NCBI GenBank assembly: GCA_963708135.1 | Contig: OY970192.1 | Span: 5,184,001 to 5,248,000 of the forward strand | Source of the DNA: an uncultured Gemmatimonadales bacterium | GTDB lineage: Bacteria > Gemmatimonadota > Gemmatimonadetes > Longimicrobiales > RSA9 | Direction: 5' to 3' | Length of the DNA: 64,000 nucleotides | Shown here: positions 1 through 64,000 of the stretch, in pieces | How the letters are laid out: each line of letters begins with the position of its first letter | Numbering within the stretch: the stretch's first letter is position 1 | The notes under the pieces: model-generated | What the model was told of the DNA's origin: nothing | Databases searched by the model: none | Seen by the model: the letters and a program-made list of their open reading frames with translations, nothing else | Program-made: the position numbers and the translations under genes

Positions 1-1
1 G

Positions 2-967
2 GTGGCGAAGGCCCGGCTGGATGCGGGCGGCGCGACCCGGATCGAGGTGCAGCAGGCGGAGGTGGCCCGGGGCAAGGCGCAGGTGACGCTGCTCCAGGCG
101 GAGAACACGCTGCGGGCGGAGCGGCTGCGCCTGGGGCAGCAGCTCGGCACGCCGCTGCCGGCCGATGTCGAGCTGGTGAGCACCTTCCCGGTGGTGGAGC
201 TGCCGTACACCGAGGCGCAGCTCCTGGAGCGGGCGCTCTCGCGCCACCCGGCGCTGCGTGCGGCGGAGGCGCGCCGGAGCGCCGCCGGCGCGGCGGCCGC
301 GGCGGCCAAGACCGCATACCTGCCGACCGTGCGGATGGGCGTTTCCTGGTACGGCAACACCCGGCAGGCGGCGGACGAGCAGTTCGTGCTGGCGCAGGCG
401 CGCTCGCGCGCGCTGGGAAGCATCGACCAGTGCGAGCTCATGAACCAGATCTCGGCGGGGCTCTCGACGCCCCTGCCGGACCGGCCCACGGACTGCAATC
501 AGTTCGCCCTCACGCCGGCCGACGAGGAGCAGATCGTGGCGGGCAACCGTCAGTTCCCGTTCCACTTCTCGACGCAGCCGCTGGTCGCCCAGCTGACGGT
601 CTCGCTGCCCGTCTTCGGTGGCCTCAGCCGCGAGCGGCAGATGGAGACGGCCCGGGCGGCGGAGCACGAGGCGGGCGAGCAGGTGCGGGCCGAGGAGCTC
701 CAGCTCCGCACCGACGTCGCCGCCGCGTACGGCACCCTCGAGACGGCGCGCCAGAGCGTCGCCATCCAGAAGACGAGCCGGGACGTCGCGGACGAGCAGC
801 TCAAGCTCGAGCGCCAGCGCTACGCCGTGGGCGGCTCGAGCTTCCTCCAGCTCCAGCAGGCGCAGACGGTCAAGGTCACCGCCGACCGGGATTACCTGGA
901 CGCGGTCTATGCCTACCATCAGGCGCTCGCGGACCTGGAGAATGCCGTGGGCGAGCGGTTGAGGTAG
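2..967 (+). CDS. TolC-family outer membrane efflux protein (5' truncated by window edge)
   Basis: OEP-like helical repeats (ERQRYAVGGSSFLQLQQAQ, YHQALADLENAVG, LSLPVFGG); lies upstream of adaptor and ABC genes. Confidence 0.85.
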   Translation: MAKARLDAGGATRIEVQQAEVARGKAQVTLLQAENTLRAERLRLGQQLGTPLPADVELVSTFPVVELPYTEAQLLERALSRHPALRAAEARRSAAGAAAAAAKTAYLPTVRMGVSWYGNTRQAADEQFVLAQARSRALGSIDQCELMNQISAGLSTPLPDRPTDCNQFALTPADEEQIVAGNRQFPFHFSTQPLVAQLTVSLPVFGGLSRERQMETARAAEHEAGEQVRAEELQLRTDVAAAYGTLETARQSVAIQKTSRDVADEQLKLERQRYAVGGSSFLQLQQAQTVKVTADRDYLDAVYAYHQALADLENAVGERLR

Positions 968-978
968 GATCGGAGAGC

Positions 979-1045
979 GGGGGAGTGGGGGAGTGGGGGA
1001 GTGGGGGAGTGGGGGAGTGGGGGAGTGGGGGAGTGGGGGAGTGGG
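979..1045 (+). repeat. (GGGGGAGT)x8 tandem octamer, head of a dispersed intergenic repeat element (about 979-1229)
   Basis: Eight perfect copies at 979-1042; inverted CTCCCACTCCCCC tail at about 1204-1229; internal ~35-bp duplication. Confidence 0.9.
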
Positions 1046-1240
1046 CGGCGTTCGTCGCGGCCGCGGGTGCGCGGGCCACGCCGGCTTCGCGGCGGCCGCG
1101 GGTGCGCGGGCCACGGCGGCTTCGCGGCGACCGCGGGTGCGCCGGCGCGCGCCGGGATCGGCGCCGCGCCCGGAAAACGCGCGCGCCGTGAGCCCGGCCG
1201 CATCTCCCACTCCCCCGCTCCCCCACTCTGGCCGTTCCTG

Positions 1241-1364
1241 TCCGGGCGCGGGAACCGGGATCCCGTCAGCGGACACCGGGGCGCGGGGGTGTGGCAGGGC
1301 GAGGGCTGAAAGGTGTTGTGGCGGAAAGAGTTACGGGCGGTCTATGGCTGGCACGTCGCTTTCA
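1241..1364 (+). promoter_or_regulatory. Putative sigma-54 promoter with upstream activator sites
   Basis: TGGCACGTCGCTTTCA at 1349-1364 (consensus TGGCACG-N4-TTGCW, one mismatch); two TCC-N7-GGA sites at 1241 and 1261; same layout recurs at 9496-9622. Confidence 0.55.
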
Positions 1365-1413
1365 TTGTCGTAAGTGACACTCCGACACGATCGAGACGGG
1401 ACGAAGAGGCACC

Positions 1414-2661
1414 ATGGTCGATATAGCGCGCGCACCGCGGAAGAAGCGCAAACCCTGGATCTACGGCGGCATCGGCGTCGCGCTGGTGGCGATCACGACG
1501 GTGGCGCTGGCGCGGCTGAAGCCGGCGGCGCCGACGGTTGATGCGGGCACGCTCTGGCGCGACACGGTGAAGCAGGGGACGATGCTGCGGGAGGTGCGCG
1601 GGCCGGGCACGCTCGTGCCGGAGCAGATCCGCTGGATCAGCGCGCTCACGCCGGGCCGGGTCGAGCAGATCCTGAAGCAGCCGGGGCAGCCGGTGGAGGC
1701 GAACACGGTGCTGCTGGAGCTGAGCAATCCGGACGTGCAGCTGCAGCTGCTGGATTCGGAGCGGCAGCTCTCGGCGGCGCAGGCGGACCTGGTGAACCTG
1801 CGCTCGTCGCTCGAGCAGGGGCGGCTGAACCAGGAAGGGACCGTGGCGACGGTGCAGACGCAGATGAACGATGCGCAGCGGACGCTCAAGGTGGACGAGC
1901 AGCTCGCGGCGCAGAAGCTGGTGTCGGACAACGACCTGAGCCATGCGCGGGAGAGCGCGGCCGAGCTCGAGCAGCGTTACCGGCTGGAGAAGCAGCGGCT
2001 GGAGGTGCAGACGGCGGCGATGAAGCAGCAGCTGGCGGTGCAGGAGAGTCAGATCAAGCGGCTGGAGGCGATCGTCCAGTTCCGGCGCAGCGAGATCGAG
2101 GGCATGAACATCCGGGCGGGCGGCGACGGCGTCCTGCAGGAGCTGCCGCTGCAGGTGGGCCAGTGGGTGACCTCGGGGACCACGCTGGCCAAGGTGGTGC
2201 AGCCGGGCAAGCTCAAGGCGGTGCTGCGGATCCCGGAGACGCAGGCGAAGGACGTGGTGCTCGGGCAGGAGGCGTCCATCGACACGCGAAACGGTCTGAT
2301 CCCCGGCCACGTAAGGAGGATCGACCCGGCGGCGCTGAACGGGACGGTGGGGGTGGACGTGTCGCTGGAAGGCGATCTGCCGAAGGGCGCACGGCCGGAC
2401 CTGAGCGTGGACGGCACGATCGAGATCGAGCGGCTGAAGAACGTGCTGTACGTGGGCCGGCCGGCGTACGGCCAGGCGGAGAGCACGGTGGGCCTGTTCA
2501 AGGTGACGAACGGTGGTGACGAGGCCGTGCGGGTGAACGTGAAGCTGGGCCGGGCGTCGGTGAACACGATCGAGGTGCTCGGCGGGCTGAACAAGGGTGA
2601 CGTCGTCATTCTGTCCGACATGTCGGCGTGGGATGCCGTGGACCGCGTGCGCCTGAAGTAG
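1414..2661 (+). CDS. Efflux periplasmic adaptor subunit (HlyD/MacA-like)
   Basis: N-terminal TM anchor, lipoyl-like halves (GRVEQILKQPGQPV; GVLQELPLQVGQWV), long coiled coil, GLNKGDVVI C-terminus. Confidence 0.92.
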   Translation: MVDIARAPRKKRKPWIYGGIGVALVAITTVALARLKPAAPTVDAGTLWRDTVKQGTMLREVRGPGTLVPEQIRWISALTPGRVEQILKQPGQPVEANTVLLELSNPDVQLQLLDSERQLSAAQADLVNLRSSLEQGRLNQEGTVATVQTQMNDAQRTLKVDEQLAAQKLVSDNDLSHARESAAELEQRYRLEKQRLEVQTAAMKQQLAVQESQIKRLEAIVQFRRSEIEGMNIRAGGDGVLQELPLQVGQWVTSGTTLAKVVQPGKLKAVLRIPETQAKDVVLGQEASIDTRNGLIPGHVRRIDPAALNGTVGVDVSLEGDLPKGARPDLSVDGTIEIERLKNVLYVGRPAYGQAESTVGLFKVTNGGDEAVRVNVKLGRASVNTIEVLGGLNKGDVVILSDMSAWDAVDRVRLK

Positions 2662-2691
2662 GCGGATCCCCAACACGATCAGGAGGCCTGA

Positions 2692-3441
2692 ATGGAGCAA
2701 GCGATGGAGCCCCTCATCCGGCTGGACGCGGTGAGCAAGATCTTCTTCACCGATGAGGTGGAGACGCACGCGCTGGCCAGCATCCACCTGGAGATCAACA
2801 ACGGCGAGTACATCGCCATCGCGGGCCCGTCGGGCTGCGGCAAGACGACGCTGCTCTCGATCCTGGGGCTGCTCGACTCGCCGACGGAGGGCGTCTACAC
2901 GCTGGACGGCAAGCCGGTCTCGGGGCTCTCCTCCTCCGACCGGGCGCGCATCCGCAACCGGGAGATCGGCTTCATCTTCCAGGCCTTCAACCTGATCGGC
3001 GACCTCACGGTGTACGAGAACGTCGAGCTGCCGCTCACCTATCGCGGCATGTCCTCCGGCGAGCGGAAGGAGCGTGTGCAGGCGGCCCTCGAGCGGGTGG
3101 GCATGTCGCACCGCATGAAGCACTATCCGTCCCAGCTCTCCGGCGGCCAGCAGCAGCGCGTGGCGGTGGCCCGCGCCATCGTCGGCAAGCCGCTCATCCT
3201 GCTCGCGGACGAGCCGACGGGGAACCTCGACTCGCGCAACGGCGAGGCCGTGATGGACCTCATGCGCGAGCTACACCGCGACGGCGCGACGATCTGCATG
3301 GTCACGCACGACCCCCGCTACGCGCGCTACGCCGACCGCACGCTCCACCTCTTCGACGGCCAGGTGGTGAAGGACGAGAAGAGCACAGACGCGCACGCGG
3401 TGGAGGAGCTCGAGGAGAGCGGGTTCGAGCTGGGCGACTAG
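2692..3441 (+). CDS. ABC transporter ATP-binding protein (MacB/LolD type)
   Basis: GPSGCGKT, LSGGQQQR, ILLADEPTGNLD, VTHD; AGGAGG RBS. Confidence 0.96.
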   Translation: MEQAMEPLIRLDAVSKIFFTDEVETHALASIHLEINNGEYIAIAGPSGCGKTTLLSILGLLDSPTEGVYTLDGKPVSGLSSSDRARIRNREIGFIFQAFNLIGDLTVYENVELPLTYRGMSSGERKERVQAALERVGMSHRMKHYPSQLSGGQQQRVAVARAIVGKPLILLADEPTGNLDSRNGEAVMDLMRELHRDGATICMVTHDPRYARYADRTLHLFDGQVVKDEKSTDAHAVEELEESGFELGD

Positions 3442-3454
3442 AGGCCGGCTCGCC

Positions 3455-5863
3455 ATGGACACACTGGTTCGGGACCTCCGCTACGCGCTGCGCGCGGTGC
3501 GGCGCAATCCGGGCTTCGCCGCGATCGCGGTGCTGACGCTCGCCCTCGGCATCGGCGCCAACAGCGCCATTTTCAGCGTTCTGGACGCCGTGCTCCTCCG
3601 CCCGCTACCGTACCACGAGGCGGACCGGCTGGTGACGATCGGATCGAACGTCGCGCAGGGCGGGCCCGTGGATGCGGCCATGGCGGTCTCGTATCCGGAC
3701 TATCAGGACATCGGGAAGCTCACCGATGCCGTCTCCGGCATCGCCGCGTATTCCAGCGACCGCTACAACCTCACCAACGTCGACGAGCCGCGTGAGGCGG
3801 AGGTGACGCGGACGACCGCGGATCTGTTCTCGGTGCTCGGCGTCTCGCCGGTCATCGGGCGCGCCTTCGGCCCGGGCGAGAGGCACGATCGCGTCGCGGT
3901 GATCTCCCATGCACTCTGGATCGCGAACTTCGGCGGCGACAGGAGCGCGCTTGGGCGCACCATCTCGCTCGACGACACCAGCTTCACCATCGTGGGCGTG
4001 ATGCCGGCGGGGTTCGCGTTCCCGGACGCGAGCACGGACGCCTGGATCCCGATCGGTTTCGCCCTGGCGGATCCCGCGTTGGCGGAGCTGCGCATGTACC
4101 GCGGGTTCTCGACGGTCGCGCGCCTCGCGCCGGACGCTTCGCTCGACAAGCTGCGCGCAGACCTCGATCTCCTTGCCAGACGGATCACGGTTTCGGGGCA
4201 GCAGACCTCGAAGTTCGGGAGCGGTGAGAAGCTCGTGGCGACTCTGCTACGCGATCAGATCGTGGGCGACGCGCGGCAGCCGCTCCTGATTCTCTTCGGC
4301 GCGGTGGCGCTGGTGCTGCTCATCGCCTGCGTCAACGCGGCGAACCTCCTCGTGGCCCGCGCGAACGCCCGCGAGAAGGAGTTCGCGGTGCGGCGCGCCA
4401 TCGGCGCCGGCCGCTGGACGATCGTGCGCCAGCTCCTGGTCGAGAGCGTCCTCCTCGCGCTGGGCGCCGCCGCGGTCGGGCTCGTGCTCGCGGCGGCGGG
4501 GCTCCAGCTCCTCGCCGCGCAGCTGCCGCACGGGTACGTGGTGGGCATCGATCGCACCGTGCTCGGCTTCACGCTTCTCCTCGCGGTGGCGACGGGTCTG
4601 GGCTTCGGCATCGTGCCCGCGCTGCGGGCCTCGGCTCCCGCGCTGGAGCAGTCGCTGCGCGACAGCGCGGGCGCCAGCGTGGGCCGTCAGCGGCGCCGCG
4701 CGCGCGACGTGCTCGTCGTCAGCGAGGTGGCGCTGGCGCTGGTGCTGCTCGTGGGCTCGGGGCTCCTCGTCCGCAGCTTCATCAGCGTGAACGCCGTCAA
4801 TGCCGGATTCGACCCGCAGGGGGTTCTCGCGGCGCGGATCCGTCTCACGCCCGCCAGGTACTCCACGGCGAGCCAGAAGCGCACGTTCTTCGACGATCTC
4901 GTCCAGCGGCTCCGGACCCAGCCGGGCGTCAGCGCGATCACCTTCGCCGACGGGCTGCCGCTCGCCGGCGTCCCCATGGTCGGGATGAATCCCCGGCCGA
5001 TCAGGCCCGACGACCCCGACCAGTTCCTCCAGATCGCCGCGGTGAGCGTAGGCCCTGACTTCTTCTCGACCATGCACATCCCCGTTCTGCAGGGGCGCGC
5101 GATCACCGCGGATGACCGCGAGGACTCGAAGCCGGTCTGCGTGGTGAGCCAGGCGCTCGCGCGCCGGCTCTGGCCGCACGAGAACCCGATCGGCCAGGGC
5201 GGGATGGGACGACGGGGCGACGCCACCGTCGTGGGCGTCGTGGGCGACGTGCGCAGCGAATCGCTCGAGCGCGAGGGGAGTCCCGCCGTCTACGTCCCGC
5301 TCGTGCAGTCGCGGAGCAGGAACTACGACGAGATGTGGGTCGTCGTGCGCTCGGCGCATCCGCTGCGCATCGTCCCCGAGGTGCGGCAGGCGGTACGCGC
5401 CGTTGACGCCGCCCAGCCGATCGCGGAGATCACGACCTACGATGCGCTCATTCAGCAGCGCTACGCGAGCCTCAGGCTCATCACGGCCCTCATCACGCTG
5501 TTCGCGGGGCTCGCGCTCGTGCTCGCCGTGATCGGGATCGCCGGTGTGACCGCGTACGCGGTCTCGCAGCGTACACGCGAGCTGGGAATTCGCATCGCGG
5601 TGGGCGCAAGCGCCAACGACGTGCTCGGCCTCCTGCTCGGCGAGACCGTGGTACTGGTCGGAATCGGCCTTGCGATCGGACTCAGCGCGGCGTTCGGCGT
5701 GACGCGCACGCTGCGCTCGCTGCTCTTTGGGGTGACGAGCACCGACCTCGTGACGTTCGGGGGTGCGGCCGTCGCGCTCGGAGTGGTAAGTTTGGTGGCC
5801 ACCTGGGTTCCGGCCCGCAGGGCGGCGCGGGTGGATCCAGTGGAGGCGCTGCGGAGTGAGTAG
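3455..5863 (+). CDS. ABC permease, ADOP (duplicated MacB-PCD/FtsX) family
   Basis: [30 protein letters not shown] start, [42 protein letters not shown] end. Confidence 0.93.
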   Translation: MDTLVRDLRYALRAVRRNPGFAAIAVLTLALGIGANSAIFSVLDAVLLRPLPYHEADRLVTIGSNVAQGGPVDAAMAVSYPDYQDIGKLTDAVSGIAAYSSDRYNLTNVDEPREAEVTRTTADLFSVLGVSPVIGRAFGPGERHDRVAVISHALWIANFGGDRSALGRTISLDDTSFTIVGVMPAGFAFPDASTDAWIPIGFALADPALAELRMYRGFSTVARLAPDASLDKLRADLDLLARRITVSGQQTSKFGSGEKLVATLLRDQIVGDARQPLLILFGAVALVLLIACVNAANLLVARANAREKEFAVRRAIGAGRWTIVRQLLVESVLLALGAAAVGLVLAAAGLQLLAAQLPHGYVVGIDRTVLGFTLLLAVATGLGFGIVPALRASAPALEQSLRDSAGASVGRQRRRARDVLVVSEVALALVLLVGSGLLVRSFISVNAVNAGFDPQGVLAARIRLTPARYSTASQKRTFFDDLVQRLRTQPGVSAITFADGLPLAGVPMVGMNPRPIRPDDPDQFLQIAAVSVGPDFFSTMHIPVLQGRAITADDREDSKPVCVVSQALARRLWPHENPIGQGGMGRRGDATVVGVVGDVRSESLEREGSPAVYVPLVQSRSRNYDEMWVVVRSAHPLRIVPEVRQAVRAVDAAQPIAEITTYDALIQQRYASLRLITALITLFAGLALVLAVIGIAGVTAYAVSQRTRELGIRIAVGASANDVLGLLLGETVVLVGIGLAIGLSAAFGVTRTLRSLLFGVTSTDLVTFGGAAVALGVVSLVATWVPARRAARVDPVEALRSE

Positions 5864-5944
5864 CGCCCGCTGGAGCACGCGGCCGCGATCGCGCTCTGGT
5901 GGTCGGGCGGACTTGACGAATGACGAGCGATTGAAGGAGCATCG

Positions 5945-6676
<732 letters not shown>

Positions 6677-6730
6677 TCGGCTCGGGATCGCTTACCGCGA
6701 CGCCATCCCGAACATCCCGAACCCGGTTTC

Positions 6731-7957
6731 CTATCCCCCATCCCCCAGCACCAGCTCCCGATAGCTTCGATACCCGCCTGCACGCATCCGCTCGAGGAAG
6801 CGCCGGATCGGCTGCACGAGCTGGGTGCTGGCGTGGCCGGGCACGGCGTCCGCCGGGCCGGCCCGGAAGGGGTGGAACCAGCTGCGGATGATGACGCTCG
6901 CCGGGGCGAGGGGCAGTGTTGCGACGTTCGCGGCGAAGCGGTCGAAGCTGCCCTCGCGCATCAGGTAGAACTCGACGTTGGACGTGTAGAAGGCGGACAC
7001 GGCCACGTGCTCGGCACGGGCCTCGTCGCCGATGGCGCGCAGGGCGTGCGGCCCGGCGAGGTCGCCGACGACGGGAATGATGCGGCCGCGCCCCTCCAGC
7101 TGCTTCACGAACCGGAAGTCCTCCTCGCCGACGAGGTAGCTCGCGCGGTGCCCGGCGCGGTCGCGCTCGAGCAGCAGCTGCCGGTACGTCGGGTCGTAGG
7201 AGCGCGGCGCCTGGCCGAGCGTGGAGAAGCGCAGCGCCGGGCCGGCGGCGATGAAGGTGTCGTGGAAGCGGTCGATGGTGGCGGTGTCCTCGGCGGACAG
7301 CGGCACGCCGAAGCGGCGGAGCGCCGCGTGGACGGCGGCGCGCGCGGCGGCGACGCGGCGGGGGTCGGGCGGCGTCGCGTCCACATAGTCGAGCAGGCGG
7401 ACCAGCCCCGCCTCGCCCGCCGGGACGCGGAAGGCGGGCCGCGGTCGGCCGAACATGAGCGAGAGGTAGTCGGCGCGGTCGCGCGAGAGCTCGAAGAGCG
7501 CCTTCAGCCACAGCTGCTCGAGGAGGTTGTCGCGGCGGATGTCGATGATGAAGGCCGCGCGCGGCCGGATGCGGGCAATGTAGGAGAAGTTCTGGTCCGG
7601 GCCGACCCCGATGTACGCGCCGCCGTGCACTCCGAGCGCGCGCAGGCGGTCGAGCGCCTGCAGGTAGGAGGCCTCGTTGGAGATGAGGTTGTCGGTGTCG
7701 AAGTAGCCGCCCGGCTCGGAAAGGCGCGCGACCAGCGCGGCGAAGCTCTCGTGCTGGGCGCTCGCGGCGTGCGGACCGGTGCCGAGGAGCGGCGCCGCGA
7801 CGCCGTCCCAGGCACGCGGAGGCCGCGGGTCCGCACCCGTGAGCGGGACCGCGGCCGCGACGAGCAGGACGAGCGAGAAGAGGTGGCGGCGGGCCGCGGC
7901 CGCGACAGGGCGGGCCGTGGCGGCGGGACAGGGGTGGCGCACCGGGGCGTCGCGCAC
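6731..7957 (-). CDS. Conserved hypothetical exported protein, possible SAM-methyltransferase-like fold; start uncertain
   Basis: Hydrophobic signal-like segment; globular-looking sequence with EPGGYFDTDNLISNE, YIGVGPDQNFSYIA, FYTSNVEFYL. Confidence 0.65.
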   Translation of the reverse strand: MRDAPVRHPCPAATARPVAAAARRHLFSLVLLVAAAVPLTGADPRPPRAWDGVAAPLLGTGPHAASAQHESFAALVARLSEPGGYFDTDNLISNEASYLQALDRLRALGVHGGAYIGVGPDQNFSYIARIRPRAAFIIDIRRDNLLEQLWLKALFELSRDRADYLSLMFGRPRPAFRVPAGEAGLVRLLDYVDATPPDPRRVAAARAAVHAALRRFGVPLSAEDTATIDRFHDTFIAAGPALRFSTLGQAPRSYDPTYRQLLLERDRAGHRASYLVGEEDFRFVKQLEGRGRIIPVVGDLAGPHALRAIGDEARAEHVAVSAFYTSNVEFYLMREGSFDRFAANVATLPLAPASVIIRSWFHPFRAGPADAVPGHASTQLVQPIRRFLERMRAGGYRSYRELVLGDGG

Positions 7958-7975
7958 GGGCGCTCGTGCTCCCCT

Positions 7976-9298
7976 CTATGCCCCGGCGGAGCCGGCGGCG
8001 AAGGAGGCCAGCCGGCGCAATGCCCGCGTCCGCTCGGCGTCGCCCATCTTCGCGCGGGCGACGGTCTCGCGCAGCCACTCCACCGTGTGGTCGTAGACGG
8101 GGCGGTCCACCGGGTAGGGGTGCCCGTCCTTGCCGCCGTGCGCGAAGCTGAAGCGCGCCGGATCCCGTACGCTGGCGGGCGTGCCGTGGACGAGCTCCGC
8201 GAGCAGGGCGAGCGCGCGCACGGACCGGGCGCCGATCCCGGGCACCGCCAGCACCGCCTCGAAGTCCGCGGGCGCCGCCTCGTACGTCCGCACCAGGATG
8301 CTCTCCAGCCGCTTCGGGTCCAGGTCCTCCCGGATGTCCACCGGATGCCGCGCCGGCATGCGCAGGCGGGCGGGCTCGCCGGCCTCCACCAGGAGTCGGG
8401 GCGGGCGCCGGGCAACCCCGCCGCCGTCCCCGGCATCAAAGAGCCCGAGCTGCGCGCCCGCGTCTCCGTTCGCTCGTGCTCCTGCGCCTGGGTTTGCGCC
8501 TGCGCCTGCGCTTACCCTTGCCCTTGCGCTTGCCCTTGCGCTTGCGCCTGCGCTTACCCTTGCGCTTGCGCTTGCCCTTGCGCTTGCGCCCCCCCCGATC
8601 TTGCGCGCCTCCCGCGCGACGCGCCCCGGCTCCTCGCGCGCGAGCTCGGCGATGGCCGCGCGGGCGCCGGCGGACTCGTGGGCGACGAGGTTGAGGATGG
8701 CGCCGTCGCGGGAATCGGAGGCGATGGCGGCGTGCGGCTCGTCGGTGAAGTCGCGGGCCTGCTCGCCGAGCCAGTGGTAGCGGCGGGCGGCGGCGTCGCC
8801 ATCGCGCATCCCCTGCTGGATGACGGCCCAGCGGCCGGCGGCGGTGTGCAGGAAGGTGTGGTGGTAGATGCCGAAGCCGTCCTGCACGGCCGCGCTGTCC
8901 ACCTTGGCAGTGATGCGGCTGGTGTAGGCGAGGCGGGCGGGGTCGAGGCCGAGGGCGGAGGCGTTGCGCTCGAGCTCGCCGGGCGTGTGGCGGGAGGCGC
9001 GTCCCTTCCCGCCGGTGACCCAGAGGCCGAGGTCGGTCTCGCGGCCGGCGAGCCCGGTCTTGAGCGCGCCGCAGACGACGGTGGTCACGCCGCTGGAGTG
9101 CCAGTCGAAGCCGAGCACGCAGCCGAAGGCCTGGAACCAGAACGGGTCGGAGAGGCGGCGCAGCACCTCGTCGGGGCCGTGCTCGAGGACGATCACCTCG
9201 ATCACGGCCGGGGCGAGGCGCGCCATGCGCTCGAACAGCCAGCGCGGCGCGCGACCGCCGTGCAGCGGCAGGTTGGCGATTCCGGTGCGGCGGGCCAT
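7976..9298 (-). CDS. DUF763 domain protein with in-frame low-complexity insertion
   Basis: LPLHGGRAPRWLF, LSDPFWFQAFGCVLGFDWHSSGVTT, FSFAHGGKDGHPYPVD. Confidence 0.9.
   Translation of the reverse strand: MARRTGIANLPLHGGRAPRWLFERMARLAPAVIEVIVLEHGPDEVLRRLSDPFWFQAFGCVLGFDWHSSGVTTVVCGALKTGLAGRETDLGLWVTGGKGRASRHTPGELERNASALGLDPARLAYTSRITAKVDSAAVQDGFGIYHHTFLHTAAGRWAVIQQGMRDGDAAARRYHWLGEQARDFTDEPHAAIASDSRDGAILNLVAHESAGARAAIAELAREEPGRVAREARKIGGGASARASASARVSAGASARASARARVSAGAGANPGAGARANGDAGAQLGLFDAGDGGGVARRPPRLLVEAGEPARLRMPARHPVDIREDLDPKRLESILVRTYEAAPADFEAVLAVPGIGARSVRALALLAELVHGTPASVRDPARFSFAHGGKDGHPYPVDRPVYDHTVEWLRETVARAKMGDAERTRALRRLASFAAGSAGA
8482..8589 (-). repeat. GCGCAA/GGGCAA hexamer array inside the DUF763 CDS
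   Basis: About 18 degenerate hexamer units encoding ASARASASARVSAG... Confidence 0.85.
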
Positions 9299-9370
9299 GG
9301 TGTTGTAAGGTACACCGGGTCGTGGCGGTTGTCTCGTGGGGCAGGGCGGGCGGTCTGCGCCTGCTGGCGG

Positions 9371-9430
9371 AGAGTGGGGGAGCGGGGGAGTGGGCGACGC
9401 TCGCGGCGGCCGGGGACTCGCGGGCTACCA
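9371..9430 (+). repeat. Dispersed GGGAGT-headed intergenic repeat copy
   Basis: AGAGTGGGGGAGCGGGGGAGTGGGCGACGCTCGCGGCGGCC resembles the copies near 1035 and 61497. Confidence 0.7.
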
Positions 9431-9495
9431 TGCTGCCGTGCGCGTCAGGCTCCATCGTCGGCGGTGCGCCGCTCCGGCGGCGGGGCGGCGCACTG

Positions 9496-9622
9496 CGCGG
9501 ACGTGGGATCGGGCGTCCCGGGGGTGGACAGGGCGAGCGCGCGGGAGCGGCGGCGGCATCGTCGCATGCGATGTGGCGACTTATGCTTACGGGCCGGACG
9601 GCGTGATGGAACGGGGCTTTCG
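9496..9622 (+). promoter_or_regulatory. Putative sigma-54 promoter with activator site
   Basis: TGGAACGGGGCTTTCG at 9607-9622; GTCC-N7-GGACA at 9515-9530; TGTGGCG..TTACGGG box also present at the 1349 promoter. Confidence 0.5.
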
Positions 9623-9695
9623 TTTGACGCGCGGCAGCGGCAGGACGTGGGCCGATGTCCGGGCGTGGCATCGATCACCGTAACCAAGAGGACAC

Positions 9696-12155
9696 ATGGA
9701 CGCGCTGCGGCAGGACATCCGCTATGCGCTTCGGGGGCTGCGCGGGAGCCCCGGCTTTGCGCTGCTGGCCGTGGTGACGCTGGCGCTCGGCATCGGCGCG
9801 AACACGGCGATCTTCAGCGCGGTCGACGCCGTGCTGCTGGCGGCGCTGCCCTATCCCCAGCCGGACCGGCTCGTGCGGGTGTACGCGGCGTCGGGCAGGA
9901 ACCCACCCGGCACGCTGTCGGGGCCGCAGTTCCTGGCGGTCCAGCGGCAGGTCCACGGCTTCGCGGCGGTGGCGGCCAGCTCGGGCGTGTCGGCGACGCT
10001 GACCGGGAGCGGCGCGGCCGAGCGGCTGGAGGGGGAGGTGGTCTCGGCCAGCTACTTCGAGGTGCTGGGTGTGGCACCGCTTCTCGGCCGCACCTTCGGC
10101 CGGGCCACGGCGGGGGCGGGCGAGGAGCGGCAGGTGGTGCTGTCGTGGCAGCTGTGGCGGACGCGGTTCGGCGGCGAGGCGGGCATCGTCGGCCGAACCC
10201 TCACGCTGAACGGGCAGGCGTACACCGCGGTGGGCGTGATGCCGCGGGGGTTCGAGGGCATGCGCCCGGACGACCAGCTGTGGACGCTGGCGCGGACGGA
10301 CGTTCCGGACTCGCCGTTCACCGGGCAGGGCGCCGACCCGGAGCACGCCTGGGGCGCGCGCTACCTGGATGTGCTGGGGCGGCTGCGGCCCGACGCCAGC
10401 ACGGCCGCGGTGGCGGGGCAGCTGGACGCCCTGGCGCGGCGGCTGAGCGCGAGCCATCCCGACACCGATGCGGGCGAGAGGTTCGTCCCGCGCGACTGGC
10501 ACGATGACCTGGTGGGCGACAGCCGCCGGCCGCTCATGCTGCTGCTCGCGGCCGTGGGCGCGGTGCTGCTGATCGCGTGCGCCAACATCGCCAACCTGCT
10601 GCTCACGCGCGGTGCGGCGCGCCAGCGCGAGGTCACGATCCGGATGGCGCTCGGCGCACCGCGCAGCCGGATCGCGCGGCAGTTCCTCACGGAGAGCGTG
10701 ATCCTGGGGCTGACCGGTGGCGCTGGCGGGCTGGCGCTGGCCTACGCCACGCTGGGTCCGCTCAAGCGGCTGGCGCCGGGGCAGGGAGGGGCGGGGCTGC
10801 GCCTCGAGCATGCCACGATCGACGTGCGCGTTCTGCTCTTCGCGCTCGGTGCCGCGCTGCTGGCCGGCCTGGCGGCGGGCGTGGTGCCGGCGGTGAGCGC
10901 GGCCGCCGCGAACCCGAGCAGCAGGCTGCGCGAGGGCGGGCGCGGCACGACCGAAGGCGCGGCGCGGCACCGGCTGCGCGCTCTCCTCGTGACGGCGGAG
11001 GTCGCGCTGTCCCTGGTGCTGCTCGTCTCCGCGGGGCTGCTCATCCGGAGCTTCGCGCGGCTGACCGCGACCGACCCCGGCTTCGAGAGCGCGCGCGTCG
11101 CGGCCATATCCCTGCCGCTGCCGCAGAACCGGTACGACGGCGCGCGCGTGGGCGAGCTGTACGGGCAGCTGCTCGAGCGCGTCCGCGCGCTTCCGGGCGT
11201 GAGCGCCGCGGGCGCCGCCTTCCCGCTGCCGCTCACGGGGAAGGGCGCATCGGCGGGGTTCGTGGTCGAGGGACGCCCGGCGCCGGACCCCGAGGAGGGG
11301 CAGCATGCGGGGCTCGTCTGGGCGACGCCTGGCTACTTCGAGGCGCTGCGCATCCCGGTGCGCGCGGGACGCGCGCTCGAGCGGCGCGACGCGCCGAATG
11401 CCGCGCCCGCCGTCGTCGTGAACGAGGCGCTGGCGCGGCGCTACTGGCCGGGAGAGGACGCGGTGGGGCGGCGGGTGAAGCTGGCCGACGACCCGGCGGA
11501 CACCACGTCGCCGTGGCTGACCGTGGTCGGCGTGGTGGGGGACGTCCGGCCGGCCGGGCTGGATGTGCCGCCCGCCCCCGAGCTCTACATCCCGCTCTCG
11601 CAGAACAGCTGGCCGTTCATGGCGCTCGTCGTCCGCACGGCGGCCGGCGATCCGCTGAAGCTCGTCCCCGCGATCCGGCGCGAGGTGGCGGCGCTCGATC
11701 CCAACCTGCCGCTGGGCCGGGCGCAGGCGCTGGAGACCGTGGTGGATCGCTCGGTGGCGCAGCCGCGCTTCCGCACGCTGCTGCTCTCCGTCTTCGCCTT
11801 CCTCGCGCTGCTGCTGGCGGGCATCGGCATCTACGGCGTGGTCTCGTTCGGCGTGACGCAGCGGCTGCACGAGATCGGCGTGCGCATGGCGCTCGGCGCC
11901 ACGCCCGGCCGGGTCCTGCGGCTGGTGGTCCGGCAGGGGCTCGCCCCGGTGGTGCTGGGCCTCGCGGTCGGCCTGGCGGGCGCGCTCGCGGCCGCCCGCC
12001 TGCTGGCCGGACTGCTCTACCAGGTGGGTGCCTGGGATCCGGCCACCTTCCTGCTCGTGCCGCTGGCGCTGCTCGCTGTGGCGACGCTGGCCGTGTGGCT
12101 GCCGGCGCGCCGCGCGACACGCGTGGACCCCGGCCTCGCCCTGCGCGCGGAGTGA
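9696..12155 (+). CDS. ABC permease, ADOP family
   Basis: [63 protein letters not shown]. Confidence 0.93.
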
Positions 12156-12217
12156 CCGGCTCGGACGGATGGCGCCCGGCGCGCGCCGGCGCGCGGCTCC
12201 CCTCAAACGTGGATACC

Positions 12218-15031
12218 ATGGACACCCTGTACCGCGATCTCCGCTACGCCGTCCGCACCCTGGTGCGGAGCCCCGTCTTCGCCCTGGTGGCGATCCTCAC
12301 GCTCGCGCTCGGTATCGGCGCGAACACGGCCATCTTCAGCGTGGTGGACGCGCTGCTGCTCCGGCCGCTGCCGTACCCGCATCCGGAGCAACTGGTCACG
12401 GTGCAGGAGGGCGTGGCCGAGCGCCACATGTTCATGAGCATGGCGTACGCGGACGTGCAGGAGCTGCGGGCGGATACGCGCGTGTTCAGCCGGGTGGCCG
12501 CCTACGAGCAGGAACGCTACAACCTCACGGCCCCCGGCGAGCCGCGGGAGGTGAGGGCGCTGCTCGCCACGCCCGGCCTCTTCCCACTCCTCGGCGTCCG
12601 CCCGCAGCTCGGGCGAGGCTTCGCCAGGGACGAGGAACGGGCGCACGTGGCCGTGCTGAGCCACCGGCTGTGGGTCCAGGCCTACGCATCCGATCCCGGC
12701 GTCATCGGCCGCAGCGTGAGCCTCGACGACGTGCCCTACACCATCGTCGGCGTCATGGCCGCGGACTTCTCCTTCCCCACGGATGACGTCGAGCTCTGGC
12801 TGCCGATCGGCGGGGCGTTCGCCGCCGATCCCCAGGTCGAGACCAACCGCGGCTACCACGCCTTCAACACGGTCGCGCGCCTGCGGCCGGGCGTCACGCT
12901 GGAGAGCTCCCGTGCGGCGCTCGAGGTGCTGTCGAGGCGCCTGAACGCCGAGCAGGGCGGCCCCCGGGGGGCGGCGATGGCCGGGTATGCCACCGGCCGC
13001 GCCACGGCGGCCAGTGGCGCCGCCGGGCCGACGAGGTCCGAGGCTCCCGCTGGCGCCGGCGCACCCGTTCCCGGCGCCGGCGCGCCCGGCCCCGGGGCCG
13101 CGGCCCGCCCCAACGCCGCGTCGCGGGCCGGCGCCGCGCGGCCCGCGACGCGGGTGGGAGCGCCTGCCAATACCGGCCCGGGAGCCGGCGCTGCCCGCCC
13201 GGGACCCGGCGCTGCCGGCCCGGGACCCGGCGCCGCCGGCGCCGGGGCTGGCGGCCGGCGCGAGCTGCGCGTCCAGATGGGCGGCGGCGGGAAGGCCGGC
13301 GGTGGGAAGCTGGGCGGCATGCCGGCGCTCACCGGGCCGCCCGAGATGCACCTGGCGGCCACGCCCCTGCGCGACCTTGCCATAGGCGACGTCCGCGACC
13401 AGCTGCTCCTGCTCTTCGCCGCCGTCGCGCTCGTGCTGCTCATCGCCTGCGCAAATGCCGCCGGACTGCTCGTGGCCCGGGCCAACGCGCGCCGCCACGA
13501 GATCGCCATCCGGCGAGCAATGGGCGCGAGCCGGGGCCGAGTCGCGCGGCAGCTCCTGACCGAGAGCGTGCTGCTCGCGCTGGCGGGCGGCGCGGGCGGG
13601 CTGCTGCTCGCGCGCTGGGGGCTCCGCGCCGTGCTGGCGCTCTGGCCCAGCACGCTGCCCCACGTCGAGCATGCCGGCGTCGATGCGCGCGTGCTCGCCT
13701 TCACGTTCGGCCTCTCGCTGGCGACGGGCGTGCTCTTCGGGCTGCTTCCGGCACTGCGCGCCTCTTCGCCGGAGATGGAGGAGGCGCTGAAGGAGGAGTC
13801 CCGCACGGGAACGGCGGGGCGGCGTCGCCTGCGGGCGCAGTCGACGCTGGTCGTGGCCGAGACCGCGCTCGCCCTGGTGCTGCTCGTCTCCGCCGGCCTG
13901 CTCGTCCACAGCTTCGTGCGCCTCAGCGAGGTGAAGACCGGCTTCGATGCCGAGAACGTCCTCGCCGCACGCATCCGGCTGACCCCGGCCCGCTACAGCA
14001 CCACGGCCGCCGCGGGCCAGTTCTTCGATGCCCTCGTGCAGCGCATGCGCGCCAACCCTGCCGTGGAGGCGGCCGCCGTCTCGCGCATGCTTCCGCTCAG
14101 CGGCCGCATGATGATGATGGGCATGCCGGCGTCGCGGCTGAATCCGAGCTCCACGGAGCCGTTCGTGGCGGTCGGCGCGGACTTCGTCTCGCCAGGCTAC
14201 TTCCGCACGCTCGGCATCCCGCTGCTGCGCGGGCGTGCCTTCACGCAGGCGGACGTTGACACCGTCGGCGGGGCCGTGGTCATCAACAAGGCCATGGCCG
14301 AGCGCATCTGGCCCGGCGAGGACCCCGTCGGCCGGACGATCCCGCTGGGTGGCCGGCCGGGCGAGGCGGGGCGGGACGTGCCGATCGTCGGCATTGTCGG
14401 CAACACGCACACCGTCTCGCTCGAGCGGGACGTGGGGCCCGAGCTCTACCGCTCCGACACGCCGGCCGCCGTGCACGGCCCCGACGGCGGCGGCGAGGCG
14501 TGGCTCGTGGTGCGAGCGCGCCAGCACCCGCTCGCGCTCGTGCCCGCCATCCGTGCCGCCGTCGCCCAGCTCGACCCGCAGCAGCCGGTGGCCGAGGTGG
14601 TCGGGCTCCAGCAGCTCGTGGTCCGCTCGACCGCCGGGCAGCGCTTCAGCACCACGCTCGTGGCCGCCTTCGCCGCCCTCGCCCTGGTTCTCGCCATCGT
14701 CGGGCTCTACGGGCTCACCGCCTACGCCGTCGCGCAGCGCACGCGCGAGCTCGGCATCCGCTACGCCCTGGGCGCCCGGAAAGGCGACGTCCTGCGCATG
14801 CTCCTCGGCGAAGGCCTCGCGCTCACCGGCCTCGGCATCGCCCTCGGGCTCGTCCTCTCCCTCGGCGTGGGCCGCCTGCTCTCCGGCATGCTCTTCGGCA
14901 TCGGTGCGACGGATCCGATCACCTTCGCTGCGACCGCGCTCCTGCTCGCCGCCGCCGCGCTTCTCGCCGTCTGGCTGCCCGCCCGCCGCGCGGCGAAGGT
15001 CGAGCCGATGGTGGCGCTCAGGGCGGAGTGA
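12218..15031 (+). CDS. ABC permease, ADOP family, with ~120-aa Ala/Gly/Pro insertion
   Basis: ATG 12218 ([13 protein letters not shown]) matches the paralogue starts; ends [17 protein letters not shown]. Confidence 0.92.
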
Positions 15032-15128
15032 GCTCGGGGAACAGCGGGGGAACGCCGGTCGGACGGGGCGGCGCCGAATCCGTTGCGCGCCGCCCGCACC
15101 GACACGTCGGGCCCGCGCGAGCACAGGA

Positions 15129-15300
15129 AAGTCCCCACGGGTCGGCCGTGGAATCGACGTTTGGGGACTTGACTGCGAATAGCGCGGCAAAGTCCCCAAA
15201 CGTTCCCATGGAGCTGCGGCCCGTGGGGAGTTGACAACGAATAGCGCGGTCAACTCCCCAACCGTCTCCGCGCCGGGGTACGCGTGGGGAGTTGACCGCG
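15129..15300. repeat. Array of alternating inverted repeats (REP/BIME-like)
   Basis: Six alternating AAGTCCCCA/TGGGGACTT and GTCAACTCCCCA/TGGGGAGTTGAC motifs; perfect 14-bp and 16-bp inverted repeats. Confidence 0.8.
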
Positions 15301-15441
15301 GCCGCACGCAAGGGCCGGCGCACGCGGCGGTTCGCCGACGACGGCGGCGGCACCCGCCGCACGCAAGGGCCGGCGCACGCAGCGGTTCGCCGACGACGGC
15401 GGCGGCACCCGCCGAACGCAGGGGCCGGCGTACGCAGCGGT
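15301..15441 (+). repeat. 55-bp tandem repeat, about 2.5 copies
   Basis: Units begin at 15301, 15356 and 15411 (GCCGCACGCAAGGGCCGGCGCACGC...). Confidence 0.85.
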
Positions 15442-15524
15442 CGCGGCCGGCATTGGGGGCGGCCGCGGGGCGTGGGACGCGCAGCGGAACTACGGGCGGG
15501 CGGAACGGCGGGCGCGGGTGGCGT

Positions 15525-16079
15525 TCAGGCGGCGAGGCGCTGGTCGATTGCGGCGAGGCGGTCGTTCACGAGGCGGAAGCGCTGGTGCATGTCCGCGGAG
15601 AGTCCATCGAAGCGGCCGTTGAGAGCGACCAGCTCGTTCTCGATCGTCTCGAGGCGCTCGCCCAGAAGCATCACGGATCCACGGAGCTCCGCGACCGCCG
15701 GCTCCAGCCGGTTGCCGAGGTCCATAACGCCCTGGGTGATCCGACCCTCCAGTTGCTGGAGACGCATCTCGACCGTGGAGAAACGATCTGCCACTTCGCG
15801 AAATCCGTCATTGATGCGCGCCTCGAGCCGCTCCGCGCGGGCATCGGCGGCGACGAACTGTCCGGCCACCCTGGCGGATCCGTCGTCCATCTCGCCGCGG
15901 AGCCTGGCGAACCCGTCGTGCATCTCGCCGCGGAGCCTGGCGAACCCGTCGTCCATCTCGCCGCGGAGCCTGGCGAATCCGTCGGCCATCTCGCCGCGGA
16001 GCTTCCCCTCGAGGCGCTCGAAATGGCGAACCAGAAGCGCCATCAGCTCGTCGAACCTGGCCTCGATCTCGGCGTCCAT
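15525..16079 (-). CDS. Hypothetical coiled-coil protein with 11-aa repeats
   Basis: MDAEIEARFDELM...; four 33-bp repeats (15871-16002) encoding GEMxDGFARLR. Confidence 0.7.
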   Translation of the reverse strand: MDAEIEARFDELMALLVRHFERLEGKLRGEMADGFARLRGEMDDGFARLRGEMHDGFARLRGEMDDGSARVAGQFVAADARAERLEARINDGFREVADRFSTVEMRLQQLEGRITQGVMDLGNRLEPAVAELRGSVMLLGERLETIENELVALNGRFDGLSADMHQRFRLVNDRLAAIDQRLAA

Positions 16080-16377
16080 GGAGCCGTGGGCTGGGGGAGA
16101 ACGGGCGGACCGGCGGACGGAGTACCCGGCTGGGTTGGCGTCGTCCGGACCATGATACCACGGCGGCCGGGGCGCGGCCATGGCGGGATCGGCCGCGGGC
16201 TGGAGGTCCACAGCCGGGCGTGCCCGGCGGGTCCTGATCTCGTTGTGCCGGAGCCACTTGCCGCGCGCTCCGGGCGCCGGTGCCGCTTCCGGCGGCCGCC
16301 GGTTGGTGTCATATTGCGATCGCCCGGGCGGCTGCATCCCGGCTCGCGACCCCCTGATCCCTGAGCCCCTGAGCCCG

Positions 16378-19378
<3,001 letters not shown>

Positions 19379-19530
19379 AGCCGCAGCGCGCCGTACACCC
19401 GACGGGCTGTCAGGGGAATGCTGCTCCCGAGCCGATCTCCGAGGGAGGACATTGCCGCCGGCGCCCTATCGCAAGCCGACGCACCCTTGCCGGGATCCCG
19501 TGCCAGCCCCACCGCCCGTGCCCGCGACGC

Positions 19531-20358
19531 TCACAGATCCCGCATCCGGAACCCCCACCACGTGATCCCCACGATGGCGGCGATGTAGCCGGCGCTCAGG
19601 GCGAGGAGCAGCGGCGTGGGCATGAGCTCGGGCGGGGGGCGGTGGTTCTTCACGGCGTTCGCGATCGCGTCCTGCAACAGGGTGGGGTCCCACTGGATGC
19701 GCGCGGCCACGGCCTGGAAGACCTGCACGGGCAGGTAGCGGATCACTCCGGGGGCGCCGAGGGCGGCGATGGCGAAGCCGACGAGCCGCTCGGCGATGCC
19801 GATGTAGAGGAGGGCGAGGGCCATGCCGGCGCCGGTGCTGCGCGCCGCGAAGGCGAAGAACAGGGCGATGCTCGCCATGCCCATCATGGACAGCAGCACG
19901 CCGCCGGCGAGGCGCGCGTCCGTCGCCCGGAGCAGCGCGCCGGGCGCCGTGCCGGCAGGCGTGCCGAGGCCGGCGAAGACGGTGCCGAGCAGCGCGGCGA
20001 CGAGGAAGAAGACGGCGATGAGCGGCAGCGTGGCGAGCAGCTTGGCGCGGAAGTACTCGGCCTTCGAGAGCCCGTCGATGACGTTCTGCCTGGCGGTGCG
20101 CCAGGAGAACTCGGCGGCGAAGAGCAGCACGATCATCACGGGGACGAAGAACATGGAGATGTCGCCCGCCTGACCCAGGATGGTGGGCCACGCGCCCGGC
20201 AGCGCGAAGGGGTGGGTGGTGGGACGGACGGTGTGCTGGTGCCAGCGGCCGCCGAAGTCGAGGCCGAGCAGGAGAGAGTAGACGGCGAGGACGGCCCAGA
20301 ACGCCGTGCGCTTGCGGGTCTTCAGCAGCTCGATCCGGAGCAGCGTCGTGGCGCTCAT
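19531..20358 (-). CDS. ABC-2 type transporter permease
   Basis: LRIELLK start, about 6 TM segments, EFSWRTARQNVIDGLSK, FRMRDL end; overlaps the ATPase stop. Confidence 0.85.
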   Translation of the reverse strand: MSATTLLRIELLKTRKRTAFWAVLAVYSLLLGLDFGGRWHQHTVRPTTHPFALPGAWPTILGQAGDISMFFVPVMIVLLFAAEFSWRTARQNVIDGLSKAEYFRAKLLATLPLIAVFFLVAALLGTVFAGLGTPAGTAPGALLRATDARLAGGVLLSMMGMASIALFFAFAARSTGAGMALALLYIGIAERLVGFAIAALGAPGVIRYLPVQVFQAVAARIQWDPTLLQDAIANAVKNHRPPPELMPTPLLLALSAGYIAAIVGITWWGFRMRDL

Positions 20359-21269
20359 ACCGCCACCTCCGCCAGCCGGGCGTCGCCTTCGGTGGTCAGC
20401 TCCATGAACACGTCCTCCAGGCTCTGGCGGCGGGGGGCCAGGCAGGAGACGGCCACGCCGCGCTCGACCAGCCAGCGGTTCAGCTCCGCGGCGTCGCCAT
20501 CACCGATCGCGGCGACGACGGCGTCGTCCACCCGCTCGACCCTGCCCACCGCCGGGTACGCGGCGGCCGCGCCTTCGAGCGCGTCGAGGTCGGGCCCGCG
20601 CAGCACGACCGAGGTGCCCGCGCCGACGATGTCGGCCAGGCCGCCCTGCGCGAGCAGCCGGCCGCGCTTGATGATCGCCACGTGGGTGCACATCCGCTCG
20701 ACTTCCCAGAGCAGGTGGCTGGACACGAAGATCGTCTTGCCCAGCGCGGCCAGCCGGCCGACCAGCTCCCGGATCTCGCGCATCCCCTCCGGGTCCAGCC
20801 CGTTGGCCGGCTCGTCCAGGATGATGAGGCGGGGATCGCCGAGCGTGGCGGCCGCGATCGCCAGCCGCTGCTTCATCCCGAGCGAGTAGGTCTTGAACGC
20901 GCTGCGGCGCCGGCCGCCGAGGCCCACCAGCTCCAGCGAGCGGTCGATGCGGTCCGGCGCCACGCCCTTGATGTGGGCCACCACCCGCAGGTTGTCATAG
21001 CCGCTCAGGCAGGGGTAGAAGTTCGGCTGCTCGAGCGTGGCGCCGACGCGGCGCCGCCCCGCGTGCAGGTCCTCGGAGCCGAACAGCCGGATGCGCCCGG
21101 CCGTCCGGTTGATGATGCCGAGCAGCATCCCGATCGTGGTGGTCTTGCCGCTGCCGTTCGGGCCGAGGAAGCCGAACACCTGCCCCTCCTCGACGGACAG
21201 GGAGATGCCGTCCACCGCCTTGAGGGGGCCGTACCGCTTGGCCAGCCGCTCCGTGCCGATGACCTCCAT
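20355..21269 (-). CDS. ABC transporter ATP-binding protein (BcrA-like)
   Basis: GPNGSGKTT, YSLGMKQRL, ILDEPANGLDP, SSHLL, SLEDVFMELT. Confidence 0.95.
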   Translation of the reverse strand: MEVIGTERLAKRYGPLKAVDGISLSVEEGQVFGFLGPNGSGKTTTIGMLLGIINRTAGRIRLFGSEDLHAGRRRVGATLEQPNFYPCLSGYDNLRVVAHIKGVAPDRIDRSLELVGLGGRRRSAFKTYSLGMKQRLAIAAATLGDPRLIILDEPANGLDPEGMREIRELVGRLAALGKTIFVSSHLLWEVERMCTHVAIIKRGRLLAQGGLADIVGAGTSVVLRGPDLDALEGAAAAYPAVGRVERVDDAVVAAIGDGDAAELNRWLVERGVAVSCLAPRRQSLEDVFMELTTEGDARLAEVAV

Positions 21270-21356
21270 CAGCGCTCCAGGCTTCGAGGGAAGGGAACCG
21301 CTCCGGTGCCCGCGTCCACTACGGCGCGGAGTGATCAGGGTTTCGGCGCGAAGGCC

Positions 21357-22100
21357 TCAGCGCCGCCCGACGCGGAGCGCGAGCGGCCAGCGCACGGTGC
21401 GCGCCGTGTCCTCGGCGCCCCAGGCCGCGGCGAGCCTCCGGCGGAACGCCTCGTGGGCCGCGCCCCCACCCGCCCGCTCGAGTGCGCGCACGCCGGACCA
21501 CGTGCCGATGTAGCCGACGAGCTCCGCGAGCACCCAGTCGACACGGATCTCGAGCGCCGGGGCGACCATCTCCGCGAACGGAAAGGGCAGGGAGCGGTAG
21601 CCCTCGTCCACGTGCCGCCGCTCCGGCGGCCAGTGGCGCCCGAGCACATCCGTGTAGAAGCGCCCGATGACGCCATCCACGTCCGGGCCCACCCGCATCC
21701 GGCCGTAGGCGACGAGGGCGACCACCGCTCCCGCGCGCGCCACGCGCCGAACCTCGCCGTAGTAGCGCTCGAGGTCGAACCAGTGCGCGGCCTGCGCCGC
21801 CGCCGCGAGATCGGCCGCCCCGTCCGGCAGCCCGCTCGCGTCCGCTGGTGCCAGGCGGTACTCGACGCGTGGGTGCGCCGCGGCGCGCTCGAGCTGCGCT
21901 GCGCTCGCGTCCGTCGCCACGACGCGCCGGAAGCGGCCGGCCAGCACGGCCGAGAGCTGGCCGGAGCCGCAGCCCGCGTCCCAGGCGAGCGCGTGGCCAG
22001 GGGCGAGATCGGCGAGGAAGTCGGCGAGCGCGGGCGGGTAGGAGGGACGGTACGTCGCGTAGCGCGCCGCGGCCTGGGAGAAGTGGTCCTTGAAGTCCAT
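21357..22100 (-). CDS. Class I SAM-dependent methyltransferase
   Basis: MDFKDHFS..YATYRPSYP, WDAGCGSGQ, AQAAHWFD. Confidence 0.9.
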   Translation of the reverse strand: MDFKDHFSQAAARYATYRPSYPPALADFLADLAPGHALAWDAGCGSGQLSAVLAGRFRRVVATDASAAQLERAAAHPRVEYRLAPADASGLPDGAADLAAAAQAAHWFDLERYYGEVRRVARAGAVVALVAYGRMRVGPDVDGVIGRFYTDVLGRHWPPERRHVDEGYRSLPFPFAEMVAPALEIRVDWVLAELVGYIGTWSGVRALERAGGGAAHEAFRRRLAAAWGAEDTARTVRWPLALRVGRR

Positions 22101-22177
22101 CCGGAGCCTGTCTTCCCGACGCGAGCCGCCCCCGTGGATGGGTGTCCACGGGGGCGGGGTCGCGTCCGCGCCACGGG

Positions 22178-23395
22178 TCAGCGCAGGTTGGGGTTCGACG
22201 CCACCTCGTTGGCGCTGATCGGGATGCAGCTGTCGCGCCCGCTGAGGAAGTCGTTGTGCGCCGGCCCGGTCTCCTGGTACCAGCGGCGCAGGTCGTAGAA
22301 GCGGCGGTTCTCGAGCCACAGCACCGCGCCGCGCTCCCGCTGCAGGTCCTGCCAGGCGGTGGCCAGGTCGCCGGCGGGCAGCGCCGCCAGCCCGTAGGCC
22401 GCGCGCTCCTGGTTCATGAGGCCGTACGCCCCGTTCACGTCCTGGTTCCGCAGCGCCGCCTCCGCCCGGATGAGCAGCATCTCCGTGCCCTTCGAGAGCG
22501 GGATGTTGGCGTCCAGCGTCGCGTACTTCTGCTGCCGGAAGAACGGCGTCTTGCCGTCCTGCCCCGTCTGCAGCTTGCCGCCCGAGGTCAGCACCGTGTC
22601 CCACGGCACGCGCGGATCGGCGTCGCTGTTCCCCGCCCACTGCGTGTTGTAGACCGTGTACTCCCGGCGCGTCTGCGTCTCGTAGGCCAGCCCGTTGTTC
22701 TCGCGGCTGGTGTTGAGGGAGAAGATCGCATCGTACTCGAAGCTCGTGGGCACCTGCTGCGCGTCGGCCGCGGCGGCAGCCCAGTCGCCGAGGTCGGCGC
22801 GGATGGAGGCGCGGCCGGCGAGCGCGGCGTTCGTCAGCGTCGCATCCCCCTGCGCCTGCGCCAGCGCGAGCGCCTGCGTGAACGCGGAGTCCGCGCGCTG
22901 GAAGTGGACCGTGTAGGCTTGCGCCGCCCCGCCGTCGATGACCGCGGCGCAGACGTTCTCGCCCAGCAGGCGGTTGGCGTAGCCCATGTAGAGGTAGGCG
23001 CGCGGGGCCAGCGAGCTGGCGGCGAAGCCGGCGCCGAGCACCTCCCGCAGCCGCTGGATCCCGGTCTCGGCCACCCAGCGGGCGCGGTGCATGTCCGCCC
23101 AGTCGCCGTTCACGTTCTCGGGCGGGATGATGCCGCGGTAGTAGTAGCCCTCGTTGGCGTAGTTGCCGGCGTGGGCGAGCTCGTCCGACATGACCGTGCT
23201 CGACTGCGCCAGGTCGCTCATGGCGACGGAGAGGTCCGCCGACATCCCGGTCACGAGCCCCGGCATCGCGCTCGCCGTGCTCAGCGCATCGTCCGGCAGC
23301 GGGCCGGGGTTGGTCACCGTCAGGTCGCAGGCCGCGAGCCCCAGCGCCGCGGCGAGCAGCAGAGCTCCGCGGAGCCGCATCGTTCGATTCATCAT
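22178..23395 (-). CDS. RagB/SusD-family lipoprotein
   Basis: Lipobox LAAC, EMLLIRAEA, ERGAVLWLENRRFYDLRRW, IPISANEVASNPNL. Confidence 0.9.
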   Translation of the reverse strand: MMNRTMRLRGALLLAAALGLAACDLTVTNPGPLPDDALSTASAMPGLVTGMSADLSVAMSDLAQSSTVMSDELAHAGNYANEGYYYRGIIPPENVNGDWADMHRARWVAETGIQRLREVLGAGFAASSLAPRAYLYMGYANRLLGENVCAAVIDGGAAQAYTVHFQRADSAFTQALALAQAQGDATLTNAALAGRASIRADLGDWAAAAADAQQVPTSFEYDAIFSLNTSRENNGLAYETQTRREYTVYNTQWAGNSDADPRVPWDTVLTSGGKLQTGQDGKTPFFRQQKYATLDANIPLSKGTEMLLIRAEAALRNQDVNGAYGLMNQERAAYGLAALPAGDLATAWQDLQRERGAVLWLENRRFYDLRRWYQETGPAHNDFLSGRDSCIPISANEVASNPNLR

Positions 23396-23411
23396 GGTCC
23401 GTTCTCCGCGG

Positions 23412-26348
23412 TCAGAAGTTCAGGCGCAGCGTGGCCAGGAACGTGGCCGGCGTCGGCAGCACGTAGTAGTCGCGGCGTGAGAAGCTGCCGTCCCGGAAAT
23501 CGGCGACCTCCGGGTCGGTGCCGCTGTACTTCGTGCTCGTGAGCAGGTTGCGCCCGGCCACGGTCAGCGTGGCTCCGTGCGCGCCCGGGACGAGCCCCTC
23601 CGGGATCTGGTAGCTCAGCGAGACGCTGCGCAGCTTGAAGAAGTTGGTCGGCTCGACCCACAGCGCGTAGTCGCGTACGCCGCTGGTCAGCGTGCAGCGG
23701 GCGCGGTCGAGCGCGTTCGTCCCGTCCAGGGCGCTCGGGTCGGTCTTGGACGCGCGGATCGCCGCCTGCGCGGCGTAGCACGGCTGCCACTCGGACTTGT
23801 ACGCGTTCTGGTAGGCGAGCGCGTTCAGCAGGTGCCCGCCCAGCTGCCACTCGCCCATGGCGTCGAAGGTCAGCCGCTTCATGAGCGTCAGGGTCGTGGA
23901 CGGCGCGATGATCTTCGTGGGGTACGCCGCGCCGATGTAGGCGTTCTCCTCGAACTGCGGGTCCGCGAGCTCGGTCGGGTTCGTGACCTTGCGGCCGAAG
24001 TAGGAGGGCACCGCGTAGCCCTCCTGGACGTAGGTCCGCGAGAGCGAGTTGACGGTGATCACCTGCCCGCCCAGGTCGCCCGCCTTGCTGTTGATCGTCG
24101 ACAGGTTCAGGCGCGCCGACCAGTCCAGGCTCTCGCGCCGCAGCAGCCCCACGTCCAGGCGCAGCTCGATGCCGTTGTTGAAGAGCTGCCCCACGTTCTC
24201 GAGCTGCCGGTTGGAGAAGCCCTGCGAGGGCGGGTAGACCACCGGCACCAGCGCGTCGAAGGTGTGCTGCCGGTAGTAGGTGAAGTCCACGCCCAGCCGC
24301 CCCTGCAGGGCGCTGCCCTCGAAGCCGAGCTCCGTCTCGCGCGTGCGCTCCGGGCCGAGGTCGGCATTGCCGATCTGGTCGGGCGTGAAGCCCGGCTGGC
24401 CGTTGTCGCCGGCCACCGGCAGCCAGGTCCGCACCGCGTCGAACGCGCCCGGCGCCTTGCCCGACTCGCCGATGGCGCCGCGCAGCTTGAAGCTCTCGAC
24501 CGGCTTCGGCCACCAGGCGTAGTCGGAGAGCACGTACGAGGCGCTCACCTTCGGGTACGGCTGCAGCCCGAAGCTCTGCCCGAACGAGCTGTTGCCGTCC
24601 ACGCGCAGCCCGCCCGTCACGAACAGCCGGTCCCGCAGCGCCACCGTCTCCTGCAGGAAGAAGCCCGCATTCACGACGCGCAGGTCCTCCGAGTTCGTCA
24701 CGTCGCGGCGCGCGGCCGAGGTCAGCGTCGGCGCGCCCGGCCCGGAGAAGTCCGCCGCGTCCACCGAGGTGGCCTGCGTGCGGCTGTCGAAGATCTGCCC
24801 GCCCCAGGACGAGGTGGACGCCAGCCCGAACAGCTCCGCGTGGAAGGAGCCCGCGTAGTCGGCGGAGAGCAGCGTCCGCTTCCAGCCATCCCACCACATC
24901 TCGCCCAGCGGGACGCGCAGGAAGCCGAACGGGTCGAGCGTCTGGTTGTCCAGGTTGTTGTAGTCGAAGCCCACGTTCAGCTTGTTGCTGAACCTGGAAT
25001 TGGGCGTGTAATTCACGAGCAGCCCGGTCACGTAGTGGTCCGCCTTCGTCGTGGCGTCCGTCGTGAAGATCTCGGAGTTGTGCACGCACACCATCTCCGG
25101 ATCACTGCAGCCGCCCGCCTTGAAGTTGCCGTCCGGCCCGCGCGAGACGTTCAGCAGGAAGCCGCTGCCGTTGTTGCCATCCTGGATCCACTGCGTGTTG
25201 CGCCGCGTGTAGGCCGTGTTCAGCCCGAGCTGCAGCGCCCTGGTCGGCCGGAACGAGAAGTTGCCGCGGAACCCGCCGTCGGCGCTGCCGCCGTTGCCCA
25301 CCACGCCGCGGCTGTCCCCGTAGTTGCCCGACATGTAGTAGGTCACGTCGCCCGCGCCGCCGCGCACCGACAGCCCGTAGCGCTGCACCGCCCCGTGCTT
25401 CAGCCAGCTCCCGCTGGACGGGCAGGTCGGATCCTCGAAGCGCGTGCCGTCCCCGATCACCAGGTTCGGCCCGCTGCACTCGTTCACGAACAGCCCCGTC
25501 GGATCGCTCGACGGCCCGACGTGCCCCATCCGGTTGAAGCCCTCCGAGACCTCCGCGTTCCAGCGCGGCTCCCCCGTCACACCGCTCTTCGTGAAGATCT
25601 GGATGATCCCGCCCGACGCCTCCGTGCCGTACAGCGTCGTGGCCGCCGGCCCCTTCACGATCTCGATCCGCTCGATGTCCTCGGGCGAGATGTCGTTCAG
25701 CGGCATGTCCGCCTGCCGCGCCGCGATGCTCGTCGGCGCGTGCCCGTTGTAGATGCGGATGCCGTCCACGTACACGATCGGATCGTTGCCCTGGCTGATG
25801 CTGTTGTTGCCGCGCAGCCGGATGCTCCCGCCCGCCCCCGGCTGACCCGAGTTCTGCAGCACCGTCACCCCCACCGAGCGGCCGGCCAGGATGTCCTGCG
25901 GCGTCGCCACCGGCGCCCGCGAGATCTCCGCCGCCCCGATCGCCGAGACGCTGTTGCCGATCTCCCGCTTGCGCGTCTCCCCCGTGGCCGTGACCACCAG
26001 CTCGTTCAGCGCCACCGCCGTCTGCGCGAGCTCGAAGTCCGCCGTGGCCGACGCGCCCGCCGTCACCGTCACCTGCTGCTCCGCCGGACCGTAGCCCAGC
26101 ATCGTCACGCGCACCGTGGCCGCACCGGCCGCGACGTCGGGGATCACATACGCCCCGTTCGCGTCCGCCAGCGCGCCGCGGCCCGTGCCGACGACCGCCA
26201 CCTGCGCCCCGGACAATGGCCGGGTCGTCGCGGCATCCTTGATGGTGCCGCGGATCGTGCCCCGCTGCTGCGCGCCGAGTCCCGCCGGCATCGCGGCGAG
26301 CGCGACGAGCAGCACGACGGCGGCCCCCATGGCCGTCCTGCCTCGCAT
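23412..26348 (-). CDS. SusC/RagA-family TonB-dependent receptor
   Basis: AGGAGG RBS before MRGRTAM; CarboxypepD_reg-like N-domain, plug DIERIEIVKGPAATTLYG, NADLGPERTRE, C-terminal Phe. Confidence 0.93.
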   Translation of the reverse strand: MRGRTAMGAAVVLLVALAAMPAGLGAQQRGTIRGTIKDAATTRPLSGAQVAVVGTGRGALADANGAYVIPDVAAGAATVRVTMLGYGPAEQQVTVTAGASATADFELAQTAVALNELVVTATGETRKREIGNSVSAIGAAEISRAPVATPQDILAGRSVGVTVLQNSGQPGAGGSIRLRGNNSISQGNDPIVYVDGIRIYNGHAPTSIAARQADMPLNDISPEDIERIEIVKGPAATTLYGTEASGGIIQIFTKSGVTGEPRWNAEVSEGFNRMGHVGPSSDPTGLFVNECSGPNLVIGDGTRFEDPTCPSSGSWLKHGAVQRYGLSVRGGAGDVTYYMSGNYGDSRGVVGNGGSADGGFRGNFSFRPTRALQLGLNTAYTRRNTQWIQDGNNGSGFLLNVSRGPDGNFKAGGCSDPEMVCVHNSEIFTTDATTKADHYVTGLLVNYTPNSRFSNKLNVGFDYNNLDNQTLDPFGFLRVPLGEMWWDGWKRTLLSADYAGSFHAELFGLASTSSWGGQIFDSRTQATSVDAADFSGPGAPTLTSAARRDVTNSEDLRVVNAGFFLQETVALRDRLFVTGGLRVDGNSSFGQSFGLQPYPKVSASYVLSDYAWWPKPVESFKLRGAIGESGKAPGAFDAVRTWLPVAGDNGQPGFTPDQIGNADLGPERTRETELGFEGSALQGRLGVDFTYYRQHTFDALVPVVYPPSQGFSNRQLENVGQLFNNGIELRLDVGLLRRESLDWSARLNLSTINSKAGDLGGQVITVNSLSRTYVQEGYAVPSYFGRKVTNPTELADPQFEENAYIGAAYPTKIIAPSTTLTLMKRLTFDAMGEWQLGGHLLNALAYQNAYKSEWQPCYAAQAAIRASKTDPSALDGTNALDRARCTLTSGVRDYALWVEPTNFFKLRSVSLSYQIPEGLVPGAHGATLTVAGRNLLTSTKYSGTDPEVADFRDGSFSRRDYYVLPTPATFLATLRLNF

Positions 26349-27021
26349 AGTCCGCCTCCTGGAAAGTCGATCGAGCCCCGCTTCGGGTGCGTTCTGGAAT
26401 ACGTTGCTGGATACCTTCTGCCGCCGGTGAGACGGGAGAACGGCCCCGATCGGGCACGGCGGCCACCGGTGTTCGCGCGTGCGACCGGTACCGCCGCCAT
26501 GCGGGCCAGCCCGCCCGAGTATGAAACGAGATCCAGTCAACGCGCGCGCGCGACCGGCGGCAATGCCGATCGCGCGGGGGGCGCTGTGGGGGAGTTCACC
26601 ACACGGGCGGCGAACGCGGCGGTCGCTCCAGTGTACGACGTTGGCGCCGTTGGTGGGGGCGGGTCCGACACCTCGCGGTGCGGAATTCCGGACAGGATTT
26701 CCTCCGCTGCCCTACATGCGGCGGCGGGCGCGCACCGTTGATTGGCGAGACCGGAAGGCGAGACGAGTGTTGGCCTGCCTGGGAAGCGCTGCCGCGCTGG
26801 ACCCGGCTTGCTTCCGGGCGGTACCTCCTCGACACGGGTGGGTGGGTGGACCGAGATCGTGACAGCTCTGTTGCGCCGCAGGGTGGCGCCACCTTCCCGC
26901 GACTCCTCTCGCGGGCCGGGACGTTCCCGGTCCCGCACTCCCGCCGGGCGGATCGGTCCCGGCCCGCGAGCCTGCAGCCGGGCGCGCGGCTCTTCGTCTC
27001 CACATTGTTCGGAGGTGCACC

Positions 27022-28437
27022 ATGCGGGACGCGTCTCGTGGCCGTGCCGGCCGCGCCGTAGCGGTCGGGTTCCTTCTGTTGCTGAGCGCGTCGCCGACGC
27101 TGGCGGCCGGCCGGCGGGGCGGCGGGCTGTGGATGGGTGGGCGGAGGGTGGCGCTGTCCGCGGCAACGCGGGCGCTGCCGATTCCGAGCTTCTCGCGTCA
27201 GACGAAGCTCGCGTGCAACGTTTGCCACACCGCGTTCCTTCAGCTCACGCCGTTCGGCCGGCTGTTCAAGCTGAATGGCTACACGATGACGGGGATCGAG
27301 AAGGTGACGGCGGGGAAGGGAGCCGCGGGTGCGGGCCTGTCGCTCGACCTGATTCCCCCCGTCTCGGTAATGGTACAGGCGTCGTTGACCCACGTATCGG
27401 ACGCGCCGCCGGGCACGGAGAACGACCAGGCGGAGTTCCCCGACCAGATGAGCCTGTTCGTGGGCGAGGCGATCACGCCGCGCATCGGCACGTTCCTGCA
27501 GTTCACCTACGCGGGACCGGACGGCTCCTTCGGCTGGGACAACGCGGACATCCGCTTCGCCAACCACGCGAGTATCGGCGGCCGCCCGATCATCTACGGC
27601 GTGACGCTGAACAACAACCCCTCTGTCCAGGACGTGTGGAACAGCACGCCGGCGTGGAGCTGGCCCTTTGCGGGCTCGAGCGTAGCGCCCGGCCCGGCGG
27701 CGGCCACGGCCGTCGAGGGCGACCTGGCGCAGCGCGTGGCGGGGCTCGGCGGCTACATCTTCTGGAACAACCTGCTCTACGCCGAGCTGACCGGCTACCG
27801 CTCGGCGCCGCAGGGGGGGCCCCATCCCGCGGATGAGACGGCGGAGCAGACCATCGAGGGGGTGAGCCCGTACTGGCGGGTGGCGCTCTCGCACGACATG
27901 CAGACGCAGTCGATCGAGGTCGGCACGTTCGGGCTGTCAACGCGCGAGTACCCCTCCGGCATCACGGGGCTGACCAACGGCTACACCGATATCGGGCTCG
28001 ACGGGCAGTATCAGTACTTCTTCGCCAACTCCAACATCACCGCGCACGGCAGCTACATCCGCGAGAAGCAGAACCTGAACGCCGGCTTCCAGTCGGGTGA
28101 TGCGGCCAACAACGACGACGTGCTGCACAGCTTCAAGGCGGATGCCGAGCTGGTCCTGCAATCCGGTATCGCGCCCGGGCTCGGCTTCTTCGCCACCTCC
28201 GGGGGCGCCGACCCGGGCCTGTACCCGGAAGGCGAGGTGGACGGCAGCCTCACGCACAAGCCGAACAGCAGCGGCTTCATTGCCGAGCTGGACGTGAACC
28301 CCTGGCTGAACACTCGCCTCACCGCGCAGTATGTGCTCTACAGCAAGTTCAACGGCGCGAGCACCAACTACGACGGCGCCGGGCGCAACGCGTCCGACAA
28401 CAACACGCTGTACCTGCTGGCCTGGCTGGTCTTCTGA
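27022..28437 (+). CDS. cyc2: Cyc2-like fused monoheme cytochrome-porin
   Basis: Signal peptide, then IPSFSRQTKLACNVCH..QLTPFGRLFKLNGY, FPDQMSLF, ITPRIG, NNNPSVQDVWN; beta-barrel C-terminus ..LAWLVF; GGAGGT RBS. Confidence 0.8.
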   Translation: MRDASRGRAGRAVAVGFLLLLSASPTLAAGRRGGGLWMGGRRVALSAATRALPIPSFSRQTKLACNVCHTAFLQLTPFGRLFKLNGYTMTGIEKVTAGKGAAGAGLSLDLIPPVSVMVQASLTHVSDAPPGTENDQAEFPDQMSLFVGEAITPRIGTFLQFTYAGPDGSFGWDNADIRFANHASIGGRPIIYGVTLNNNPSVQDVWNSTPAWSWPFAGSSVAPGPAAATAVEGDLAQRVAGLGGYIFWNNLLYAELTGYRSAPQGGPHPADETAEQTIEGVSPYWRVALSHDMQTQSIEVGTFGLSTREYPSGITGLTNGYTDIGLDGQYQYFFANSNITAHGSYIREKQNLNAGFQSGDAANNDDVLHSFKADAELVLQSGIAPGLGFFATSGGADPGLYPEGEVDGSLTHKPNSSGFIAELDVNPWLNTRLTAQYVLYSKFNGASTNYDGAGRNASDNNTLYLLAWLVF

Positions 28438-28480
28438 TCCGCCGGGCGTGAACAGGAGGGCAACGACTCTCACTGGAGGT

Positions 28481-28945
28481 ATGATGCGCATCATGCACGC
28501 TCTCGCGAGGACCGGCCTCATCGCCGCGGCGGTCCTGCTCCCGGCCGGCCTGGCCCGGCCCGCACAGGCGACACCGGCGGCCTCCGCCCCGCGCGGCGCC
28601 CGGCCTGCCGTGCCGCAGGACACCGGGCAGGCCGCGGCGCCCTGTCCGGAGATCACCAAGGACCTCGTCGGCCAGGGCAAGAAGCTCTTCACCGGCTCCG
28701 GCAACTGCTTCACCTGCCACGGCGCCAACGCGAAGGGGACGCCGCTCGCCCCGGACCTCACGGACAAGACCTGGCTCCAGATCGACGGCAGCTATCCCGC
28801 CATCGTGAAGCTGATCCACACCGGCGTGCCGCAGCCCAAGGAGCACCCCGCGCCGATGCCGGCGATGGGCGGCGCGCAGCTGAGCGAATCCCAGATCTGT
28901 GCCGTGGGAGCGTACGTCTTCTCCCTCACGCACCCGATCTCCTGA
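28481..28945 (+). CDS. Periplasmic monoheme cytochrome c
   Basis: Signal peptide, CFTCH, distal MPAMG Met ligand; GGAGGT RBS. Confidence 0.9.
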   Translation: MMRIMHALARTGLIAAAVLLPAGLARPAQATPAASAPRGARPAVPQDTGQAAAPCPEITKDLVGQGKKLFTGSGNCFTCHGANAKGTPLAPDLTDKTWLQIDGSYPAIVKLIHTGVPQPKEHPAPMPAMGGAQLSESQICAVGAYVFSLTHPIS

Positions 28946-29166
28946 CGGCCCTCTGCCGCCGGCGGGTGTGCCCCGCCGGCGGCCCCACGGCGCCGCTCCT
29001 GTCCACGTCCGGGGAAGGCGCCTACATTGACCTCCTCCCGGAAACTCATCCGGTGTCAATGCCGCGCGGCCCCTGAGGGGGGCGCGCGGAACCGGCCGGG
29101 CCCCCCGTCGCATTCTTCCTAGGATTCAGCCGCGGCCCGGCGAGGGCCACGGGAAAGGTCGGCGCG

Positions 29167-30357
29167 TTGGGCAAGCTCGTGGTCCTCATGATCACGGCGT
29201 TCGTGGACATGGTGGGGCTCCTCGCGGTGCTCCCCCTGTTGCCCTTCTACGCCCTGAAGTTCGGCGCCAACGGGCTGGTGATCGGGCTGCTGGTCTCGTC
29301 CTTCGCGATCGCGCAGCTCATCGCGGCGCCGTTCTGGGGCCGCGTCTCCGACCGCTACGGCCGCCGGCCGGCGCTGCTGATCGGGCTGGGCGCCTCGACC
29401 ATCGCCTACGTCGTCTTCGGCTTCGCCGACTCGATCTGGCTGCTCTTCATCTCGCGGCTGGTGCAGGGCGCCGGCGGCGGGACCGTGAGCGTGATCCAGG
29501 CCTACGTCGCAGATGCGACGCAGCCGCGCGACCGGGCCAAGGCGCTCGGCTGGCTCTCCGCCGCGACCAACCTCGGCGTCACGATCGGTCCCGTCATCGG
29601 CTCGCTCACGCATTCCTGGGGCGATGCCGCGCCGGGCCTGTTCGCGGCCGGCCTGTGCCTCGTCAACATGGGCTTCGCCGCGCGCTTCCTCACGGAGACC
29701 CACACGGGCACGGAGCGGCAGCCCGGCGTGCGCGTGGGCACCTCCCGCGAGGCGGTGATCCGGGTGGTGACCCACTCCGCCGAGCCAGCGCCCCGGCTCA
29801 TCTGGATCTACTCGATCACCATGGGCGCCTTCCAGGCGATGACGGCCGTGCTCGCCCTCTTCCTCGCCGCCCGCTACGGCGTGGACGAGCGGAACATCGG
29901 CTACTTCTTCATGTACGTGGGCGCGATCAGCGTGGTCACGCGCGCCTTCGTCCTCGGCCGCATGGTCAACTGGCTGGGCGAGGCGCGCCTGTCGCGCGTG
30001 GGGCTCGTCACGCTCGCCGCCGGGCTCGCCACCATGCCGCTCACGCACAGCTACGCCACCCTCGCCGTCAGCGTCGCGCTGGTCCCGGTCGGCACCGCCT
30101 TCACCTTCCCGTGCGTGACCGCGCTGCTCTCGAAGGTGATCGGCAGCCACGAGCGTGGCCTCTACCTGGGCGTCCAGCAGACTTTCGGCGGGATGGCCCG
30201 GGTGCTCGGGCCGCTCTGGGCCGGCTTCGCCTGGGACCATCTCGGCATCGGCTGGCCGTTCTGGACCTCCGCCGCGCTCGTGCTCGGCGTGATCTTCCTC
30301 GGCCTCGACATGGAGCGCTACACCGAGCCGGAGGCCGGCACCGTTCCGGCGGACTGA
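29167..30357 (+). CDS. MFS transporter (DHA1/TetA-like)
   Basis: Motif A GRVSDRYGRRP, about 12 TM segments, YVADAT. Confidence 0.92.
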   Translation: MGKLVVLMITAFVDMVGLLAVLPLLPFYALKFGANGLVIGLLVSSFAIAQLIAAPFWGRVSDRYGRRPALLIGLGASTIAYVVFGFADSIWLLFISRLVQGAGGGTVSVIQAYVADATQPRDRAKALGWLSAATNLGVTIGPVIGSLTHSWGDAAPGLFAAGLCLVNMGFAARFLTETHTGTERQPGVRVGTSREAVIRVVTHSAEPAPRLIWIYSITMGAFQAMTAVLALFLAARYGVDERNIGYFFMYVGAISVVTRAFVLGRMVNWLGEARLSRVGLVTLAAGLATMPLTHSYATLAVSVALVPVGTAFTFPCVTALLSKVIGSHERGLYLGVQQTFGGMARVLGPLWAGFAWDHLGIGWPFWTSAALVLGVIFLGLDMERYTEPEAGTVPAD

Positions 30358-30430
30358 GGCAGGCGACGCAGCCCGCGCCGCCGCGTCGCCTGCCGCACCC
30401 GCAGGGCACCCTCACGTTACCGGAGCCGCC

Positions 30431-30973
30431 ATGGATGGGACCCGCCTGGGCGAGGCCTTCCTCGCCGACGTGCTCGCCACGTTCGAGCGCCAGAAGGAGC
30501 GCGCCGACCGCGCCCTCGCGCAGCTCGGCGAGGACGAGCTGTTCCTCGCGCCCGATCCGGAGGCCAACAGCGTGGCCGTGCTGATGCAGCACCTGGCCGG
30601 CAACATGCGCTCGCGCTACACCGGCTACCTCACGACCGACGGCGAGAAGCCCGACCGCAACCGCGACGCCGAGTTCGTGGTCGCGCCCGGCACCACGCCG
30701 GCGGCGCTCCAGGAGCGCTGGGAGGAGGCGTGGGCGCTGCAGGACGCAACGATCGGGGCCCTGTGCGCCGCCGACCTCGAGGCGACGGTCCACTACCGCG
30801 GCCGCGCCGAGACGGTGCTCCAGTCGCTGCTGAAGCAGCTCGACCATGCCGCGCTGCACGTCGGCCAGATCATCTACCTCGCCCGCCACATCCGCGGCTC
30901 GGCGTGGAAGACGCTGACGATCGAGCGCGGGAAGACGAGGGAGTACCACGACAGGATCGGCTACCGGCCGTAG
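30431..30973 (+). CDS. DUF1572 / DinB-like protein
   Basis: NSVAVLMQHLAGNMRSRYT..TTDGEKPDRNRDAEF, HAALHVGQIIY. Confidence 0.88.
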   Translation: MDGTRLGEAFLADVLATFERQKERADRALAQLGEDELFLAPDPEANSVAVLMQHLAGNMRSRYTGYLTTDGEKPDRNRDAEFVVAPGTTPAALQERWEEAWALQDATIGALCAADLEATVHYRGRAETVLQSLLKQLDHAALHVGQIIYLARHIRGSAWKTLTIERGKTREYHDRIGYRP

Positions 30974-32055
30974 GGCGGGCCCGTGCCGGGACCGCCCGGT
31001 GCGATCCGCAGCTCCGGGCCGCCGCGGGCGGCGCGCAGGCGCTCCTCGGCGAGGCGGTCGGCGGCGACGTCGGTGGTGATCCCCTCGGCGGCGGCGGTGT
31101 CCAGGAGGCGGAGCACGGTGTCGTGGATGCCGCGCACCTTCTCGAGCGTGCGCTCGCTCGCCCAGCCGACCACCTCGCGGCAGCCGTTGATGACGCCGCC
31201 CGCGTTGGCGATATAGTCGGGGATGTAGAGGATGCCGCGCTCGGTGAGAGCGCGGCCGTCGCCCGGCCCGAGCAGCTGGTTGTTGGCCGCGCCGGCCACG
31301 ATCTCGACGCGCAGGCGCGGGATGCTCCTCTCGTTCAGCACGCCGCCCAGCGCGCACGGGGCGAAGACGTCGGCGCTCTGGTCCAGGATCTCGCTGGTCG
31401 GCACCACCCGCGCGTCGTGGTCGGCCGCGAGCCGCGCCGCCTTGGCGCCGTCCACATCGCTCACGATCAGCCGGGCGCCCGCCGCGGCGAGCAGCCGGCA
31501 CAGCGCCGTCCCGACGTGGCCGCACCCCTGCACGGCGACGGTGCGGCCGGCGAGGGAGCCGTTTCCCCAACGCCACTGCGCCGCGGCTTCCATCGCGCGG
31601 AACACGCCGAGCGCCGTGTACGGCGAGGGGTCGCCGGAGAGGCCCGGCAGCCCGGCGACGTGCAATGTCGCCTCGCGCACGACCTGCATGTCCGCGGGTC
31701 CCGTTCCCACGTCCTCGCCGGTGATGTAGGTGCCACCCAGCCGCTCGATGAAGCGGCCATGCGCGCGCAGCACCTCGCGCCGGTCGGCGCCCGGCTCCGG
31801 CTCGAGGATCACCGACTTGCCGCCGCCGAGAGGGATATCCGCCGCAGCGTTCTTGTAGGTCATCCCGCGCGCCAGCCGCAGCGCGTCCGTGATGGCGTCC
31901 TCCTCCGTCTCGTAGCGCCAGAAGCGCGTGCCGCCCACCGCCGGCCCGAGCGTCGTCGAGTGGATGGCGATGACGCCACGGTACCCCGCGGCGGGGTCCT
32001 GGCAGAACAGGAGCTGCTCGTGGCCGAACTCGGCGAGGGAATCGAAGAGCGGCAT
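30961..32055 (-). CDS. Leu/Phe/Val dehydrogenase
   Basis: IAIHSTTLGPAVGGTR, GMTYKNA, GGGKSVI, GEDVGT, GDPSPYTA, VQGCGHVG, GAANNQL. Confidence 0.95.
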   Translation of the reverse strand: MPLFDSLAEFGHEQLLFCQDPAAGYRGVIAIHSTTLGPAVGGTRFWRYETEEDAITDALRLARGMTYKNAAADIPLGGGKSVILEPEPGADRREVLRAHGRFIERLGGTYITGEDVGTGPADMQVVREATLHVAGLPGLSGDPSPYTALGVFRAMEAAAQWRWGNGSLAGRTVAVQGCGHVGTALCRLLAAAGARLIVSDVDGAKAARLAADHDARVVPTSEILDQSADVFAPCALGGVLNERSIPRLRVEIVAGAANNQLLGPGDGRALTERGILYIPDYIANAGGVINGCREVVGWASERTLEKVRGIHDTVLRLLDTAAAEGITTDVAADRLAEERLRAARGGPELRIAPGGPGTGPPYGR

Positions 32056-32266
32056 CCGGAGGCCCGAGGGGAAAGAGGATCGTCGCGCATAATGCAACCG
32101 AGGCCGGGGGCGGGACAAGAATCTGCGCCGAACGCATGGCCTGCGCCCCACACGCCAAGTCCCTATATTGGCCTCCCCTCCCGCGCCCGCCGGAGGGTAC
32201 ACCCGCAGGCAGAGCCGACCCGAACCCCCGAGAGCCATGAGACACCCTGTGTCAACCCCCCTGTGT

Positions 32267-33514
32267 TCAAGCAGCCGCCGCGGTGGGTTCCGCGGGGGTG
32301 AAGAAGGGGATAGCCCGTCCGTGTCGGGAGGGGTCGTAGGTGGACCGATTGTGCCAGCAGCGCCACAGCACGCGGACCCAGGCTCGGGCGAGGATTCGGA
32401 TTGCGTGCGGGTGATCGCAGCCGCGGGCACGGGCGCACTTGTAGACGGCGGCGGCCCAGGGGTGGGCATGGCGGGAGTTGTCCGCCCAGGTGGTGAGGGC
32501 TTGTCGCAGGCGCTTGTTGCAGGCGAAGCGGCAGGCGACGCCGCGATGCTTGCCGGAGCTGTGCGTAACGGGGGCGACGCCGGCTTCGGCGGCGAGCTGG
32601 GCGTCGGTGGCGAAGCGGAGCCGGTCGTCGCCGAGCTCGGCGAGAATCTGGGCGGCATTGATGGTGCCGGTGCGGGGGAAGGACTTCAGGATCTCACCGT
32701 CGGGATGCTGCGCGAGGTGAGCGGCGATGAGCCCGTCGAGCTCGCGGATCTGAGCCACGAGAGGGCGGAGGACGGCGACCAGGGAACGGACGAGCTGACC
32801 TTTGGTCTCGCTCTCGAGCTCGGCGGCCTGCCCTGCGGGGGCGGAGCGGAGCCGCTCGAGGAGCTGATCGACCGGCCGGCGGCCGCAGTAGGCAGTGCGC
32901 TTGAGGAATCGTTCGAGGCGCTTGGGCCCGAGGCGGGCGGCGCTCTCCGGGGTGGGGTAGGCGTCCAGGAAATCGAGGGCGATCGGGCTATCGACATCGG
33001 CGAAAATGGCGGCAGCGCCGGCCCAGAAGCTGTCGAGCAGGCTGCGGAGCTGATTGGCGAGCTGGACGCGGGTCGCGACCAGGTCATCGCGGGTGCGAAC
33101 GGCGGCGCGAAGCGCCTTGGTGCGATCGGAGGGGACCCGGAGCGGCCGGAATCGATGCCCATCGGTACGCAGGACGTCGGCGAGGATGTAGGCATCACCG
33201 GGATCGCTCTTCCCCGGAGCCGCGGCGTAGCGGGGCCGGGTGGCCTTGAGGGCGTTCGGGTGGATCGGAACGACCGGGAAGCCGGCCTCGACCAACGTAT
33301 CCACCAGAAGTCCGGACGGCCGCTCGATGGCGATGGGCAGCTGCGCCGGAGAGCTGACGCGACGCAGGCGCCGGATCAGCTCACTCAGCCCACCGGCCGT
33401 GTGAGGGATGGTGAACGCGTCAACGAGGGCGCCGCTGAGATCGAGCACACAGACGTCATGCTTGTCGCTGGCCCAGTCAATTCCGACGAGGTAGCTTGGA
33501 TCCAGTCCTTCCAC
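32267..33514 (-). CDS. IS110-family transposase/recombinase (DEDD RuvC + Tnp)
   Basis: VGIDWA, AIER, KSDPGDAYILAD, AGVAPVTHSSGK, NKRLRQAL; GGAGG RBS before GTG. Confidence 0.96.
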   Translation of the reverse strand: MEGLDPSYLVGIDWASDKHDVCVLDLSGALVDAFTIPHTAGGLSELIRRLRRVSSPAQLPIAIERPSGLLVDTLVEAGFPVVPIHPNALKATRPRYAAAPGKSDPGDAYILADVLRTDGHRFRPLRVPSDRTKALRAAVRTRDDLVATRVQLANQLRSLLDSFWAGAAAIFADVDSPIALDFLDAYPTPESAARLGPKRLERFLKRTAYCGRRPVDQLLERLRSAPAGQAAELESETKGQLVRSLVAVLRPLVAQIRELDGLIAAHLAQHPDGEILKSFPRTGTINAAQILAELGDDRLRFATDAQLAAEAGVAPVTHSSGKHRGVACRFACNKRLRQALTTWADNSRHAHPWAAAVYKCARARGCDHPHAIRILARAWVRVLWRCWHNRSTYDPSRHGRAIPFFTPAEPTAAAA

Positions 33515-33544
33515 GCCTCACCTCCGAGCAGAGATTCACTCCCT

Positions 33545-33765
33545 CGCTCCGGCGTTGGAAGGTCTCACCGATCGCTCACTGAAAGGCGCTCTCGGCTTCA
33601 GGTGCCGTGGCGCTACACCCTGTGGTCGGTTGGGGCCTTCCACGCCGGGCAGGGGAGCGGGTCTCATGCGGGCCGTCGAGCGGCAAGCGACGCTGGCTCT
33701 CCCTACCCGGACGCCGAAGCACTTCTCTTGAGCGGCGCGAATCTACGCCCCGCTGAGGGTAAGGT
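33545..33765 (-). ncRNA. Putative IS110 bridge RNA (target- and donor-binding loops); ends approximate
   Basis: Two stem/internal-loop domains carrying CACAGGGTGT (left donor), CAGTGAG (reverse complement of right donor) and CATGAG (reverse complement of right target). Confidence 0.82.
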
Positions 33766-33771
33766 GCACCA

Positions 33772-35568
33772 GTGAGCGCGCACCCTTCCCGACCCGAAGG
33801 TCCGTCCTCCTTCTCCGCTTCCCTGTCCGGCGTGGAGCCGACGGCGCCCGTGGCCGGCGCGGCGGCCGGCGCGGCGCTGCCGCCGGCGCGCCTCGACCGG
33901 CGCCGCTTCATGGCCTACTTCTCGGCGGCCGGTCTCGGGGGGACGCTCTTCCCCGGCGTGCTGTGGGGGAAGGCGCAGGGACGGGAGGTGACGAAGGAGA
34001 TGGTGAAGGATGCCGAGGCGATCGCGGACCTCGACCTCACCGATGAAGAGATCGAGATGATGCTGGACGGGTTGAACCGGAACCGGCAGGCCTATGACGC
34101 CATCCACGCGGTGACGCTGGCGAACGCGGTGGCGCCGGCGGTCCACTTCGACGTCCGACCCCCCGGGACGGAGGTGGCGACGGGCCCCGACGTGGTGCGG
34201 CCGGCGGCGCCGGGGAAGCTGCGCCGCCCGGCGAACCTCGAGGAGGTGGCGTTCTGGCCGGTGACGCACCTGGCGGAACTGGTGCGGACGAAGCAGGTCA
34301 CCTCGACCGAGCTGACGAAGATGTACCTGGGCCGGCTGAAGAAGCATGGGGACCGGCTCCAGGCCGTGATCACGCTGACGGAGGAGCGGGCGCTCCGGCA
34401 GGCGGCGCAGGCGGACGCGGAGATCGCGAAGGGACGCTACCGCGGCCCGCTGCACGGCATCCCCTGGGGCGGCAAGGACCTGCTGGACGTGAAGGGGTAC
34501 CGGACCACCTACGGCGCCAAGCCCTACGAGAACCAGACGCTCGACGACGACGCCACGGTGGTGCAGCGGCTCGACGCCGCGGGCGCCGTGCTGGTGGCCA
34601 AGCTCACGCTGGGCGCCCTCGCCATGGGCGACGTCTGGTTCGGCGGCAAGACTCGCAACCCCTGGGATCTCGAGCAGGGCTCGAGCGGCTCCTCCGCCGG
34701 GCCGGCGGCGGCCACGGTGGCCGGGCTCGTCGGCTTCAGCATCGGGACGGAGACGCTCGGCTCGATCGTCTCGCCGTCCACGCGCTGCGGCGCCTCGGGG
34801 TTGCGCCCGACCTTCGGCCGGGTGCCGCGCACGGGCGCCATGGCGCTCTCCTGGAGCATGGACAAGATCGGCCCGATCTGCCGCGCCGCCGAGGACTGCG
34901 CGCTGGTGCTGCGCGCGATCAAGGGGCCGGACGGGCAGGACCTCACGGTCTACGACGCGCCGCTCCGCTACGACGCCTCCGTCAAGCCGGCCGACCTGCG
35001 GATCGGCTACTACAAGAGCGCCTTCGAGGGCGACTACCCGAACCGGGAGTTCGACCAGAAGGCGCTGGACGTGCTGCGGGACCTGGGCGCCCGCCTCATC
35101 CCCTTCGAGCTGCCGACGACGTACCCGCTCGGCGCGCTGCGCATCATCCTGAACGCCGAGGCCGCCGCCGCCTTCGACGAGCTCACCCGCAGCGGCCGCG
35201 ATGACCTGCTGGTCAGCCAGGACAAGAACTCGTGGCCGAACTCGTTCCGCACCGCGCGCTTCATCCCGGCGGTCGAGTACCTGGAGGCGAACCGGATCCG
35301 CACGCTCATCATGAAGGAGCTGCACGAGGCGATGGACCCGATCGACGTCTTCGTCTCGCCGTCGTTCCGCGGCAGCACGCTGCTCATGACCAACCTGACG
35401 GGGCAGCCCACGGCCGTGGTGCCCAGCGGCTTCACGGACAAGGGGACGCCCGTCAGCATCTCGTTCGTCGGCAAGCTGTGGGGGGAGGGCGCCGCAGTCG
35501 AGCTGGCGCGGGCCTACCAGGCGGCGACGGACTTCAACACGAGGGTGCCGCCGCTGTTCGCCGTGTGA
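33772..35568 (+). CDS. Tat-exported amidase-signature enzyme; native ATG replaced by IS-derived GTG
   Basis: LDRRRFMAYF twin-arginine motif; GPLHGIPWGGKD, GSSGSSAG, GTETLGSIVSPS. Confidence 0.92.
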   Translation: MSAHPSRPEGPSSFSASLSGVEPTAPVAGAAAGAALPPARLDRRRFMAYFSAAGLGGTLFPGVLWGKAQGREVTKEMVKDAEAIADLDLTDEEIEMMLDGLNRNRQAYDAIHAVTLANAVAPAVHFDVRPPGTEVATGPDVVRPAAPGKLRRPANLEEVAFWPVTHLAELVRTKQVTSTELTKMYLGRLKKHGDRLQAVITLTEERALRQAAQADAEIAKGRYRGPLHGIPWGGKDLLDVKGYRTTYGAKPYENQTLDDDATVVQRLDAAGAVLVAKLTLGALAMGDVWFGGKTRNPWDLEQGSSGSSAGPAAATVAGLVGFSIGTETLGSIVSPSTRCGASGLRPTFGRVPRTGAMALSWSMDKIGPICRAAEDCALVLRAIKGPDGQDLTVYDAPLRYDASVKPADLRIGYYKSAFEGDYPNREFDQKALDVLRDLGARLIPFELPTTYPLGALRIILNAEAAAAFDELTRSGRDDLLVSQDKNSWPNSFRTARFIPAVEYLEANRIRTLIMKELHEAMDPIDVFVSPSFRGSTLLMTNLTGQPTAVVPSGFTDKGTPVSISFVGKLWGEGAAVELARAYQAATDFNTRVPPLFAV

Positions 35569-35665
35569 CGCGCGCCCGGCCGCGGCCGGCGCGCGGCACA
35601 CAACGTGCCCGGGAGCGTTGCGCGGGCTGGAAAAACGGGGCCGCGTCGATCAGGACAGTCGCATC

Positions 35666-37630
35666 ATGGACATCGTAGCCACAGCGCCGGTGGACGAGAC
35701 CGGGCGCCGCGCGGTCGAGCGGCTGCCCCGGGATCTCGTCATCCCGATCCTCGCCTTCCTGCTGCTCTCGCTCATCGCCCTGGTGGTCGTCCCGTTGCTC
35801 AGCCAGCGGCGCATCGACGACGCCCGCGCCATGCTCGGCTCCGTGGGCGACCCCGCATCGGCGCTCATCCACGAGGTGAACTCGATGACCGCCGTCGAGA
35901 TGGCGGCGCTGAACGGCTACCTGCTCACCGGCGACGCGCACTACCTCGGCCGCTACCGCGCCGCCCTGGACCGGGAGCGCACCCTCTACGGCCGCCTCGC
36001 CCCCCTGGTCGCGCGGCTCTCGCCCGATCTGGCCGGCAACTACTACGAGCTGCGCGCGGCCAAGGCGCGCTGGCTGGCGGCGACCGAGGACGTCGTGACC
36101 GGGCGCATCACGCCCGCGGCGTTCCGCTCCCGCGTCCCGGCCATGCAGAGCCTCTACGAGCAGGCGCTCTTCGCGGGCAACCGCCTGGCCGCGGACATCC
36201 GCCACGACCAGGAGCGGCGGCGCATCGAGCTGAGCACACGCCAGACGGACAGCAACCGGACGGAGATCGCGCTCGTGCTGGTCGCGCTCGCCGCCGCCTT
36301 CGCTGTCTCCTGGCTCGTCTACCGGCTGCGCCAGCTCGCGCTCGGACAGCAGCGTCTCGCCGAACAGCTGGCGCGGCGCGCGCGCGACGAGGCCCGGCTG
36401 CGCGAGCTGGCCCGCTCGCTGACCGGGGCGCACGACGTCCGGGAGGTGCTCCGCCGCATCAGCGAGAGCGCGCTCGAGGGCACCGGCGCCCAGAGCGCGT
36501 ACGTCGAGCAGCTCGATGCCGCCTCGGCGCAGGTCGTCGTGGCCGCCTCCGCGGGCGGGCAGGCGCCGCCGCTCGAGACCCGCGTTCCCTACCCGGGCTC
36601 CGTCGCGGAGGAGGCGGTGCTCTCCGGCGACGTGGTCATGGTCCCCGACGTCGGCGCGGATGCCCGGCCCATGTCGCGGCTGCTGCGCTCGGCGTGTGGG
36701 GACTGCATGCAGCTCGTCGTCCCGCTCGTCTCCGATGGCGCCGCCCTCGGCGCGCTGGGGCTCTTGCGGACGCGGCAGGGACCCGCCTTCGGCGCGGAGC
36801 AGATCGCGCGGGCGCGGGTGCTCGCGGATCTCGCCTCGCTGGCGCTGCGCCGCGTCGCGCTGCTGGAGGAGGCCGACCGGCGGCGCGCGGACGCGGAGCA
36901 CCTGTTGGAGAGCAAGTTCCGGCTGGTGCGCGGCCTCGGCCACGACCTGAAGAACCCGCTCGGCGCGGCGGAGGGGTACGCGCAGCTGCTGGAGACGGGG
37001 ATCCACGGGCAGCTCACGGGGAAGCAGCGCGAGTACCTCGGGCTGACCCGGCGCTCGCTGCGGGCCGCGCTGGACCTGATCAACGACATGCTCGAGCTCT
37101 CTCGCGCGGAGGCGGGGCGGCTGCGCGTGGCGGCCCGCGCCTGCGACGTCGCCGTGCTGGCCGAGGAGATCGCCGCCGAGCACCGCGGCACCGCGGAGCG
37201 GGCCGGCCTCGTCCTCGAGGCGAAGCTCTGCCGGCCGCTGCCGCCCGTGCAGACGGATCCGGCGCGGGTGCGGCAGATCCTGGGGAACCTGATCGGCAAC
37301 GCGATCAAGTATACGCCGGAAGGAGGACGGGTCACGGTGCTGGCGGCGGCGCGCGCGCGCCTGGACGTACCCGGCGTCGCCCTGGATGTGGTCGACACCG
37401 GCTACGGCATCCCGCACGACGAGCTCGACCACATCTTCGAGGAGTTCCACCGGCTGGAGCTCAGCGACGAGATCGACCGCGGCGCGGGGCTCGGGCTGGC
37501 CGTGAGCCGCCGCATCGCGCGCATCCTGGGCGGCGAGCTCACCGTGACCAGCCACTACGGCGACGGCGCGACCTTCACTCTCTGGCTGCCCGCCACGGCC
37601 ATCACAGCCGGAACAGATAGCTCAGCTTGA
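35666..37630 (+). CDS. Sensor histidine kinase (CHASE3-like periplasmic, GAF, HisKA, HATPase)
   Basis: Two TM segments, GHDLKNPL, NLIGNAIKYT, DTGYGI, GAGLGL. Confidence 0.9.
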   Translation: MDIVATAPVDETGRRAVERLPRDLVIPILAFLLLSLIALVVVPLLSQRRIDDARAMLGSVGDPASALIHEVNSMTAVEMAALNGYLLTGDAHYLGRYRAALDRERTLYGRLAPLVARLSPDLAGNYYELRAAKARWLAATEDVVTGRITPAAFRSRVPAMQSLYEQALFAGNRLAADIRHDQERRRIELSTRQTDSNRTEIALVLVALAAAFAVSWLVYRLRQLALGQQRLAEQLARRARDEARLRELARSLTGAHDVREVLRRISESALEGTGAQSAYVEQLDAASAQVVVAASAGGQAPPLETRVPYPGSVAEEAVLSGDVVMVPDVGADARPMSRLLRSACGDCMQLVVPLVSDGAALGALGLLRTRQGPAFGAEQIARARVLADLASLALRRVALLEEADRRRADAEHLLESKFRLVRGLGHDLKNPLGAAEGYAQLLETGIHGQLTGKQREYLGLTRRSLRAALDLINDMLELSRAEAGRLRVAARACDVAVLAEEIAAEHRGTAERAGLVLEAKLCRPLPPVQTDPARVRQILGNLIGNAIKYTPEGGRVTVLAAARARLDVPGVALDVVDTGYGIPHDELDHIFEEFHRLELSDEIDRGAGLGLAVSRRIARILGGELTVTSHYGDGATFTLWLPATAITAGTDSSA

Positions 37631-39971
37631 AGAAGAAGCCGTCCTCCGTTCGCTGGAGCCCCCGCAGCGTGTAGGCATCCGCCGCGAGCGAGCCGCCGTA
37701 CCCCGCGAAGATCACGGTGCCCGGGTTGGGCTGATAGGAGAAGAGCCAGTCGGCGCGGAAGCCGTTGGCGCTCTCGATCGTGGTGGGCGCGAAGACGCCC
37801 GGCGCGATGCGGAGCAGGATCGGGCCGCCCGTGCCGGCCTCGTCGCGGAGCGCGTCGCGCCAGGTGGAGGTGTACTGCCCGACGAAGCGGAAGAAGATCG
37901 GCCGGGAGAGCTGGTACTCGACCTTGAGGCGCGGGATCCGCTGCAGCAGCACCGTCGTGAAGTCGGAGGGCCGGATGACGCGCCGGTGCAGGTAGCTGGT
38001 GCTGACGCGCAGCCGGTCGGAGGGGCGCAGGTCGAGGCTGCCGTTGGCGTTCAGCACGTAGCCCTGCGCCCACTCGTCGAAGTCTGTGTCGCGCGACCCG
38101 GTGAGGGAGAGGCTCGCGGCGAAGGTATGGAACTGCGGCGTCGAGACGCTGCCGCCGAGGCCCAGGTCGGTGAGGCGGTTGCGCCCGACGAAAGGCACCG
38201 TGTCCGTGCCGGCCGCGGCCCCCGGCACGGCCACGTAGTAGTCCTCGTAGAACGTGGGCGGGAAGCGGAGCGACTGGACGGAGGCGTTCAGGCCGAGCTT
38301 CCAGCCGCCGCGCAGCGTGAAGCTGTTGCTGGCCGTGGTGCCGAAGTCGTTCGGCACGCGCCCGTCGAAGAACAGCGGGTAGTCCCAGCGTCCGGAGGTG
38401 TGGAAGAAGACCGTGTAGTTTTCCAGCAGCGCGCCCCGCCCGCCATAGTAGCTGTAGCGGTTCATGACCGTGGCGTTGACCACCCCGGTGCGCGTGAGGA
38501 ACCCCGCCCCCGCGTCGAAGGCCGAGTCCACCCCCTGGAGCGAGTAGTGGAAGCCGAAGCTGCGGCCGGTGCGGTCCACCACCGCCTCCCACAGCGGCGC
38601 GGTCGTGGTGGCGCCGGCCGAGCGCGTGAAGCTGCCGGCCGCCTGCGCCTCGAAGAAGTAGAGCTTGCCGAAGACGATGCGCGTGTCCAGCTCCGCCACC
38701 CGGTTGTAGTCGGCGCCGGCCACGCGATCCGTGTACGCCAGCCCCGCCGTGGACTGCGCGCCCAGGTCCCGCCGCAGCCGGAGGATGTTGTAGACGGGGT
38801 GGGTGCTGCCGTCGCCGTTCGGGTCGTCCACGGCCGAGAGCAGGCCCACGTCCGTGCCCCCCACCTTCCCCGTCAGCTTGGCCGCCGTGAGCGGGTTCAC
38901 GATCCGGCGGGTGTAGATCAGCGTGTTCGGGGTCTGGAACTGCTCGATGCCCTCGAGGAAGAACGGTCGCTTCTCGGGGAAGAAGAGCGCATCGCGCGGA
39001 TCCGTGACGATCTGCCCGGCGTCTGCCTCGACCTGCGAGAAGTCGGGGTTGACGGTCCCGGTGAGCGCCAGGTTGGGCGTCACGCCCCAGCGCACGTTGC
39101 CGCCGGGCTGGAGCCGGCCCGGCGTGTATTCCCAGCCTGCCGCGCCGGCGGGCGCGCCGCCCGGCGGGATCGGCGGGCTCTCGGCCGGGGCGCCGGTCAC
39201 GCGCTCCGTCACCACGGGGTTCACGTCCAGCACCAGCCCCCGCCTGAGGTCCGTCAGCCCCTCCAGCTTGCCGCTCTGCGCGAGGAACGACGCGGAGGCC
39301 TTCCTGGCGGGGGTCCACGTCTCCTGGTAGCCCGAGTGCTGCACGTTGCGGATGATGTTCAGCCCCCACGTCTGCACGTGGCCGGACTGGAACCGCAGGC
39401 TCTTGAACGGAATGCGGATCTCCACCTCGAACCCCCACGGCTCCACGTGCCCCTTGGAGTCGTAGATGAAGTCCGGGTTCAGGTCCGTGCCGCTGAAGTC
39501 CTGGTTCTGCCCCGGCCCGCCCGGGTTGCCGCCCTCGCTGCGGATCCCGTCCGACTGCACGCCCAGCGGGTTGACGCCGAAGACCAGCGCCCGCCGCCCC
39601 GCGTCGAAGGTGTCCAGCAGGAGCTGGAGGTTGTCGTCGCCATCGATCCGGTCGCGGTCCGCGAGCGTGGCGTGCACGGCGCCGTGCGGCTCGAACGCGC
39701 GGATCCCGAAGTAGATGGCGTGCGCATCGTACCAGACCAGCACCGCCGTCGAGTCCGGCGCCGGCTGGCCGTCCACCGGCTGGTACTCCGAGAAGCCGGT
39801 GAGCACCGCCGCCTGCTTCCAGACGGCCTCGCTCAGGCTGCCGTCCACGGTGATGTCCGCCTCGAGGCGGGGCGCCTGTACGACGATCTCCCCCGCGCGG
39901 CCGTTGTAGACGCGCGGGGCCGGCGCCTGCGGCGTCGCGAGCTGGAGGGCGCACAGCAGCTTGAGCAGCAT
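37602..39971 (-). CDS. DUF5916 / CBM9-like outer-membrane protein
   Basis: ITVDGSLSEAVW, VEIRIPFKSLRF, NPDFSQVEAD, FFPEKRPFFLEG, FFFKLSYLFRL barrel end. Confidence 0.88.
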   Translation of the reverse strand: MLLKLLCALQLATPQAPAPRVYNGRAGEIVVQAPRLEADITVDGSLSEAVWKQAAVLTGFSEYQPVDGQPAPDSTAVLVWYDAHAIYFGIRAFEPHGAVHATLADRDRIDGDDNLQLLLDTFDAGRRALVFGVNPLGVQSDGIRSEGGNPGGPGQNQDFSGTDLNPDFIYDSKGHVEPWGFEVEIRIPFKSLRFQSGHVQTWGLNIIRNVQHSGYQETWTPARKASASFLAQSGKLEGLTDLRRGLVLDVNPVVTERVTGAPAESPPIPPGGAPAGAAGWEYTPGRLQPGGNVRWGVTPNLALTGTVNPDFSQVEADAGQIVTDPRDALFFPEKRPFFLEGIEQFQTPNTLIYTRRIVNPLTAAKLTGKVGGTDVGLLSAVDDPNGDGSTHPVYNILRLRRDLGAQSTAGLAYTDRVAGADYNRVAELDTRIVFGKLYFFEAQAAGSFTRSAGATTTAPLWEAVVDRTGRSFGFHYSLQGVDSAFDAGAGFLTRTGVVNATVMNRYSYYGGRGALLENYTVFFHTSGRWDYPLFFDGRVPNDFGTTASNSFTLRGGWKLGLNASVQSLRFPPTFYEDYYVAVPGAAAGTDTVPFVGRNRLTDLGLGGSVSTPQFHTFAASLSLTGSRDTDFDEWAQGYVLNANGSLDLRPSDRLRVSTSYLHRRVIRPSDFTTVLLQRIPRLKVEYQLSRPIFFRFVGQYTSTWRDALRDEAGTGGPILLRIAPGVFAPTTIESANGFRADWLFSYQPNPGTVIFAGYGGSLAADAYTLRGLQRTEDGFFFKLSYLFRL

Positions 39972-40261
39972 CGATCTATTTCGAGTCTGGCCGGAGTCTC
40001 GGGAGCGTGCCCGGGGCACGGATTCTTCCGCCGAAGTGTAATGCCGCCGCCCCCCGAGCGCGACCCGGCACGCTCGCGGTGGCGCGCGGGCCATCCGCCG
40101 CCCGCGGAACGGGCCCGGGCCGGTGCCCCCGGGGCGCCCAGGTCCGGGGGCGGGTTGACAACGGCCGTGCCGCGACCTAGCTGCAGTTCTGCCCCGCGCG
40201 TGCCGGGTCGTCCGGGGCGGGGAGCGGGCGGGCGGCGGACCCAGGAACGGGAGGGCATGGT

Positions 40262-40771
40262 ATGGCGTGGGCGTTGCTCGCCGGCGGTGTCGTGGTGCTG
40301 CTCGTGCTCGTCGCGGCCGTGGGCGCGCTCCTGCCGCGCGGCCACAGTGCGTCCCTGTCCGCCCACTACGCCGTGCCGCCCGAGACCCTCTGGACCGTGC
40401 TGACCGACGTCGAGTCCTACCCGTCCTGGCGGCCGCGCGTGCGCCGGGTCGAGCTGCTGGCCCCCGCCCATGCGCACCTCCGCTGGCGCGAGCACGCGCG
40501 GGGCGGGTCCGTCACCCTCGAGGCGATCGTCGCCGAACGGCCCCGCCGGCTGGTCATCCGCGTGGCCGACCTCGATCTACCGTTCGGCGGCAGCCGGAGC
40601 TACGAGATCGCGCCCGAGGGCGAGGGCAGCGTCCTGACCGTGCGCGAGACGGGCGAGGTCTACCATCCCGTGGTACGCTTCCTCTCGCGCCTCGTCTGGG
40701 GCCGCCACGCGCGCGTCCGGCGGCTGCACGCCGCGCTGCGCCGCCACCTGGCCGGCCGCCGGGGCGCCTAG
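40262..40771 (+). CDS. SRPBCC (START-like) family protein with N-terminal TM
   Basis: PPETLWTVLTDVESYPSWRP, LPFGGSRSYEI, LTVRETGEV. Confidence 0.82.
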   Translation: MAWALLAGGVVVLLVLVAAVGALLPRGHSASLSAHYAVPPETLWTVLTDVESYPSWRPRVRRVELLAPAHAHLRWREHARGGSVTLEAIVAERPRRLVIRVADLDLPFGGSRSYEIAPEGEGSVLTVRETGEVYHPVVRFLSRLVWGRHARVRRLHAALRRHLAGRRGA

Positions 40772-41024
40772 GGTCTACGGTCCACGGGACCGTCCGGCCC
40801 GCCTCGTGCAGGGCGCGCGGCGGCGGGTGAGCGTCGCCGCGGCCGGCGGAGGCCGCCGCCCGTTGCGTGTTTCGCCGGCAAATGCTTTCTTTGAGGGTGC
40901 CGCCCGTGTGCGCGGTCGGCCGTCGAATGGCCGGAACGCGCGGGCGCATCCGCGCGTACAAGCAGAGGGTGGCCCGCCGGAGCAGGCTCGCGCCCGAACG
41001 AATCCCCAGCACAACGGACTGTCC

Positions 41025-42623
41025 ATGCGCAAGCTCCACAAAGCCGCCCTCGCGGCCGTTCTCGTCCTGACCTTCGTGGCCGGCGGCTTCGTGTTCCCGT
41101 CTGCGCGCGATGTGGCCGGGCCACAGCTCTTCAAGCAGGTGTTCAACCTGGTCTCGAACCGCTACGTGGACAGCCTGGACACCTCGGCCATCTACGAGAA
41201 GGCGGCGCGCGGGCTCGTGGACGAGCTCAAGGACCCCTACGCCGCCCTCTACGACCCGGACCAGCTCAAGGAGTTCGCCACGATGACGGAGGGGCACTAT
41301 GCCGGCGTCGGCATGCTGGTCGAGGACCAGCAGGGCACCGTCGTGGTGAGCCGGGTCTTCCCGCACACGCCCGCCGAGGAGGCGGGGATCCTGCAGGGCG
41401 ACCGCATCGTGGGCGTGGACGGGAAGTCCACGGCCGGCTGGTCGCTTACCAGAGTGACGAACAACCTCAAGGGCGCCCCGGGCTCGAAGGTCTCCGCCAG
41501 CTTCTCGCGCCCCGGCGTGGAAACGCCGATCGTCGCCCACTTCACGCGCGCCATCATCCACATCCCGGCCGTGCCGTACGCCACCCTCGTCAGCGGCGAC
41601 ATCGGCTACATCCCGATCCTGCAGATCAACGAGACGGCCGCGCAGGAGACGCGTGACGCGGTCGAGAAGCTCGAGAGCGAGGGCGCGAAGTCGATCATCC
41701 TCGACATGCGCGGCAACGGCGGCGGCATCGTCACGCAGGCGATCGACATCGCCAACCTGTTCCTGCCGCAGGGCTCGCTCGTGGCCACGCAGAAGGAGCG
41801 CGGCGGCGACGACATGGACTACACAGCCGACCGGCCGCCGGTCGCGCTGGCGCTGCCGCTCGTCGTGCTGCAGGACGGGCAGTCCGCCTCGGCCACGGAG
41901 ATCATCACGGGCGCGCTGCAGGACCACGACCGGGCGCTCGTCGTCGGCACGCGCTCCTTCGGCAAGGGCCTCGTCCAGAGCGTCTATCAGCTCGACGGCG
42001 GCTACGCGCTCAAGATGACCACGGGCAAGTGGTATACGCCGAGCGGACGGACCATCCACCGCGACCGCAAGCTCGTCAACGGCCATCTCGTGCTCGAGGA
42101 CACCATGAGCGCGGACTCGGCCGGCGCGGACGACCAGAGCACCGAGGGGCGCCCCGTCTACCACTCCGATGACGGCCGCGTCCTCTACGGCGGCGGCGGC
42201 ATCACGCCGGATGTCGTCGTGAAGCCCGACACGCTGAGCGGCGCCGAGCAGAAGCTGGTCAAGGAGATGATCCCGCACTCGCAGGACGTCTACCTCACGC
42301 TCTACAAGTACGCCTTCCAGCTCAAGTCGCAGGTGAAGCCCGGCTTCAGCGTGGGCCCCCAGTGGCGCGAGGAGTTCTACCGTCGCCTCGACGCCGCCGG
42401 CGTCAAGCTCGACCGCGGCGACTACGACGCCGCGCACGACTACGTCGATCGCATCCTCGAGGACAAGGTTGCCACGCTGGCCTTCGGCGATGCCGTCGCC
42501 AAGCGGCAGGAGCTCGACGAGGACGCCCAGCTCGACAAGGCCGTCCAGCTGCTCCGCCAGGCGACGACGCAGAAGGCGCTCTTCGCCTCCGCTTCCGCCG
42601 CCCATCCGGGCACCCGCAACTGA
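41025..42623 (+). CDS. S41 C-terminal processing peptidase (CtpA/Prc-like)
   Basis: PDZ domain, ILDMRGNGGG, SASATEI, SFGKG, WYTPSGRTI, GGITPD. Confidence 0.94.
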   Translation: MRKLHKAALAAVLVLTFVAGGFVFPSARDVAGPQLFKQVFNLVSNRYVDSLDTSAIYEKAARGLVDELKDPYAALYDPDQLKEFATMTEGHYAGVGMLVEDQQGTVVVSRVFPHTPAEEAGILQGDRIVGVDGKSTAGWSLTRVTNNLKGAPGSKVSASFSRPGVETPIVAHFTRAIIHIPAVPYATLVSGDIGYIPILQINETAAQETRDAVEKLESEGAKSIILDMRGNGGGIVTQAIDIANLFLPQGSLVATQKERGGDDMDYTADRPPVALALPLVVLQDGQSASATEIITGALQDHDRALVVGTRSFGKGLVQSVYQLDGGYALKMTTGKWYTPSGRTIHRDRKLVNGHLVLEDTMSADSAGADDQSTEGRPVYHSDDGRVLYGGGGITPDVVVKPDTLSGAEQKLVKEMIPHSQDVYLTLYKYAFQLKSQVKPGFSVGPQWREEFYRRLDAAGVKLDRGDYDAAHDYVDRILEDKVATLAFGDAVAKRQELDEDAQLDKAVQLLRQATTQKALFASASAAHPGTRN

Positions 42624-42642
42624 CCGGCACCGCCGGCGCGCC

Positions 42643-43761
42643 GTGATCGATCCGGACATCCGGCGCGCCGGCACGCTCCCCGGCCGGCTCTACCACGAGC
42701 GGGCCGCCTACCACGCCCAGATCGAGCGCGTCTTCACCCGCACCTGGCAGCGCGTGCCCGATGCCGCGCGGGTGCGCGCGCCGGGCCACGTGCTCCCCTT
42801 CACGCTGCTCCCCGGCTCGCTCGACGAGCCGCTGCTCCTCAGCCGCGACGACGCCGGCACGCTGCGCTGCCTCTCCAACGTCTGCACGCACCGCGGCACC
42901 CTCGTGGTCGAGGGAGAGGGACACGCGCGCGGACTGCGCTGCCGCTACCATGGGCGGAAGTTCGGCCTCGACGGCTGCTTCCTCTCCATGCCGGAGTTCG
43001 ACGGCGTCGAGAACTTCCCTAGCCCCGCGGACGATCTGCCCCGCCTCCCGCTGGAGCACTGGGGCCCCCTGGCCTTCACGGCCATCGACCCCGCCTTCTC
43101 CTTCGAGGCCTGGATCGGCCCCGTGCGTGCCCGCACCGACTGGCTGCCGCTCGAGCGCCTGGCCTTCGAGGCCGCCAGCTCGCGCGACTACGTCATCGAC
43201 GCGCACTGGGCCCTCTACTGCGACAACTACCTCGAGGAGTTCCACATCCCCTACGTCCATGCCGCCAGCCTCGGCGGGACGCTCGACTACGGCGCCTATC
43301 GCACCGAGCTCTTCGACTTCTGCAACCTCCAGATCGGCGTCGCCGGCGCGGCCGAGGACGCCTTCGAGCTGCCCGCCGACCACCCGGACGCCGGGCAGCG
43401 CATCGCCGCCTGGTACTTCTGGCTGTTCCCCAACCTCATGCTCAACTTCTACCCCTGGGGCCTCTCCGTGAACGTCCTGCAGCCCCTCGGCCCCGAGCGC
43501 ACCCGCGTCTCCTTCCTCACCTACCTGCTCGACCCCGACGCCCGCCGCGCCGGCGCCGGCGCCGGTGGCGACCTCCACCGCGTCGAGATGGAGGACGAGG
43601 AGGTCGTCGAGTCCGTACAGCGCGGCGTCCGCTCCCGCCTCTACGACCGCGGCCGCTACTCCCCCCGCCGCGAGCGCGGGACCCACCATTTCCACCGCCT
43701 GCTCATGGACTTCCTGGGAGAGAACGACGCGCCGGAGCCGCTCCGCCCGCGTGGCGCCTGA
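42643..43761 (+). CDS. Rieske non-heme iron oxygenase alpha subunit (choline monooxygenase-like)
   Basis: CTHRG..CRYHG Rieske motif, DNYLEEFHIPYVH, ED..VVESVQRG. Confidence 0.92.
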   Translation: MIDPDIRRAGTLPGRLYHERAAYHAQIERVFTRTWQRVPDAARVRAPGHVLPFTLLPGSLDEPLLLSRDDAGTLRCLSNVCTHRGTLVVEGEGHARGLRCRYHGRKFGLDGCFLSMPEFDGVENFPSPADDLPRLPLEHWGPLAFTAIDPAFSFEAWIGPVRARTDWLPLERLAFEAASSRDYVIDAHWALYCDNYLEEFHIPYVHAASLGGTLDYGAYRTELFDFCNLQIGVAGAAEDAFELPADHPDAGQRIAAWYFWLFPNLMLNFYPWGLSVNVLQPLGPERTRVSFLTYLLDPDARRAGAGAGGDLHRVEMEDEEVVESVQRGVRSRLYDRGRYSPRRERGTHHFHRLLMDFLGENDAPEPLRPRGA

Positions 43762-43995
43762 CTCCCGCCGGGCGCGCTGTTCGAGCGGCGGGCGGATGCG
43801 GGGCTGACGCAGGCGGAGGTGGCGGCGCGGCTCGGCTCTACGCAACCGCGCGTCTCGCGGATGGAATCGTGTGCGCGCGATGTGACGATCGACCAGCTGC
43901 TGCGCGGGCTGTTTGCGCTCGGCCCCACGCTGGACGAGCTGGCCGCGCCGCTCCCGCGCGCAGCTCGGCTTGTGCGCGAGCGGCCGTGGCCCTAA
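43762..43995 (+). pseudogene. 5'-truncated XRE-family HTH (antitoxin-like) remnant
   Basis: RRADAGLTQAEVAARLGSTQPRVSRME..VTIDQLLRGLFALG with no ATG/GTG/TTG start ahead of the HTH. Confidence 0.65.
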
Positions 43996-44082
43996 TCCTG
44001 AGTCGGGGGGCGCCCGGAACCCGGCCACCCAGGGTCGGCGGACTGGCCGCCGAGCCGTGAACCGAACCCGAGAGAGAGCCGA

Positions 44083-46176
44083 ATGCCGATGCCGCCCGCC
44101 CGCCGTTCCGCCGCGTTCCTCGTCTGCGCGGCGGCGCTCGCGTTCGGGGCCGCGCTCGTGGCCTCTGGCTGCTACCGCCGCCTGGTGGTCTCACCGAACG
44201 ACGCGGCCACGGTGCTCGCGCACCAGACGCTGGAGGCGCCGGATCCCGCGCTTCCGGGGTCATACGCGGTCCGGTCGCTCTACTACGGGAGCGGGACGGA
44301 CCGGAGGCGGGCGGTGTACCGGGACTCGGTCACGCTCCGGACGGGGACGGTGGATGCGTCGCCTTTCGTGGATCTCGGGAAATCGGCGAAGGAGCGGAAC
44401 GGCTACTGGGGCTTCACGCCGAAAGCGTTCCCGCTGAACGGGCGGGTCTGGTACCCGGACGGGCCCGGGCCCTACCCGCTCGTGCTGATCGTGCACGGGA
44501 ACCACGACATGAAGGACTACTCGGACCCGGGCTACGCGTATCTGGGCGAGCTGCTGGCGAGCCGCGGCTTCATCCTCGCCTCCGTGGACGAGAACTTCCT
44601 GAACGGCAGCATCCGGGGCGAGAACGACGGGCGGGGCTGGATGCTGCTGAAGCATCTGGAGCTCTTCCGCGGCTGGGACGAGGCGGAGGGCAACCCGTTC
44701 TACCAGCGCGTGGACATGGACCGGATCGCGATCATGGGCCACTCGCGCGGCGGCGAGGCGGTGGCGCACGCGGCGTCGTTCAACCGGCTCTCGGCCTACC
44801 CGGACGACGCCAACGTCAAGTTCGACTTCCACTTCCACATCCGTTCCGTGGTGGCCATCGCGCCCGTGGACGGGCAGTACGACCCGGCCGGTGAGCCGGA
44901 GCCGGTGCGGGACGTGAACTATCTGGTCTTCCACGGCTCGCACGATGGCGACGTCTCGAGCTTCATGGGGCTGCGCCAGTACCACCGCGTGCGCTTCACG
45001 GACGGGCGGCCGCACTTCAAGGCGGCGGTCTATGTCTACCGCGCGAACCACGGCCAGTGGAACACGATCTGGGGCCCGCACGACAACGGCCCGCGCAGCG
45101 CCCGCATTCTCGACCTGCGCGGGCTGCTCCGGCCCGAGCAGCAGCGGCAGTTCGCGAAGGTCTACATCGGCGCGTTCCTCGAGGCGACGCTGCACGACGA
45201 CGCGCGCTACCTGCCGCTCTTCCGCGACCACCGCGTGGCCGGCCAGTGGCTGCCGAAGACCATGTACATCACGCGCTTCCAGGACGCGAGCTTCCGCCCC
45301 GTGGCCGATTTCGAGGAGGACGTGGATCCCGGCACGGGCAGCGTGCCGGGCGTTCGCATCGAGGGCGACTCGCTGTCCACGTGGAAGGAGGGCGACATCG
45401 CGCTCCGCTGGAAGAGCTCGCGCGGCGCCGGCCGCAACGCCACGCAGGACAACCAGGCCGTGTGGCTCGGCTGGAACGACCGCTACGCGGGCGCGGACAC
45501 GACCCGCCGCGGGCGGCCCGCGAGCTACACCATCGTGCTGCCGGACTCGCTCGCCGCGGCGTGGCGCCTGGACGCCGGCGCGCAGCTCCAGCTGCTGCTC
45601 GCGCCCACGGACGAGATGCCGGGCCCGCGCGCGCTGCCGAAGGCGCTGGCCGAGGCGGAGAAGGCGGCCGGGAAGGGAGGCGGGAAGGGTGGAGCCGCGA
45701 GGAAGCGGGGGAAGCGGGACCTCACGGATCTCCCGCCCATCGACCTCAGCGTCGAGCTGCTCGACGCGGACGGCGACTCCGCGCGCGTGCCGCTCGACCG
45801 CTACGGCGCGATCCGCCACCCGCTCGTCACGCACCCGGTCCGCCGCGGCGACATGGAGCGGGAGGAGTTCGCCCGCCCGTACGAGTACGTGCTCCAGACC
45901 TACACGGTCCCGCTCTCCGATTTCCGCCAGGCGACGTCGCCGCTCGACCTCGCCCGGCTCCGCCGCATCCGCCTGGTGTTCGACCGCGCGCCGGCGGGGA
46001 CGGTGATCCTGGACGGCGTCGGCTTCGCGCGGCTCGACCCGGCGTTCATGAAGGACCGGCTGCCTTCCGGGGCGACGTCTCCAGTCTCCGAAGCCACCCT
46101 CGACCCTTCCCACGCGACGGGGTCCGGCGTCACGGCCGCCAGCGCACCTCGAAGCGGTGGGCGGCCGCGCCGTTGA
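44083..46176 (+). CDS. Exported alpha/beta hydrolase, probable lipoprotein
   Basis: ASGC lipobox-like, LVLIVHGNH, GHSRGG nucleophile, HDGD, ANHGQWN. Confidence 0.85.
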   Translation: MPMPPARRSAAFLVCAAALAFGAALVASGCYRRLVVSPNDAATVLAHQTLEAPDPALPGSYAVRSLYYGSGTDRRRAVYRDSVTLRTGTVDASPFVDLGKSAKERNGYWGFTPKAFPLNGRVWYPDGPGPYPLVLIVHGNHDMKDYSDPGYAYLGELLASRGFILASVDENFLNGSIRGENDGRGWMLLKHLELFRGWDEAEGNPFYQRVDMDRIAIMGHSRGGEAVAHAASFNRLSAYPDDANVKFDFHFHIRSVVAIAPVDGQYDPAGEPEPVRDVNYLVFHGSHDGDVSSFMGLRQYHRVRFTDGRPHFKAAVYVYRANHGQWNTIWGPHDNGPRSARILDLRGLLRPEQQRQFAKVYIGAFLEATLHDDARYLPLFRDHRVAGQWLPKTMYITRFQDASFRPVADFEEDVDPGTGSVPGVRIEGDSLSTWKEGDIALRWKSSRGAGRNATQDNQAVWLGWNDRYAGADTTRRGRPASYTIVLPDSLAAAWRLDAGAQLQLLLAPTDEMPGPRALPKALAEAEKAAGKGGGKGGAARKRGKRDLTDLPPIDLSVELLDADGDSARVPLDRYGAIRHPLVTHPVRRGDMEREEFARPYEYVLQTYTVPLSDFRQATSPLDLARLRRIRLVFDRAPAGTVILDGVGFARLDPAFMKDRLPSGATSPVSEATLDPSHATGSGVTAASAPRSGGRPRR

Positions 46177-47215
46177 AGGACTCGTAGGCGTAGTCGAGGC
46201 CGATGGCGTCGCCCGTGAAGCCGGCGCCCAGGGTGAGGGGGCTGCCGCCGTAGTCCTCCACCCGGCGGGCGCCGGCGCGCAGGTAGAAGGTACGGCCGAC
46301 CACGGGCCAGTAGCCGAGCTCGATGCCGCCACCGGGGAGCAGCGTGCCGTCGCGGCTGCGGGCGAGCGCGGCGGCGGCGCGCAGGTCGAGGGGGCCGAGG
46401 GTCACGCTGCGGCGCGTCGCCAGCTGGAGCGAGACGCGGGTGGGCAGCGGCACCGGGACGCGGTCCACGCGCAGGTCGCGCCCGAAGTCGTGCAGCGCCA
46501 GCCCGATGGCGAGGATGCTCACGTCGGCCCCGAAGCCCACATCACCGGCCACGGTGGCGGAGTGGATGACGCCGCTGCGCTGCTCGACGAGCTTGGCGGC
46601 CACGCCCACCCGGAGCCCCCGGACCGGCCGTCCGTACCCCAGCGTCGCGACGTGCTCGGCGACGGGCAGCGCGCCCGTCGCGGTGAGGTCCCGCTCGCGC
46701 TCGCGGCGCAGGATCGGGCTCGCCGCCGCGGCGTAGTCGAGCGACTGGAGGCCGCCGGCGAGGGCGCCGCCCAGCCACGCCCCGCCGCCCGCCAGGGTGA
46801 GGAGCGTGCTCTCCCCGCCGAAGCGCTCCGCCCCGAGCGAAAAGCCGCGCAGGCCGTCGGCGTACGCCGGGTCGTAGAAGAGGCCAGCGGCGTCGGCGGA
46901 GCCGAGCAGGAAGGCATTGCCCATCCCGAGCGCGCGGGTGGAGGCGGGCAGCTCGAGCACGAGTGGCGTGCGGGGCGCACTCTGGGCGGCGAGTCGGCCG
47001 GCACCGCCGAGCGGCGCCGCGCCCGGTAGCGCGATGGCCAGCAGCGCGGCGGCCGCCAGGGCGACGGCCCGCGGCGCCCCGGCGGCGGGGCGCGCCCCGC
47101 GCGGGCGCCGCACGAACCGCTGGCGCCGGGGGATCGACTCGCGGCTCGCCGGCCGCCGTGCCGCGCGGGCCGGCCCTGCGGCGGTCGTGGCGTCGCTGCC
47201 CTGGGGTGCGCTCAT
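46130..47215 (-). CDS. Outer-membrane beta-barrel (PorV/FadL-like); start uncertain
   Basis: PASTRALGMGNAF, GLFYDPA, LDYAY..HRFEVRW. Confidence 0.7.
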   Translation of the reverse strand: MSAPQGSDATTAAGPARAARRPASRESIPRRQRFVRRPRGARPAAGAPRAVALAAAALLAIALPGAAPLGGAGRLAAQSAPRTPLVLELPASTRALGMGNAFLLGSADAAGLFYDPAYADGLRGFSLGAERFGGESTLLTLAGGGAWLGGALAGGLQSLDYAAAASPILRRERERDLTATGALPVAEHVATLGYGRPVRGLRVGVAAKLVEQRSGVIHSATVAGDVGFGADVSILAIGLALHDFGRDLRVDRVPVPLPTRVSLQLATRRSVTLGPLDLRAAAALARSRDGTLLPGGGIELGYWPVVGRTFYLRAGARRVEDYGGSPLTLGAGFTGDAIGLDYAYESFNGAAAHRFEVRWRP

Positions 47216-47248
47216 CGGCTCTCCGTGTTCAGGCCGCCTCGGTCCGCC

Positions 47249-48160
47249 TCAGGCCGCGGCCGCGGCCGGCCGGCACACCTTGCAGGGGCGGAACCCGGCG
47301 CGCGCGGCGGCGCGGGCGTCCGCGAGCGGGACGCGGCTGGCGGGCGAGACCCGGCGGACGTGGCGACAGGTCGGATGGCAGTAGATCCCGGTGGTGCGGC
47401 AACCTACGTAGCGCGTCCCTTCGCGCGCCAGCGTCTCCATCTCGTCCACGGGCGCGCCCTCCGCCTCGAGGACGGCCCGCTTGGTGCCGGCCCCGCCGAG
47501 GGAGTACGCGCCGATCCCGCCCGAGGCGGGCACCACGCGGTGGCAGGGGACCAGGAGCGGCACGGGGTTGCGGGCCAGCGCCGTGCCCACGGCGCGGACC
47601 GCGCGGGGCCGCCCCGCCTCCCGCGCCACCCAGCCGTAGGGCCGTGCCTCGCCGGGGGGAATGCGGCGGATCGTCTCCAGCACCGTCCGCTGGAAGCCGC
47701 GTGCGGCCGCCAGGTCCACGGGCGCGTTCCGGTCCCCCCGCCCGGCCGCGGCGTCGGCCACGGCGCGCGCCAGCGCCGCCGGCACCTCCCGCGGCACCGG
47801 CGGGCGGCCGAGCCGGCCGGCGTACCAGGCGACGAACTCCGCCTCGGGCTCGAGCGCGGAGCGCACGGCGCGAATCCCCTTCGGCCCGAAGGCGACGCGC
47901 ATCGGGCCGAGCGCGGTCTCGACCACGCCCATGCCATCGGCCGCCTCGCGGAGCACGGCGCCCATGACTCCCGCGGGGGCGCTCCGCCGCAGCGCGGGCG
48001 CCGCCTCCGCCAGCGCGCCGGCGAGCGCCGCCACCCGCTCCCGCGCCGCCGCGCACGCCGTGCAGGAGCGCAGGTGCTCCAGAACCGCCTCCGCCTCGGC
48101 GGCGGCAAGCTCGCCGGCGTCCAGCGCCTCGAGCCGCGCTCTCACGCCCTCACAGCGCAT
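47249..48160 (-). CDS. zf-HC2 anti-sigma domain + O6-alkylguanine DNA alkyltransferase + Ada Zn-binding domain fusion
   Basis: HLRSCTAC; RAVGTALARNPVPLLVPCHRV; TTGIYCHPTC..GFRPCKVC. Confidence 0.88.
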   Translation of the reverse strand: MRCEGVRARLEALDAGELAAAEAEAVLEHLRSCTACAAARERVAALAGALAEAAPALRRSAPAGVMGAVLREAADGMGVVETALGPMRVAFGPKGIRAVRSALEPEAEFVAWYAGRLGRPPVPREVPAALARAVADAAAGRGDRNAPVDLAAARGFQRTVLETIRRIPPGEARPYGWVAREAGRPRAVRAVGTALARNPVPLLVPCHRVVPASGGIGAYSLGGAGTKRAVLEAEGAPVDEMETLAREGTRYVGCRTTGIYCHPTCRHVRRVSPASRVPLADARAAARAGFRPCKVCRPAAAAA

Positions 48161-48761
48161 CGCTCACCTCCTCGTCCTCCAGGATCTCTCGCAGGCGGGC
48201 CAGTGCGCGGAACACCCTGCCGCGCGCCGCCGCCTCCGTGCCGCCGATCACCGCCGCGATCTCCGCGTAGGAGAGCTCCCCGAGGAAGCGCAGCGTGACC
48301 GCCTCGCGGCCGCCCTCGTCCAGCGCCGCGAGCGCGCGCTCGAGTGCCCGGTGCCGCTCGGCCACGAGGAGGCGGGCCTCCGCCGCGGGCGGGCGGGCGG
48401 CGGCCGCGTCGCCTGCGGCCGCCTCCAGCGGAACGAGCGCGGTCCGGTCGGCGCGCCCCGAGCGCAGCCGGTTCAGGCACAGGTTGCGCACGATGCGGAG
48501 CAGCCAGGGCCGGAGCGGGAGCGCCGCGCAGCGCGCCTCGTCGTACTGCGCGGTGAGGGCGCGGTGGGCGCGCACGAGTGCGTCCTGCACCACCTCCTGC
48601 CCGTCCGCCCGCCCGACCATCCGGCTGGCGTAGTCGAACAGGCGGTCCTGGTGCAGGGCGACGAGGCGCTCGAGCGCCCCCGGCTCTTCCCGGTGAACCG
48701 CCACCGCGAGCGCGCCGCGGCGCCGCTCGTCCCGTTTCTCAACTCTCATGGTCGGCATCAT
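48150..48761 (-). CDS. ECF sigma-70 factor (start 48761 or 48749)
   Basis: EVVQDALVRA, PWLLRIVRNLCLNRLR, LSYAEIAAVIG..RGRVFRALARLR; 11-bp overlap with downstream gene. Confidence 0.9.
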   Translation of the reverse strand: MMPTMRVEKRDERRRGALAVAVHREEPGALERLVALHQDRLFDYASRMVGRADGQEVVQDALVRAHRALTAQYDEARCAALPLRPWLLRIVRNLCLNRLRSGRADRTALVPLEAAAGDAAAARPPAAEARLLVAERHRALERALAALDEGGREAVTLRFLGELSYAEIAAVIGGTEAAARGRVFRALARLREILEDEEVSDAL

Positions 48762-48866
48762 TCCGGAGACACGCGCGGCGGCCGCCGCGTTCGCGCCGCC
48801 GGTACAATCTCTGCATTGTTCGGCCGCCACCGCAGCCCAGCCGCCCCGACGGCGCCGGAGCCGACC

Positions 48867-49685
48867 TTGATCATCGACTGCCACACGCACCTGAACCGCT
48901 ACAACGATGGCGAGCCGGCCGCGCTCGCGGACCGCTACGGCGCGCTGCGCGCCGAGATGGAGCGGAACGCCGTGGACTACGCGCTCGTGCTCTCGAGCTA
49001 CAAGGTCAACGGCGAGCGCCCCGGCGTGGACGAGATCCTGGACGTCGTGGACGACGATCCGCGCCTCGGCGTGGTGGCCGGCGTCAGCTACGAGCACTAC
49101 CGCGCCGCGGACCTGGCGCACCTGAGGATCCTGCTTAGGACGCGTCGCATCAAGGCGCTCAAGCTCTACCCCGGCTACGAGGCCTACTACATCCACGACC
49201 CCCGCATGCGCGTGGTGTACGAGCTGGCCGCCGAGTTCGGCGTCCCGGTCATGATCCACACGGGCGACACCTTCGACCCGAAGGGCAGGGTCAAGTACGC
49301 GCACCCGCTCGAGGTGGACGAGGTGGCCGTCAACTTCCGCGACGTCACCTTCGTCATCTGCCACCTCGGCAACCCGTGGATCACCGACGCCATGGAGGTC
49401 ATCTACAAGAACGAGAACGTCGTCGGCGACATCTCCGGCTTCACCCTCGGGCACTTCGAGGAGCGCTTCGAGCGCTACATGCTCCAGCAGGTCAACGAGG
49501 TCGTCGCCTTCGCCGGTGATCCCTCGAAGCTGCTGTACGGCACCGACTGGCCGATCTGCGACATGGGCGGCTACCTGCGCTTCGTGCGCCAGCTCGAGCT
49601 GCGCGAGGAAGAGATCGACATGATCCTGTGGAAGAACGCCGCCCGCATATTCCACATCGACACGGACGAGCTGGAGGCGCCGTGA
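48867..49685 (+). CDS. Amidohydrolase_2 family metal-dependent hydrolase
   Basis: IIDCHTH, LKLYPGY, VMIHTG, ICHLGNP, LYGTDWP; TTG start. Confidence 0.9.
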   Translation: MIIDCHTHLNRYNDGEPAALADRYGALRAEMERNAVDYALVLSSYKVNGERPGVDEILDVVDDDPRLGVVAGVSYEHYRAADLAHLRILLRTRRIKALKLYPGYEAYYIHDPRMRVVYELAAEFGVPVMIHTGDTFDPKGRVKYAHPLEVDEVAVNFRDVTFVICHLGNPWITDAMEVIYKNENVVGDISGFTLGHFEERFERYMLQQVNEVVAFAGDPSKLLYGTDWPICDMGGYLRFVRQLELREEEIDMILWKNAARIFHIDTDELEAP

Positions 49686-50473
49686 GCACCGACGCCGGGC
49701 GCCGCGCCCCGGGCGCCGCCGCCGCGCCGGACACGGGCCCGCCGCCGCGCCGCTCGGAGAATCTCGACGTGGCGCGCATCGTCGAGATCACCGACGAGCG
49801 CGGCCCCATTGCCGACGCCGCCCTCGGCCTCATCGAGGCCGCGTTCGAGCCGCCCGACCGCCAGCCCGTCTCCGAGCTGCGCTCCGAGGTGGCCGAGAAA
49901 CGGCTCCAGCTGCTCACCGCCTACGACTTCCACCTGCTCACCGCGCTCGACGCCGCCAGCCGCCCCATCGGCACCATCGCCGGCGTCTACCTGGCCGGCG
50001 TGAACGCCGGGTTCGTGACCTACCTCACCGTCCTCGAGGCGCACCGCGGCCGGCGCATCGCCCGGCAGCTGCGCCGGCGCCTGGTGGAGACGTTCCGCAC
50101 CAATGCCCGCCAGGCCGGCCACGAGGAGCTCAACTGGGTGCTGGGCGAGGTGCGCGCCGACAACTCGTGGCTGCGCGGGCTGGTGCGCCACCGCGGCGCG
50201 ATCCCCTTCGACCTCGGGTACTTCCATCCAGGCATGATCCCCGGCGTCCCCCACGACCGCTACGTCCTCTACCGCCAGCCCGTCGGCGACGCGCGCGTCG
50301 AGCTGCCCGCATCTCTCGTCCGCCGCATCCTGTTCGTCATCTACCGTCGCGCCTACCGCGTACGCTACCCCCTGGAGCGGGAGGCCTTCCGCGCCATGCT
50401 GGCGCAGCTCGAGGACCGCGAGATGGTGGGGATGCACCGGGAGTGGCGCCAGCGGCCGGGGGCCGGGCAATAG
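49682..50473 (+). CDS. GNAT-family acetyltransferase-like protein
   Basis: FVTYLTVLEAHRGRRIARQL acetyl-CoA motif; GTGA overlap with upstream gene. Confidence 0.75.
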   Translation: MSTDAGRRAPGAAAAPDTGPPPRRSENLDVARIVEITDERGPIADAALGLIEAAFEPPDRQPVSELRSEVAEKRLQLLTAYDFHLLTALDAASRPIGTIAGVYLAGVNAGFVTYLTVLEAHRGRRIARQLRRRLVETFRTNARQAGHEELNWVLGEVRADNSWLRGLVRHRGAIPFDLGYFHPGMIPGVPHDRYVLYRQPVGDARVELPASLVRRILFVIYRRAYRVRYPLEREAFRAMLAQLEDREMVGMHREWRQRPGAGQ

Positions 50474-50604
50474 GGGGTTCGGGGGAACAAATGCCGCTCG
50501 AGCGGTGGTACTCACTGCTGCACACCTAGATCTCCCGTCCGACAGCCCGGCCGCCGCAGCCCGCTCCGATCCACGCCCAAGCGAGGATATCGGTCATAGT
50601 CACC

Positions 50605-51618
50605 ATGCTTTCCATCCCCTGGATCCTGGCGCTCGCCACCGGCCTCGCCGCGCCCGCCCCGCAGGTGCCGGCCCCGATCGCCGCAGGCGACGGCGCCACC
50701 GCGGGCGCCGAGCGCGCGTCCGGCGCCGTGGGGGCCGACACGGCCGGCCGGAACGTGCGTCCCGGCAACGCGACGCACCTGCGCATCGAGGTCGCGCCCG
50801 CGGAGACAATGGCCGTCACGCTCGCCGGGGAGGGGTCGCCGGTCGTGATCGTGCCGGGGATGCTCGGCGCCGCGTTCGGGTTCCGGAAGGTGATCCCGCT
50901 GCTCGAGGCCGAGGGCCGCCGGGTGGTCGTGATCGACCCGCTCGGCACCGGGGCGTCTTCCCGGCCACGCCACGCCGACTACTCCTTCACCGCCCAGGCC
51001 GACCGGGTGGCGGCCGTGCTCGACAGCCTCGGGATCGGCGGCGCCGTGGCCGTCTGCCACGCCCTGGGTGCCTCGATCTGCTATCGGCTGGCGTACCGGC
51101 ACCCGGGCGCGCTGGCCGGCATCGTCTCGCTGAACGGCGGCCCGGCCGAGCAGGTGGGCAGCCCCGGGCTCCGCTTCGCCCTCCGCTTCGGGCCGCTGCT
51201 CCGGCTCTTCGGCGGCAATGACGGCGCCCGCAGCAAGGTTCGCGAGGGCCTCCGCCACAGCTCCTTCGACAGCACCTGGGTCACCGAGGCCGTGGTGGAC
51301 GCGTACGTCGCGCCCTTCGGCGGCAGTGCGGGCGGGGCGATCGCGCTGCTCAAGCGCTTCGCCTCCGCCCACGAGCCCGAGCCGCTCGCGCCGCACCTGC
51401 CCGACGTGCGCGTCCCGGTCGAGCTGCTCATCGGCGCGGCCCCCCGCAGCGCCACCGACGACGATGTCCAGCTGGACGTCCTCCGCCGCGGCCTCCCCGA
51501 CCTCGCCGTGGACACCGTGGCCGGCGCCGGCCAGTACATCCAGGAGGAGCGCCCCGCTGCCGTCGCCCGCGCGGTGCTGCGGCTGACCTCCCGCCTGGCG
51601 AGCGCGGGCGCGAGGTGA
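50605..51618 (+). CDS. Exported alpha/beta-hydrolase-fold protein, catalytic Ser/His absent
   Basis: Signal peptide; VPGMLG, IDPLGTGASSRP; CHALG at nucleophile elbow; GAGQYIQEERP. Confidence 0.85.
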   Translation: MLSIPWILALATGLAAPAPQVPAPIAAGDGATAGAERASGAVGADTAGRNVRPGNATHLRIEVAPAETMAVTLAGEGSPVVIVPGMLGAAFGFRKVIPLLEAEGRRVVVIDPLGTGASSRPRHADYSFTAQADRVAAVLDSLGIGGAVAVCHALGASICYRLAYRHPGALAGIVSLNGGPAEQVGSPGLRFALRFGPLLRLFGGNDGARSKVREGLRHSSFDSTWVTEAVVDAYVAPFGGSAGGAIALLKRFASAHEPEPLAPHLPDVRVPVELLIGAAPRSATDDDVQLDVLRRGLPDLAVDTVAGAGQYIQEERPAAVARAVLRLTSRLASAGAR

Positions 51619-51757
51619 GGGGCGGGGTGGCTGGCAAGCCCTGAGGCATCGTCGGCGAAGGCGGGGGCCCCGTGCCGCGCCTGCGGTCCCGGGGTTGCAT
51701 CACCGCCTTCGAGCGCGGCCGTTCCGGCCGCCGTGCAGCAGCAGAAAGGGGCCGCTC

Positions 51758-52894
51758 GTGATCCCGATCCACCTGAGCCTCGCCGTCCTCGCTGCGGCGT
51801 CGTTCGCCGGGGGTGGCGCCGCGCCCGCGGCGGCCAGCGCCCGGCAGGGCGTCCCCGCGGCGGCGGCGGAGTCGTCGCCTGCCAGCGACTCCGGCCCGCG
51901 CCTCAGCGGCATGGCCGTAATCGTGGCGCCAGGGGAGACGATGGCGGTGAAGGTGGCCGGCTCGGGCCCGCCGGTGCTGGTGGTGCCGGGGCTGTTCGGC
52001 TCGGCCTTCGCCTTCCGCAAGGTGACGCCGCTGCTCGTGGCCGCTGGCCACACGGTGCTGGTGGTGGATCCGCTCGGCGTCGGCAGCTCCTCGCGGCCGG
52101 CCGATGCGGACTACTCCCTGACGGCGCAGGCGGACCGACTGGCCGCCGTGCTGGACGCGCTGCACCTGCACGACGTGCTCGCGCTCTGCCACACCCTCGG
52201 CGCCTCAATGTGCTACCGGTTGGCGTACCGGCACCCGGGCGCGCTCGCGGGGATCGTCTCGATCAACGGCGGACCGGCGGAGGCCATGACGGGTGGCGGG
52301 ATGCGGTTCGCGCTCCACTTCTCGGGGCTGATCAAGCTGTTCGGCGGGCTCGGCGCGGTGCGGAGCAAGGTGCGGGCGCGGATGATCGAGAACTCGGGCG
52401 ACTCGAGCTGGGTCACGCCGCCCGTGGTCGATGCCTACATGCAGAGCTTCGGCCACGACCTCGACGACGCGTTCGCCACGCTGAAGCGCCTGTCCTCGGC
52501 GCACGAGCCCGAGCCGCTGGCGCCGCACCTGGACCAGATCCGGATCCCGGTCGTGCTGCTGCTCGGGACCGGCACCACGACCGGGGTGATCACGCCATCG
52601 CAGACGGCGCTGCTCGAGCGGACGCTGCCGGACCTGGCGGTGGACAGCGTGGCCGGCGCCGGCGAGGACCTGAACGAGGAGCGCCCGCGCGTGGTGGCCG
52701 GGGCCGTGCTCCAGCTCGCCCGGCGCCTCGCTGCGGCCGCGGGCGGGGACCCGGCGGGGGCTCACCCGGGGCCGAGCGCCTCCACTTCCGACTCCCATGC
52801 GACGCCGCGCGCCGCCAGCTCCCCGCGCACGAAGTCCCAGCACCCCGGCGCCGCACCCACCTGCTCCGGCGGCGAGACGCCGGGCTCGTCGTAG
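51758..52894 (+). CDS. Exported alpha/beta-hydrolase-fold paralogue, catalytic Ser/His absent
   Basis: Signal peptide; VDPLGVGSSSRP; CHTLG; GAGEDLNEERP; tail overlaps convergent gene. Confidence 0.85.
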   Translation: MIPIHLSLAVLAAASFAGGGAAPAAASARQGVPAAAAESSPASDSGPRLSGMAVIVAPGETMAVKVAGSGPPVLVVPGLFGSAFAFRKVTPLLVAAGHTVLVVDPLGVGSSSRPADADYSLTAQADRLAAVLDALHLHDVLALCHTLGASMCYRLAYRHPGALAGIVSINGGPAEAMTGGGMRFALHFSGLIKLFGGLGAVRSKVRARMIENSGDSSWVTPPVVDAYMQSFGHDLDDAFATLKRLSSAHEPEPLAPHLDQIRIPVVLLLGTGTTTGVITPSQTALLERTLPDLAVDSVAGAGEDLNEERPRVVAGAVLQLARRLAAAAGGDPAGAHPGPSASTSDSHATPRAASSPRTKSQHPGAAPTCSGGETPGSS

Positions 52895-53904
52895 AGGCCG
52901 CGCGCCACGAGCCGCACCATCGCCGTGCAGGTGTAGCCCGTCGTGCGCGCCATCGACAGCGTCCCCGTGGCCGCGTCGTAGCGGTCGAGCAGCGACCATG
53001 TGTGCCGCTCCCGCCGCCCCTCCCGCCGCCCCTCCACCACCACCCGCATGAGCGTGAGGTCCGCCTCGCCCGGCGCGTAGCGCCAGAGCGGGAAGAGTAG
53101 CGAGGCCGCGACCTCCAGCGGGCTCACCTCGACAGCGCCGACGCGACGGGGCGTCGGATCGAAGAAGCCGCTCTCCTGCAGCATCCGCATGCGCGCCGCA
53201 TGCCCCGGATAGCGCAGCGTCTTCTCCACCATCGATGGCGCCTCGATCGTCCGGAGCAGCGTCCGCAGCCCGTCCGTGTTGAACGCCTCGAGGGTGCCCA
53301 CGCCCGGGAAGTCGATCGTCTCGACCTCGGAGAGCGCCGGCAGGGTGACGTCGCGGCCGTCGCGGCGGAAGCGCGCGGGGCGGGTGTACTCGGCAATGAC
53401 GTCGATGGGCGAGAACGGCGCCTTGTACTCGTACGGCAGCACCCGCACGGCCGGCAGTCCGCCGACCGCGCACCAGAAGCGGTCCGTCTCGTCGAAGGTG
53501 TCGTCCAGCCAGCCGAGGATCAGGTTGCTGCACCCCGGCGCGATGCCGCAGTCCACCAGCGCAGTGCAGCCCCGCTCCCGCGCCAGCGGGTCCAGCGTGA
53601 GCGCATCCTCCTCGAAGAACGAGATGTCCACGAGATGCCTGCCCGCCTCGAGCACCGCGCGCGCCGCGGCGTACCCCATCGGCCCCGGCACCGCGCCCAC
53701 GACCAGCTCCGCCCCGGCGACGACCTCGCCGATCGCGCCCGGCGCGCCCAGGTCCGCCTGCCGCCGGGCCCCCACCGCATCGCCGAGCGCGTCGAGCGCC
53801 GCCTGCGACGCGTCCACCGCCGTCACCTCGAACTCACCGCCCGCGGCCAGGTCCCGCGCGATCGCGGCGCCCACCCGGCCGGCGCCCAGCACGACGATCT
53901 TCAC
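52762..53904 (-). CDS. Saccharopine dehydrogenase / lysine 6-dehydrogenase family
   Basis: KIVVLGAGRVG, DCGIAPG, VGGLP, TDGLRTL, KTLRYPGH, SMARTTG. Confidence 0.92.
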   Translation of the reverse strand: MKIVVLGAGRVGAAIARDLAAGGEFEVTAVDASQAALDALGDAVGARRQADLGAPGAIGEVVAGAELVVGAVPGPMGYAAARAVLEAGRHLVDISFFEEDALTLDPLARERGCTALVDCGIAPGCSNLILGWLDDTFDETDRFWCAVGGLPAVRVLPYEYKAPFSPIDVIAEYTRPARFRRDGRDVTLPALSEVETIDFPGVGTLEAFNTDGLRTLLRTIEAPSMVEKTLRYPGHAARMRMLQESGFFDPTPRRVGAVEVSPLEVAASLLFPLWRYAPGEADLTLMRVVVEGRREGRRERHTWSLLDRYDAATGTLSMARTTGYTCTAMVRLVARGLYDEPGVSPPEQVGAAPGCWDFVRGELAARGVAWESEVEALGPG

Positions 53905-54044
53905 TGCGGCCTCCCGTTCGGGAATCTCCTCGAGCCATTGCCCCGCGGCGGGCGGCGGCCGCGCACGGTGGGACGCGCGCGCCGGCGGCGCAAGGTGTGA
54001 GGCCGGCCCGGCGGCCGCCCGGCTCGCCGCCTCCCGCAGTCGGG

Positions 54045-54134
54045 AGCCGCGGTTGCCGCGAAGCCGGCATGGCCGAGCCCGGGCAGCCCCCGGGATCGTC
54101 GCCCGGTCTCCCACTCCCCCACTCTCCCACTCTC
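54045..54134 (-). repeat. Dispersed GGGAGAGT-headed intergenic repeat copy
   Basis: Minus strand GAGAGTGGGAGAGTGGGGGAGTGGGAGACCGGGCGACG..GCCATGCCGGCTTCGCGGCAACCGCGG. Confidence 0.75.
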
Positions 54135-54202
54135 GCCGGTTGGGCTCGTCCAGGCACCGCCGGCCTGACCCGCCTGACGTCTGCCCGACGAGCATGCACC
54201 AC

Positions 54203-56119
54203 TCAACTCAGCACGACCGCCGTCAGCGCCACGAGCAGCGCGGCGCCGATCGCCACCCAGAGCGCGTTGTCGCCTACGAGGCCCGAGTGCATCGCGCGCA
54301 GCGCGGCCATCGGCCCGCCCAGGACCCAGCCGATCAGCCTGCGCGCCCCCCCCGGGATCCGGTCCTGGTACAGTGCGAGCAGGGCGAGAAGGACCGCGGC
54401 CAGCGAGGTCAGGAGCGACGGCAGCACCGCGGGCGCGGAGCCGGAGCCCGCGTCGCCGCCGGCCGGCGGCCGGGCCGCCCGCACAGCGGCCTCGCGTCCC
54501 CCGCCTCCGCCGCCCCGCTGCGGCGCGGAACCGGCCAGGGCGCGGACGTCGGCCGCCCCCTCACCGGCCCCGTTCCCGAACGTCGCCGCGACGTAGGCGG
54601 CGGGGTCGGCGAAGCGCGTGGCGGCGCGCTCGGCGCCGCTGGTGAACGCCGGCACGATGCCGGCGGCCAGGGCGGCCAGCGTGAGGGCGAGGGCGGCACC
54701 GACCATCACGCCGGGCAGCCGGTTCCGCCAGCCGCTTGTCTCGCGCTCCTCCTTGCCGCCGCTCGGCGCCTCCGCGGCCGCCTCGCCGCGGGAGCCGAGG
54801 CCCAGGAAGACGCGGCCGGCGGCGCGCAGCACCGCGGCACCGGTCACGGCGGAGGCGAACCGTACGAGCCAGGGCACCCAGTGCAGCCCCGCGGCCGTTG
54901 CGGCCTCCTCGATGCGCGCGGCGCCGGTCCAGGTGCCGAACGGCGGCAGTCCGGCGAGTGCCAGCCCGCCCGCCAGGTAAACGAGCCCCGCGGCGGGGAT
55001 GCGTGCGCCCCGGCCCCGCAGATCGAGCTCATCGACGGTCGAGAAGCGGTGCAGCAGCGTGCCGGTGGCCATGAAGAGCGCGGCCATGATGAGGCCGTGT
55101 CCGACGGCGTAGAGGCCGGCGCCGGCGAGGCCCGCGCCATCGAGCAGCGCGATGCCGGCCAGCATGAGCCCCGCGTGTGCCACGGTGGCGAAGGCGAGCA
55201 TCCGCTTGAGGTGTCGCTGGGCGAACGCCATGAGGCCGCCCACGACGACGGCTGCCGCGGCGAAGCCGAGCAGGATGGCGCGCACCTCCGAGGCGTGGCC
55301 GGCCAGCGGCGCGGCGAAGACGCTCCAGTAGATGCGGGCCACGCCGTACAGCCCCAGCTCCGTCAGCACGGCGGCGAACGCCGCCGCCACGGGGATGGGC
55401 GCCACGGCGTAGGCGTCGGCGACCCAGAGTTGGAAGGGCGGCAGGGCGGCCTTGGTGAAGAGGCCGGCGAGCAGCAGGGCGAGCGAGGCGAGCACGAGCG
55501 CGTCCGGCGGCCGGCCGCCGAGAGCGGCGCCGATCGCCGCCAGGTTGAGCGCGCCGGTGCGGGCGTAGAGCAGGCCGATGGCGGTCAGCACGAGCATGGC
55601 CGCGATCGTGTTGGCGACGGCGAAGTTGATCGCGCCCTGGAGCGGCCCCGGATCCTCGATCTTGAAGCCGGTGAGCGCATATGCCGGGATGCTGGCCAGC
55701 TCGAGGAAGACGAAGAGGTCGAAGAGGTCGCCGCTCAGGCAGAAGCCGCACACGCCCGCCAGGAGCAGGAGCATCAGGACGTGGAAGAGCGTGCCGGGCG
55801 CATCGAAGTAGCGCCAGGAAAAGACGAAGCCCGCGGTGAGCACCGTCGCTCCGAGGGCGGCAAGGCCGGCGCCGCCCGGGTCGATGAAGAAGGAGATCCC
55901 CACCTCCACGCCCGCCTCCGGCCGCCAGCCGCCCAGCCAGTAGACGAGCGGCGCCCGCGCCGTGGCCACCGCCAGGATGCCACACAGCCCCGCCGTGGCC
56001 GCGCCCGCGGCAATGGCGAGGGCGTCGGCGGTGCGCCGGTGCATGCGGTGCGTCGTCGCCATGAGCAACGCGGCGGCGAGCAGCGGTACGGCGACCGGCA
56101 GAGGAGCGAGCGGCCGCAT
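54203..56119 (-). CDS. mrpD: Mrp/Mnh antiporter subunit D-like (Proton_antipo_M)
   Basis: GDLFDLFVFLEL, KAALPPFQLWVADAY, LKRMLAFATV, AGLPPFG. Confidence 0.85.
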   Translation of the reverse strand: MRPLAPLPVAVPLLAAALLMATTHRMHRRTADALAIAAGAATAGLCGILAVATARAPLVYWLGGWRPEAGVEVGISFFIDPGGAGLAALGATVLTAGFVFSWRYFDAPGTLFHVLMLLLLAGVCGFCLSGDLFDLFVFLELASIPAYALTGFKIEDPGPLQGAINFAVANTIAAMLVLTAIGLLYARTGALNLAAIGAALGGRPPDALVLASLALLLAGLFTKAALPPFQLWVADAYAVAPIPVAAAFAAVLTELGLYGVARIYWSVFAAPLAGHASEVRAILLGFAAAAVVVGGLMAFAQRHLKRMLAFATVAHAGLMLAGIALLDGAGLAGAGLYAVGHGLIMAALFMATGTLLHRFSTVDELDLRGRGARIPAAGLVYLAGGLALAGLPPFGTWTGAARIEEAATAAGLHWVPWLVRFASAVTGAAVLRAAGRVFLGLGSRGEAAAEAPSGGKEERETSGWRNRLPGVMVGAALALTLAALAAGIVPAFTSGAERAATRFADPAAYVAATFGNGAGEGAADVRALAGSAPQRGGGGGGREAAVRAARPPAGGDAGSGSAPAVLPSLLTSLAAVLLALLALYQDRIPGGARRLIGWVLGGPMAALRAMHSGLVGDNALWVAIGAALLVALTAVVLS

Positions 56120-56128
56120 CGCCGGCGC

Positions 56129-56473
56129 TCAGCCGCGCAGCTCGCGCAGCGCCTGCGGATCGAGCGTGTGCAGTCGGTTGTGGCTCTGGAGGACGAGGGC
56201 GAGGAGCAGCGCCGTGACGGCGGCGCCGACCACGATGTCGGTGAGCGTGAGCGCCTGCACGACCGGGTCCACGGCGGGCGAGCCGGCAGGGACGGACGCG
56301 AAGACGGGCGCGCCGGCGCCGCGGCGGTAGCCGATGGCCAGGAGCAGCACGTAGGTGGCCGACTGCGCCACGCCCAGGCACTGCACGAGGTGCACGAGGT
56401 TGCGGCTGGTCACCACGCCGTAGAGCCCCACGAGCAGCAGCCAGAGCGCGACGAGGTAGGCGAGCGCCGTCAT
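56129..56473 (-). CDS. mrpC: Mrp antiporter subunit C
   Basis: GLYGVVTSRNL, DPVVQALTLTDIVVG. Confidence 0.9.
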   Translation of the reverse strand: MTALAYLVALWLLLVGLYGVVTSRNLVHLVQCLGVAQSATYVLLLAIGYRRGAGAPVFASVPAGSPAVDPVVQALTLTDIVVGAAVTALLLALVLQSHNRLHTLDPQALRELRG

Positions 56474-57228
56474 TGCCGGCCGCTCCGCAGCACGAGCGCC
56501 TGCCTCAGGAAGAGCACCCCGAGCAGGACGAAGGACGCTGTGACCTCGAGCCCCACCACCACGTTGAGCAGGGCGATCGTGCCGGCGGAGAGCAGGTGCC
56601 CCGGCTTTCCCAGGCCCAGGAAGTTGGCGAGGAACGCCTGGCCGGCGAGGAGGCCCCCCAGGCCGACGAGCACGTAGCCGCCACCGGCCACCGACTCGCC
56701 GCCCTCCAGCCAGGCCTCCGGCGTGAGCCGGCGCAGGATCCGGAAGTCGTCGGCCAGGTAGACGAGCACCCACGCCGATGCGACGACGACCGCGCCCTGG
56801 AAGCCGCCGCCCGGCGTCAGGTGCCCGTGCGCCACGAGGTACAGCCCGAAGAGCGCGGTGAAGCCCAGCATCCCGAGCGCGCCCAGCCGGATCGCCGCGC
56901 TGGCGGTGAACTCGCCGCGCGAGGTCCGCTCGACCTCGCGCGCCGCTTCTTCCTCGCCCTCCCGCGCCGGCAGCAGCAGCGTGACGCCGACCACCGCCGC
57001 GAACAGCACGAACTCCTCGCCCAGCGTGTCCAGCCCGCGGTAGTCGAACATGATGGAAGCGACGACGTTGGTGGCGTGGCGCTGCGCCACCGCGGTCGAG
57101 AGCAGCGTCCGGCCGTACGCCTCGGCCGCCGCGCCGAACGGCGGCAGCGCAGCGATCGCCGGCACGAGGAAGAACGCCAGCACGGCACCCGCCAGGAGGA
57201 AGAGCACGCGCCGCGGCATCGGGCTCAC
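56470..57228 (-). CDS. mrpB: MnhB-domain subunit (MrpB / MrpA C-terminal)
   Basis: NVVASIMFDYRGLDTLGE, HGHLTPGGGFQGA. Confidence 0.88.
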   Translation of the reverse strand: MSPMPRRVLFLLAGAVLAFFLVPAIAALPPFGAAAEAYGRTLLSTAVAQRHATNVVASIMFDYRGLDTLGEEFVLFAAVVGVTLLLPAREGEEEAAREVERTSRGEFTASAAIRLGALGMLGFTALFGLYLVAHGHLTPGGGFQGAVVVASAWVLVYLADDFRILRRLTPEAWLEGGESVAGGGYVLVGLGGLLAGQAFLANFLGLGKPGHLLSAGTIALLNVVVGLEVTASFVLLGVLFLRQALVLRSGRQ

Positions 57229-57464
57229 CGCTTCCGCTCCCGCACCCGGGTCAGTGTGAGCAGCACCATCAGCGGCACGGCGACGCTGCCCACCGCGAGC
57301 TCCGACATCGCCACGCCGGGCGCGCCCAGCACGAAGAACAGCAGGGCCAGGGCGAGGCCGTAGATCCCGTTCACAAGCGCCTGCGGCAGCGGGTCGCGCG
57401 TCAGCACGACGGCCGTGCCCGCCGCGGCCACGAGCAGGAGCGAGAGCACCTCGATGAGCATCAT
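57225..57464 (-). CDS. DUF4040 / MbhD-like small subunit
   Basis: Three TM segments, LGAPGVAMSELAVG. Confidence 0.8.
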   Translation of the reverse strand: MMLIEVLSLLLVAAAGTAVVLTRDPLPQALVNGIYGLALALLFFVLGAPGVAMSELAVGSVAVPLMVLLTLTRVRERKR

Positions 57465-57784
57465 CGGCCGGCCACCTCGCTCGGCCGCGCCAACAGGTCG
57501 CCGCGCAGGCGCACGTGCGCCGCGCGGCCGGTCGCGTGCGTGAGGACGGGCCCCGTCGCCAGGATGACGATGCCGAGCAGCACCGCCTTCGCGCCGGCCA
57601 CGAAGCCGGGCGCCGCGACGAGCACCGCCGCGACCACGAGCACCGTGCCCACCGTCGTGGCCGGCCCCAGGAAGTGCAGCTGGTCGAACGGGTCGCGGTG
57701 CACCAGGATGCCGACGCAGCAGAGCAGCTCCACGGCGACGCCGACCGCGAGCAGCACGCTCGCCGCCCAGCCCGCCGCGCTCAC
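57461..57784 (-). CDS. mrpG: Mrp antiporter subunit G
   Basis: DPFDQLHF, TGPVLTHATGRAA. Confidence 0.82.
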   Translation of the reverse strand: MSAAGWAASVLLAVGVAVELLCCVGILVHRDPFDQLHFLGPATTVGTVLVVAAVLVAAPGFVAGAKAVLLGIVILATGPVLTHATGRAAHVRLRGDLLARPSEVAGR

Positions 57785-58041
57785 AGCCAGCGCTCCAGGA
57801 AGCGGGCGAACACGAGGCCGCCGGGGAAGGAGAGCAGCGCGAGGAGCAGCGCCACGTCGAGCATCTCGGAGCGGCCGGACGCGGCGGCGAGGAGCGCAAG
57901 CGCGAGGGTGGCCTGTACGCCCGCGAGCTCCAGCGCGATCAGCCGGGACAGCGGCTCGCGCCGGAGCGCAGCCGCCAGGCAGCCGAAGAGGCCGAGCAGG
58001 AGCGCCGCGGCGCCGATCAGCCAGGGGCTCAGACCAGCCAC
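57781..58041 (-). CDS. mrpF: Mrp antiporter subunit F
   Basis: SRLIALEL, DVALLLALLSFPGGLVFARFLER; GAGGAG RBS before GTG. Confidence 0.8.
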   Translation of the reverse strand: MAGLSPWLIGAAALLLGLFGCLAAALRREPLSRLIALELAGVQATLALALLAAASGRSEMLDVALLLALLSFPGGLVFARFLERWL

Positions 58042-58499
58042 GTCAGCTCCTCGGTCATGCGCGTGCCCCGCGCCTCCAGCCGGTGCAGGAGCAGGAGCTT
58101 CCGCTTGCGATCGATCGCCACCACGTAGGTGTTGGGCGTCGCGGACAGTGCGCCCGTGACCACCGCCCGCCGCGCCAGCCCGACCGGCCCATCGGTCCCT
58201 GGATCGAACGGCACCGCGAGGAACGAGCTCCGCCGCGGCCGGCCGAGGAGCCGCAGCGCGAGCGCGTGGAACACGACCAGCGTATCCATCGGCACCCGCA
58301 CCGCGGCCCAGCGCAGCAGCTTCAGCCAGCGCGCTCGCCCGCGGAACCGCCCCAGCCCCCGCGCCTCGAGTGCCCGGACCACGATCGTGAGCAGCGCCGC
58401 GGCGAGCCCGCCGGCCAGCCACTCCGCGGCGTCCAGGCTTCCCGCCAGCAGCAGCCACGTCGCGGTGAGCGCGATCCACCACCTCGGCCACCCGGAAAT
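58029..58499 (-). CDS. mrpE: Mrp antiporter subunit E-like; apparent ATT start
   Basis: TWLLLAGS, SATPNTYVVAID..LLLHRL; AGGAGG 7 nt before in-frame ATT. Confidence 0.68.
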   Translation of the reverse strand: MSGWPRWWIALTATWLLLAGSLDAAEWLAGGLAAALLTIVVRALEARGLGRFRGRARWLKLLRWAAVRVPMDTLVVFHALALRLLGRPRRSSFLAVPFDPGTDGPVGLARRAVVTGALSATPNTYVVAIDRKRKLLLLHRLEARGTRMTEELTWLV

Positions 58500-59189
58500 G
58501 GCGTCCCCTCCTGTGCCGGTGCCCGCACCTATCCGCCGAGCGGAGGGCAGGTTCCGGGCCAGGCGTCGGGCTGGCGCATCGTCGGCCCGGCCGGACGCGG
58601 GCAGGACACCGCCGGGCCGCGACTCCCGGGCCGGGCCGCCTCCATCCGCCCGCCTCCGGCTCCCGGCGCGCCGCACCTGCCAGGCGGCGCTCCGGTGGTG
58701 AGGCCCTCTCCGGCCCTGCGGAACTCGCGGCTCCGCCCCCGCTCCCCCGCCGCCCGGCCGCTCGGACAGTCCTCGGTCCTCCGAGGGCCTCACCACCTTC
58801 GCCCCCGTCCGTGGTGATCCGAGAGGCGGCGGTGACGACCCGGGAGCATCCCCCTCCCCAGCACTTGAGCCTAGGCTTCCGACCGCACCTTCAGCAATGA
58901 GATCGGCACCAATGTTCCCACATCGCGAACTGCTGCATCGGGTAGTCACCGGGAACCCGAACGGCCTCTCGGCGCTACTCGCCGCGTTTCTTCTTAACGA
59001 ACGGACTACTCCGCGCCATGTAGACTGGCGGCGGGATCCCGACGCCCGCGACGGACCGGGTGGCAACGGTGAACGCACTGGCGGGGGCTGAGCGCGCGGC
59101 CGCGGGAGCCGTGCGCAGTCAAATGGCCTTCTCGCTCAAGAAATACCACGCCGCGCGCCGGCCGGCATGCTGCCGCGCGCCTCCTGGCC

Positions 59190-59241
59190 CGGGGACCCTT
59201 GGCCGCCGCGAACGTCTCCCACTCTCCCACTCTCCCACTCC
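59190..59241 (-). repeat. Dispersed GGGAGAGT-headed intergenic repeat copy
   Basis: Minus strand GGAGTGGGAGAGTGGGAGAGTGGGAGACGTTCGCGGCGGCC. Confidence 0.72.
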
Positions 59242-59389
59242 GGATTTCACCAACCTGCGCCCGCCGCTGACCGGCTCGCGCGTCCGAGGCCCGCTTGACC
59301 TGCCTCCCCACGCCTGCGAACGTTGGCAGAGGACGTGCAACGTCGTCCGCCGGGCACACGACAGACCGCGAGAGGAAGAGGGAACCCCC

Positions 59390-59989
59390 ATGCCTGAGGA
59401 ACCGCGTCCAGAGCGGACCGAGCCGCAGAAGACGGCGTCGGCGGTGACGGACTCGCTGCGCGAGCGGCTGTTCAAGGAGCGCATGCTGCTGATCAGCGGC
59501 GAGATCAACCAGCGGCTCGCCGCGGACGTGATCGCGCAGCTGCTGGCCATGTCGGTCGAGTCGGACGACCCGATCACGCTCTTCATCAACTCGCAGGGCG
59601 GGCACGTCGAGTCCGGCGACACGATCCACGACATGATCAACTTCGTGAAGCCGCGCGTCCGCATCGTCGGCACCGGCTGGGTCGCCAGCGCCGGCGCGCT
59701 GATCTACATCTCCGTGCCGAAGGAGGACCGCTACTGCCTGCCGAACACCCGCTTCCTGCTGCACCAGCCCGCGGGCGGCGCGGGCGGCAGCGCGGCCGAC
59801 ATCGAGATCGAGGCGCGCGAGATCCTGCGCATGCGCGACCGGCTGAACCGCCTCATCGCCAAGCAGACCGGGCAGCCGCTCGAGAAGATCGAGGAGGACA
59901 CCCGCCGCAACTTCTGGCTGGACGCCGAGGCCGCCATGGAGTACGGGCTCGTCGGCCACATCGTGCACCAGATCGACGAGGTGAAGTAG
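59390..59989 (+). CDS. clpP: ATP-dependent Clp protease proteolytic subunit
   Basis: [13 protein letters not shown] (Ser), LLHQP (His), [14 protein letters not shown]. Confidence 0.95.
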
Positions 59990-60071
59990 GCCACGCGGCC
60001 GCCGCCGCCCCGTCGCCTTCCGGCAGGCCTCTTGCCGCCGCGGATCCATCGTCCCACACCGGAGGATCCCG

Positions 60072-61460
60072 ATGCCGATCACGAGCGTCAATCCCGCCAC
60101 GGGCGAGACCCTGCGGTCCTACGACGAGCTGACCGAGGGCCAGCTCGCCGAGCGGATTGCCCGCGCCGCCGCCGCCTTCGCCCGCCACCGCCGTACCTCG
60201 CTGGACGAGCGCGCGGCCGGCCTCGCCCGGGCGGCGGACATCCTGGAGGCGGAGGCGGACACGCTCGGCCGCCTCATGACGACCGAGATGGGGAAGCCGA
60301 TCGGCGCCGCCGTGGCCGAGGCGCGCAAGTGCGCATGGGCGTGCCGCTACTACGCCGAGAACGGCGCCGCCCAGCTCGCCGACCGGAGCGTCGAGACCGA
60401 CGCCGACCGGGCGTTCGTGCGATTCCTGCCGATCGGCCCCGTCCTCGCCATCATGCCCTGGAACTTCCCCTTCTGGCAGGTCTTCCGCTTCGCCGCGCCC
60501 GCGCTCATGGCCGGCAACGTCGGCCTCCTCAAGCACGCCTCGAACGTGCCGCAGTGCGCCCTCGCCATCGAGGACGTGCTGCGCCGCGCCGGCTTCGATG
60601 GCGACGAGTTCCAGGCCCTCCTCATCGGCTCCGGCCGGGTCGCCCGGGTGATCGACGATCCCCGCGTGCGCGCCGTCACGCTCACGGGCAGCACCAGCGC
60701 GGGCAGCGCCGTCGCCGCGCAGGCGGGCGGGCTCGTGAAGAAGACCGTCCTCGAGCTCGGCGGCAGCGATCCCTTCATCGTCATGCCCAGCGCCGACCTC
60801 GAGGCCGCCGTCGAGACCGGCGTCCAGGCGCGCGTGATCAACAACGGGCAGTCGTGCATCGCCGCCAAGCGTTTCATCGTGCACGAGGAGATCTACGAGC
60901 TCTTCCTGCGCCGCTTCGTCGAGCGAATGCGCAACCTGCGCGTCGGCGATCCGATGGAGCCCGCCACCCGCATCGGGCCGCTCGCCACCGCCGCCATCCG
61001 CGACGGTGTCCACGACCAGGTCATCGCGACCGCCCGCGCCGGCGCGCGCATCCTCTGCGGCGGCGAGAAGGCCGCCGGCCCGGGCAACTTCTACCCGCCC
61101 ACCGTGCTGGCCGAGATCCCCGAGGGCTCGCCCGCCTGGAAGGACGAGATCTTCGGGCCCGTCGCCGCCGTGTTCCGCGTCGCGGACGTCGATCACGCGC
61201 TGCGCCTGGCCAACGTCACCAGCTTCGGCCTCGGCAGCAGCGTCTGGACGCGGGACCCCGAGGAGCAGCAGCGCTTCATCGATGGGCTGGAGGCGGGCCT
61301 CACGTACGTGAACGCGATGGTCGCCTCCGATCCCCGCCTCCCTTTTGGCGGCGTGAAGGCCTCCGGCTACGGCCGCGAGCTCTCCGAGTTCGGCATCCAC
61401 GAGTTCGTCAACATCAAGGCCGTGCAGGTGGTGCGGGGCGGGAAGGCGGACGCCGGCTAG
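60072..61460 (+). CDS. NAD(P)-dependent succinate-semialdehyde dehydrogenase-like aldehyde dehydrogenase
   Basis: IMPWNFP, LKHASN, TGS, LELGGSDP, NGQSCIAAKR, EIFGP, PFGGVKASGYGREL. Confidence 0.93.
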   Translation: MPITSVNPATGETLRSYDELTEGQLAERIARAAAAFARHRRTSLDERAAGLARAADILEAEADTLGRLMTTEMGKPIGAAVAEARKCAWACRYYAENGAAQLADRSVETDADRAFVRFLPIGPVLAIMPWNFPFWQVFRFAAPALMAGNVGLLKHASNVPQCALAIEDVLRRAGFDGDEFQALLIGSGRVARVIDDPRVRAVTLTGSTSAGSAVAAQAGGLVKKTVLELGGSDPFIVMPSADLEAAVETGVQARVINNGQSCIAAKRFIVHEEIYELFLRRFVERMRNLRVGDPMEPATRIGPLATAAIRDGVHDQVIATARAGARILCGGEKAAGPGNFYPPTVLAEIPEGSPAWKDEIFGPVAAVFRVADVDHALRLANVTSFGLGSSVWTRDPEEQQRFIDGLEAGLTYVNAMVASDPRLPFGGVKASGYGRELSEFGIHEFVNIKAVQVVRGGKADAG

Positions 61461-61496
61461 GTTTGCGGCCGGTCGGGCGAGGCGCTGCTCGGCGGC

Positions 61497-61740
61497 GAGA
61501 GTGGGAGAGTGGGAGAGTGGGAGACCGGGCGACGCGCGCGGCGGCCGAGCGCGCGCCGGCTGCGCCGGCATTGCAGCCACCGAACGCGCGCCGGGCCGGC
61601 GAGCTGCCCGCGGCAGTCGGGCCGGTGAGCCGCCGCACCCCGCGCGCCCGCCCCGCCCGGCACGGCACCCACTCTCCCACTCCGGGGTGGCAGTGCGGGG
61701 TAGGGAGTCCCCCACTCCGGGGTAGGGAGTCCCCCACTCT
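61497..61740. repeat. GGGAGAGT-headed repeat element with inverted tail, plus 22-bp tandem duplication
   Basis: (GAGAGTGG)x3 head; CCCACTCTCCCACTCC at about 61668-61683; GGGGTAGGGAGTCCCCCACTC twice. Confidence 0.78.
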
Positions 61741-61764
61741 GGAACGGCGGCGCGGGGTCGGCCC

Positions 61765-62424
61765 CTAATGCACTCCGACCCGCACGCCCATGCTCAGGAT
61801 CGGCCAGACCCTGGCGTACTTCGCGATCTTGTCCTCCGCCTTCACCCGCTCCGCCTCGAGGTCCTGCCGGAACTGCGCGTCCTGGCTGGCGGGGCCCGTG
61901 ACGTTCAGGGCCAGCGTGGGGGTGCCGATCGCCGCGGCGCCGAGGTCGACGAAGAAGCCCACGCCGTGCGTCGCCGCGCGGCCCCAGCCGATCGTGGCGT
62001 AAGGCGCCGTGGTCCTGTGATCCAGCGCTCCGGTCAGCGTCCCGACCTCGGAGCCCTGGTAGGTCTGGCCGTTCACGGTGACCGTTCCGGTGTAGATCGC
62101 GCGCAGGGCGATGTCGCGGGGCTTGAAGAGGAACCCGCCGCTCACGCGGAAGTCCCCGCCCAGCGGGAAGATGTCGAGGCTGACGTTGTAGACGGAGCCG
62201 GGCGGGCTCACACGGTACTCGACGTCGGTGACCAGGCCCGTGACGTGAACCGGCAGCGCGCCGATCCCGCCGCGGACGGCCAGGAACCTGTTCACGCCGA
62301 TCGAGGCCTCGCCGCCCAGGCCGAGGGTGCCGAACCGGGCAGCCAGGCCGAGCTGCTGCGCGGCTGCGGATACGGACGGAACGAGGACCACCAGTGCGGC
62401 GGCCGCAACCAGGAAGCGCTTCAT
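61765..62424 (-). CDS. Hypothetical outer-membrane beta-barrel protein
   Basis: Signal peptide, GTLGLGGE, PYATIGWG, alternating beta strands; AAGGTG RBS. Confidence 0.75.
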   Translation of the reverse strand: MKRFLVAAAALVVLVPSVSAAAQQLGLAARFGTLGLGGEASIGVNRFLAVRGGIGALPVHVTGLVTDVEYRVSPPGSVYNVSLDIFPLGGDFRVSGGFLFKPRDIALRAIYTGTVTVNGQTYQGSEVGTLTGALDHRTTAPYATIGWGRAATHGVGFFVDLGAAAIGTPTLALNVTGPASQDAQFRQDLEAERVKAEDKIAKYARVWPILSMGVRVGVH

Positions 62425-62552
62425 CGCTCACCTTCCAGGACTGTGGTTGTGGGGCCGTCGGGAGAGGGACGGTTCGGATGCGCGCCGCGCGACGCGCACC
62501 CCGGATGATAGTGGCGGCGGCCCGAATCGCCAAGGCCTTGGCGCGTCCCGAC

Positions 62553-62581
62553 TTGACGTCGCCGCTCCGGGTCCGGATACT
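62553..62581 (+). promoter_or_regulatory. Putative sigma-70 promoter for a leaderless transcript
   Basis: TTGACG-N17-GATACT ending 5 nt before ATG 62587. Confidence 0.5.
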
Positions 62582-62586
62582 GCTTC

Positions 62587-62812
62587 ATGGCCACGCAGCA
62601 GCCCGAAGCGCCGACGCACGGCATCGCGCCCGAAGCCTTCCGCTACCGCTACATCATCGCCGCCACCGTCACGATGGCCTCGATGCTCGAGCTGCTGGAC
62701 ACGAGCATCGTGAACGTGGCGCTCCCCGAGCGGCCTCGCCTTCCCCGCCGCCCTGCCGCTCCTCTTCATCATGAAGAGGACCCGCAACCAGGGCGCCGGG
62801 ACCGCCCATTGA
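62587..62812 (+). pseudogene. Internally deleted DHA2 (EmrB/QacA) MFS gene
   Basis: N-terminus ..ASMLELLDTSIVNVALP joined out of frame to a C-terminal-like SGLAFPAALPLLFIMKR..AH-stop. Confidence 0.78.
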
Positions 62813-62829
62813 CCAACCGGAGCCACTCG

Positions 62830-64000
62830 ATGCCCGACCGTCTACGCCGGCTGACCGCGCGCGCGAGCGCCGCCGCGCCCGCGCTCCTCCTCGCCCTCCT
62901 GCCCTTTCAGGCGACGGCGCAGCACGCGCCCGCCCGGCGCGTGGCCGGCTTCGACGTCTACGAGGCCTCCATCCCCGCTCTCGACTCCGCGCTGGCGGCC
63001 GGCCGGGTCACCTCCGTCCAGCTGGTGGACGCCTACCTCGCGCGCATCGCCGCCTACGATCAGGCGGGGCCCCGGCTCGACGCCATCCTGCGCCTGAACC
63101 CGCACGCCCGCGAGGACGCCGCCCGCCTCGACGCCGAGCGCCGCGCCGGCCACCTGCGCGGGCCGCTGCACGGGATCCCCATCATCCTCAAGGACAACTA
63201 CGGCACCAGCGACATGCCCACGACCGGCGGCTCCGTCGCCCTGGCCGGCGTGGTGCCGCCCGCCGATGCCACGCAGGTGGCGAGGCTGCGGGAAGCGGGC
63301 GCGATCATCCTGGCCAAGGCCAACATGCACGAGCTGGCCAGCGGCATCACCACGGTCAGCTCGCTCGGCGGCCAGACGCGGAACCCCTACGATCCCGCGC
63401 GCTACCCCGGCGGCTCGAGCGGCGGCAGTGCCGTGGCGGCGGCGGCCAGCTTCGGCGCCATCGCCTACGGCAGCGACACGTGCGGCTCCATCCGCATCCC
63501 CGCCGCCTACAACGACCTGTTCGGGCTGCGGCCCACGAAGGGACTGTCCAGCATCGCCGGGATCATCCCGCTCTCGCACACGCAGGACGTGGCGGGGCCG
63601 CTCGCGCGCACCGTCACCGACCTCGCCATCGGGCTCGACGCGACCGTCGGGCCGGATTCAGCCGATCCGGCCACGCGCATCCTGGATGGCCGCGAGACGC
63701 CCCGCTTCCGCGCCGCGCTCGATGCCGGCGCGCTCTCCGGCGCCCGCCTCGGCGTGCTGAGGGAGTACTTCGGCAACGCCGCCGCCAATGCCGTGGCGGA
63801 CAGCGTGGTGCGCGCCGCGATCGGGCGCATGAAGGAGAGCGGCGCGGACGTCGAGGAGGTCGCCATCCCGGGGCTCGACAGCCTCGTCCACCGCGCCTAC
63901 GTGATCGACCTCGAGTTCCGCTTCGATCTCCAGGACTACCTGGCCCGCATCCCGCGCGCGCCCGTCCACTCGCTCGACGAGATCCTGAGCCGGGGGCTCT
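62830..64000 (+). CDS. Exported amidase-signature enzyme (3' truncated by window edge)
   Basis: Signal peptide, GPLHGIPIILKDN, PGGSSGGS, GSDTCGSIRIPA. Confidence 0.92.
   Translation, partial: MPDRLRRLTARASAAAPALLLALLPFQATAQHAPARRVAGFDVYEASIPALDSALAAGRVTSVQLVDAYLARIAAYDQAGPRLDAILRLNPHAREDAARLDAERRAGHLRGPLHGIPIILKDNYGTSDMPTTGGSVALAGVVPPADATQVARLREAGAIILAKANMHELASGITTVSSLGGQTRNPYDPARYPGGSSGGSAVAAAASFGAIAYGSDTCGSIRIPAAYNDLFGLRPTKGLSSIAGIIPLSHTQDVAGPLARTVTDLAIGLDATVGPDSADPATRILDGRETPRFRAALDAGALSGARLGVLREYFGNAAANAVADSVVRAAIGRMKESGADVEEVAIPGLDSLVHRAYVIDLEFRFDLQDYLARIPRAPVHSLDEILSRGL

Follow-up and report, generated by a model that had tools for sequence, protein, structure and literature searches.

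An IS110-family element in the start codon of an amidase gene and a candidate translational relay in a widespread clade of bridge-RNA transposons

Within a window of 64,000 nucleotides from an uncultured Gemmatimonadales bacterium, an IS110-family element interrupts an amidase gene directly behind its start codon, supplies a new start codon at its far end, and is open on the strand opposite to its transposase gene from the host start to a stop codon that overlaps the new one. The best explanation would be that the element belongs to a widespread clade of bridge-RNA transposons, related to the IS900 type, that has become specialised for insertion into start codons without silencing the genes entered. 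We consider it probable that a translational relay, a variant of the hed arrangement of IS900, makes such insertions nearly harmless; we infer the passage of ribosomes and the avoidance of polarity from signatures of selection and from insertions in single-copy, usually essential genes. The comparison set consisted of 50 elements with both ends defined, i.e., the present one and 49 of 80 fetched loci, from many phyla.

Junctions, element ends and the host amidase

The left junction reads ATGAG (32237-32241) and the right junction GTGAG (33772-33776). The host ATG (32237..32239, plus strand) is the original amidase start and now opens the read-through frame; ATGAG is found at the left junction in all four near-identical copies of the element in this genome. 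It includes one copy of the AG core (32240..32241, CT in the orientation of the element) and is followed by the element body (32242..33774, minus strand), whose 1533 nt together with one 2-nt core make an insert of 1535 bp. Since TGAG is common to both junctions, the boundary of the element is ambiguous within 4 nt. The sequence-only reading had placed TGAG on both sides of the element and predicted that its deletion restores the amidase N-terminus; both statements were confirmed at these coordinates, and removal of the insert in silico gives ATG-AGC-GCG-CAC. The restored amidase begins with MSAHP, to be compared with MSEHP in an orthologue (locus L022).

In the present arrangement an element-supplied GTG (33772..33774, plus strand) replaces the ATG of the amidase gene, the host gene with the split start (33772..35568, plus strand; 598 aa, PF01425); of the 50 elements, 32 supply a GTG and 18 an ATG. 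The same reading was also correct in that the GTG lies in the amidase frame behind a Shine-Dalgarno-like sequence, AAGGTG (33761..33766, plus strand), 5 nt upstream, and [AG]AGGT or AGGGT is conserved in the relatives. A twin-arginine signal is located at approximately residue 42 of the amidase, leaving 41 residues before the Tat motif vs 5-25 in the orthologues compared; because this N-terminus is unusually long, the true start of the amidase is less certain than that of rnfD, at whose start copy c3 is located. A search for the empty allele, which had been suggested as a check, found the element absent from 40 relatives with no empty site demonstrable, the nearest amidase orthologue being 68% identical with its first ~30 residues unaligned.

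The transposase (bridge recombinase) gene (32267..33514, minus strand) encodes 415 aa that match PF01548 (2.4e-37, DEDD RuvC-like N-terminal domain), PF02371 (2e-17, IS110/IS116/IS902 C-terminal domain), and NCBIfam NF033542 (204.7 bits, cut-off 140). It lies between the right end (RE, 32242..32266, minus strand), which reads TTGACA-CAGGGTGT on the minus strand and is conserved in relatives, and the left end (LE, 33515..33774, minus strand), which encodes the bridge RNA as judged by a consensus fold. The TTGACA (32250-32255, minus strand), itself conserved in relatives, is likely the -35 box of a circle-junction promoter, and the complement of AAGGTG, CACCTT, is likely its -10 box; in a circle, the joining of both ends would place the TTGACA of the RE at 18 nt from the (C/T)ACC(T/C)T of the LE. 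AAGGTG would then have a dual role, and its conservation need not mean a Shine-Dalgarno function because it complements the probable -10 box.

None of the 25 inverted pairs listed out of 46 joins both tips as terminal inverted repeats. Assembled pieces (≤551 nt) from four DNA runs contained no circle junction and no join across the element; three apparent joints in these pieces had sides of just 21-28 nt and were disregarded. Only two terminator-like sites were detected, both on the minus strand in the upstream intergenic region.

Bridge RNA guides and insertion sites

The bridge RNA is predicted to consist of a 5' hairpin followed by target-binding and donor-binding stem-loops. The RNAalifold consensus of 27 sequences has 38 pairs, with compensatory changes in 27 of the 38, and it supersedes the fold of the single LE sequence, which was uninformative (z = -2.0); no Rfam family matched the element at E up to 1. 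The right target guide (RTG), GCCCGCAUGAG (33663..33673, minus strand), pairs with CT-CATGCGGGC, i.e., the start codon plus upstream bases, and covaries with the flank, with agreement in 46/46 cases over the first 5 nt and in 34/43 over 7 nt; it was also recovered as inverted repeat I19. The left target guide (LTG), CAGCGUCGCU (33686..33695, minus strand), has a 3' end CGCU that matches the flank CG-CT; its match is only 4 nt at this locus, long in some elements (L061, L074, L087, L090, and L100), and short in others. The left donor guide (LDG), CACAGGGUGU (33615..33624, minus strand), is identical to the RE tip, and in all 50 elements the LDG matches the left donor arm (the last 9-10 nt of the RE) with at most one mismatch, variants covarying. 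The right donor guide (RDG), CAGUGAG (33575..33581, minus strand), is complementary to the LE tip CTCACTG and therefore reads the regenerated start codon, with which it covaries (agreement in 50/50, by 32 C:G and 18 T:A pairs).

The RTG is fixed on CT-CA(T/C), which is (A/G)TG-AG on the host coding strand, and the LTG ends in CGCU, so that the element recombines at NTG-AG↓CG, typically at Met-Ser starts, and always in antisense orientation to the host gene. The donor right arm CA(C/T)TGG mimics the target right arm; the far junction therefore reads (G/A)TG-AG-host and the same protein is restored. IS621 targets repetitive extragenic sequence; in the present elements, by contrast, the RTG is almost invariably directed at the start codon and the right arm of the donor imitates that of the target. 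Likenesses to IS621, as far as the passages of Durrant et al. (2024, PMC11208160) drawn on here describe it, are the LE-encoded RNA with target- and donor-binding loops, the pairing of LTG and LDG with bottom strands and of RTG and RDG with top strands, and the CT core. According to the same passages, circularisation of IS621 reconstitutes a promoter where RE and LE meet (PMC11208160), and the putative promoter halves at RE and LE of the present elements may behave likewise. Neither start codons nor antisense ORFs came up in a term search of PMC11208160.

C-ATGAG-C surrounds all four genomic copies; three of them lie at start-like sites, whereas of the 664 genomic CATGAGC..G motifs ~9.8% do. 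In the comparison set, 35 elements have ATG as the host codon, 6 have GTG, and 5 have TTG. The expectation that the flanks are ATGAG-type starts thus stood for the four copies and for these host codons, but it did not hold at 13 of 47 informative sites, including copy c2 of the present genome, where the insertion is not at a gene start. These insertions indicate that a short motif directs the targeting, and survivorship may account for much of the enrichment at starts. L070/L074, L087, and L090 belong to clades retargeted away from an RTG that reads NUGAG.

Of 35 tested ORFs downstream of the element, 17 were confirmed by Pfam as beginning at a protein N-terminus, the criterion being that within their first 28 residues a domain sets in at profile position 1-3. 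In one genome the sole MurJ gene, and in a cultured Roseicella isolate (L061) the sole CTP_transf_3 (KdsB-type) gene, is entered by the element at the start codon and otherwise intact; murJ and kdsB are usually essential, which is assumed for these carriers from other bacteria. An outward promoter inside the element could be an alternative cause of such tolerated insertions, but no sigma-70-like site was found in a promoter scan that covers sigma-70 consensus patterns only.

The antisense frame at the locus and in relatives

From the host ATG, a hed-like antisense frame of 512 codons plus stop (32237..33775, plus strand) crosses the entire element, and the claim of such a stop-free frame was upheld: its first stop is the TGA at 33773..33775 (plus strand), which overlaps the supplied GTG (GTGA). 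The transposase gene at this locus has no CTA, TCA, or TTA codon. Taken by itself, the open frame is insignificant, since a genome of 72% G+C yields such frames by chance: among 371 coding-like ORFs (400-500 codons) from the same genome, 60.6% are stop-free in the codon-aligned antisense frame, the 257-nt non-coding end is open in the read-through frame in 1129 of 5000 dinucleotide shuffles, and the chance of an open frame at this locus alone is ~1 in 8 (about 0.13). Antisense frames are likewise open in three other, unrelated IS110-type genes of this genome, controls that cannot discriminate because a G+C3 of 0.93-0.95 opens antisense frames anyway. The open frame exceeds chance only through comparison with relatives.

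In 41 of the 50 elements a single open antisense frame leads from the host NTG to its sole stop, a TGA overlapping the GTG or ATG that the element supplies, and the other two frames contain 6-20 stops; homologues had been expected to be stop-free end to end, and these 41 are. The inserts measure between 1457 and 1655 bp, with 24 distinct lengths among the 44 of 50 inserts that are 2 mod 3; LE-to-anchor lengths take 17 distinct values, all 1 mod 3 save two exceptions, and the seven real lengths of the RE, which span 14-197 nt, are without exception 2 mod 3. When the non-coding ends were grouped into 36 sequence clusters, 33 were stop-free in the read-through frame vs 2 and 3 in the other frames. 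The stops in these ends number 4 in the read-through frame vs 77 and 86, a contrast that does not represent independent events because the stops of the other frames fall partly in conserved motifs; lineage-specific inserts (1174 nt) contain 1, 8, and 12 stops by frame. Across the transposase genes one CTA, TCA, or TTA codon was seen vs roughly 40-60 expected (a crude model expects 154, and ordinary genes reach 25-32% of the crude-model expectation).

It is therefore very improbable that high G+C produced the open frame by chance and that the landing on ATG reflects no more than a short RNA-guided motif. Open antisense frames are indeed common in this genome, as the single-locus probability reflects, but stop avoidance is frame-specific over 36 diverged clusters, antisense-stop codons are nearly absent from the transposase genes, the insert length is kept in phase in 44 of 50, and even elements with 62-64% G+C (L077 and L067) keep the frame open. 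Exceptions are L043, L044, and L102 (1591 bp), which are out of phase and whose frame ends 8 nt early, and L035, which has lost the phase at a non-start site, as fits relaxed selection there. At locus L120, on the Mesorhizobium plasmid pMLa, the LE tip is absent.

The open frame and the indels in multiples of three would fit equally well if the antisense ORF encoded a functional protein "Hed" (e.g., a transposition regulator) that borrows host signals, with start regeneration and overlap as side effects, and the IS900 ORF has been read that way in print (by the title of Doran 1997 as cited in the portion of PMC8141618 consulted). We regard this explanation as unlikely. The antisense product has no Pfam match, and AlphaFold2 with an alignment of 31 homologous sequences predicted no secondary structure (pLDDT 38). 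The synonymous sites of the transposase gene, which correspond to the first codon positions of the ORF, are nearly saturated (four-fold sites between clusters are 0.49 identical vs 0.45 expected from composition), and the invariant residues coincide with DNA and RNA elements at both ends. A protein would have no need for a frame that continues up to the last triplet of the element, yet such is the frame in 41 of 50, and copies at non-start sites would have no means of expression.

The frame might instead serve the element, if host-driven transcription and translation against the transposase and bridge-RNA genes silenced it and host rescue were secondary. The strictly antisense orientation of all copies is in keeping with this, as is the lack of an obvious promoter for the bridge RNA and transposase in the integrated state, where the likely -35 and -10 boxes are at opposite ends (compare PMC11208160). 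Interference, however, requires transcription rather than a frame open to the last codon, and it leaves the regenerated start codon and the intact single-copy genes of the murJ and kdsB type unexplained; we judge it improbable as the main purpose of the frame. Such silencing could also operate alongside a relay.

A proposed relay and its relation to known systems

In the relay that we favour, ribosomes would initiate at the host Shine-Dalgarno sequence and start codon, cross the entire element in a frame that selection would keep stop-free and whose product has no evident function, stop at the TGA within the (G/A)TGA overlap, and begin anew at the rebuilt start codon, aided by the AAGGTG just upstream. 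Continuous translation would shield the read-through transcript from premature termination, and the host gene and the operon genes behind it would stay expressed. Translational coupling at overlapping stop/start codons (ATGA, GTGA) is found in bacterial operons; the 4-nt overlap, seen in the sequences of 41 of 50 elements, is identical, and a Shine-Dalgarno-like sequence likewise lies inside the upstream frame, but the upstream "gene" is the antisense strand of a mobile element and its product is seemingly irrelevant. Self-splicing introns and inteins are conceptual analogues in that they are mobile elements inside genes that cancel their own damage; they repair RNA or protein, whereas the present element would stay in the mRNA and its damage would be mended when translation is initiated.

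The hed ("host expression dependent") ORF of IS900 from Mycobacterium avium subsp. paratuberculosis was reportedly described by Doran et al. in 1997. This precedent, which the sequence-only reading had cited, is real: in the published description available in part (PMC8141618), the hed ORF spans the whole element and lacks an RBS and start codon of its own, and IS900 has the target CATGNNNNNNTCTCCTT (CATG-N6-TCTCCTT) and inserts between the Shine-Dalgarno sequence and the ATG. By that description, IS900 and the present elements have in common the IS110 family, a single orientation, insertion at translation-initiation signals, and an element-spanning ORF opposite to the transposase without its own RBS or start. 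They differ in that the target here is ..CG-CT-CA(T/C)G.., in which the IS900 target motif is not found, with the crossover directly behind the start codon (NTG-AG↓), and in that the present element restores the start codon by itself and has a frame that terminates where stop and start codons overlap. The nearest mycobacterial match, on an M. avium plasmid (L121), has a transposase 55% identical and a frame from host ATG to (G)TGA, at a non-start site. The portions of the literature consulted describe neither regeneration of a start codon nor a relay, the IS900 hed ORF being the sole related account in them, and those on IS900- and IS621-type elements contain no cross-phylum evidence of selection and no link of hed to bridge-RNA guides.

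We also think it fairly likely that these elements constitute a clade of "translational transparency" across many phyla, in which one guide is dedicated to start codons, the start is rebuilt by means of the donor arm, and the whole element is antisense-open, allowing ribosomes of the host to pass through and resume the interrupted gene. The constraint so understood covers the guide-RNA gene, the promoter halves, and every transposase codon.

If the relay is true, every Met-Ser start, essential genes included, is a safe harbour for the element, and the harm done by a mobile element is undone by the element itself as translation initiates, which would explain its persistence in the start codons of murJ, kdsB, rnfD, and sufU. 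Recombinase gene, guide RNA, and promoter halves would then bear the added constraint of being stop-free on the opposite strand, and the question raised in 1997 by the hed ORF of IS900 would receive a testable answer. An RTG fixed on NTG-AG with a donor arm mimicking the target would represent a natural target rule for bridge recombinases, and it suggests a design for engineered insertions that spare the gene and the operon genes behind it. For annotation, an antisense ORF of 500 codons is easily taken for a gene or dismissed, and carrier genes would begin with a GTG or ATG contributed by the element; an LE-derived ATG is where PGAP places the start of a hydrolase on a Variovorax plasmid.

Insertion at the amidase start codon

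The source genome (5.45 Mb, 72% G+C; window, G000:C1:5184001-5248000) carries at 32242-33774, on the minus strand, an element of 1533 nt with AG on either side and TGAG common to both junctions. It encodes on the same strand a 415-aa transposase with two IS110 domains (Pfam), which NCBIfam assigns to the "IS110 family RNA-guided transposase"; 46 inverted-repeat pairs were found, and none of the 25 listed links one tip to the other. From the host ATG at 32237 a read-through frame runs for 512 codons on the plus strand, with no stop before TGA at 33773-33775, which overlaps a GTG at 33772 that is in frame with the 598-aa amidase and has AAGGTG 5 nt upstream. The sequence-only reading was correct in all its sequence statements on the TGAG junctions, the 512-codon frame, the TGA/GTG overlap and the phase of the amidase. 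The amidase is a weaker case for a true start codon than others, because 41 residues stand ahead of its twin-arginine motif, versus 5-25 in the orthologues listed; MSEHP also opens one amidase orthologue. A Glu/Leu/Phe/Val dehydrogenase gene (30961-32055, minus strand) is divergent from the amidase, and both promoters should lie in the 180-nt spacer between them. At 33778, one contig of DNA run X1 leaves the tip of the left end (LE, upstream of the transposase) into non-amidase-like sequence and may mark a further site of insertion in the sample.

Taken alone, the open frame at this locus is not more than chance. It runs antisense to the transposase gene in register with its codons, and stops in it correspond to the sense codons TTA, CTA and TCA. 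These are rare in this genome, and 60.6% of the 371 coding-like ORFs with 400-500 codons lack all three. The same frame across the 257-nt non-coding end was open in 1129 of 5000 dinucleotide shuffles, and the antisense frames of three IS110-type genes of another clade in the source genome (G+C3 0.93-0.95) are open too, for more than 200 codons beyond the gene ends. With the 1-in-3 chance that the insert length puts the TGA in frame multiplied in, the odds for this single locus come to a few per cent, which is weak since the feature was chosen after the fact. The three IS110-type genes compared above (L115-L117; G000:C1:810663-812048, 815040-816398 and 838393-839652) encode IS110-family transposases and lie within 30 kb of one another.

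Four copies of the element (c1, the window copy, and c2-c4) are present in the source genome with at most 2 differences among them, all in the context C-ATGAG ... CAGTGAG-C. Removal of the insert leaves ORFs of 598 aa (c1, amidase), 337 aa (c3), 219 aa (c4) and 20 aa (c2), and codon-position G+C profiles place the beginning of coding at the ATG for c1, c3 and c4. The c3 host gene is of the RnfD family (Pfam match from profile position 2, residue 11), with GGAAGGAGG 10 nt upstream. For copy c2 (L002, G000:C1:628982-633521; element, locus positions 1501-3040) the site is no gene start but the 3' tail of an opposite-strand EamA-type transporter gene, with the junction about 58 codons past the end of the EamA domains. 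A crude classifier called 65 of the genome's 664 CATGAGC..G motifs (9.8%) start-like, versus 3 of the 4 occupied sites.

Length phase and stop avoidance among relatives

Relatives were sought by a protein-guided scan in which each species was represented by one genome; 141 were found and 80 loci (54-89% identical) kept, in Gemmatimonadales, Longimicrobiales, Rokubacteria, Acidobacteriota, Actinomycetota, Chloroflexota, many Alphaproteobacteria and others. None of the conclusions draws on three genomes flagged as unpublished (G015, G016 and G019). Conserved tips, i.e., ...TTGACACAGGGTGT-CTCA at the right end (RE, downstream of the transposase) and CTCA(C/T)TG....ACC(T/C)T at the LE, set both ends in 49 of the 80, giving 50 elements with the window copy; the other 31 had one end off the contig or too diverged. 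Insert lengths range from 1457 to 1655 bp, and 44 of the 50 are 2 mod 3, with 24 distinct values. The exceptions are L035; L043, L044 and L102 (1591 bp, versus 1592 in L047); L063, whose transposase frame is broken (1516 bp, versus 1517 in its kin); and L068, where the script took a second RE-like site and the first gives 1490. Phase loss in L035, which is at a non-start site, is as expected if selection acts only at starts. The terminal TGA is the sole stop of the host-codon frame in 41 of the 50 elements, so the end-to-end open antisense frame is found in homologues as well, while the other two frames contain 6-20 stops; the frame is open also at 62-64% G+C (L077, L067). Between the LE tip and a conserved transposase motif lie 238-400 nt, in 17 distinct lengths that are all 1 mod 3 except 282 and 372, and RE lengths of 14, 20, 29, 32, 41, 131 and 197 nt are every one 2 mod 3: both non-coding ends behave as if coding.

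Stops in the non-coding ends were counted in 45 elements with an intact transposase (without L063, L064, L067, L068 and L070), grouped into 36 clusters below 88% nucleotide identity. The host frame contains 4 stops versus 77 and 86 in the other two, and is stop-free in 33 of 36 clusters (others, 2/36 and 3/36). This contrast is partly inherited via conserved motifs, and lineage-specific insertions were therefore counted too; their 1174 nt, including RE insertions of 168 and 102 nt, hold 1 stop in the host frame versus 8 and 12. In the 36 transposase genes CTA, TCA and TTA occur once, versus 154 predicted by a crude model on each gene's own third-position A usage, which overshoots: ordinary genes attain 32% (2175 ORFs of the source genome) or 25% (20 host genes adjoining relatives) of its prediction, so that the calibrated expectation is about 40-60. 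Because four-fold sites between clusters are near saturation (identity 0.49 versus a compositional expectation of 0.45, among proteins 55-65% identical), the lack of these codons is maintained per lineage and not inherited. AlphaFold2 on 31 homologous antisense products gave pLDDT 38 and no secondary structure, and a Pfam search of the antisense product matched no family.

The LE tip with a short flank is tandemly duplicated in L122 (1468-1550), L053 (1206-1245) and L097 (1116-1245), and in L122 it is the outer copy at which the host gene begins. PMC8141618 describes IS900 at two loci with a motif repeated near its 5' end.

Bridge RNA guides and host genes

The LEs of 27 diverse elements share a consensus fold of two stem-loops with large internal loops and compensatory changes in 27 of 38 pairs, the two-loop architecture described for IS621 in PMC11208160. 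In element orientation, the target (left arm-core-right arm) is ..CG-CT-CA(T/C)G.. and the donor junction ..CAGGGTGT-CT-CA(C/T)TGG... The right target guide (RTG; GCCCGCAUGAG in the window element) lies on the 3' strand of the first loop, and its reverse complement is identical to core and flank in 46/46 elements for the first 5 nt and in 34/43 for 7 nt; the loop pattern matched nothing in four elements. Guide and flank co-match in variants such as CTCAC.., CTCATAC, CTCATTT, CTCATCC, CTCAAGCG, CTCTTAT and CTCCTCC. The left target guide ends 3' in CGCU and matches at 7-9 of 10 positions in L061, L074, L087, L090 and L100, and at only 4 at the window copy. In the second loop, the left donor guide equals the RE tip in 50/50 (at most 1 mismatch; covarying variants), and the right donor guide is complementary to the LE tip in 50/50 (32 C:G, 18 T:A), its variable paired base being the first letter of the regenerated start codon (GTG in 32, ATG in 18). 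The targeting device is a bridge RNA.

Among the flanks of c1-c4, the guides of the window element (33663-33695) fit the c3 (rnfD) site best, the RTG matching 11/11 nt there versus 6 nt at the amidase site. Because the amidase site is fitted on the right only through CTCATG, the window copy looks like a partial-match insertion. The RTG has been reprogrammed from ATG/GTG in L070, L074, L087, L090 and L096-L100, to CTCTTAT, CTCCCCCT, CTCCTCC or CTCAAGCG, with flanks that match the new guides; 1 of 5 CTCAAGCG copies is at a gene start (L099, FGase gene, TTG codon).

The expectation that the flanks are start codons held for most elements. At the RE junction, 35 have ATG as the host codon, 6 GTG and 5 TTG, 46 of 50 in all, and the remaining 4 have an altered RTG and another codon. 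Among 53 copies (the 50 and c2-c4), 6 with fewer than 5 flank codons were uninformative; in 34 of the other 47 the element-supplied start opens an ORF of 80 or more codons, or one that leaves the locus after no fewer than 40, and at 13, which are not gene starts, a stop follows within 54 codons. Pfam matched a family in 25 of 35 ORFs submitted, and in 17 of the 35 the domain match opens at profile position 1-3 and no later than residue 28 (PhzF, MerR, ABC_tran, Resolvase, restriction enzyme, Response_reg, GFO_IDH_MocA twice, Acyl_transf_3, CTP_transf_3, NifU_N, FAD_binding_3, MurJ, Iso_dh, RibD_C, FGase and RnfD). In a Variovorax plasmid, NCBI annotates an alpha/beta hydrolase start at the LE-derived ATG. 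True starts account for about two thirds of sites versus about a tenth of motifs, an enrichment probably due both to the guide and to harmful insertions elsewhere having been lost. The host ORF of L052 (2-1222, minus strand) fuses a response-regulator receiver domain and an LpxC deacetylase domain in one frame.

The sole MurJ match in the genome of L069, and the sole CTP_transf_3 (KdsB-type) match in the cultured isolate with L061, are genes with the element in the start codon, both full-length and open. Essentiality of murJ and KdsB-type genes is assumed from other Gram-negative bacteria; if so, expression must survive insertion.

Start-codon regeneration and the IS900 precedent

Comparison of the elements shows that insertion is RNA-guided and orientation-specific and falls directly behind NTG, with CT/AG as core; that the donor arm supplies (G/A)TG where the host codon stood, which leaves the encoded protein sequence unchanged; and that one antisense frame is kept open, in phase, from host codon to (G/A)TGA overlap. 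This comparative evidence supports a relay in which ribosomes would enter at the Shine-Dalgarno sequence of the host gene, translate the element from end to end, stop at TGA and re-initiate the host gene on the overlapping start codon; continuing translation would shield the long read-through transcript from premature termination. AAGGTG may act as a Shine-Dalgarno sequence, and its complement as the -10 box of a circle-junction promoter, 18 nt after TTGACA.

A full-text literature search, with most subscription journals outside its scope, found no account of start-codon regeneration or stop/start overlap, no such selection signatures and no link of such an ORF to bridge-RNA guides, which is not proof of absence. 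The IS900 precedent invoked by the sequence-only reading is on record: according to PMC8141618, the hed ORF lies opposite the transposase along the whole 1451-bp element, without its own RBS or start codon, and the target preference is CATGNNNNNNTCTCCTT. On the host strand this target reads Shine-Dalgarno, spacer and ATG with the insertion between, whereas here insertion is directly behind NTG. The first bases of IS900 quoted in PMC8141618 suggest that IS900 regenerates the Shine-Dalgarno sequence in the manner in which the start codon is regenerated in the present clade. A relative on a mycobacterial plasmid (55% identity) has TCA as core and an insert of 1517 bp, and its frame extends from the host ATG to a TGA overlapping GTG. 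The IS900 type and the present clade therefore probably belong together.

Follow-up and report, generated by a model that had tools for sequence, protein, structure and literature searches.

An IS110-family element with a predicted bridge RNA and insertion sites at host start codons in an uncultured Gemmatimonadales bacterium

The locus described here raises two questions. A preliminary description, made from the sequence, had claimed that the region 33,545–33,765 of the window (the whole stretch of DNA which was analysed, 64,000 nucleotides) contains a bridge RNA, apparently programmed for ATGAG start codons; it may be asked whether the RNA can indeed be read against the DNA which surrounds it, and what insertion at start codons would mean for the interrupted genes. 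Concerning the first question, the locus is, to judge from sequence comparisons, very probably an intact IS110-family element whose left end encodes a bridge RNA of the IS621 type. The RNA itself is a further member of this already known kind, and the element is ordinary within IS110. The second question leads to an open frame on the opposite strand, which spans the whole element, and to its possible purpose.

Four copies of the element, all 100% identical, are contained in the genome (5.45 Mb, 72% G+C). Since the copies are identical and their flanks differ, the limits of the element (32242–33774) and the CT core are fixed (Table 1). A long left end of 260 nt, a short right end of 25 nt and CT at both junctions were found in the four copies, which is the layout of the IS110 group, i.e., a long left end and a short right end, as given in Durrant 2024 (PMC11208160). 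The 10-mer CACAGGGTGT occurs eight times in the 5.45 Mb, that is, twice per element copy and nowhere else. Neither an empty site nor a junction of right end and left end, as in a circle, was seen in contigs of the probable source run and of three other runs over the region. Five contig joints, with sides of 20–25 letters at 85% likeness, were taken as relatives or repeats. Among the sequencing runs, all but the probable source run contained small shares.

Table 1. Positions of the element, its genes and the predicted RNA features, counted from the first letter of the window
Feature	Position	Strand	Remarks
IS110-family insertion element, 1533 bp	32242..33774	-	four 100% identical genome copies, different flanks
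Core CT, both element junctions	33775-33776 and 32240-32241		flanking 32242..33774
Right end, 25 nt	32242..32266	-	TTGACA at 32250-32255; left-donor sequence CACAGGGTGT at 32242-32251
Recombinase gene P0001, 415 aa	32267..33514	-	DEDD RuvC-like and Tnp domains; Pfam, NCBIfam, profile match
Left end, 260 nt	33515..33774	-	non-coding on element strand; encodes predicted bridge RNA
Candidate 5' stem-loop	33731..33754	-	upstream of both binding loops; single-sequence fold
Target-binding loop domain (predicted)	33645..33710	-	outer stem, bulged A, 4-bp second stem, inner hairpin 33672-33684
Left target guide AGCGTCG + CT (predicted)	33686..33694	-	matches left flanks in homologues
Right target guide GCATG + AG (predicted)	33663..33669	-	complement of CT-CATGC; matches right flanks
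Handshake dinucleotide AC, target loop (predicted)	33661..33662	-	pairs with donor positions 7 and 6 (T, G)
Donor-binding loop domain (predicted)	33551..33646	-	outer stem, second stem CCGAC/ATCGG, inner hairpin
Left donor guide CACAGGGTGT (predicted)	33615..33624	-	identical to 32242-32251
Right donor guide CAGTG + AG (predicted)	33575..33581	-	reverse complement is the left-end start
Handshake dinucleotide CG, donor loop (predicted)	33573..33574	-	pairs with target positions 7 and 6
Conserved motif	33761..33766	.	element strand CACCTT (-10-like); host-gene strand AAGGTG (SD-like), 5 nt before GTG
Antisense open frame, 512 codons	32237..33775	+	host ATG 32237-32239 to TGA 33773-33775
Host gene, amidase family, 598 aa	33772..35568	+	PF01425, 1.4e-75; now starts at element-borne GTG 33772-33774

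The recombinase was assigned by several comparisons. Against Pfam, residues 10–163 of P0001 matched PF01548 (DEDD_Tnp_IS110; 2.4e-37) and residues 274–358 matched PF02371 (Transposase_20; 2e-17); against NCBIfam, NF033542 ("IS110 family RNA-guided transposase") was reached with 204.7 bits at a cut-off of 140. As a single sequence, the protein had no match among solved structures, and IS621 was reached by the family profile only: a profile of 29 relatives matched the IS621 transposase (8wt6) at E = 4e-15 and, as a second solved IS110-family recombinase, the ISCro4 transposase (9t56) at E = 1.3e-14. In the alignment with IS621, the DEDD and S positions fall on D13, E64, D104, D107 and S320, which are invariant in the 29 relatives. 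The empty single-sequence structure search also places P0001 remote from the bench-tested enzymes.

Relatives of P0001 are numerous, with at least 7981 at E ≤ 1e-30 among 8000 scored candidates; the best 120 relatives were 76–100% identical. A scan of species-representative genomes yielded 79 homologous loci from many phyla, the record labels of which include Gemmatimonadota, Rokubacteria/Methylomirabilota, Acidobacteriota, Actinomycetota, Alphaproteobacteria and others. From these genome-derived loci 67 were tabulated, in addition to the window, and 12 partial or distant matches were left out. The 68 upstream segments comprised 64 of at least 200 nt; two loci (L031 and L056) failed to align. 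Following a rule of at least 260 nt and the removal of duplicates, 56 distinct upstream regions were aligned, and the RNA alignment (A2) consisted of 52 distinct RNA regions. A metagenome replicate was run after the hypotheses had been formed, with automated tests and with anchors taken from the window coordinates; it started from 80 loci, of which 76 were tabulated, and exclusion of 21 loci without one end, one duplicate and one which equalled a genome locus left 53. Two contigs from RNA libraries of different studies, both from close relatives, lie over the bridge-RNA region (176 nt on 33517–33690 and 194 nt on 33483–33670); they are mentioned as a lead only, as such contigs cannot show transcription, strand or ends.

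When the left end was folded as a single sequence, it surpassed shuffled sequences only slightly (z = -2.47; 4 of 200 did equally well), and an Rfam scan of 31000–35000 at E ≤ 1 found no family which matches the left end; the case for a bridge RNA therefore rests on the comparison of homologues. Over 52 homologous regions a consensus structure of 37 pairs was obtained, 25 of which show compensatory changes (15 of 18 pairs in the target-binding domain, consensus helices 1–3, and 10 of 17 in the donor-binding domain, consensus helices 4, 5 and 7). On this consensus 95.4% of the cells are paired, versus 79.5% in column shuffles and 36–46% when the partners were slid, and none of 500 shuffles attained the observed value on any of five measures. 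On the minus strand of the window, the outer stem of the target domain would be formed by CCGGGTAGGG (33701–33710) and CCCTGCCCGG (33645–33654), that of the donor domain by GGCGTGGAAGG (33636–33646) and CCTTCCAACGCC (33551–33562). The two stem-loops which the preliminary description had placed on the element strand were thus found where it had put them, and the folding and covariation of homologous left ends, which it had proposed as a check, speak for them. The architecture of both domains is that of the IS621 RNA as described in PMC11208158 (Hiraizumi 2024): in each domain an outer stem is followed by a bulged A and a short second stem, and beyond these an inner hairpin lies between the 5' guide and the 3' guide. 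Bridge RNAs have been predicted in 85.7% of IS110 elements, according to Durrant et al. (PMC11208160).

The reading of the loops was compared with the DNA which they should recognize. In the window, the left donor guide is identical to the last ten bases of the element, and the right donor guide is the reverse complement of CT and the first five bases of the left end, both exactly as had been claimed. For the target, which had been given as GCGCG-CT-CATG, the right half stood, since CATGAG at 33663–33668 is complementary to CTCATG; the left half fits only over CGCT, a partial match which the claim itself had conceded. For the homologues, the guide columns of the window were applied to every sequence, and 5000 shuffled pairings were made for each guide. 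The left target guide agreed with the left flank at 3.96 of 7 positions (2.89 in shuffled pairings; n = 46), and the right target guide with the right flank at 4.88 of 6 (3.35 shuffled; n = 33 distinct, of 41). The corresponding values were 9.0 of 10 for the left donor guide and the right end (8.1 shuffled; n = 19 distinct, of 49) and 5.17 of 6 for the right donor guide and the left end (3.92 shuffled; n = 12 distinct, of 51), where the donor tests are biased because the element ends were placed by the best match to their own donor guides. The ends also sit in an invariant context (..TTGACACAGG..GT-CT and CT-CA......ACC). For all four guides, 0 of 5000 shuffled pairings attained the observed match, although such shuffle tests overstate independence, the homologues being related by descent.

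Single variants point in the same direction. The unusual right target guides CTGCTAG, CTGGTTG, CTCCTCC and CTTGTGC each fit their own unusual flanks; a dinucleotide of the left donor guide (GT, AT, AA, CT or GA) covaries with the right end (0.89 and 1.0, versus 0.40 and 0.54 when cross-paired); and for the variants of the right donor guide (CACTG, CATTG, CATCA, CACTA and CATTA) covariation is 1.0 at all three variable positions. The loop segments named at the outset are those which covary with donor ends and target flanks in the homologues, and covariation was present for all four guides, its absence having been named beforehand as one observation which would speak against the RNA.

With respect to length, the right guides are effectively the core and 5 nt, and the match of the right target guide is strong; the left target guide acts mostly through the 2–5 nt adjoining the core, and its match, though significant, is weak beyond about 3–5 nt. 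The guide lengths of the left-end RNA fit the published scheme of 8–9 nt on the 5' side and 4–7 nt on the 3' side (PMC11208160 and PMC11208158). In a comparison by hand, the left target guide matched the four left flanks in this genome at 2, 1, 3 and 4 of 7 positions, and the better 12-mer GCGTCGCTCATG has three occurrences in the genome, none of which coincides with the four element copies. From the poor left flanks and the unoccupied better 12-mers it would appear that either the left half has little weight here, or the insertions which persist are determined by selection. According to the abstract of a recent preprint, insertion can occur when just one half of the bridge RNA fits the DNA; this may or may not apply here. 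The 7-mer AGAGCCA, on the 5' side of the target loop, fits the right flank of this copy and that of none of the three others, and was regarded as a coincidence.

The dinucleotides following the right guides had been described as matching the swapped partner, and this fits the window, where the donor reads ..GT-CT and the target ..CG-CT. Non-cognate pairing was retained in 42 distinct homologues: the bases at the AC position are complementary to positions 7 and 6 of the donor in 42 and 40 homologues (to those of the cognate target in 0 and 9), and the bases at the CG position to positions 7 and 6 of the target in 42 and 26 (to those of the cognate donor in 0 and 1). Because the handshake positions are mostly invariant, these counts represent consistency and not covariation, apart from one homologue (L018), which is a compensatory case, and a CA/TG subgroup. 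In IS621, non-cognate handshake pairing favours strand exchange (PMC11208158).

A mechanism can be proposed from these comparisons. In the target loop, AGCGTCG-CT would correspond to the top strand of the left target and GCATG-AG would be complementary to the right target, CT-CATGC; in the donor loop, CACAGGGTGT would represent the terminus of the right end, and CAGTG-AG would be complementary to CT and the start of the left end. Strand exchange by the recombinase, with DEDD and the catalytic Ser, would take place at the CT core, and AC and CG, which adjoin the right guides on their 3' side, would form pairs with the non-cognate strand as it comes in. The RNA itself may be transcribed from a junction promoter, formed in the circle by TTGACA of the right end and [T/C]ACC[T/C]T of the left end, 18 nt downstream. 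TTGACA at 32250–32255 is likely the -35 box of this promoter; GGTTGA opens the last 16 bases in 45 of 49 right ends of homologues, but the hexamer 18 nt downstream of TTGACA is CACCTT and not TAnnnT in this copy, and among 45 left ends only 20 fit TAnnnT. We presume that the recombinase binds the RNA and is catalytically active, and that the system can be reprogrammed.

Where does such an RNA lead the element? The effective target of the clade is roughly N-C-G-CT-CA-Y-G-N, which on the opposite strand reads [A/G]TG-AG-C, that is, a start codon and the beginning of codon 2; insertions therefore land directly after a host start codon, with the recombinase antisense to the gene. All four targets in this genome have ..ATG-AG-C.. 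on the opposite strand, and the genes reconstructed from the host ATG have 598, 337, 219 and 20 codons. The first is the amidase gene of the window, whose reconstructed empty site reads ATG AGC GCG.... The host of the second copy belongs to the RnfD/NqrB family (337 aa; positions 2–296 of the 296 of the Pfam profile are covered, from residue 11), and the gene upstream of it terminates in the TGA of ATGAG. The fourth copy interrupts a gene on the element strand.

For the homologues, sites were classified by 80 open codons downstream and by third-position G+C in the order high, mid, low. By this crude and uniform rule, 19 of 31 distinct insertion sites are start-like, versus 10.4% of the CATGAG motifs in this genome (P = 9e-12), and 10 of the 31, all of them within the start-like class, are stop/start overlaps, versus 2.6% (P = 4e-9), where both backgrounds derive from one genome only. 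The replicate contained 19 sites with both flanks, 11 of them start-like, including nine overlaps; sites internal to a gene were found neither among the 31 of the main set nor among the 19 of the replicate. An upstream gene which terminates in the TGA of [A/G]TGAG was seen at 16 of 36 sites. Of 40 sites, 19 have a Shine-Dalgarno-like (SD-like) 4-mer at a distance of 3–17 nt upstream of the host start codon (displaced windows, 4/40 and 4/40; other strand, 7/40), and in the replicate 30 of 53 sites have an SD-like motif in front of this codon (controls, 1/53, 12/53 and 6/53), the host codon being ATG in 35 and GTG in 14 of the 53. In this family, elements were thus found inserted in a single orientation where translation of host genes is initiated. 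The claim of a programme for ATGAG start codons is in agreement with the start-like class of distinct sites and with three of the four copies in this genome, the targets of which start long open reading frames (ORFs).

The antisense frame follows from the insertion after the host start codon in the window. In the list of ORFs, a plus-strand ORF at 32168..33775 spans the whole element and contains the host ATG at 32237; counted from this ATG, the frame has 512 codons, and its TGA overlaps the GTG which is now the start of the amidase gene. As likeliest purpose of such a frame we would infer a translational relay which limits polarity; a hed-like protein is ranked as less likely and a by-product as unlikely. 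A relay, to which we would give slightly better than even chances, extends the explanation by a bridge RNA in that the element would be a translated and translationally coupled cistron. The Shine-Dalgarno motif and start codon of the host would remain at the right-end junction and would open the frame antisense to the recombinase through the entire element; the frame would terminate in a TGA which shares bases with an [A/G]TG supplied, like the SD-like motif in front of it, by the element, and the restart codon would lead directly into codon 2 of the host gene. As the restart reads into codon 2 (Met-Ser.. from GTG AGC..), the protein sequence of the host would be preserved, and the cover of the element by ribosomes would avoid polarity on downstream genes.

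A relay should require that the frame is kept open while the length of the elements varies, and this agrees with the homologues. Among 46 genome-derived elements, 36 have an inserted length of 2 mod 3, and in 32 no stop interrupts antisense frame 0 before its last or penultimate codon, with 4–20 stops in the other two frames. In the metagenome replicate, the length is 2 mod 3 in 50 of 53 distinct elements, all 50 of them open to the end, and new lengths of the left end include 208, 235, 244, 247 and 310 nt. Particularly the non-coding ends argue for a relay, as they obey the length rule and lack stops in that frame. Of 36 elements, 31 have a left end whose length is 1 mod 3; these 31 comprise 14 different lengths between 241 and 421 nt, and in the remaining five elements the length is 0 mod 3; among 19 distinct left-end lengths 14 are 1 mod 3 (P = 4e-4). 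The right-end tails of 10, 22, 25, 28 and 37 nt are all 1 mod 3. Taken alone, the left end is free of stops in antisense frame 0 in 31 of 49 cases, and in a further 12 a stop occurs only in the codon which directly precedes the TGA; for the two other antisense frames, the corresponding counts of stop-free left ends are 9 and 5 of 49, and for the sense frames 1, 0 and 12 of 49.

The openness over the recombinase gene speaks less clearly for a relay. Since the antisense frame is codon-aligned with the recombinase, openness over the gene needs only the absence of TTA, CTA and TCA; these codons are absent from the gene in 32 of 36 distinct intact elements, but also from 1014 of 1679 long ORFs (60%) in this genome of 72% G+C, so that openness across the recombinase gene alone is weak evidence. 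The 36 elements together contain nine TTA, CTA or TCA codons, versus about 36 expected from a calibration with host genes. The restart site provides a further argument: an SD-like motif ([G/A][A/G]GGT on the host-gene strand), pointing outward, was found 3–17 nt before the restart [A/G]TG in 40 of 45 distinct left ends. Against this, the -10-like box of the element strand, which in the circle follows the invariant TTGACA at a distance of 18 nt across the junction, consists of the same bases, and the conservation of the motif thus has a second possible cause. The frequency of stop/start overlaps among the sites, by the count of TGA and by the stricter classification in both sets, together with the lack of internal sites, is what a relay would lead one to expect; the fourth copy in this genome, however, interrupts a gene on the element strand, where a relay is impossible.

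A different purpose would be a functional protein, encoded by the antisense frame and made with the expression signals of the host, as was proposed for IS900. The conservation of the frame would be accounted for as well as by a relay; yet we hold this reading to be rather unlikely, since no Pfam family was found in the product of 512 aa, about half of its length is fixed by the codons of the recombinase and another sixth by the bridge RNA, and insertions of up to 160 nt in the left end are tolerated if they are in frame, which suits the maintenance of a frame better than a folded domain. A protein would also need neither the conserved stop/start overlap nor the outward SD-like motif. That the frame is a by-product, i.e., a shadow frame of high G+C with only the bridge RNA being functional and the link with start codons reflecting ATG motifs at gene starts, seems quite improbable: the 60% of long ORFs with such shadow frames and the fact that ATG belongs to the motif encoded by the guide would suit it, but codon bias cannot account for the length classes of the ends or for the frame-specific lack of stops there, three other, unrelated IS110-family genes of the same genome carry 1, 3 and 1 TTA, CTA or TCA codons, and the sites are start-like six times more often than the motif (P as above, with the one-genome background).

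When the relay is considered together with the choice of sites, a wider proposal can be made, for which we see about equal chances of being right or wrong: a widespread clade of bridge-RNA elements would behave as "stealth cistrons", with an RNA tuned to [A/G]TGA-G, a sequence which marks start codons and, in operons, stop/start overlaps of 4 nt, and the whole element forming one frame on the host strand, such that gene and operon stay translated and the element escapes polarity. If this is true, RNA-guided targeting would be used by the element for picking sites of low harm which can be translated through, and the start-codon design would matter more than the bridge RNA alone. The latter provides one more readable orthologue from a high-G+C genome, with right guides of 7 nt and clear handshake bases, and the many natural guide variants should be useful for comparing the rules for guides and for insertion with a half-matched RNA. 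For annotation, it should be kept in mind that a gene behind such an element probably remains expressed, with the start codon which the element supplies.

Among known systems, IS621 of E. coli has repetitive extragenic palindromes as targets, whereas the targets here are start codons. Further differences from IS621 are the right guides of 7 nt including the core, the CA which follows the core in donor and target alike, and the element-spanning antisense frame of this family; the proteins are similar at the level of profiles only (E = 4e-15). The likeness to IS621, as described in PMC11208160 and PMC11208158, comprises a recombinase with DEDD and Tnp domains and a catalytic Ser, the CT core, the long left and short right end, two domains with internal loops, target before donor, handshake dinucleotides 3' of the right guides, and a probable -35 box at the terminus of the right end. 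The text of the Durrant paper (PMC11208160) contains neither "start codon" nor "antisense", and in PMC3469429 translational coupling is mentioned for IS66 only. For the ISCro4 transposase (PDB 9t56) the likeness consists of the match of the family profile only. In the literature which was searched, no description of a start-codon or coupling design of the junction was found for IS110 elements, and no bridge RNA linked to hed.

The insertion point of IS900 lies between ribosome-binding site (RBS) and start codon; in the present family, in contrast, insertion occurs after ATG-AG, the start codon of the host is used, and the stop of the frame overlaps a start codon which has an SD-like motif of the element in front of it. 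The hed frame of IS900, from Mycobacterium avium subsp. paratuberculosis, is an ORF opposite the transposase which spans the element and has no RBS or start codon of its own, as described in PMC8141618; the same source lists a work of Doran (1997), according to whose title IS900 targets translation initiation signals. By this described layout, an IS110-family element with an element-spanning antisense ORF, likewise without its own RBS or start codon, is present here, too. The long unexplained hed frame would be given a function if the reading as a stealth cistron is true. On the basis of these layouts, the hed frame of IS900 would appear to be the nearest precedent for the frame described here, but the design of the junction differs.

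The second copy of the element in its own genome (L003:3037-4050) is located in a 4-nt stop/start overlap; AAGGAGG stands 8 nt upstream of the host ATG, and a full-length gene of the RnfD/NqrB family (PF03116, 3.5e-105) follows immediately downstream. Interruption of an operon like this one would carry a high cost. At the L002 copy (C1:630480-632025, coordinates of the own-genome contig) a gene on the element strand is interrupted, with the frame ..GTG CTC ATG GGC.., and the relay, i.e., the proposed translation through the element in an antisense frame starting from the host ATG, is impossible; this is the sole such case among the four own-genome copies. Three more IS110-family recombinase genes (L089-L091), unrelated to the element, are present in this genome, all within 28 kb (see table).

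The 11-mer GGCGTGGAAGG occurs twice in the window, and since it is present at both places, CCTTCCAACGCC could pair with either copy. Such alternative pairing would couple translation of the recombinase to folding of the bridge RNA. At the start codon of close relatives, [A/G]TGGAAGG was retained, as compared by eye.

Repeated 11-mer and its partner (window positions), further IS110-family genes and right target guides not encoding a start codon
Feature	Position	Description
GGCGTGGAAGG copy	33636-33646	5' strand of donor-loop outer stem
GGCGTGGAAGG copy	33507-33517	spans recombinase start codon, GTG 33512-33514
CCTTCCAACGCC	33551-33562	3' strand of donor-loop outer stem
L089	C1:810864-811343	IS110-family recombinase gene
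L090	C1:815211-815690	IS110-family recombinase gene
L091	C1:838489-838968	IS110-family recombinase gene
L051		guide CTGCTAG
L060		guide CTGGTTG
L061		guide CTCCTCC
L078		guide CTTGTGC

No start codon is encoded by the right target guides of four relatives; the antisense frame was lost in two (L060 and L078) of the three for which the ends are known. The left end measures 343 nt in L021 and 342 nt in L030; these two different relatives were found in identical flanking sequence on two contigs of one metagenome-assembled genome. Their target guides differ, and the common flank is a good fit for those of L030 only (5/7 and 7/8); the target may be repeated, or the guides may have changed after insertion.

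Two contigs from RNA libraries of separate studies lie almost entirely within the bridge-RNA region: one of 176 nt with 3 differences (window 33517-33690) and one of 194 nt with 8 differences (window 33483-33670). They are no more than a lead for expression of this region in relatives. Contigs from the probable source sample (run X1) exit both ends of the element, at window 32237 and 33778, into other flanks, one of which reads ..ACGAGGAACGA upstream of ATG; therefore, more insertion sites are present in the community of that sample.

Follow-up and report, generated by a model that had tools for sequence, protein, structure and literature searches.

A predicted suicide-sensor anti-sigma factor, fused to alkyltransferase and Ada zinc domains, paired with an ECF sigma factor in an uncultured Gemmatimonadota bacterium

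Results

An ECF sigma factor gene overlaps a three-domain fusion gene

The window analysed here is a stretch of 64,000 nucleotides from contig OY970192.1 of an uncultured Gemmatimonadales bacterium. Two overlapping genes and a putative promoter lie on its reverse strand (Table 1). The product of the first gene is an ECF sigma factor (sigma-70 group 4) that consists of regions 2 and 4 only: Pfam Sigma70_r2 covers residues 33-103 and Sigma70_r4_2 residues 138-190, no further domain is present, and the protein scores 69.5 bits against TIGR02937 (sigma70-ECF, cut-off 42.9). The second gene starts with an ATG at 48160, 11 nt inside the sigma gene, and encodes a fusion protein (P0001) for which AlphaFold2 gave a model with a mean pLDDT of 92.2 and a pTM of 0.74. 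A scan of positions 45900-49100 for terminators and sigma-70 promoters returned none.

Table 1. Position of the genes, protein domains and promoter of the sigma/fusion locus in the window.
Feature	Position	Strand	Details
Putative ECF-type autoregulatory promoter, CGAAC-N15-CGTGTC	48768..48793	-	-35 at 48789-48793; -10 at 48768-48773
ECF sigma factor gene	48150..48761	-	203 aa; start ATGATG; stop TGA 48150-48152
Fusion gene (P0001): anti-sigma, alkyltransferase and Ada zinc domains	47249..48160	-	303 aa
Anti-sigma domain	47927..48160	-	residues 1-78 of P0001; HxxxCxxC at 48053-48076
O6-alkylguanine-DNA alkyltransferase	47453..47926	-	residues 79-236; N-terminal and DNA-binding domains
Ada-type Cys4 zinc domain	47267..47422	-	residues 247-298 of P0001

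At the N-terminus of P0001, residues 3-37 match zf-HC2 with a marginal pass (24.6 bits vs. 22.2). The zinc ligands are H29-x3-C33-x2-C36, with C3 as the fourth, and in 56 long-form homologues H29 is invariant and C3, C33 and C36 are at least 90% conserved. The model places helices at residues 3-14, 20-32, 34-57 and 65-73, with the HxxxCxxC motif at the junction of helices 2 and 3. A comparison of this domain with the sequences of solved anti-sigma factors returned ChrR only, at E-values that are not significant (5.7-8.4), and a Foldseek search with the whole P0001 model matched alkyltransferase and N-Ada structures and no anti-sigma structure.

Judged by sequence and model, residues 79-236 are a complete O6-alkylguanine alkyltransferase, for which stoichiometric alkyl transfer is predicted. 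Residues 156-236 match DNA_binding_1 (MGMT, PF01035) above the gathering score (E 7.6e-29), and the domain scores 82.6 bits against TIGR00589. It matches 4bhb by phmmer (E 4.2e-18) and, by Foldseek, 1sfe (E 2.7e-9, TM 0.75 on target) and the Mtb OGT structure 4wx9. Aligned to Mtb OGT, P0001 keeps the RxYG, ARAVG, NP, PCHR, GY and LE motifs, all of them invariant in the homologue alignments; the Tyr, Arg, Asn, Tyr and Glu residues expected of an alkyltransferase are thereby retained. The PCHR motif corresponds to P205-C206-H207-R208 (47537-47548), with C206 as the predicted acceptor cysteine.

The C-terminal domain matches Ada_Zn_binding (PF02805) with 38.8 bits (cut-off 23, E 9.2e-10); the match spans positions 14-64 of the 65 in this N-Ada model and so misses its first 13. 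Its C261-x3-C265-x27-C293-x2-C296 motif aligns with C38, C42, C69 and C72 of E. coli N-Ada (phmmer against 1adn, E 2.1e-8), with one residue inserted in the spacing relative to N-Ada, and Foldseek matched the domain to 1zgw and 1u8b at 42-44% identity. In the Pfam scan neither HTH_AraC nor HTH_18 was found in P0001 at E <= 0.01, so that the protein does not class as an Ada/AdaA regulator. Alignments of 24 and of 56 homologues show no variation in PCHR or in the four Ada cysteines. Given that C3, H29, C33, C36, PCHR and the Ada cysteines are all conserved in the 56 long-form homologues, the domains of P0001 are not a chance juxtaposition.

The first-pass annotation of this DNA had described an ECF sigma gene overlapping a gene for just such a fusion, and the placement of both genes held up. 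All of its motifs (HxxxCxxC, PCHR and the C-terminal four-cysteine Ada zinc domain) are present in P0001. The three-domain architecture lacking an AraC HTH was likewise confirmed, each of the three Pfam matches lying above its gathering score, and the reading of the zinc motif as anti-sigma is backed by the marginal zf-HC2 match and by the modelled four-helix anti-sigma fold.

The sigma factor is predicted to be held by the N-terminal domain

Complex structure prediction had been suggested in the same annotation as a check, and the model of the pair passes its controls. The sigma factor modelled together with residues 1-85 of P0001 reached an ipSAE of 0.84, 0.83 and 0.84 in three runs, against 0.00 for the best of three controls. 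Among reference pairs, 116 of 157 solved complexes and 2 of 215 mismatched pairs attained the mark used for ipSAE, counts that apply here only roughly because the models were built with our own alignments. At least 94% of the contacts were common to the runs, the pLDDT of the partner was at least 87, and the contacts join sigma residues 30-66 and 136-194 to anti-sigma residues 7-12, 17 and 42-73. In the model the anti-sigma domain sits between sigma regions 2 and 4, with helices 1-3 against region 4 and helix 4 against region 2, as in RsrA and ChrR. The pass may stem from likeness to solved ECF/anti-sigma complexes.

The gene pair is conserved in long and short forms

Of the 10 genome loci, 9 have an ECF sigma gene immediately upstream of the alkyltransferase/Ada-zinc gene and on the same strand, as do 61 of the 80 loci from metagenomes. 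At the remaining 1 genome and 19 metagenome loci the upstream DNA is too short for a judgement; there is no locus with at least 700 nt upstream that is devoid of a sigma gene. The linkage is thus present in 70/70 judgeable loci, and the conserved linkage on which the first-pass annotation had staked its proposal is there. In 52 of 57 loci the partner gene begins before the sigma gene has ended, the overlap being 4 nt in 38 of them; these counts depend on the rule used for choosing start codons. PCHR occurs in 57/57 of these loci and the Ada Cys4 set in 55/57. In the closest genomic homologue of the locus (L001) the upstream sigma factor is 60% identical to the one in the window.

A second group of relatives carries a shorter N-terminus. 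The ZAS helices and cysteines are missing from all 54 of these short forms, yet the sigma gene overlap and the autoregulatory promoter are retained. Homology to the long form begins at its residue 44: the 30-50 residues at the N-terminus of the short forms correspond to residues 44-78 (hhalign probability 95.2%, E 2.6e-8), which make the most confident of the modelled sigma contacts. Because the short forms retain the sigma linkage together with the equivalent of residues 44-78, we argue that the repair body of the protein, not the zinc thiols, would carry the signal. Some long forms (P0022 and P0037) have also lost C33 and C36.

The closest named homologues of the fusion partner come from MAGs of Longimicrobiales, Gemmatimonadota and Thermoanaerobaculia; Acidimicrobiia and other Actinomycetota account for most of the short-form relatives. 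A search of 60 relatives from the same family and order gave no triple fusion, the best match there being 40% identical and to a form lacking the Ada zinc domain. The module is therefore sporadic. Among 150 GC3-filtered flanking ORFs searched with Pfam, no third gene is universally conserved, and repair glycosylases lie 3' of the pair in two of the flank-scanned loci only (L007 and L095). Longer fused forms gave three matches, none with a sigma domain. One of them (P0122) is an MGMT plus Ada_Zn protein whose C-terminal half bears no domain label, and the other two are canonical-Ada-like proteins with kinase domains.

A promoter element is shared with a repair operon

The putative promoter ends 6 nt before the ATGATG start of the sigma gene, and a leaderless or near-leaderless mRNA is therefore predicted. 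A related motif, GCAAC-N16-G[GT]GTT, precedes the sigma gene in 22 of 41 loci (mean of 0.03 in shuffled sequences, 1 in the reverse complement), and the spacing of the promoter in the window equals that of this family-wide motif. In the genome of the window the pattern CGAACGCGGCGG-N8-CGTGT, which we set up once the first copy was known, has two occurrences where 0.019 would be expected. The second copy stops 8 nt short of the ATGATG start of a glycosylase gene (HhH-GPD), and a canonical ogt gene follows this gene. We regard this alkA-like/ogt operon as a candidate target of the sigma factor, a proposal that rests on two promoter copies in one genome.

A looser promoter pattern has 32 matches in the same genome; of the 30 besides the two copies above, GC3 frame analysis places 21 inside coding frames. 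A long ORF runs across the sigma promoter on the other strand, and for this reason the analysis flagged that promoter, too, as coding. Two more non-coding matches precede a YciI-like ORF and a lipoprotein ORF, labels that were assigned by eye. In the one other long-form genome examined (G061, which holds L001), there are 11 matches to CGAAC-N14-16-CGTGTT. One of these is the sigma promoter, and no such element lies upstream of the ada, ogt or ATL genes.

The fusion protein is the sole Ada zinc protein found in its genome

The sole Ada_Zn_binding match in the genome of the window is P0001, and no canonical Ada, AlkB or AlkA_N was found in this 97.65% complete genome. An alkyltransferase-like protein is also encoded, with PWWR in place of PCHR. 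Of the 60 relatives, 33 have an Ada_Zn_binding match, with scores of 22-114 bits; the curated cut-off is exceeded in 32, and 31 score about 95-114 bits. All four of the relatives' Ada proteins that were inspected combine Ada_Zn, AraC HTH and MGMT domains, and G061 likewise has a canonical Ada. In the genome studied here, the sigma/fusion system appears to stand in for canonical Ada.

Discussion

The locus joins elements of two known kinds of regulator. With RsrA/SigR and ChrR/SigE (ChrR: PDB 2q1z, 2z2s) it shares the HxxxCxxC motif with a fourth ligand upstream, the four-helix topology, and an anti-sigma gene that accompanies an ECF sigma gene with predicted co-transcription. What sets P0001 apart is its C-terminal sensor, which would be a pair of suicide alkyl acceptors, whereas ChrR carries a C-terminal cupin domain and the signal for RsrA is thiol oxidation. 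E. coli Ada has the same two methyl-acceptor modules (PDB 1adn, 1u8b, 1zgw, 1sfe) and presumably the same logic, in which irreversible self-methylation turns repair genes on. However, their order is reversed in P0001, where the zinc domain follows the alkyltransferase, the AraC HTH is missing, and the output would be the release of a sigma factor instead of direct promoter binding.

Whether such a system had been described was left open by the first-pass annotation. The gene pairing is already known from Actinobacteria: in the group descriptions of the supplement to Casas-Pastor et al. (2021; PMC7826278), ECF122 and ECF203 are ECF sigma factors with an O6-methylguanine methyltransferase at +1, and for ECF203 Ada_Zn_binding is catalogued as well (1.22 per ECF). 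Both the sigma-MGMT and the sigma-MGMT/Ada_Zn pairing are thus on record there; a mechanistic study of a sigma/alkyltransferase pair was not found in our literature search. The same supplementary descriptions give both groups as 100% Actinobacteria with no putative anti-sigma factor and suggest TetR as a regulator for ECF203. The main text of that paper makes no mention of ECF122, methylguanine, methyltransferases, alkylation or DNA repair, and a 2022 review lists ECF122 under 'unknown mechanism' (PMC8999054). Our pair resembles these groups, as described in the supplement, in having the alkyltransferase gene at +1, with Ada_Zn_binding as in ECF203, and the short-form relatives, mostly Acidimicrobiia and other Actinomycetota, fit the description. 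It differs at the level of those group descriptions in that the partner has an explicit zinc anti-sigma domain, and the nearest named homologues of that partner, from Longimicrobiales and Gemmatimonadota MAGs, are at odds with the purely actinobacterial distribution given there. The promoter listed for ECF122 in the supplement (CTCAC / CGTCTAC) does not occur within 130 nt upstream of the window's sigma gene. The promoter given there for ECF51 (GCAACCG / GCGTGTC) resembles our motif, a resemblance that does not settle membership (PMC7826278).

How could alkylation damage be passed on to the sigma factor? We favour, with modest confidence, the reading that a soluble class-I zinc anti-sigma factor acting as a suicide sensor drives an Ada-independent adaptive response comprising its own operon and the alkA-like/ogt operon. 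The observed domain architecture, the conserved linkage, the pair of promoter copies and a complex model consistent with binding are its starting points. In undamaged cells the anti-sigma domain would clamp sigma regions 2 and 4 and thereby keep the sigma factor off RNA polymerase. When DNA is alkylated, the fused modules would accept alkyl groups from it, at Cys206 of the alkyltransferase and at Cys261 of the Ada Zn-Cys4 domain (the equivalent of N-Ada Cys38, the methyl-phosphotriester acceptor), and the protein would be spent. Spent fusion protein might then lose stability and be degraded, or it might change conformation or turn to binding DNA; in each case the sigma factor would be freed. 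Free sigma factor would transcribe its own operon from the CGAAC-N15-CGTGTC promoter, supplying fresh repair protein and inhibitor and so closing the loop, and also the alkA-like glycosylase/ogt operon that has the same promoter element in this genome. Such a circuit would gauge the consumption of a suicide repair protein. From the parts present we infer methyl transfer as the releasing signal, a role in it for one or both acceptor cysteines, and the membership of the regulon.

The zinc cysteines themselves could be the sensor instead. Oxidation or alkylation of thiols causes RsrA-type anti-sigma factors to let go of their sigma factor, and electrophiles or oxidants could similarly attack the zinc cysteines of P0001 and free its partner; the alkyltransferase and Ada zinc domains would then only be repair cargo made alongside. 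Conservation of the complete ZAS ligand set (C3, H29, C33 and C36) in 56 long forms fits such a thiol switch, which we nonetheless consider unlikely: 54/54 short forms lack the ZAS helices and cysteines yet keep the sigma gene overlap and the promoter, long forms such as P0022 and P0037 have lost C33 and C36, and a constant suicide-acceptor partner (PCHR in 57/57 and Ada Cys4 in 55/57 loci) would be left unexplained.

Alternatively, the covalent step may not be the signal at all. PF01035 and N-Ada are both modules that bind DNA, and binding of the repair domains to DNA, damaged or undamaged, could compete with sigma binding; or the protein could serve as a feedback buffer triggered by proteolysis in response to another signal, given that autoregulation and an inhibitor encoded in the same operon provide feedback with no need for methyl transfer. 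Against such non-covalent titration, conservation is strict at the acceptor cysteines and throughout the catalytic network, which mere DNA binding would not require: alkyltransferase-like proteins bind lesions with no acceptor cysteine. We hold this explanation to be unlikely too, if anything slightly more so than a thiol switch.

The anti-sigma domain might also serve as a tether that recruits the repair protein to the sigma factor or RNA polymerase for transcription-coupled repair, with no inhibition involved. Tight stoichiometric co-expression from overlapping genes would suit this role. However, the interface predicted by the model is the classical sandwich over sigma regions 2 and 4, and a class-I anti-sigma sandwich is incompatible with binding to the core polymerase, which makes tethering very improbable. 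Least credible is the idea that the pair is a decaying, non-functional remnant of horizontal transfer that regulates nothing in this genome. The module is sporadic, with no close orthologue found in 60 relatives, yet neither reading frame is disrupted, all of the motifs are conserved, P0001 is modelled with confidence (pLDDT 92.2), and the promoter is present, with a second copy at a repair operon.

Returning to the suicide-sensor reading, a bolder and more detailed version can be put forward, which we offer tentatively and rate as possible though somewhat doubtful. The sigma factor and its suicide anti-sigma factor would have replaced Ada in this genome as the master switch of the response to alkylation; methylation of Cys206, Cys261 or both would irreversibly disable the anti-sigma factor; both operons would be transcribed as leaderless messages; and the short forms, left with the last helix and a half of the anti-sigma domain, would work alike. 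P0001 and its kin would then supply the missing anti-sigma factor of ECF122 and ECF203, and would be the first anti-sigma factors inactivated by covalent transfer of a DNA lesion.

The system is small, comprising two genes and one promoter, and can therefore be tested directly in a heterologous host. If the suicide-sensor reading is true, it would account for two catalogued ECF groups (ECF122 and ECF203) that are listed without an anti-sigma factor and with an 'unknown' mechanism. Pairs of ECF sigma and anti-sigma factors are a major route of bacterial signalling, and they are known to take their input from proteolysis, thiol oxidation, partner switching and the like. A single-use DNA-repair enzyme as the sensor of an anti-sigma factor would, if confirmed, be a new class of input, through which the cell counts spent repair molecules and replaces them. 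It would also represent a second, Ada-independent design of the adaptive response to alkylation, spread across several phyla of soil and water bacteria.

Results

The module of an ECF sigma factor and its alkyltransferase partner is real, intact and conserved. The sigma factor scores 69.5 bits against TIGR02937 (cut-off 42.9), and the last 11 nt of its gene overlap the start of the ORF for P0001, a fusion protein with nine cysteines (positions 3, 33, 36, 206, 254, 261, 265, 293 and 296) and no Pfam match to an AraC-type HTH. The first-pass annotation had described an ECF gene overlapping a fusion of a zinc anti-sigma motif, a PCHR alkyltransferase and a C-terminal Ada zinc domain that lacks an AraC HTH; since gene overlap, Pfam domains, cysteine positions and HTH absence all match, it was right in every detail.

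Features of the sigma operon, its surroundings and related sites in the same genome
Feature	Location	Strand	Remarks
ECF sigma factor, 203 aa	window 48150-48761	-	Sigma70_r2 residues 33-103, r4_2 138-190 (Pfam)
P0001 ORF, 303 aa	window 47249-48160	-	three Pfam domains, each above gathering score
zf-HC2	P0001 residues 3-37		24.6 bits against 22.2, marginal pass (Pfam)
Alkyltransferase DNA-binding domain	P0001 residues 156-236		E 7.6e-29 (Pfam)
Ada_Zn_binding	P0001 residues 247-298		E 9.2e-10, model positions 14-64 of 65 (Pfam)
Putative promoter CGAAC-N15-CGTGTC	window 48768-48793	-	family-motif spacing; ends 6 nt before ATGATG start
Second copy of CGCGAACGCGGCGG-N8-CGTGT element	G000:C1:275986-276011, outside window	-	non-coding; 8 nt lie between its end and another ATGATG start
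alkA-like/ogt operon	G000:C1:274437-276011, outside window (locus L112)		preceded by sigma-gene-type element
Alkyltransferase-like (ATL) protein, PWWR for PCHR	L114:1528-1803	+	own genome; counterpart at L135 (genome G061)
361-aa ORF	window 46130-47215	-	begins 34 nt past fusion gene stop
697-aa protein	window 44083-46176	+	weak hydrolase domain
alpha/beta-hydrolase gene	window 50605-51618	+	
alpha/beta-hydrolase gene	window 51695-52894	+	

All three P0001 domains look functional, judging from alignments and modelling. The AlphaFold2 model (alignment of 24 homologues) reached a mean pLDDT of 92.2 and a pTM of 0.74. Its residues 1-73 form helices 3-14, 20-32, 34-57 and 65-73, with H29xxxC33xxC36 at the junction of helices 2 and 3 and C3 within helix 1, the layout of a class-I zinc anti-sigma domain. 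H29 does not vary across 56 long-form homologues, and conservation of C3, C33 and C36 in this set is 90% or higher. Residues 79-236 resemble solved alkyltransferases (Foldseek 1sfe at E 2.7e-9, also Mtb OGT 4wx9), and a phmmer alignment with 4bhb (E 4.2e-18) keeps RxYG, ARAVG, NP, PCHR, GY and LE. Residues 248-301 match E. coli N-Ada (1adn; E 2.1e-8), which places C261, C265, C293 and C296 on C38, C42, C69 and C72. Neither homologue alignment (24 and 56 sequences) shows any variation in PCHR or the four Ada cysteines.

The 361-aa ORF may share a transcript with the sigma operon, as the gap holds no terminator-like site; NCBIfam links it weakly to the PorV/PorQ family (E 1.7e-10, below cut-off), Pfam gives no match, and it is not conserved at related loci. 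Elsewhere in the window, the 697-aa protein carries a weak PETase/chlorophyllase-like domain (E 8.4e-7) and a long C-terminal half without assignment, while the two neighbouring alpha/beta-hydrolase genes, clearly alike in sequence and both with signal-peptide-like N-termini, apparently arose by tandem duplication.

A synteny check bore out the linkage. Searching six-frame ORFs with the window sigma factor at 10 loci from species genomes and 80 from metagenomes, we found an ECF sigma gene immediately ahead of the partner gene and in the same orientation at 9/10 and 61/80, respectively; upstream DNA was too short for a judgement at the remaining 1 and 19, and wherever 700 nt or more of it was available, a sigma gene was present. 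Sigma stop and partner start could be placed at 57 loci. The gene pair overlaps at 52 of these, and at 38 the overlap is 4 nt; both figures hinge on the script's start-codon rule, which scans from 25 nt ahead of the sigma stop and accepts the first ATG, GTG or TTG. All 57 loci carry PCHR, and 55 show the Ada Cys4 pattern. When 1.84 billion cluster representatives were searched with a profile, 653 matched at E <= 1e-30. Named homologues belong to MAGs of Longimicrobiales, Gemmatimonadota, Thermoanaerobaculia, Chloroflexota, Ktedonobacterales and Actinomycetota.

No conserved third gene was found beside the pair at related loci. An EamA-family transporter gene lies downstream on the same strand at eight short-form loci (L039, L042, L048, L055, L058, L065, L074 and L096) and could be an exporter of the same response. 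Glycosylase genes adjoin the pair at L007 and L095, the latter of the Tag type, and a second, divergent ECF sigma gene sits just upstream in six metagenome loci (L049, L054, L068, L073, L086 and L088).

The partner occurs in three forms. Long forms resemble P0001 and have the full zinc anti-sigma domain; among them is L001, with a partner 55% identical to P0001 and a sigma factor 60% identical to the window's. L012 and L021, from the window genome's own family, consist of anti-sigma domain and alkyltransferase only, without the Ada zinc domain. Short forms, the majority of loci (248-279 aa), lack helices 1-3 and the zinc ligands; their N-terminal 30-50 residues are conserved (L..L....AP..L...VL..GLAD.Y). 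Because hhalign places a profile of 54 short-form sequences on residues 44-78 of the long-form anti-sigma domain (probability 95.2%, E 2.6e-8), the end of helix 3 and the whole of helix 4 are, by this alignment, retained.

Structure prediction, a check the first-pass annotation had proposed, supports binding of the sigma factor by the anti-sigma domain. Using alignments of 45 and 56 rows made for this analysis, we modelled the sigma factor with P0001 residues 1-85 and obtained ipSAE values of 0.84, 0.83 and 0.84 (best of three controls 0.00), at least 94% of contacts in agreement between runs and a partner pLDDT of at least 87. The pass mark was reached by 116/157 solved complexes and 2/215 mismatched pairs, counts that apply only roughly here because the alignments were custom-made. 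Given that ECF/anti-sigma complexes have already been solved, the pass may reflect likeness to these; sequence similarity alone links the domain to ChrR at no better than E 5.7. In the predicted interface, region 2 (residues 30-66) and region 4 (136-194) of the sigma factor contact residues 7-12, 17 and 42-73 of the anti-sigma domain. Confidence is highest for pairs between sigma 34-63 and anti-sigma 59-69, the segment kept in short forms.

Upstream of the sigma genes, GCAAC-N16-G[GT]GTT occurs in 22/41 regions of 160 nt from related loci, against a mean of 0.03 in shuffles and 1 in reverse complements. This points to autoregulation of the sigma operon, the usual arrangement among ECF sigma factors. 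The L001 counterpart of the window's putative promoter reads CCGAAC-N15-CGTGTT. An extended element, CGAACGCGGCGG-N8-CGTGT, occurs exactly twice in the window's genome (single contig of 5.45 Mb, searched whole) against 0.019 expected, a result of two sites in one genome with a pattern defined after seeing the first; other spacings from 0 to 30 gave 0 or 1 occurrence each. The second copy precedes an operon of a 346-aa HhH-GPD glycosylase (E 8.2e-12), which we call alkA-like, and, directly after it, a canonical 171-aa ogt (PF01035 3e-34 plus Methyltransf_1N), making this operon a candidate regulon member. In the sigma operon and in this one, the first gene opens with ATGATG a few bases past the -10 element, which suggests leaderless mRNAs. 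The promoter words GCAACCG (-35) and GCGTGTC (-10) of the ECF51 entry in the PMC7826278 supplement resemble the motif upstream of the alkyltransferase-linked sigma genes.

The window's genome holds three alkyltransferase-type domains: the fusion, this ogt and the ATL protein. A similar ORF of about 285-337 aa precedes the ATL gene both here and in G061, the genome holding L001, and the two may be a conserved pair. AlkB and AlkA_N domains were not found in the window's genome (completeness 97.65%), and its sole Ada_Zn_binding match is the fusion itself (40 bits). Of 60 relatives from its family and order, 33 have such a match, scoring 22-114 bits; 32 exceed the curated cut-off and 31 reach about 95-114 bits. 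All four proteins inspected were canonical Ada (zinc domain, AraC HTH and alkyltransferase). This gene content is consistent with the sigma system having taken Ada's place in the window's genome. Replacement is not a general rule. G061 has both systems, and no sigma-type element was found before its ada, ogt or ATL genes.

Discussion

The first-pass annotation proposed that self-methylation of the repair protein could release the sigma factor. We favour such a suicide-sensor anti-sigma factor, at somewhat better than even odds. The anti-sigma domain would hold the sigma factor; alkyl transfer onto C206 (the acceptor of PCHR) and/or C261 (the counterpart of N-Ada C38) would spend P0001 and, as we infer, free the sigma factor, which would then renew its own operon and, in the window's genome, the alkA-like/ogt operon. 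Both acceptor sites are strictly conserved and the alkyltransferase alone is common to all three forms, which argues for this reading. Alkylation destabilises alkyltransferases, and methylation alters the affinity of N-Ada for DNA; both properties point the same way. So does the persistence of sigma linkage in forms without zinc thiols; a thiol switch of the RsrA type seems to us improbable, if the most credible of the rivals. Slightly less probable still is non-covalent titration or an unrelated trigger. Tethering of the repair protein to RNA polymerase is very unlikely, and that the module is an inert remnant is scarcely credible.

The gene pairing itself is catalogued. In the supplement of Casas-Pastor et al. 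(2021; PMC7826278), the entry for ECF122 gives a 6-O-methylguanine methyltransferase at +1 and that for ECF203 a methyltransferase with Ada_Zn_binding, both groups being described as purely actinobacterial (100%) and as having 'no putative AS factors'; a review (PMC8999054) places ECF122 under unknown mechanism. Our full-text literature searches found no mechanistic study of an ECF sigma/alkyltransferase pair, and in that literature the anti-sigma nature and the signal are undescribed. In contrast to ECF122 and ECF203 as those entries describe them, the window adds an explicit zinc anti-sigma domain outside Actinobacteria. It also adds, for a genome that lacks canonical Ada, the alkA-like/ogt operon as a candidate member of the regulon.
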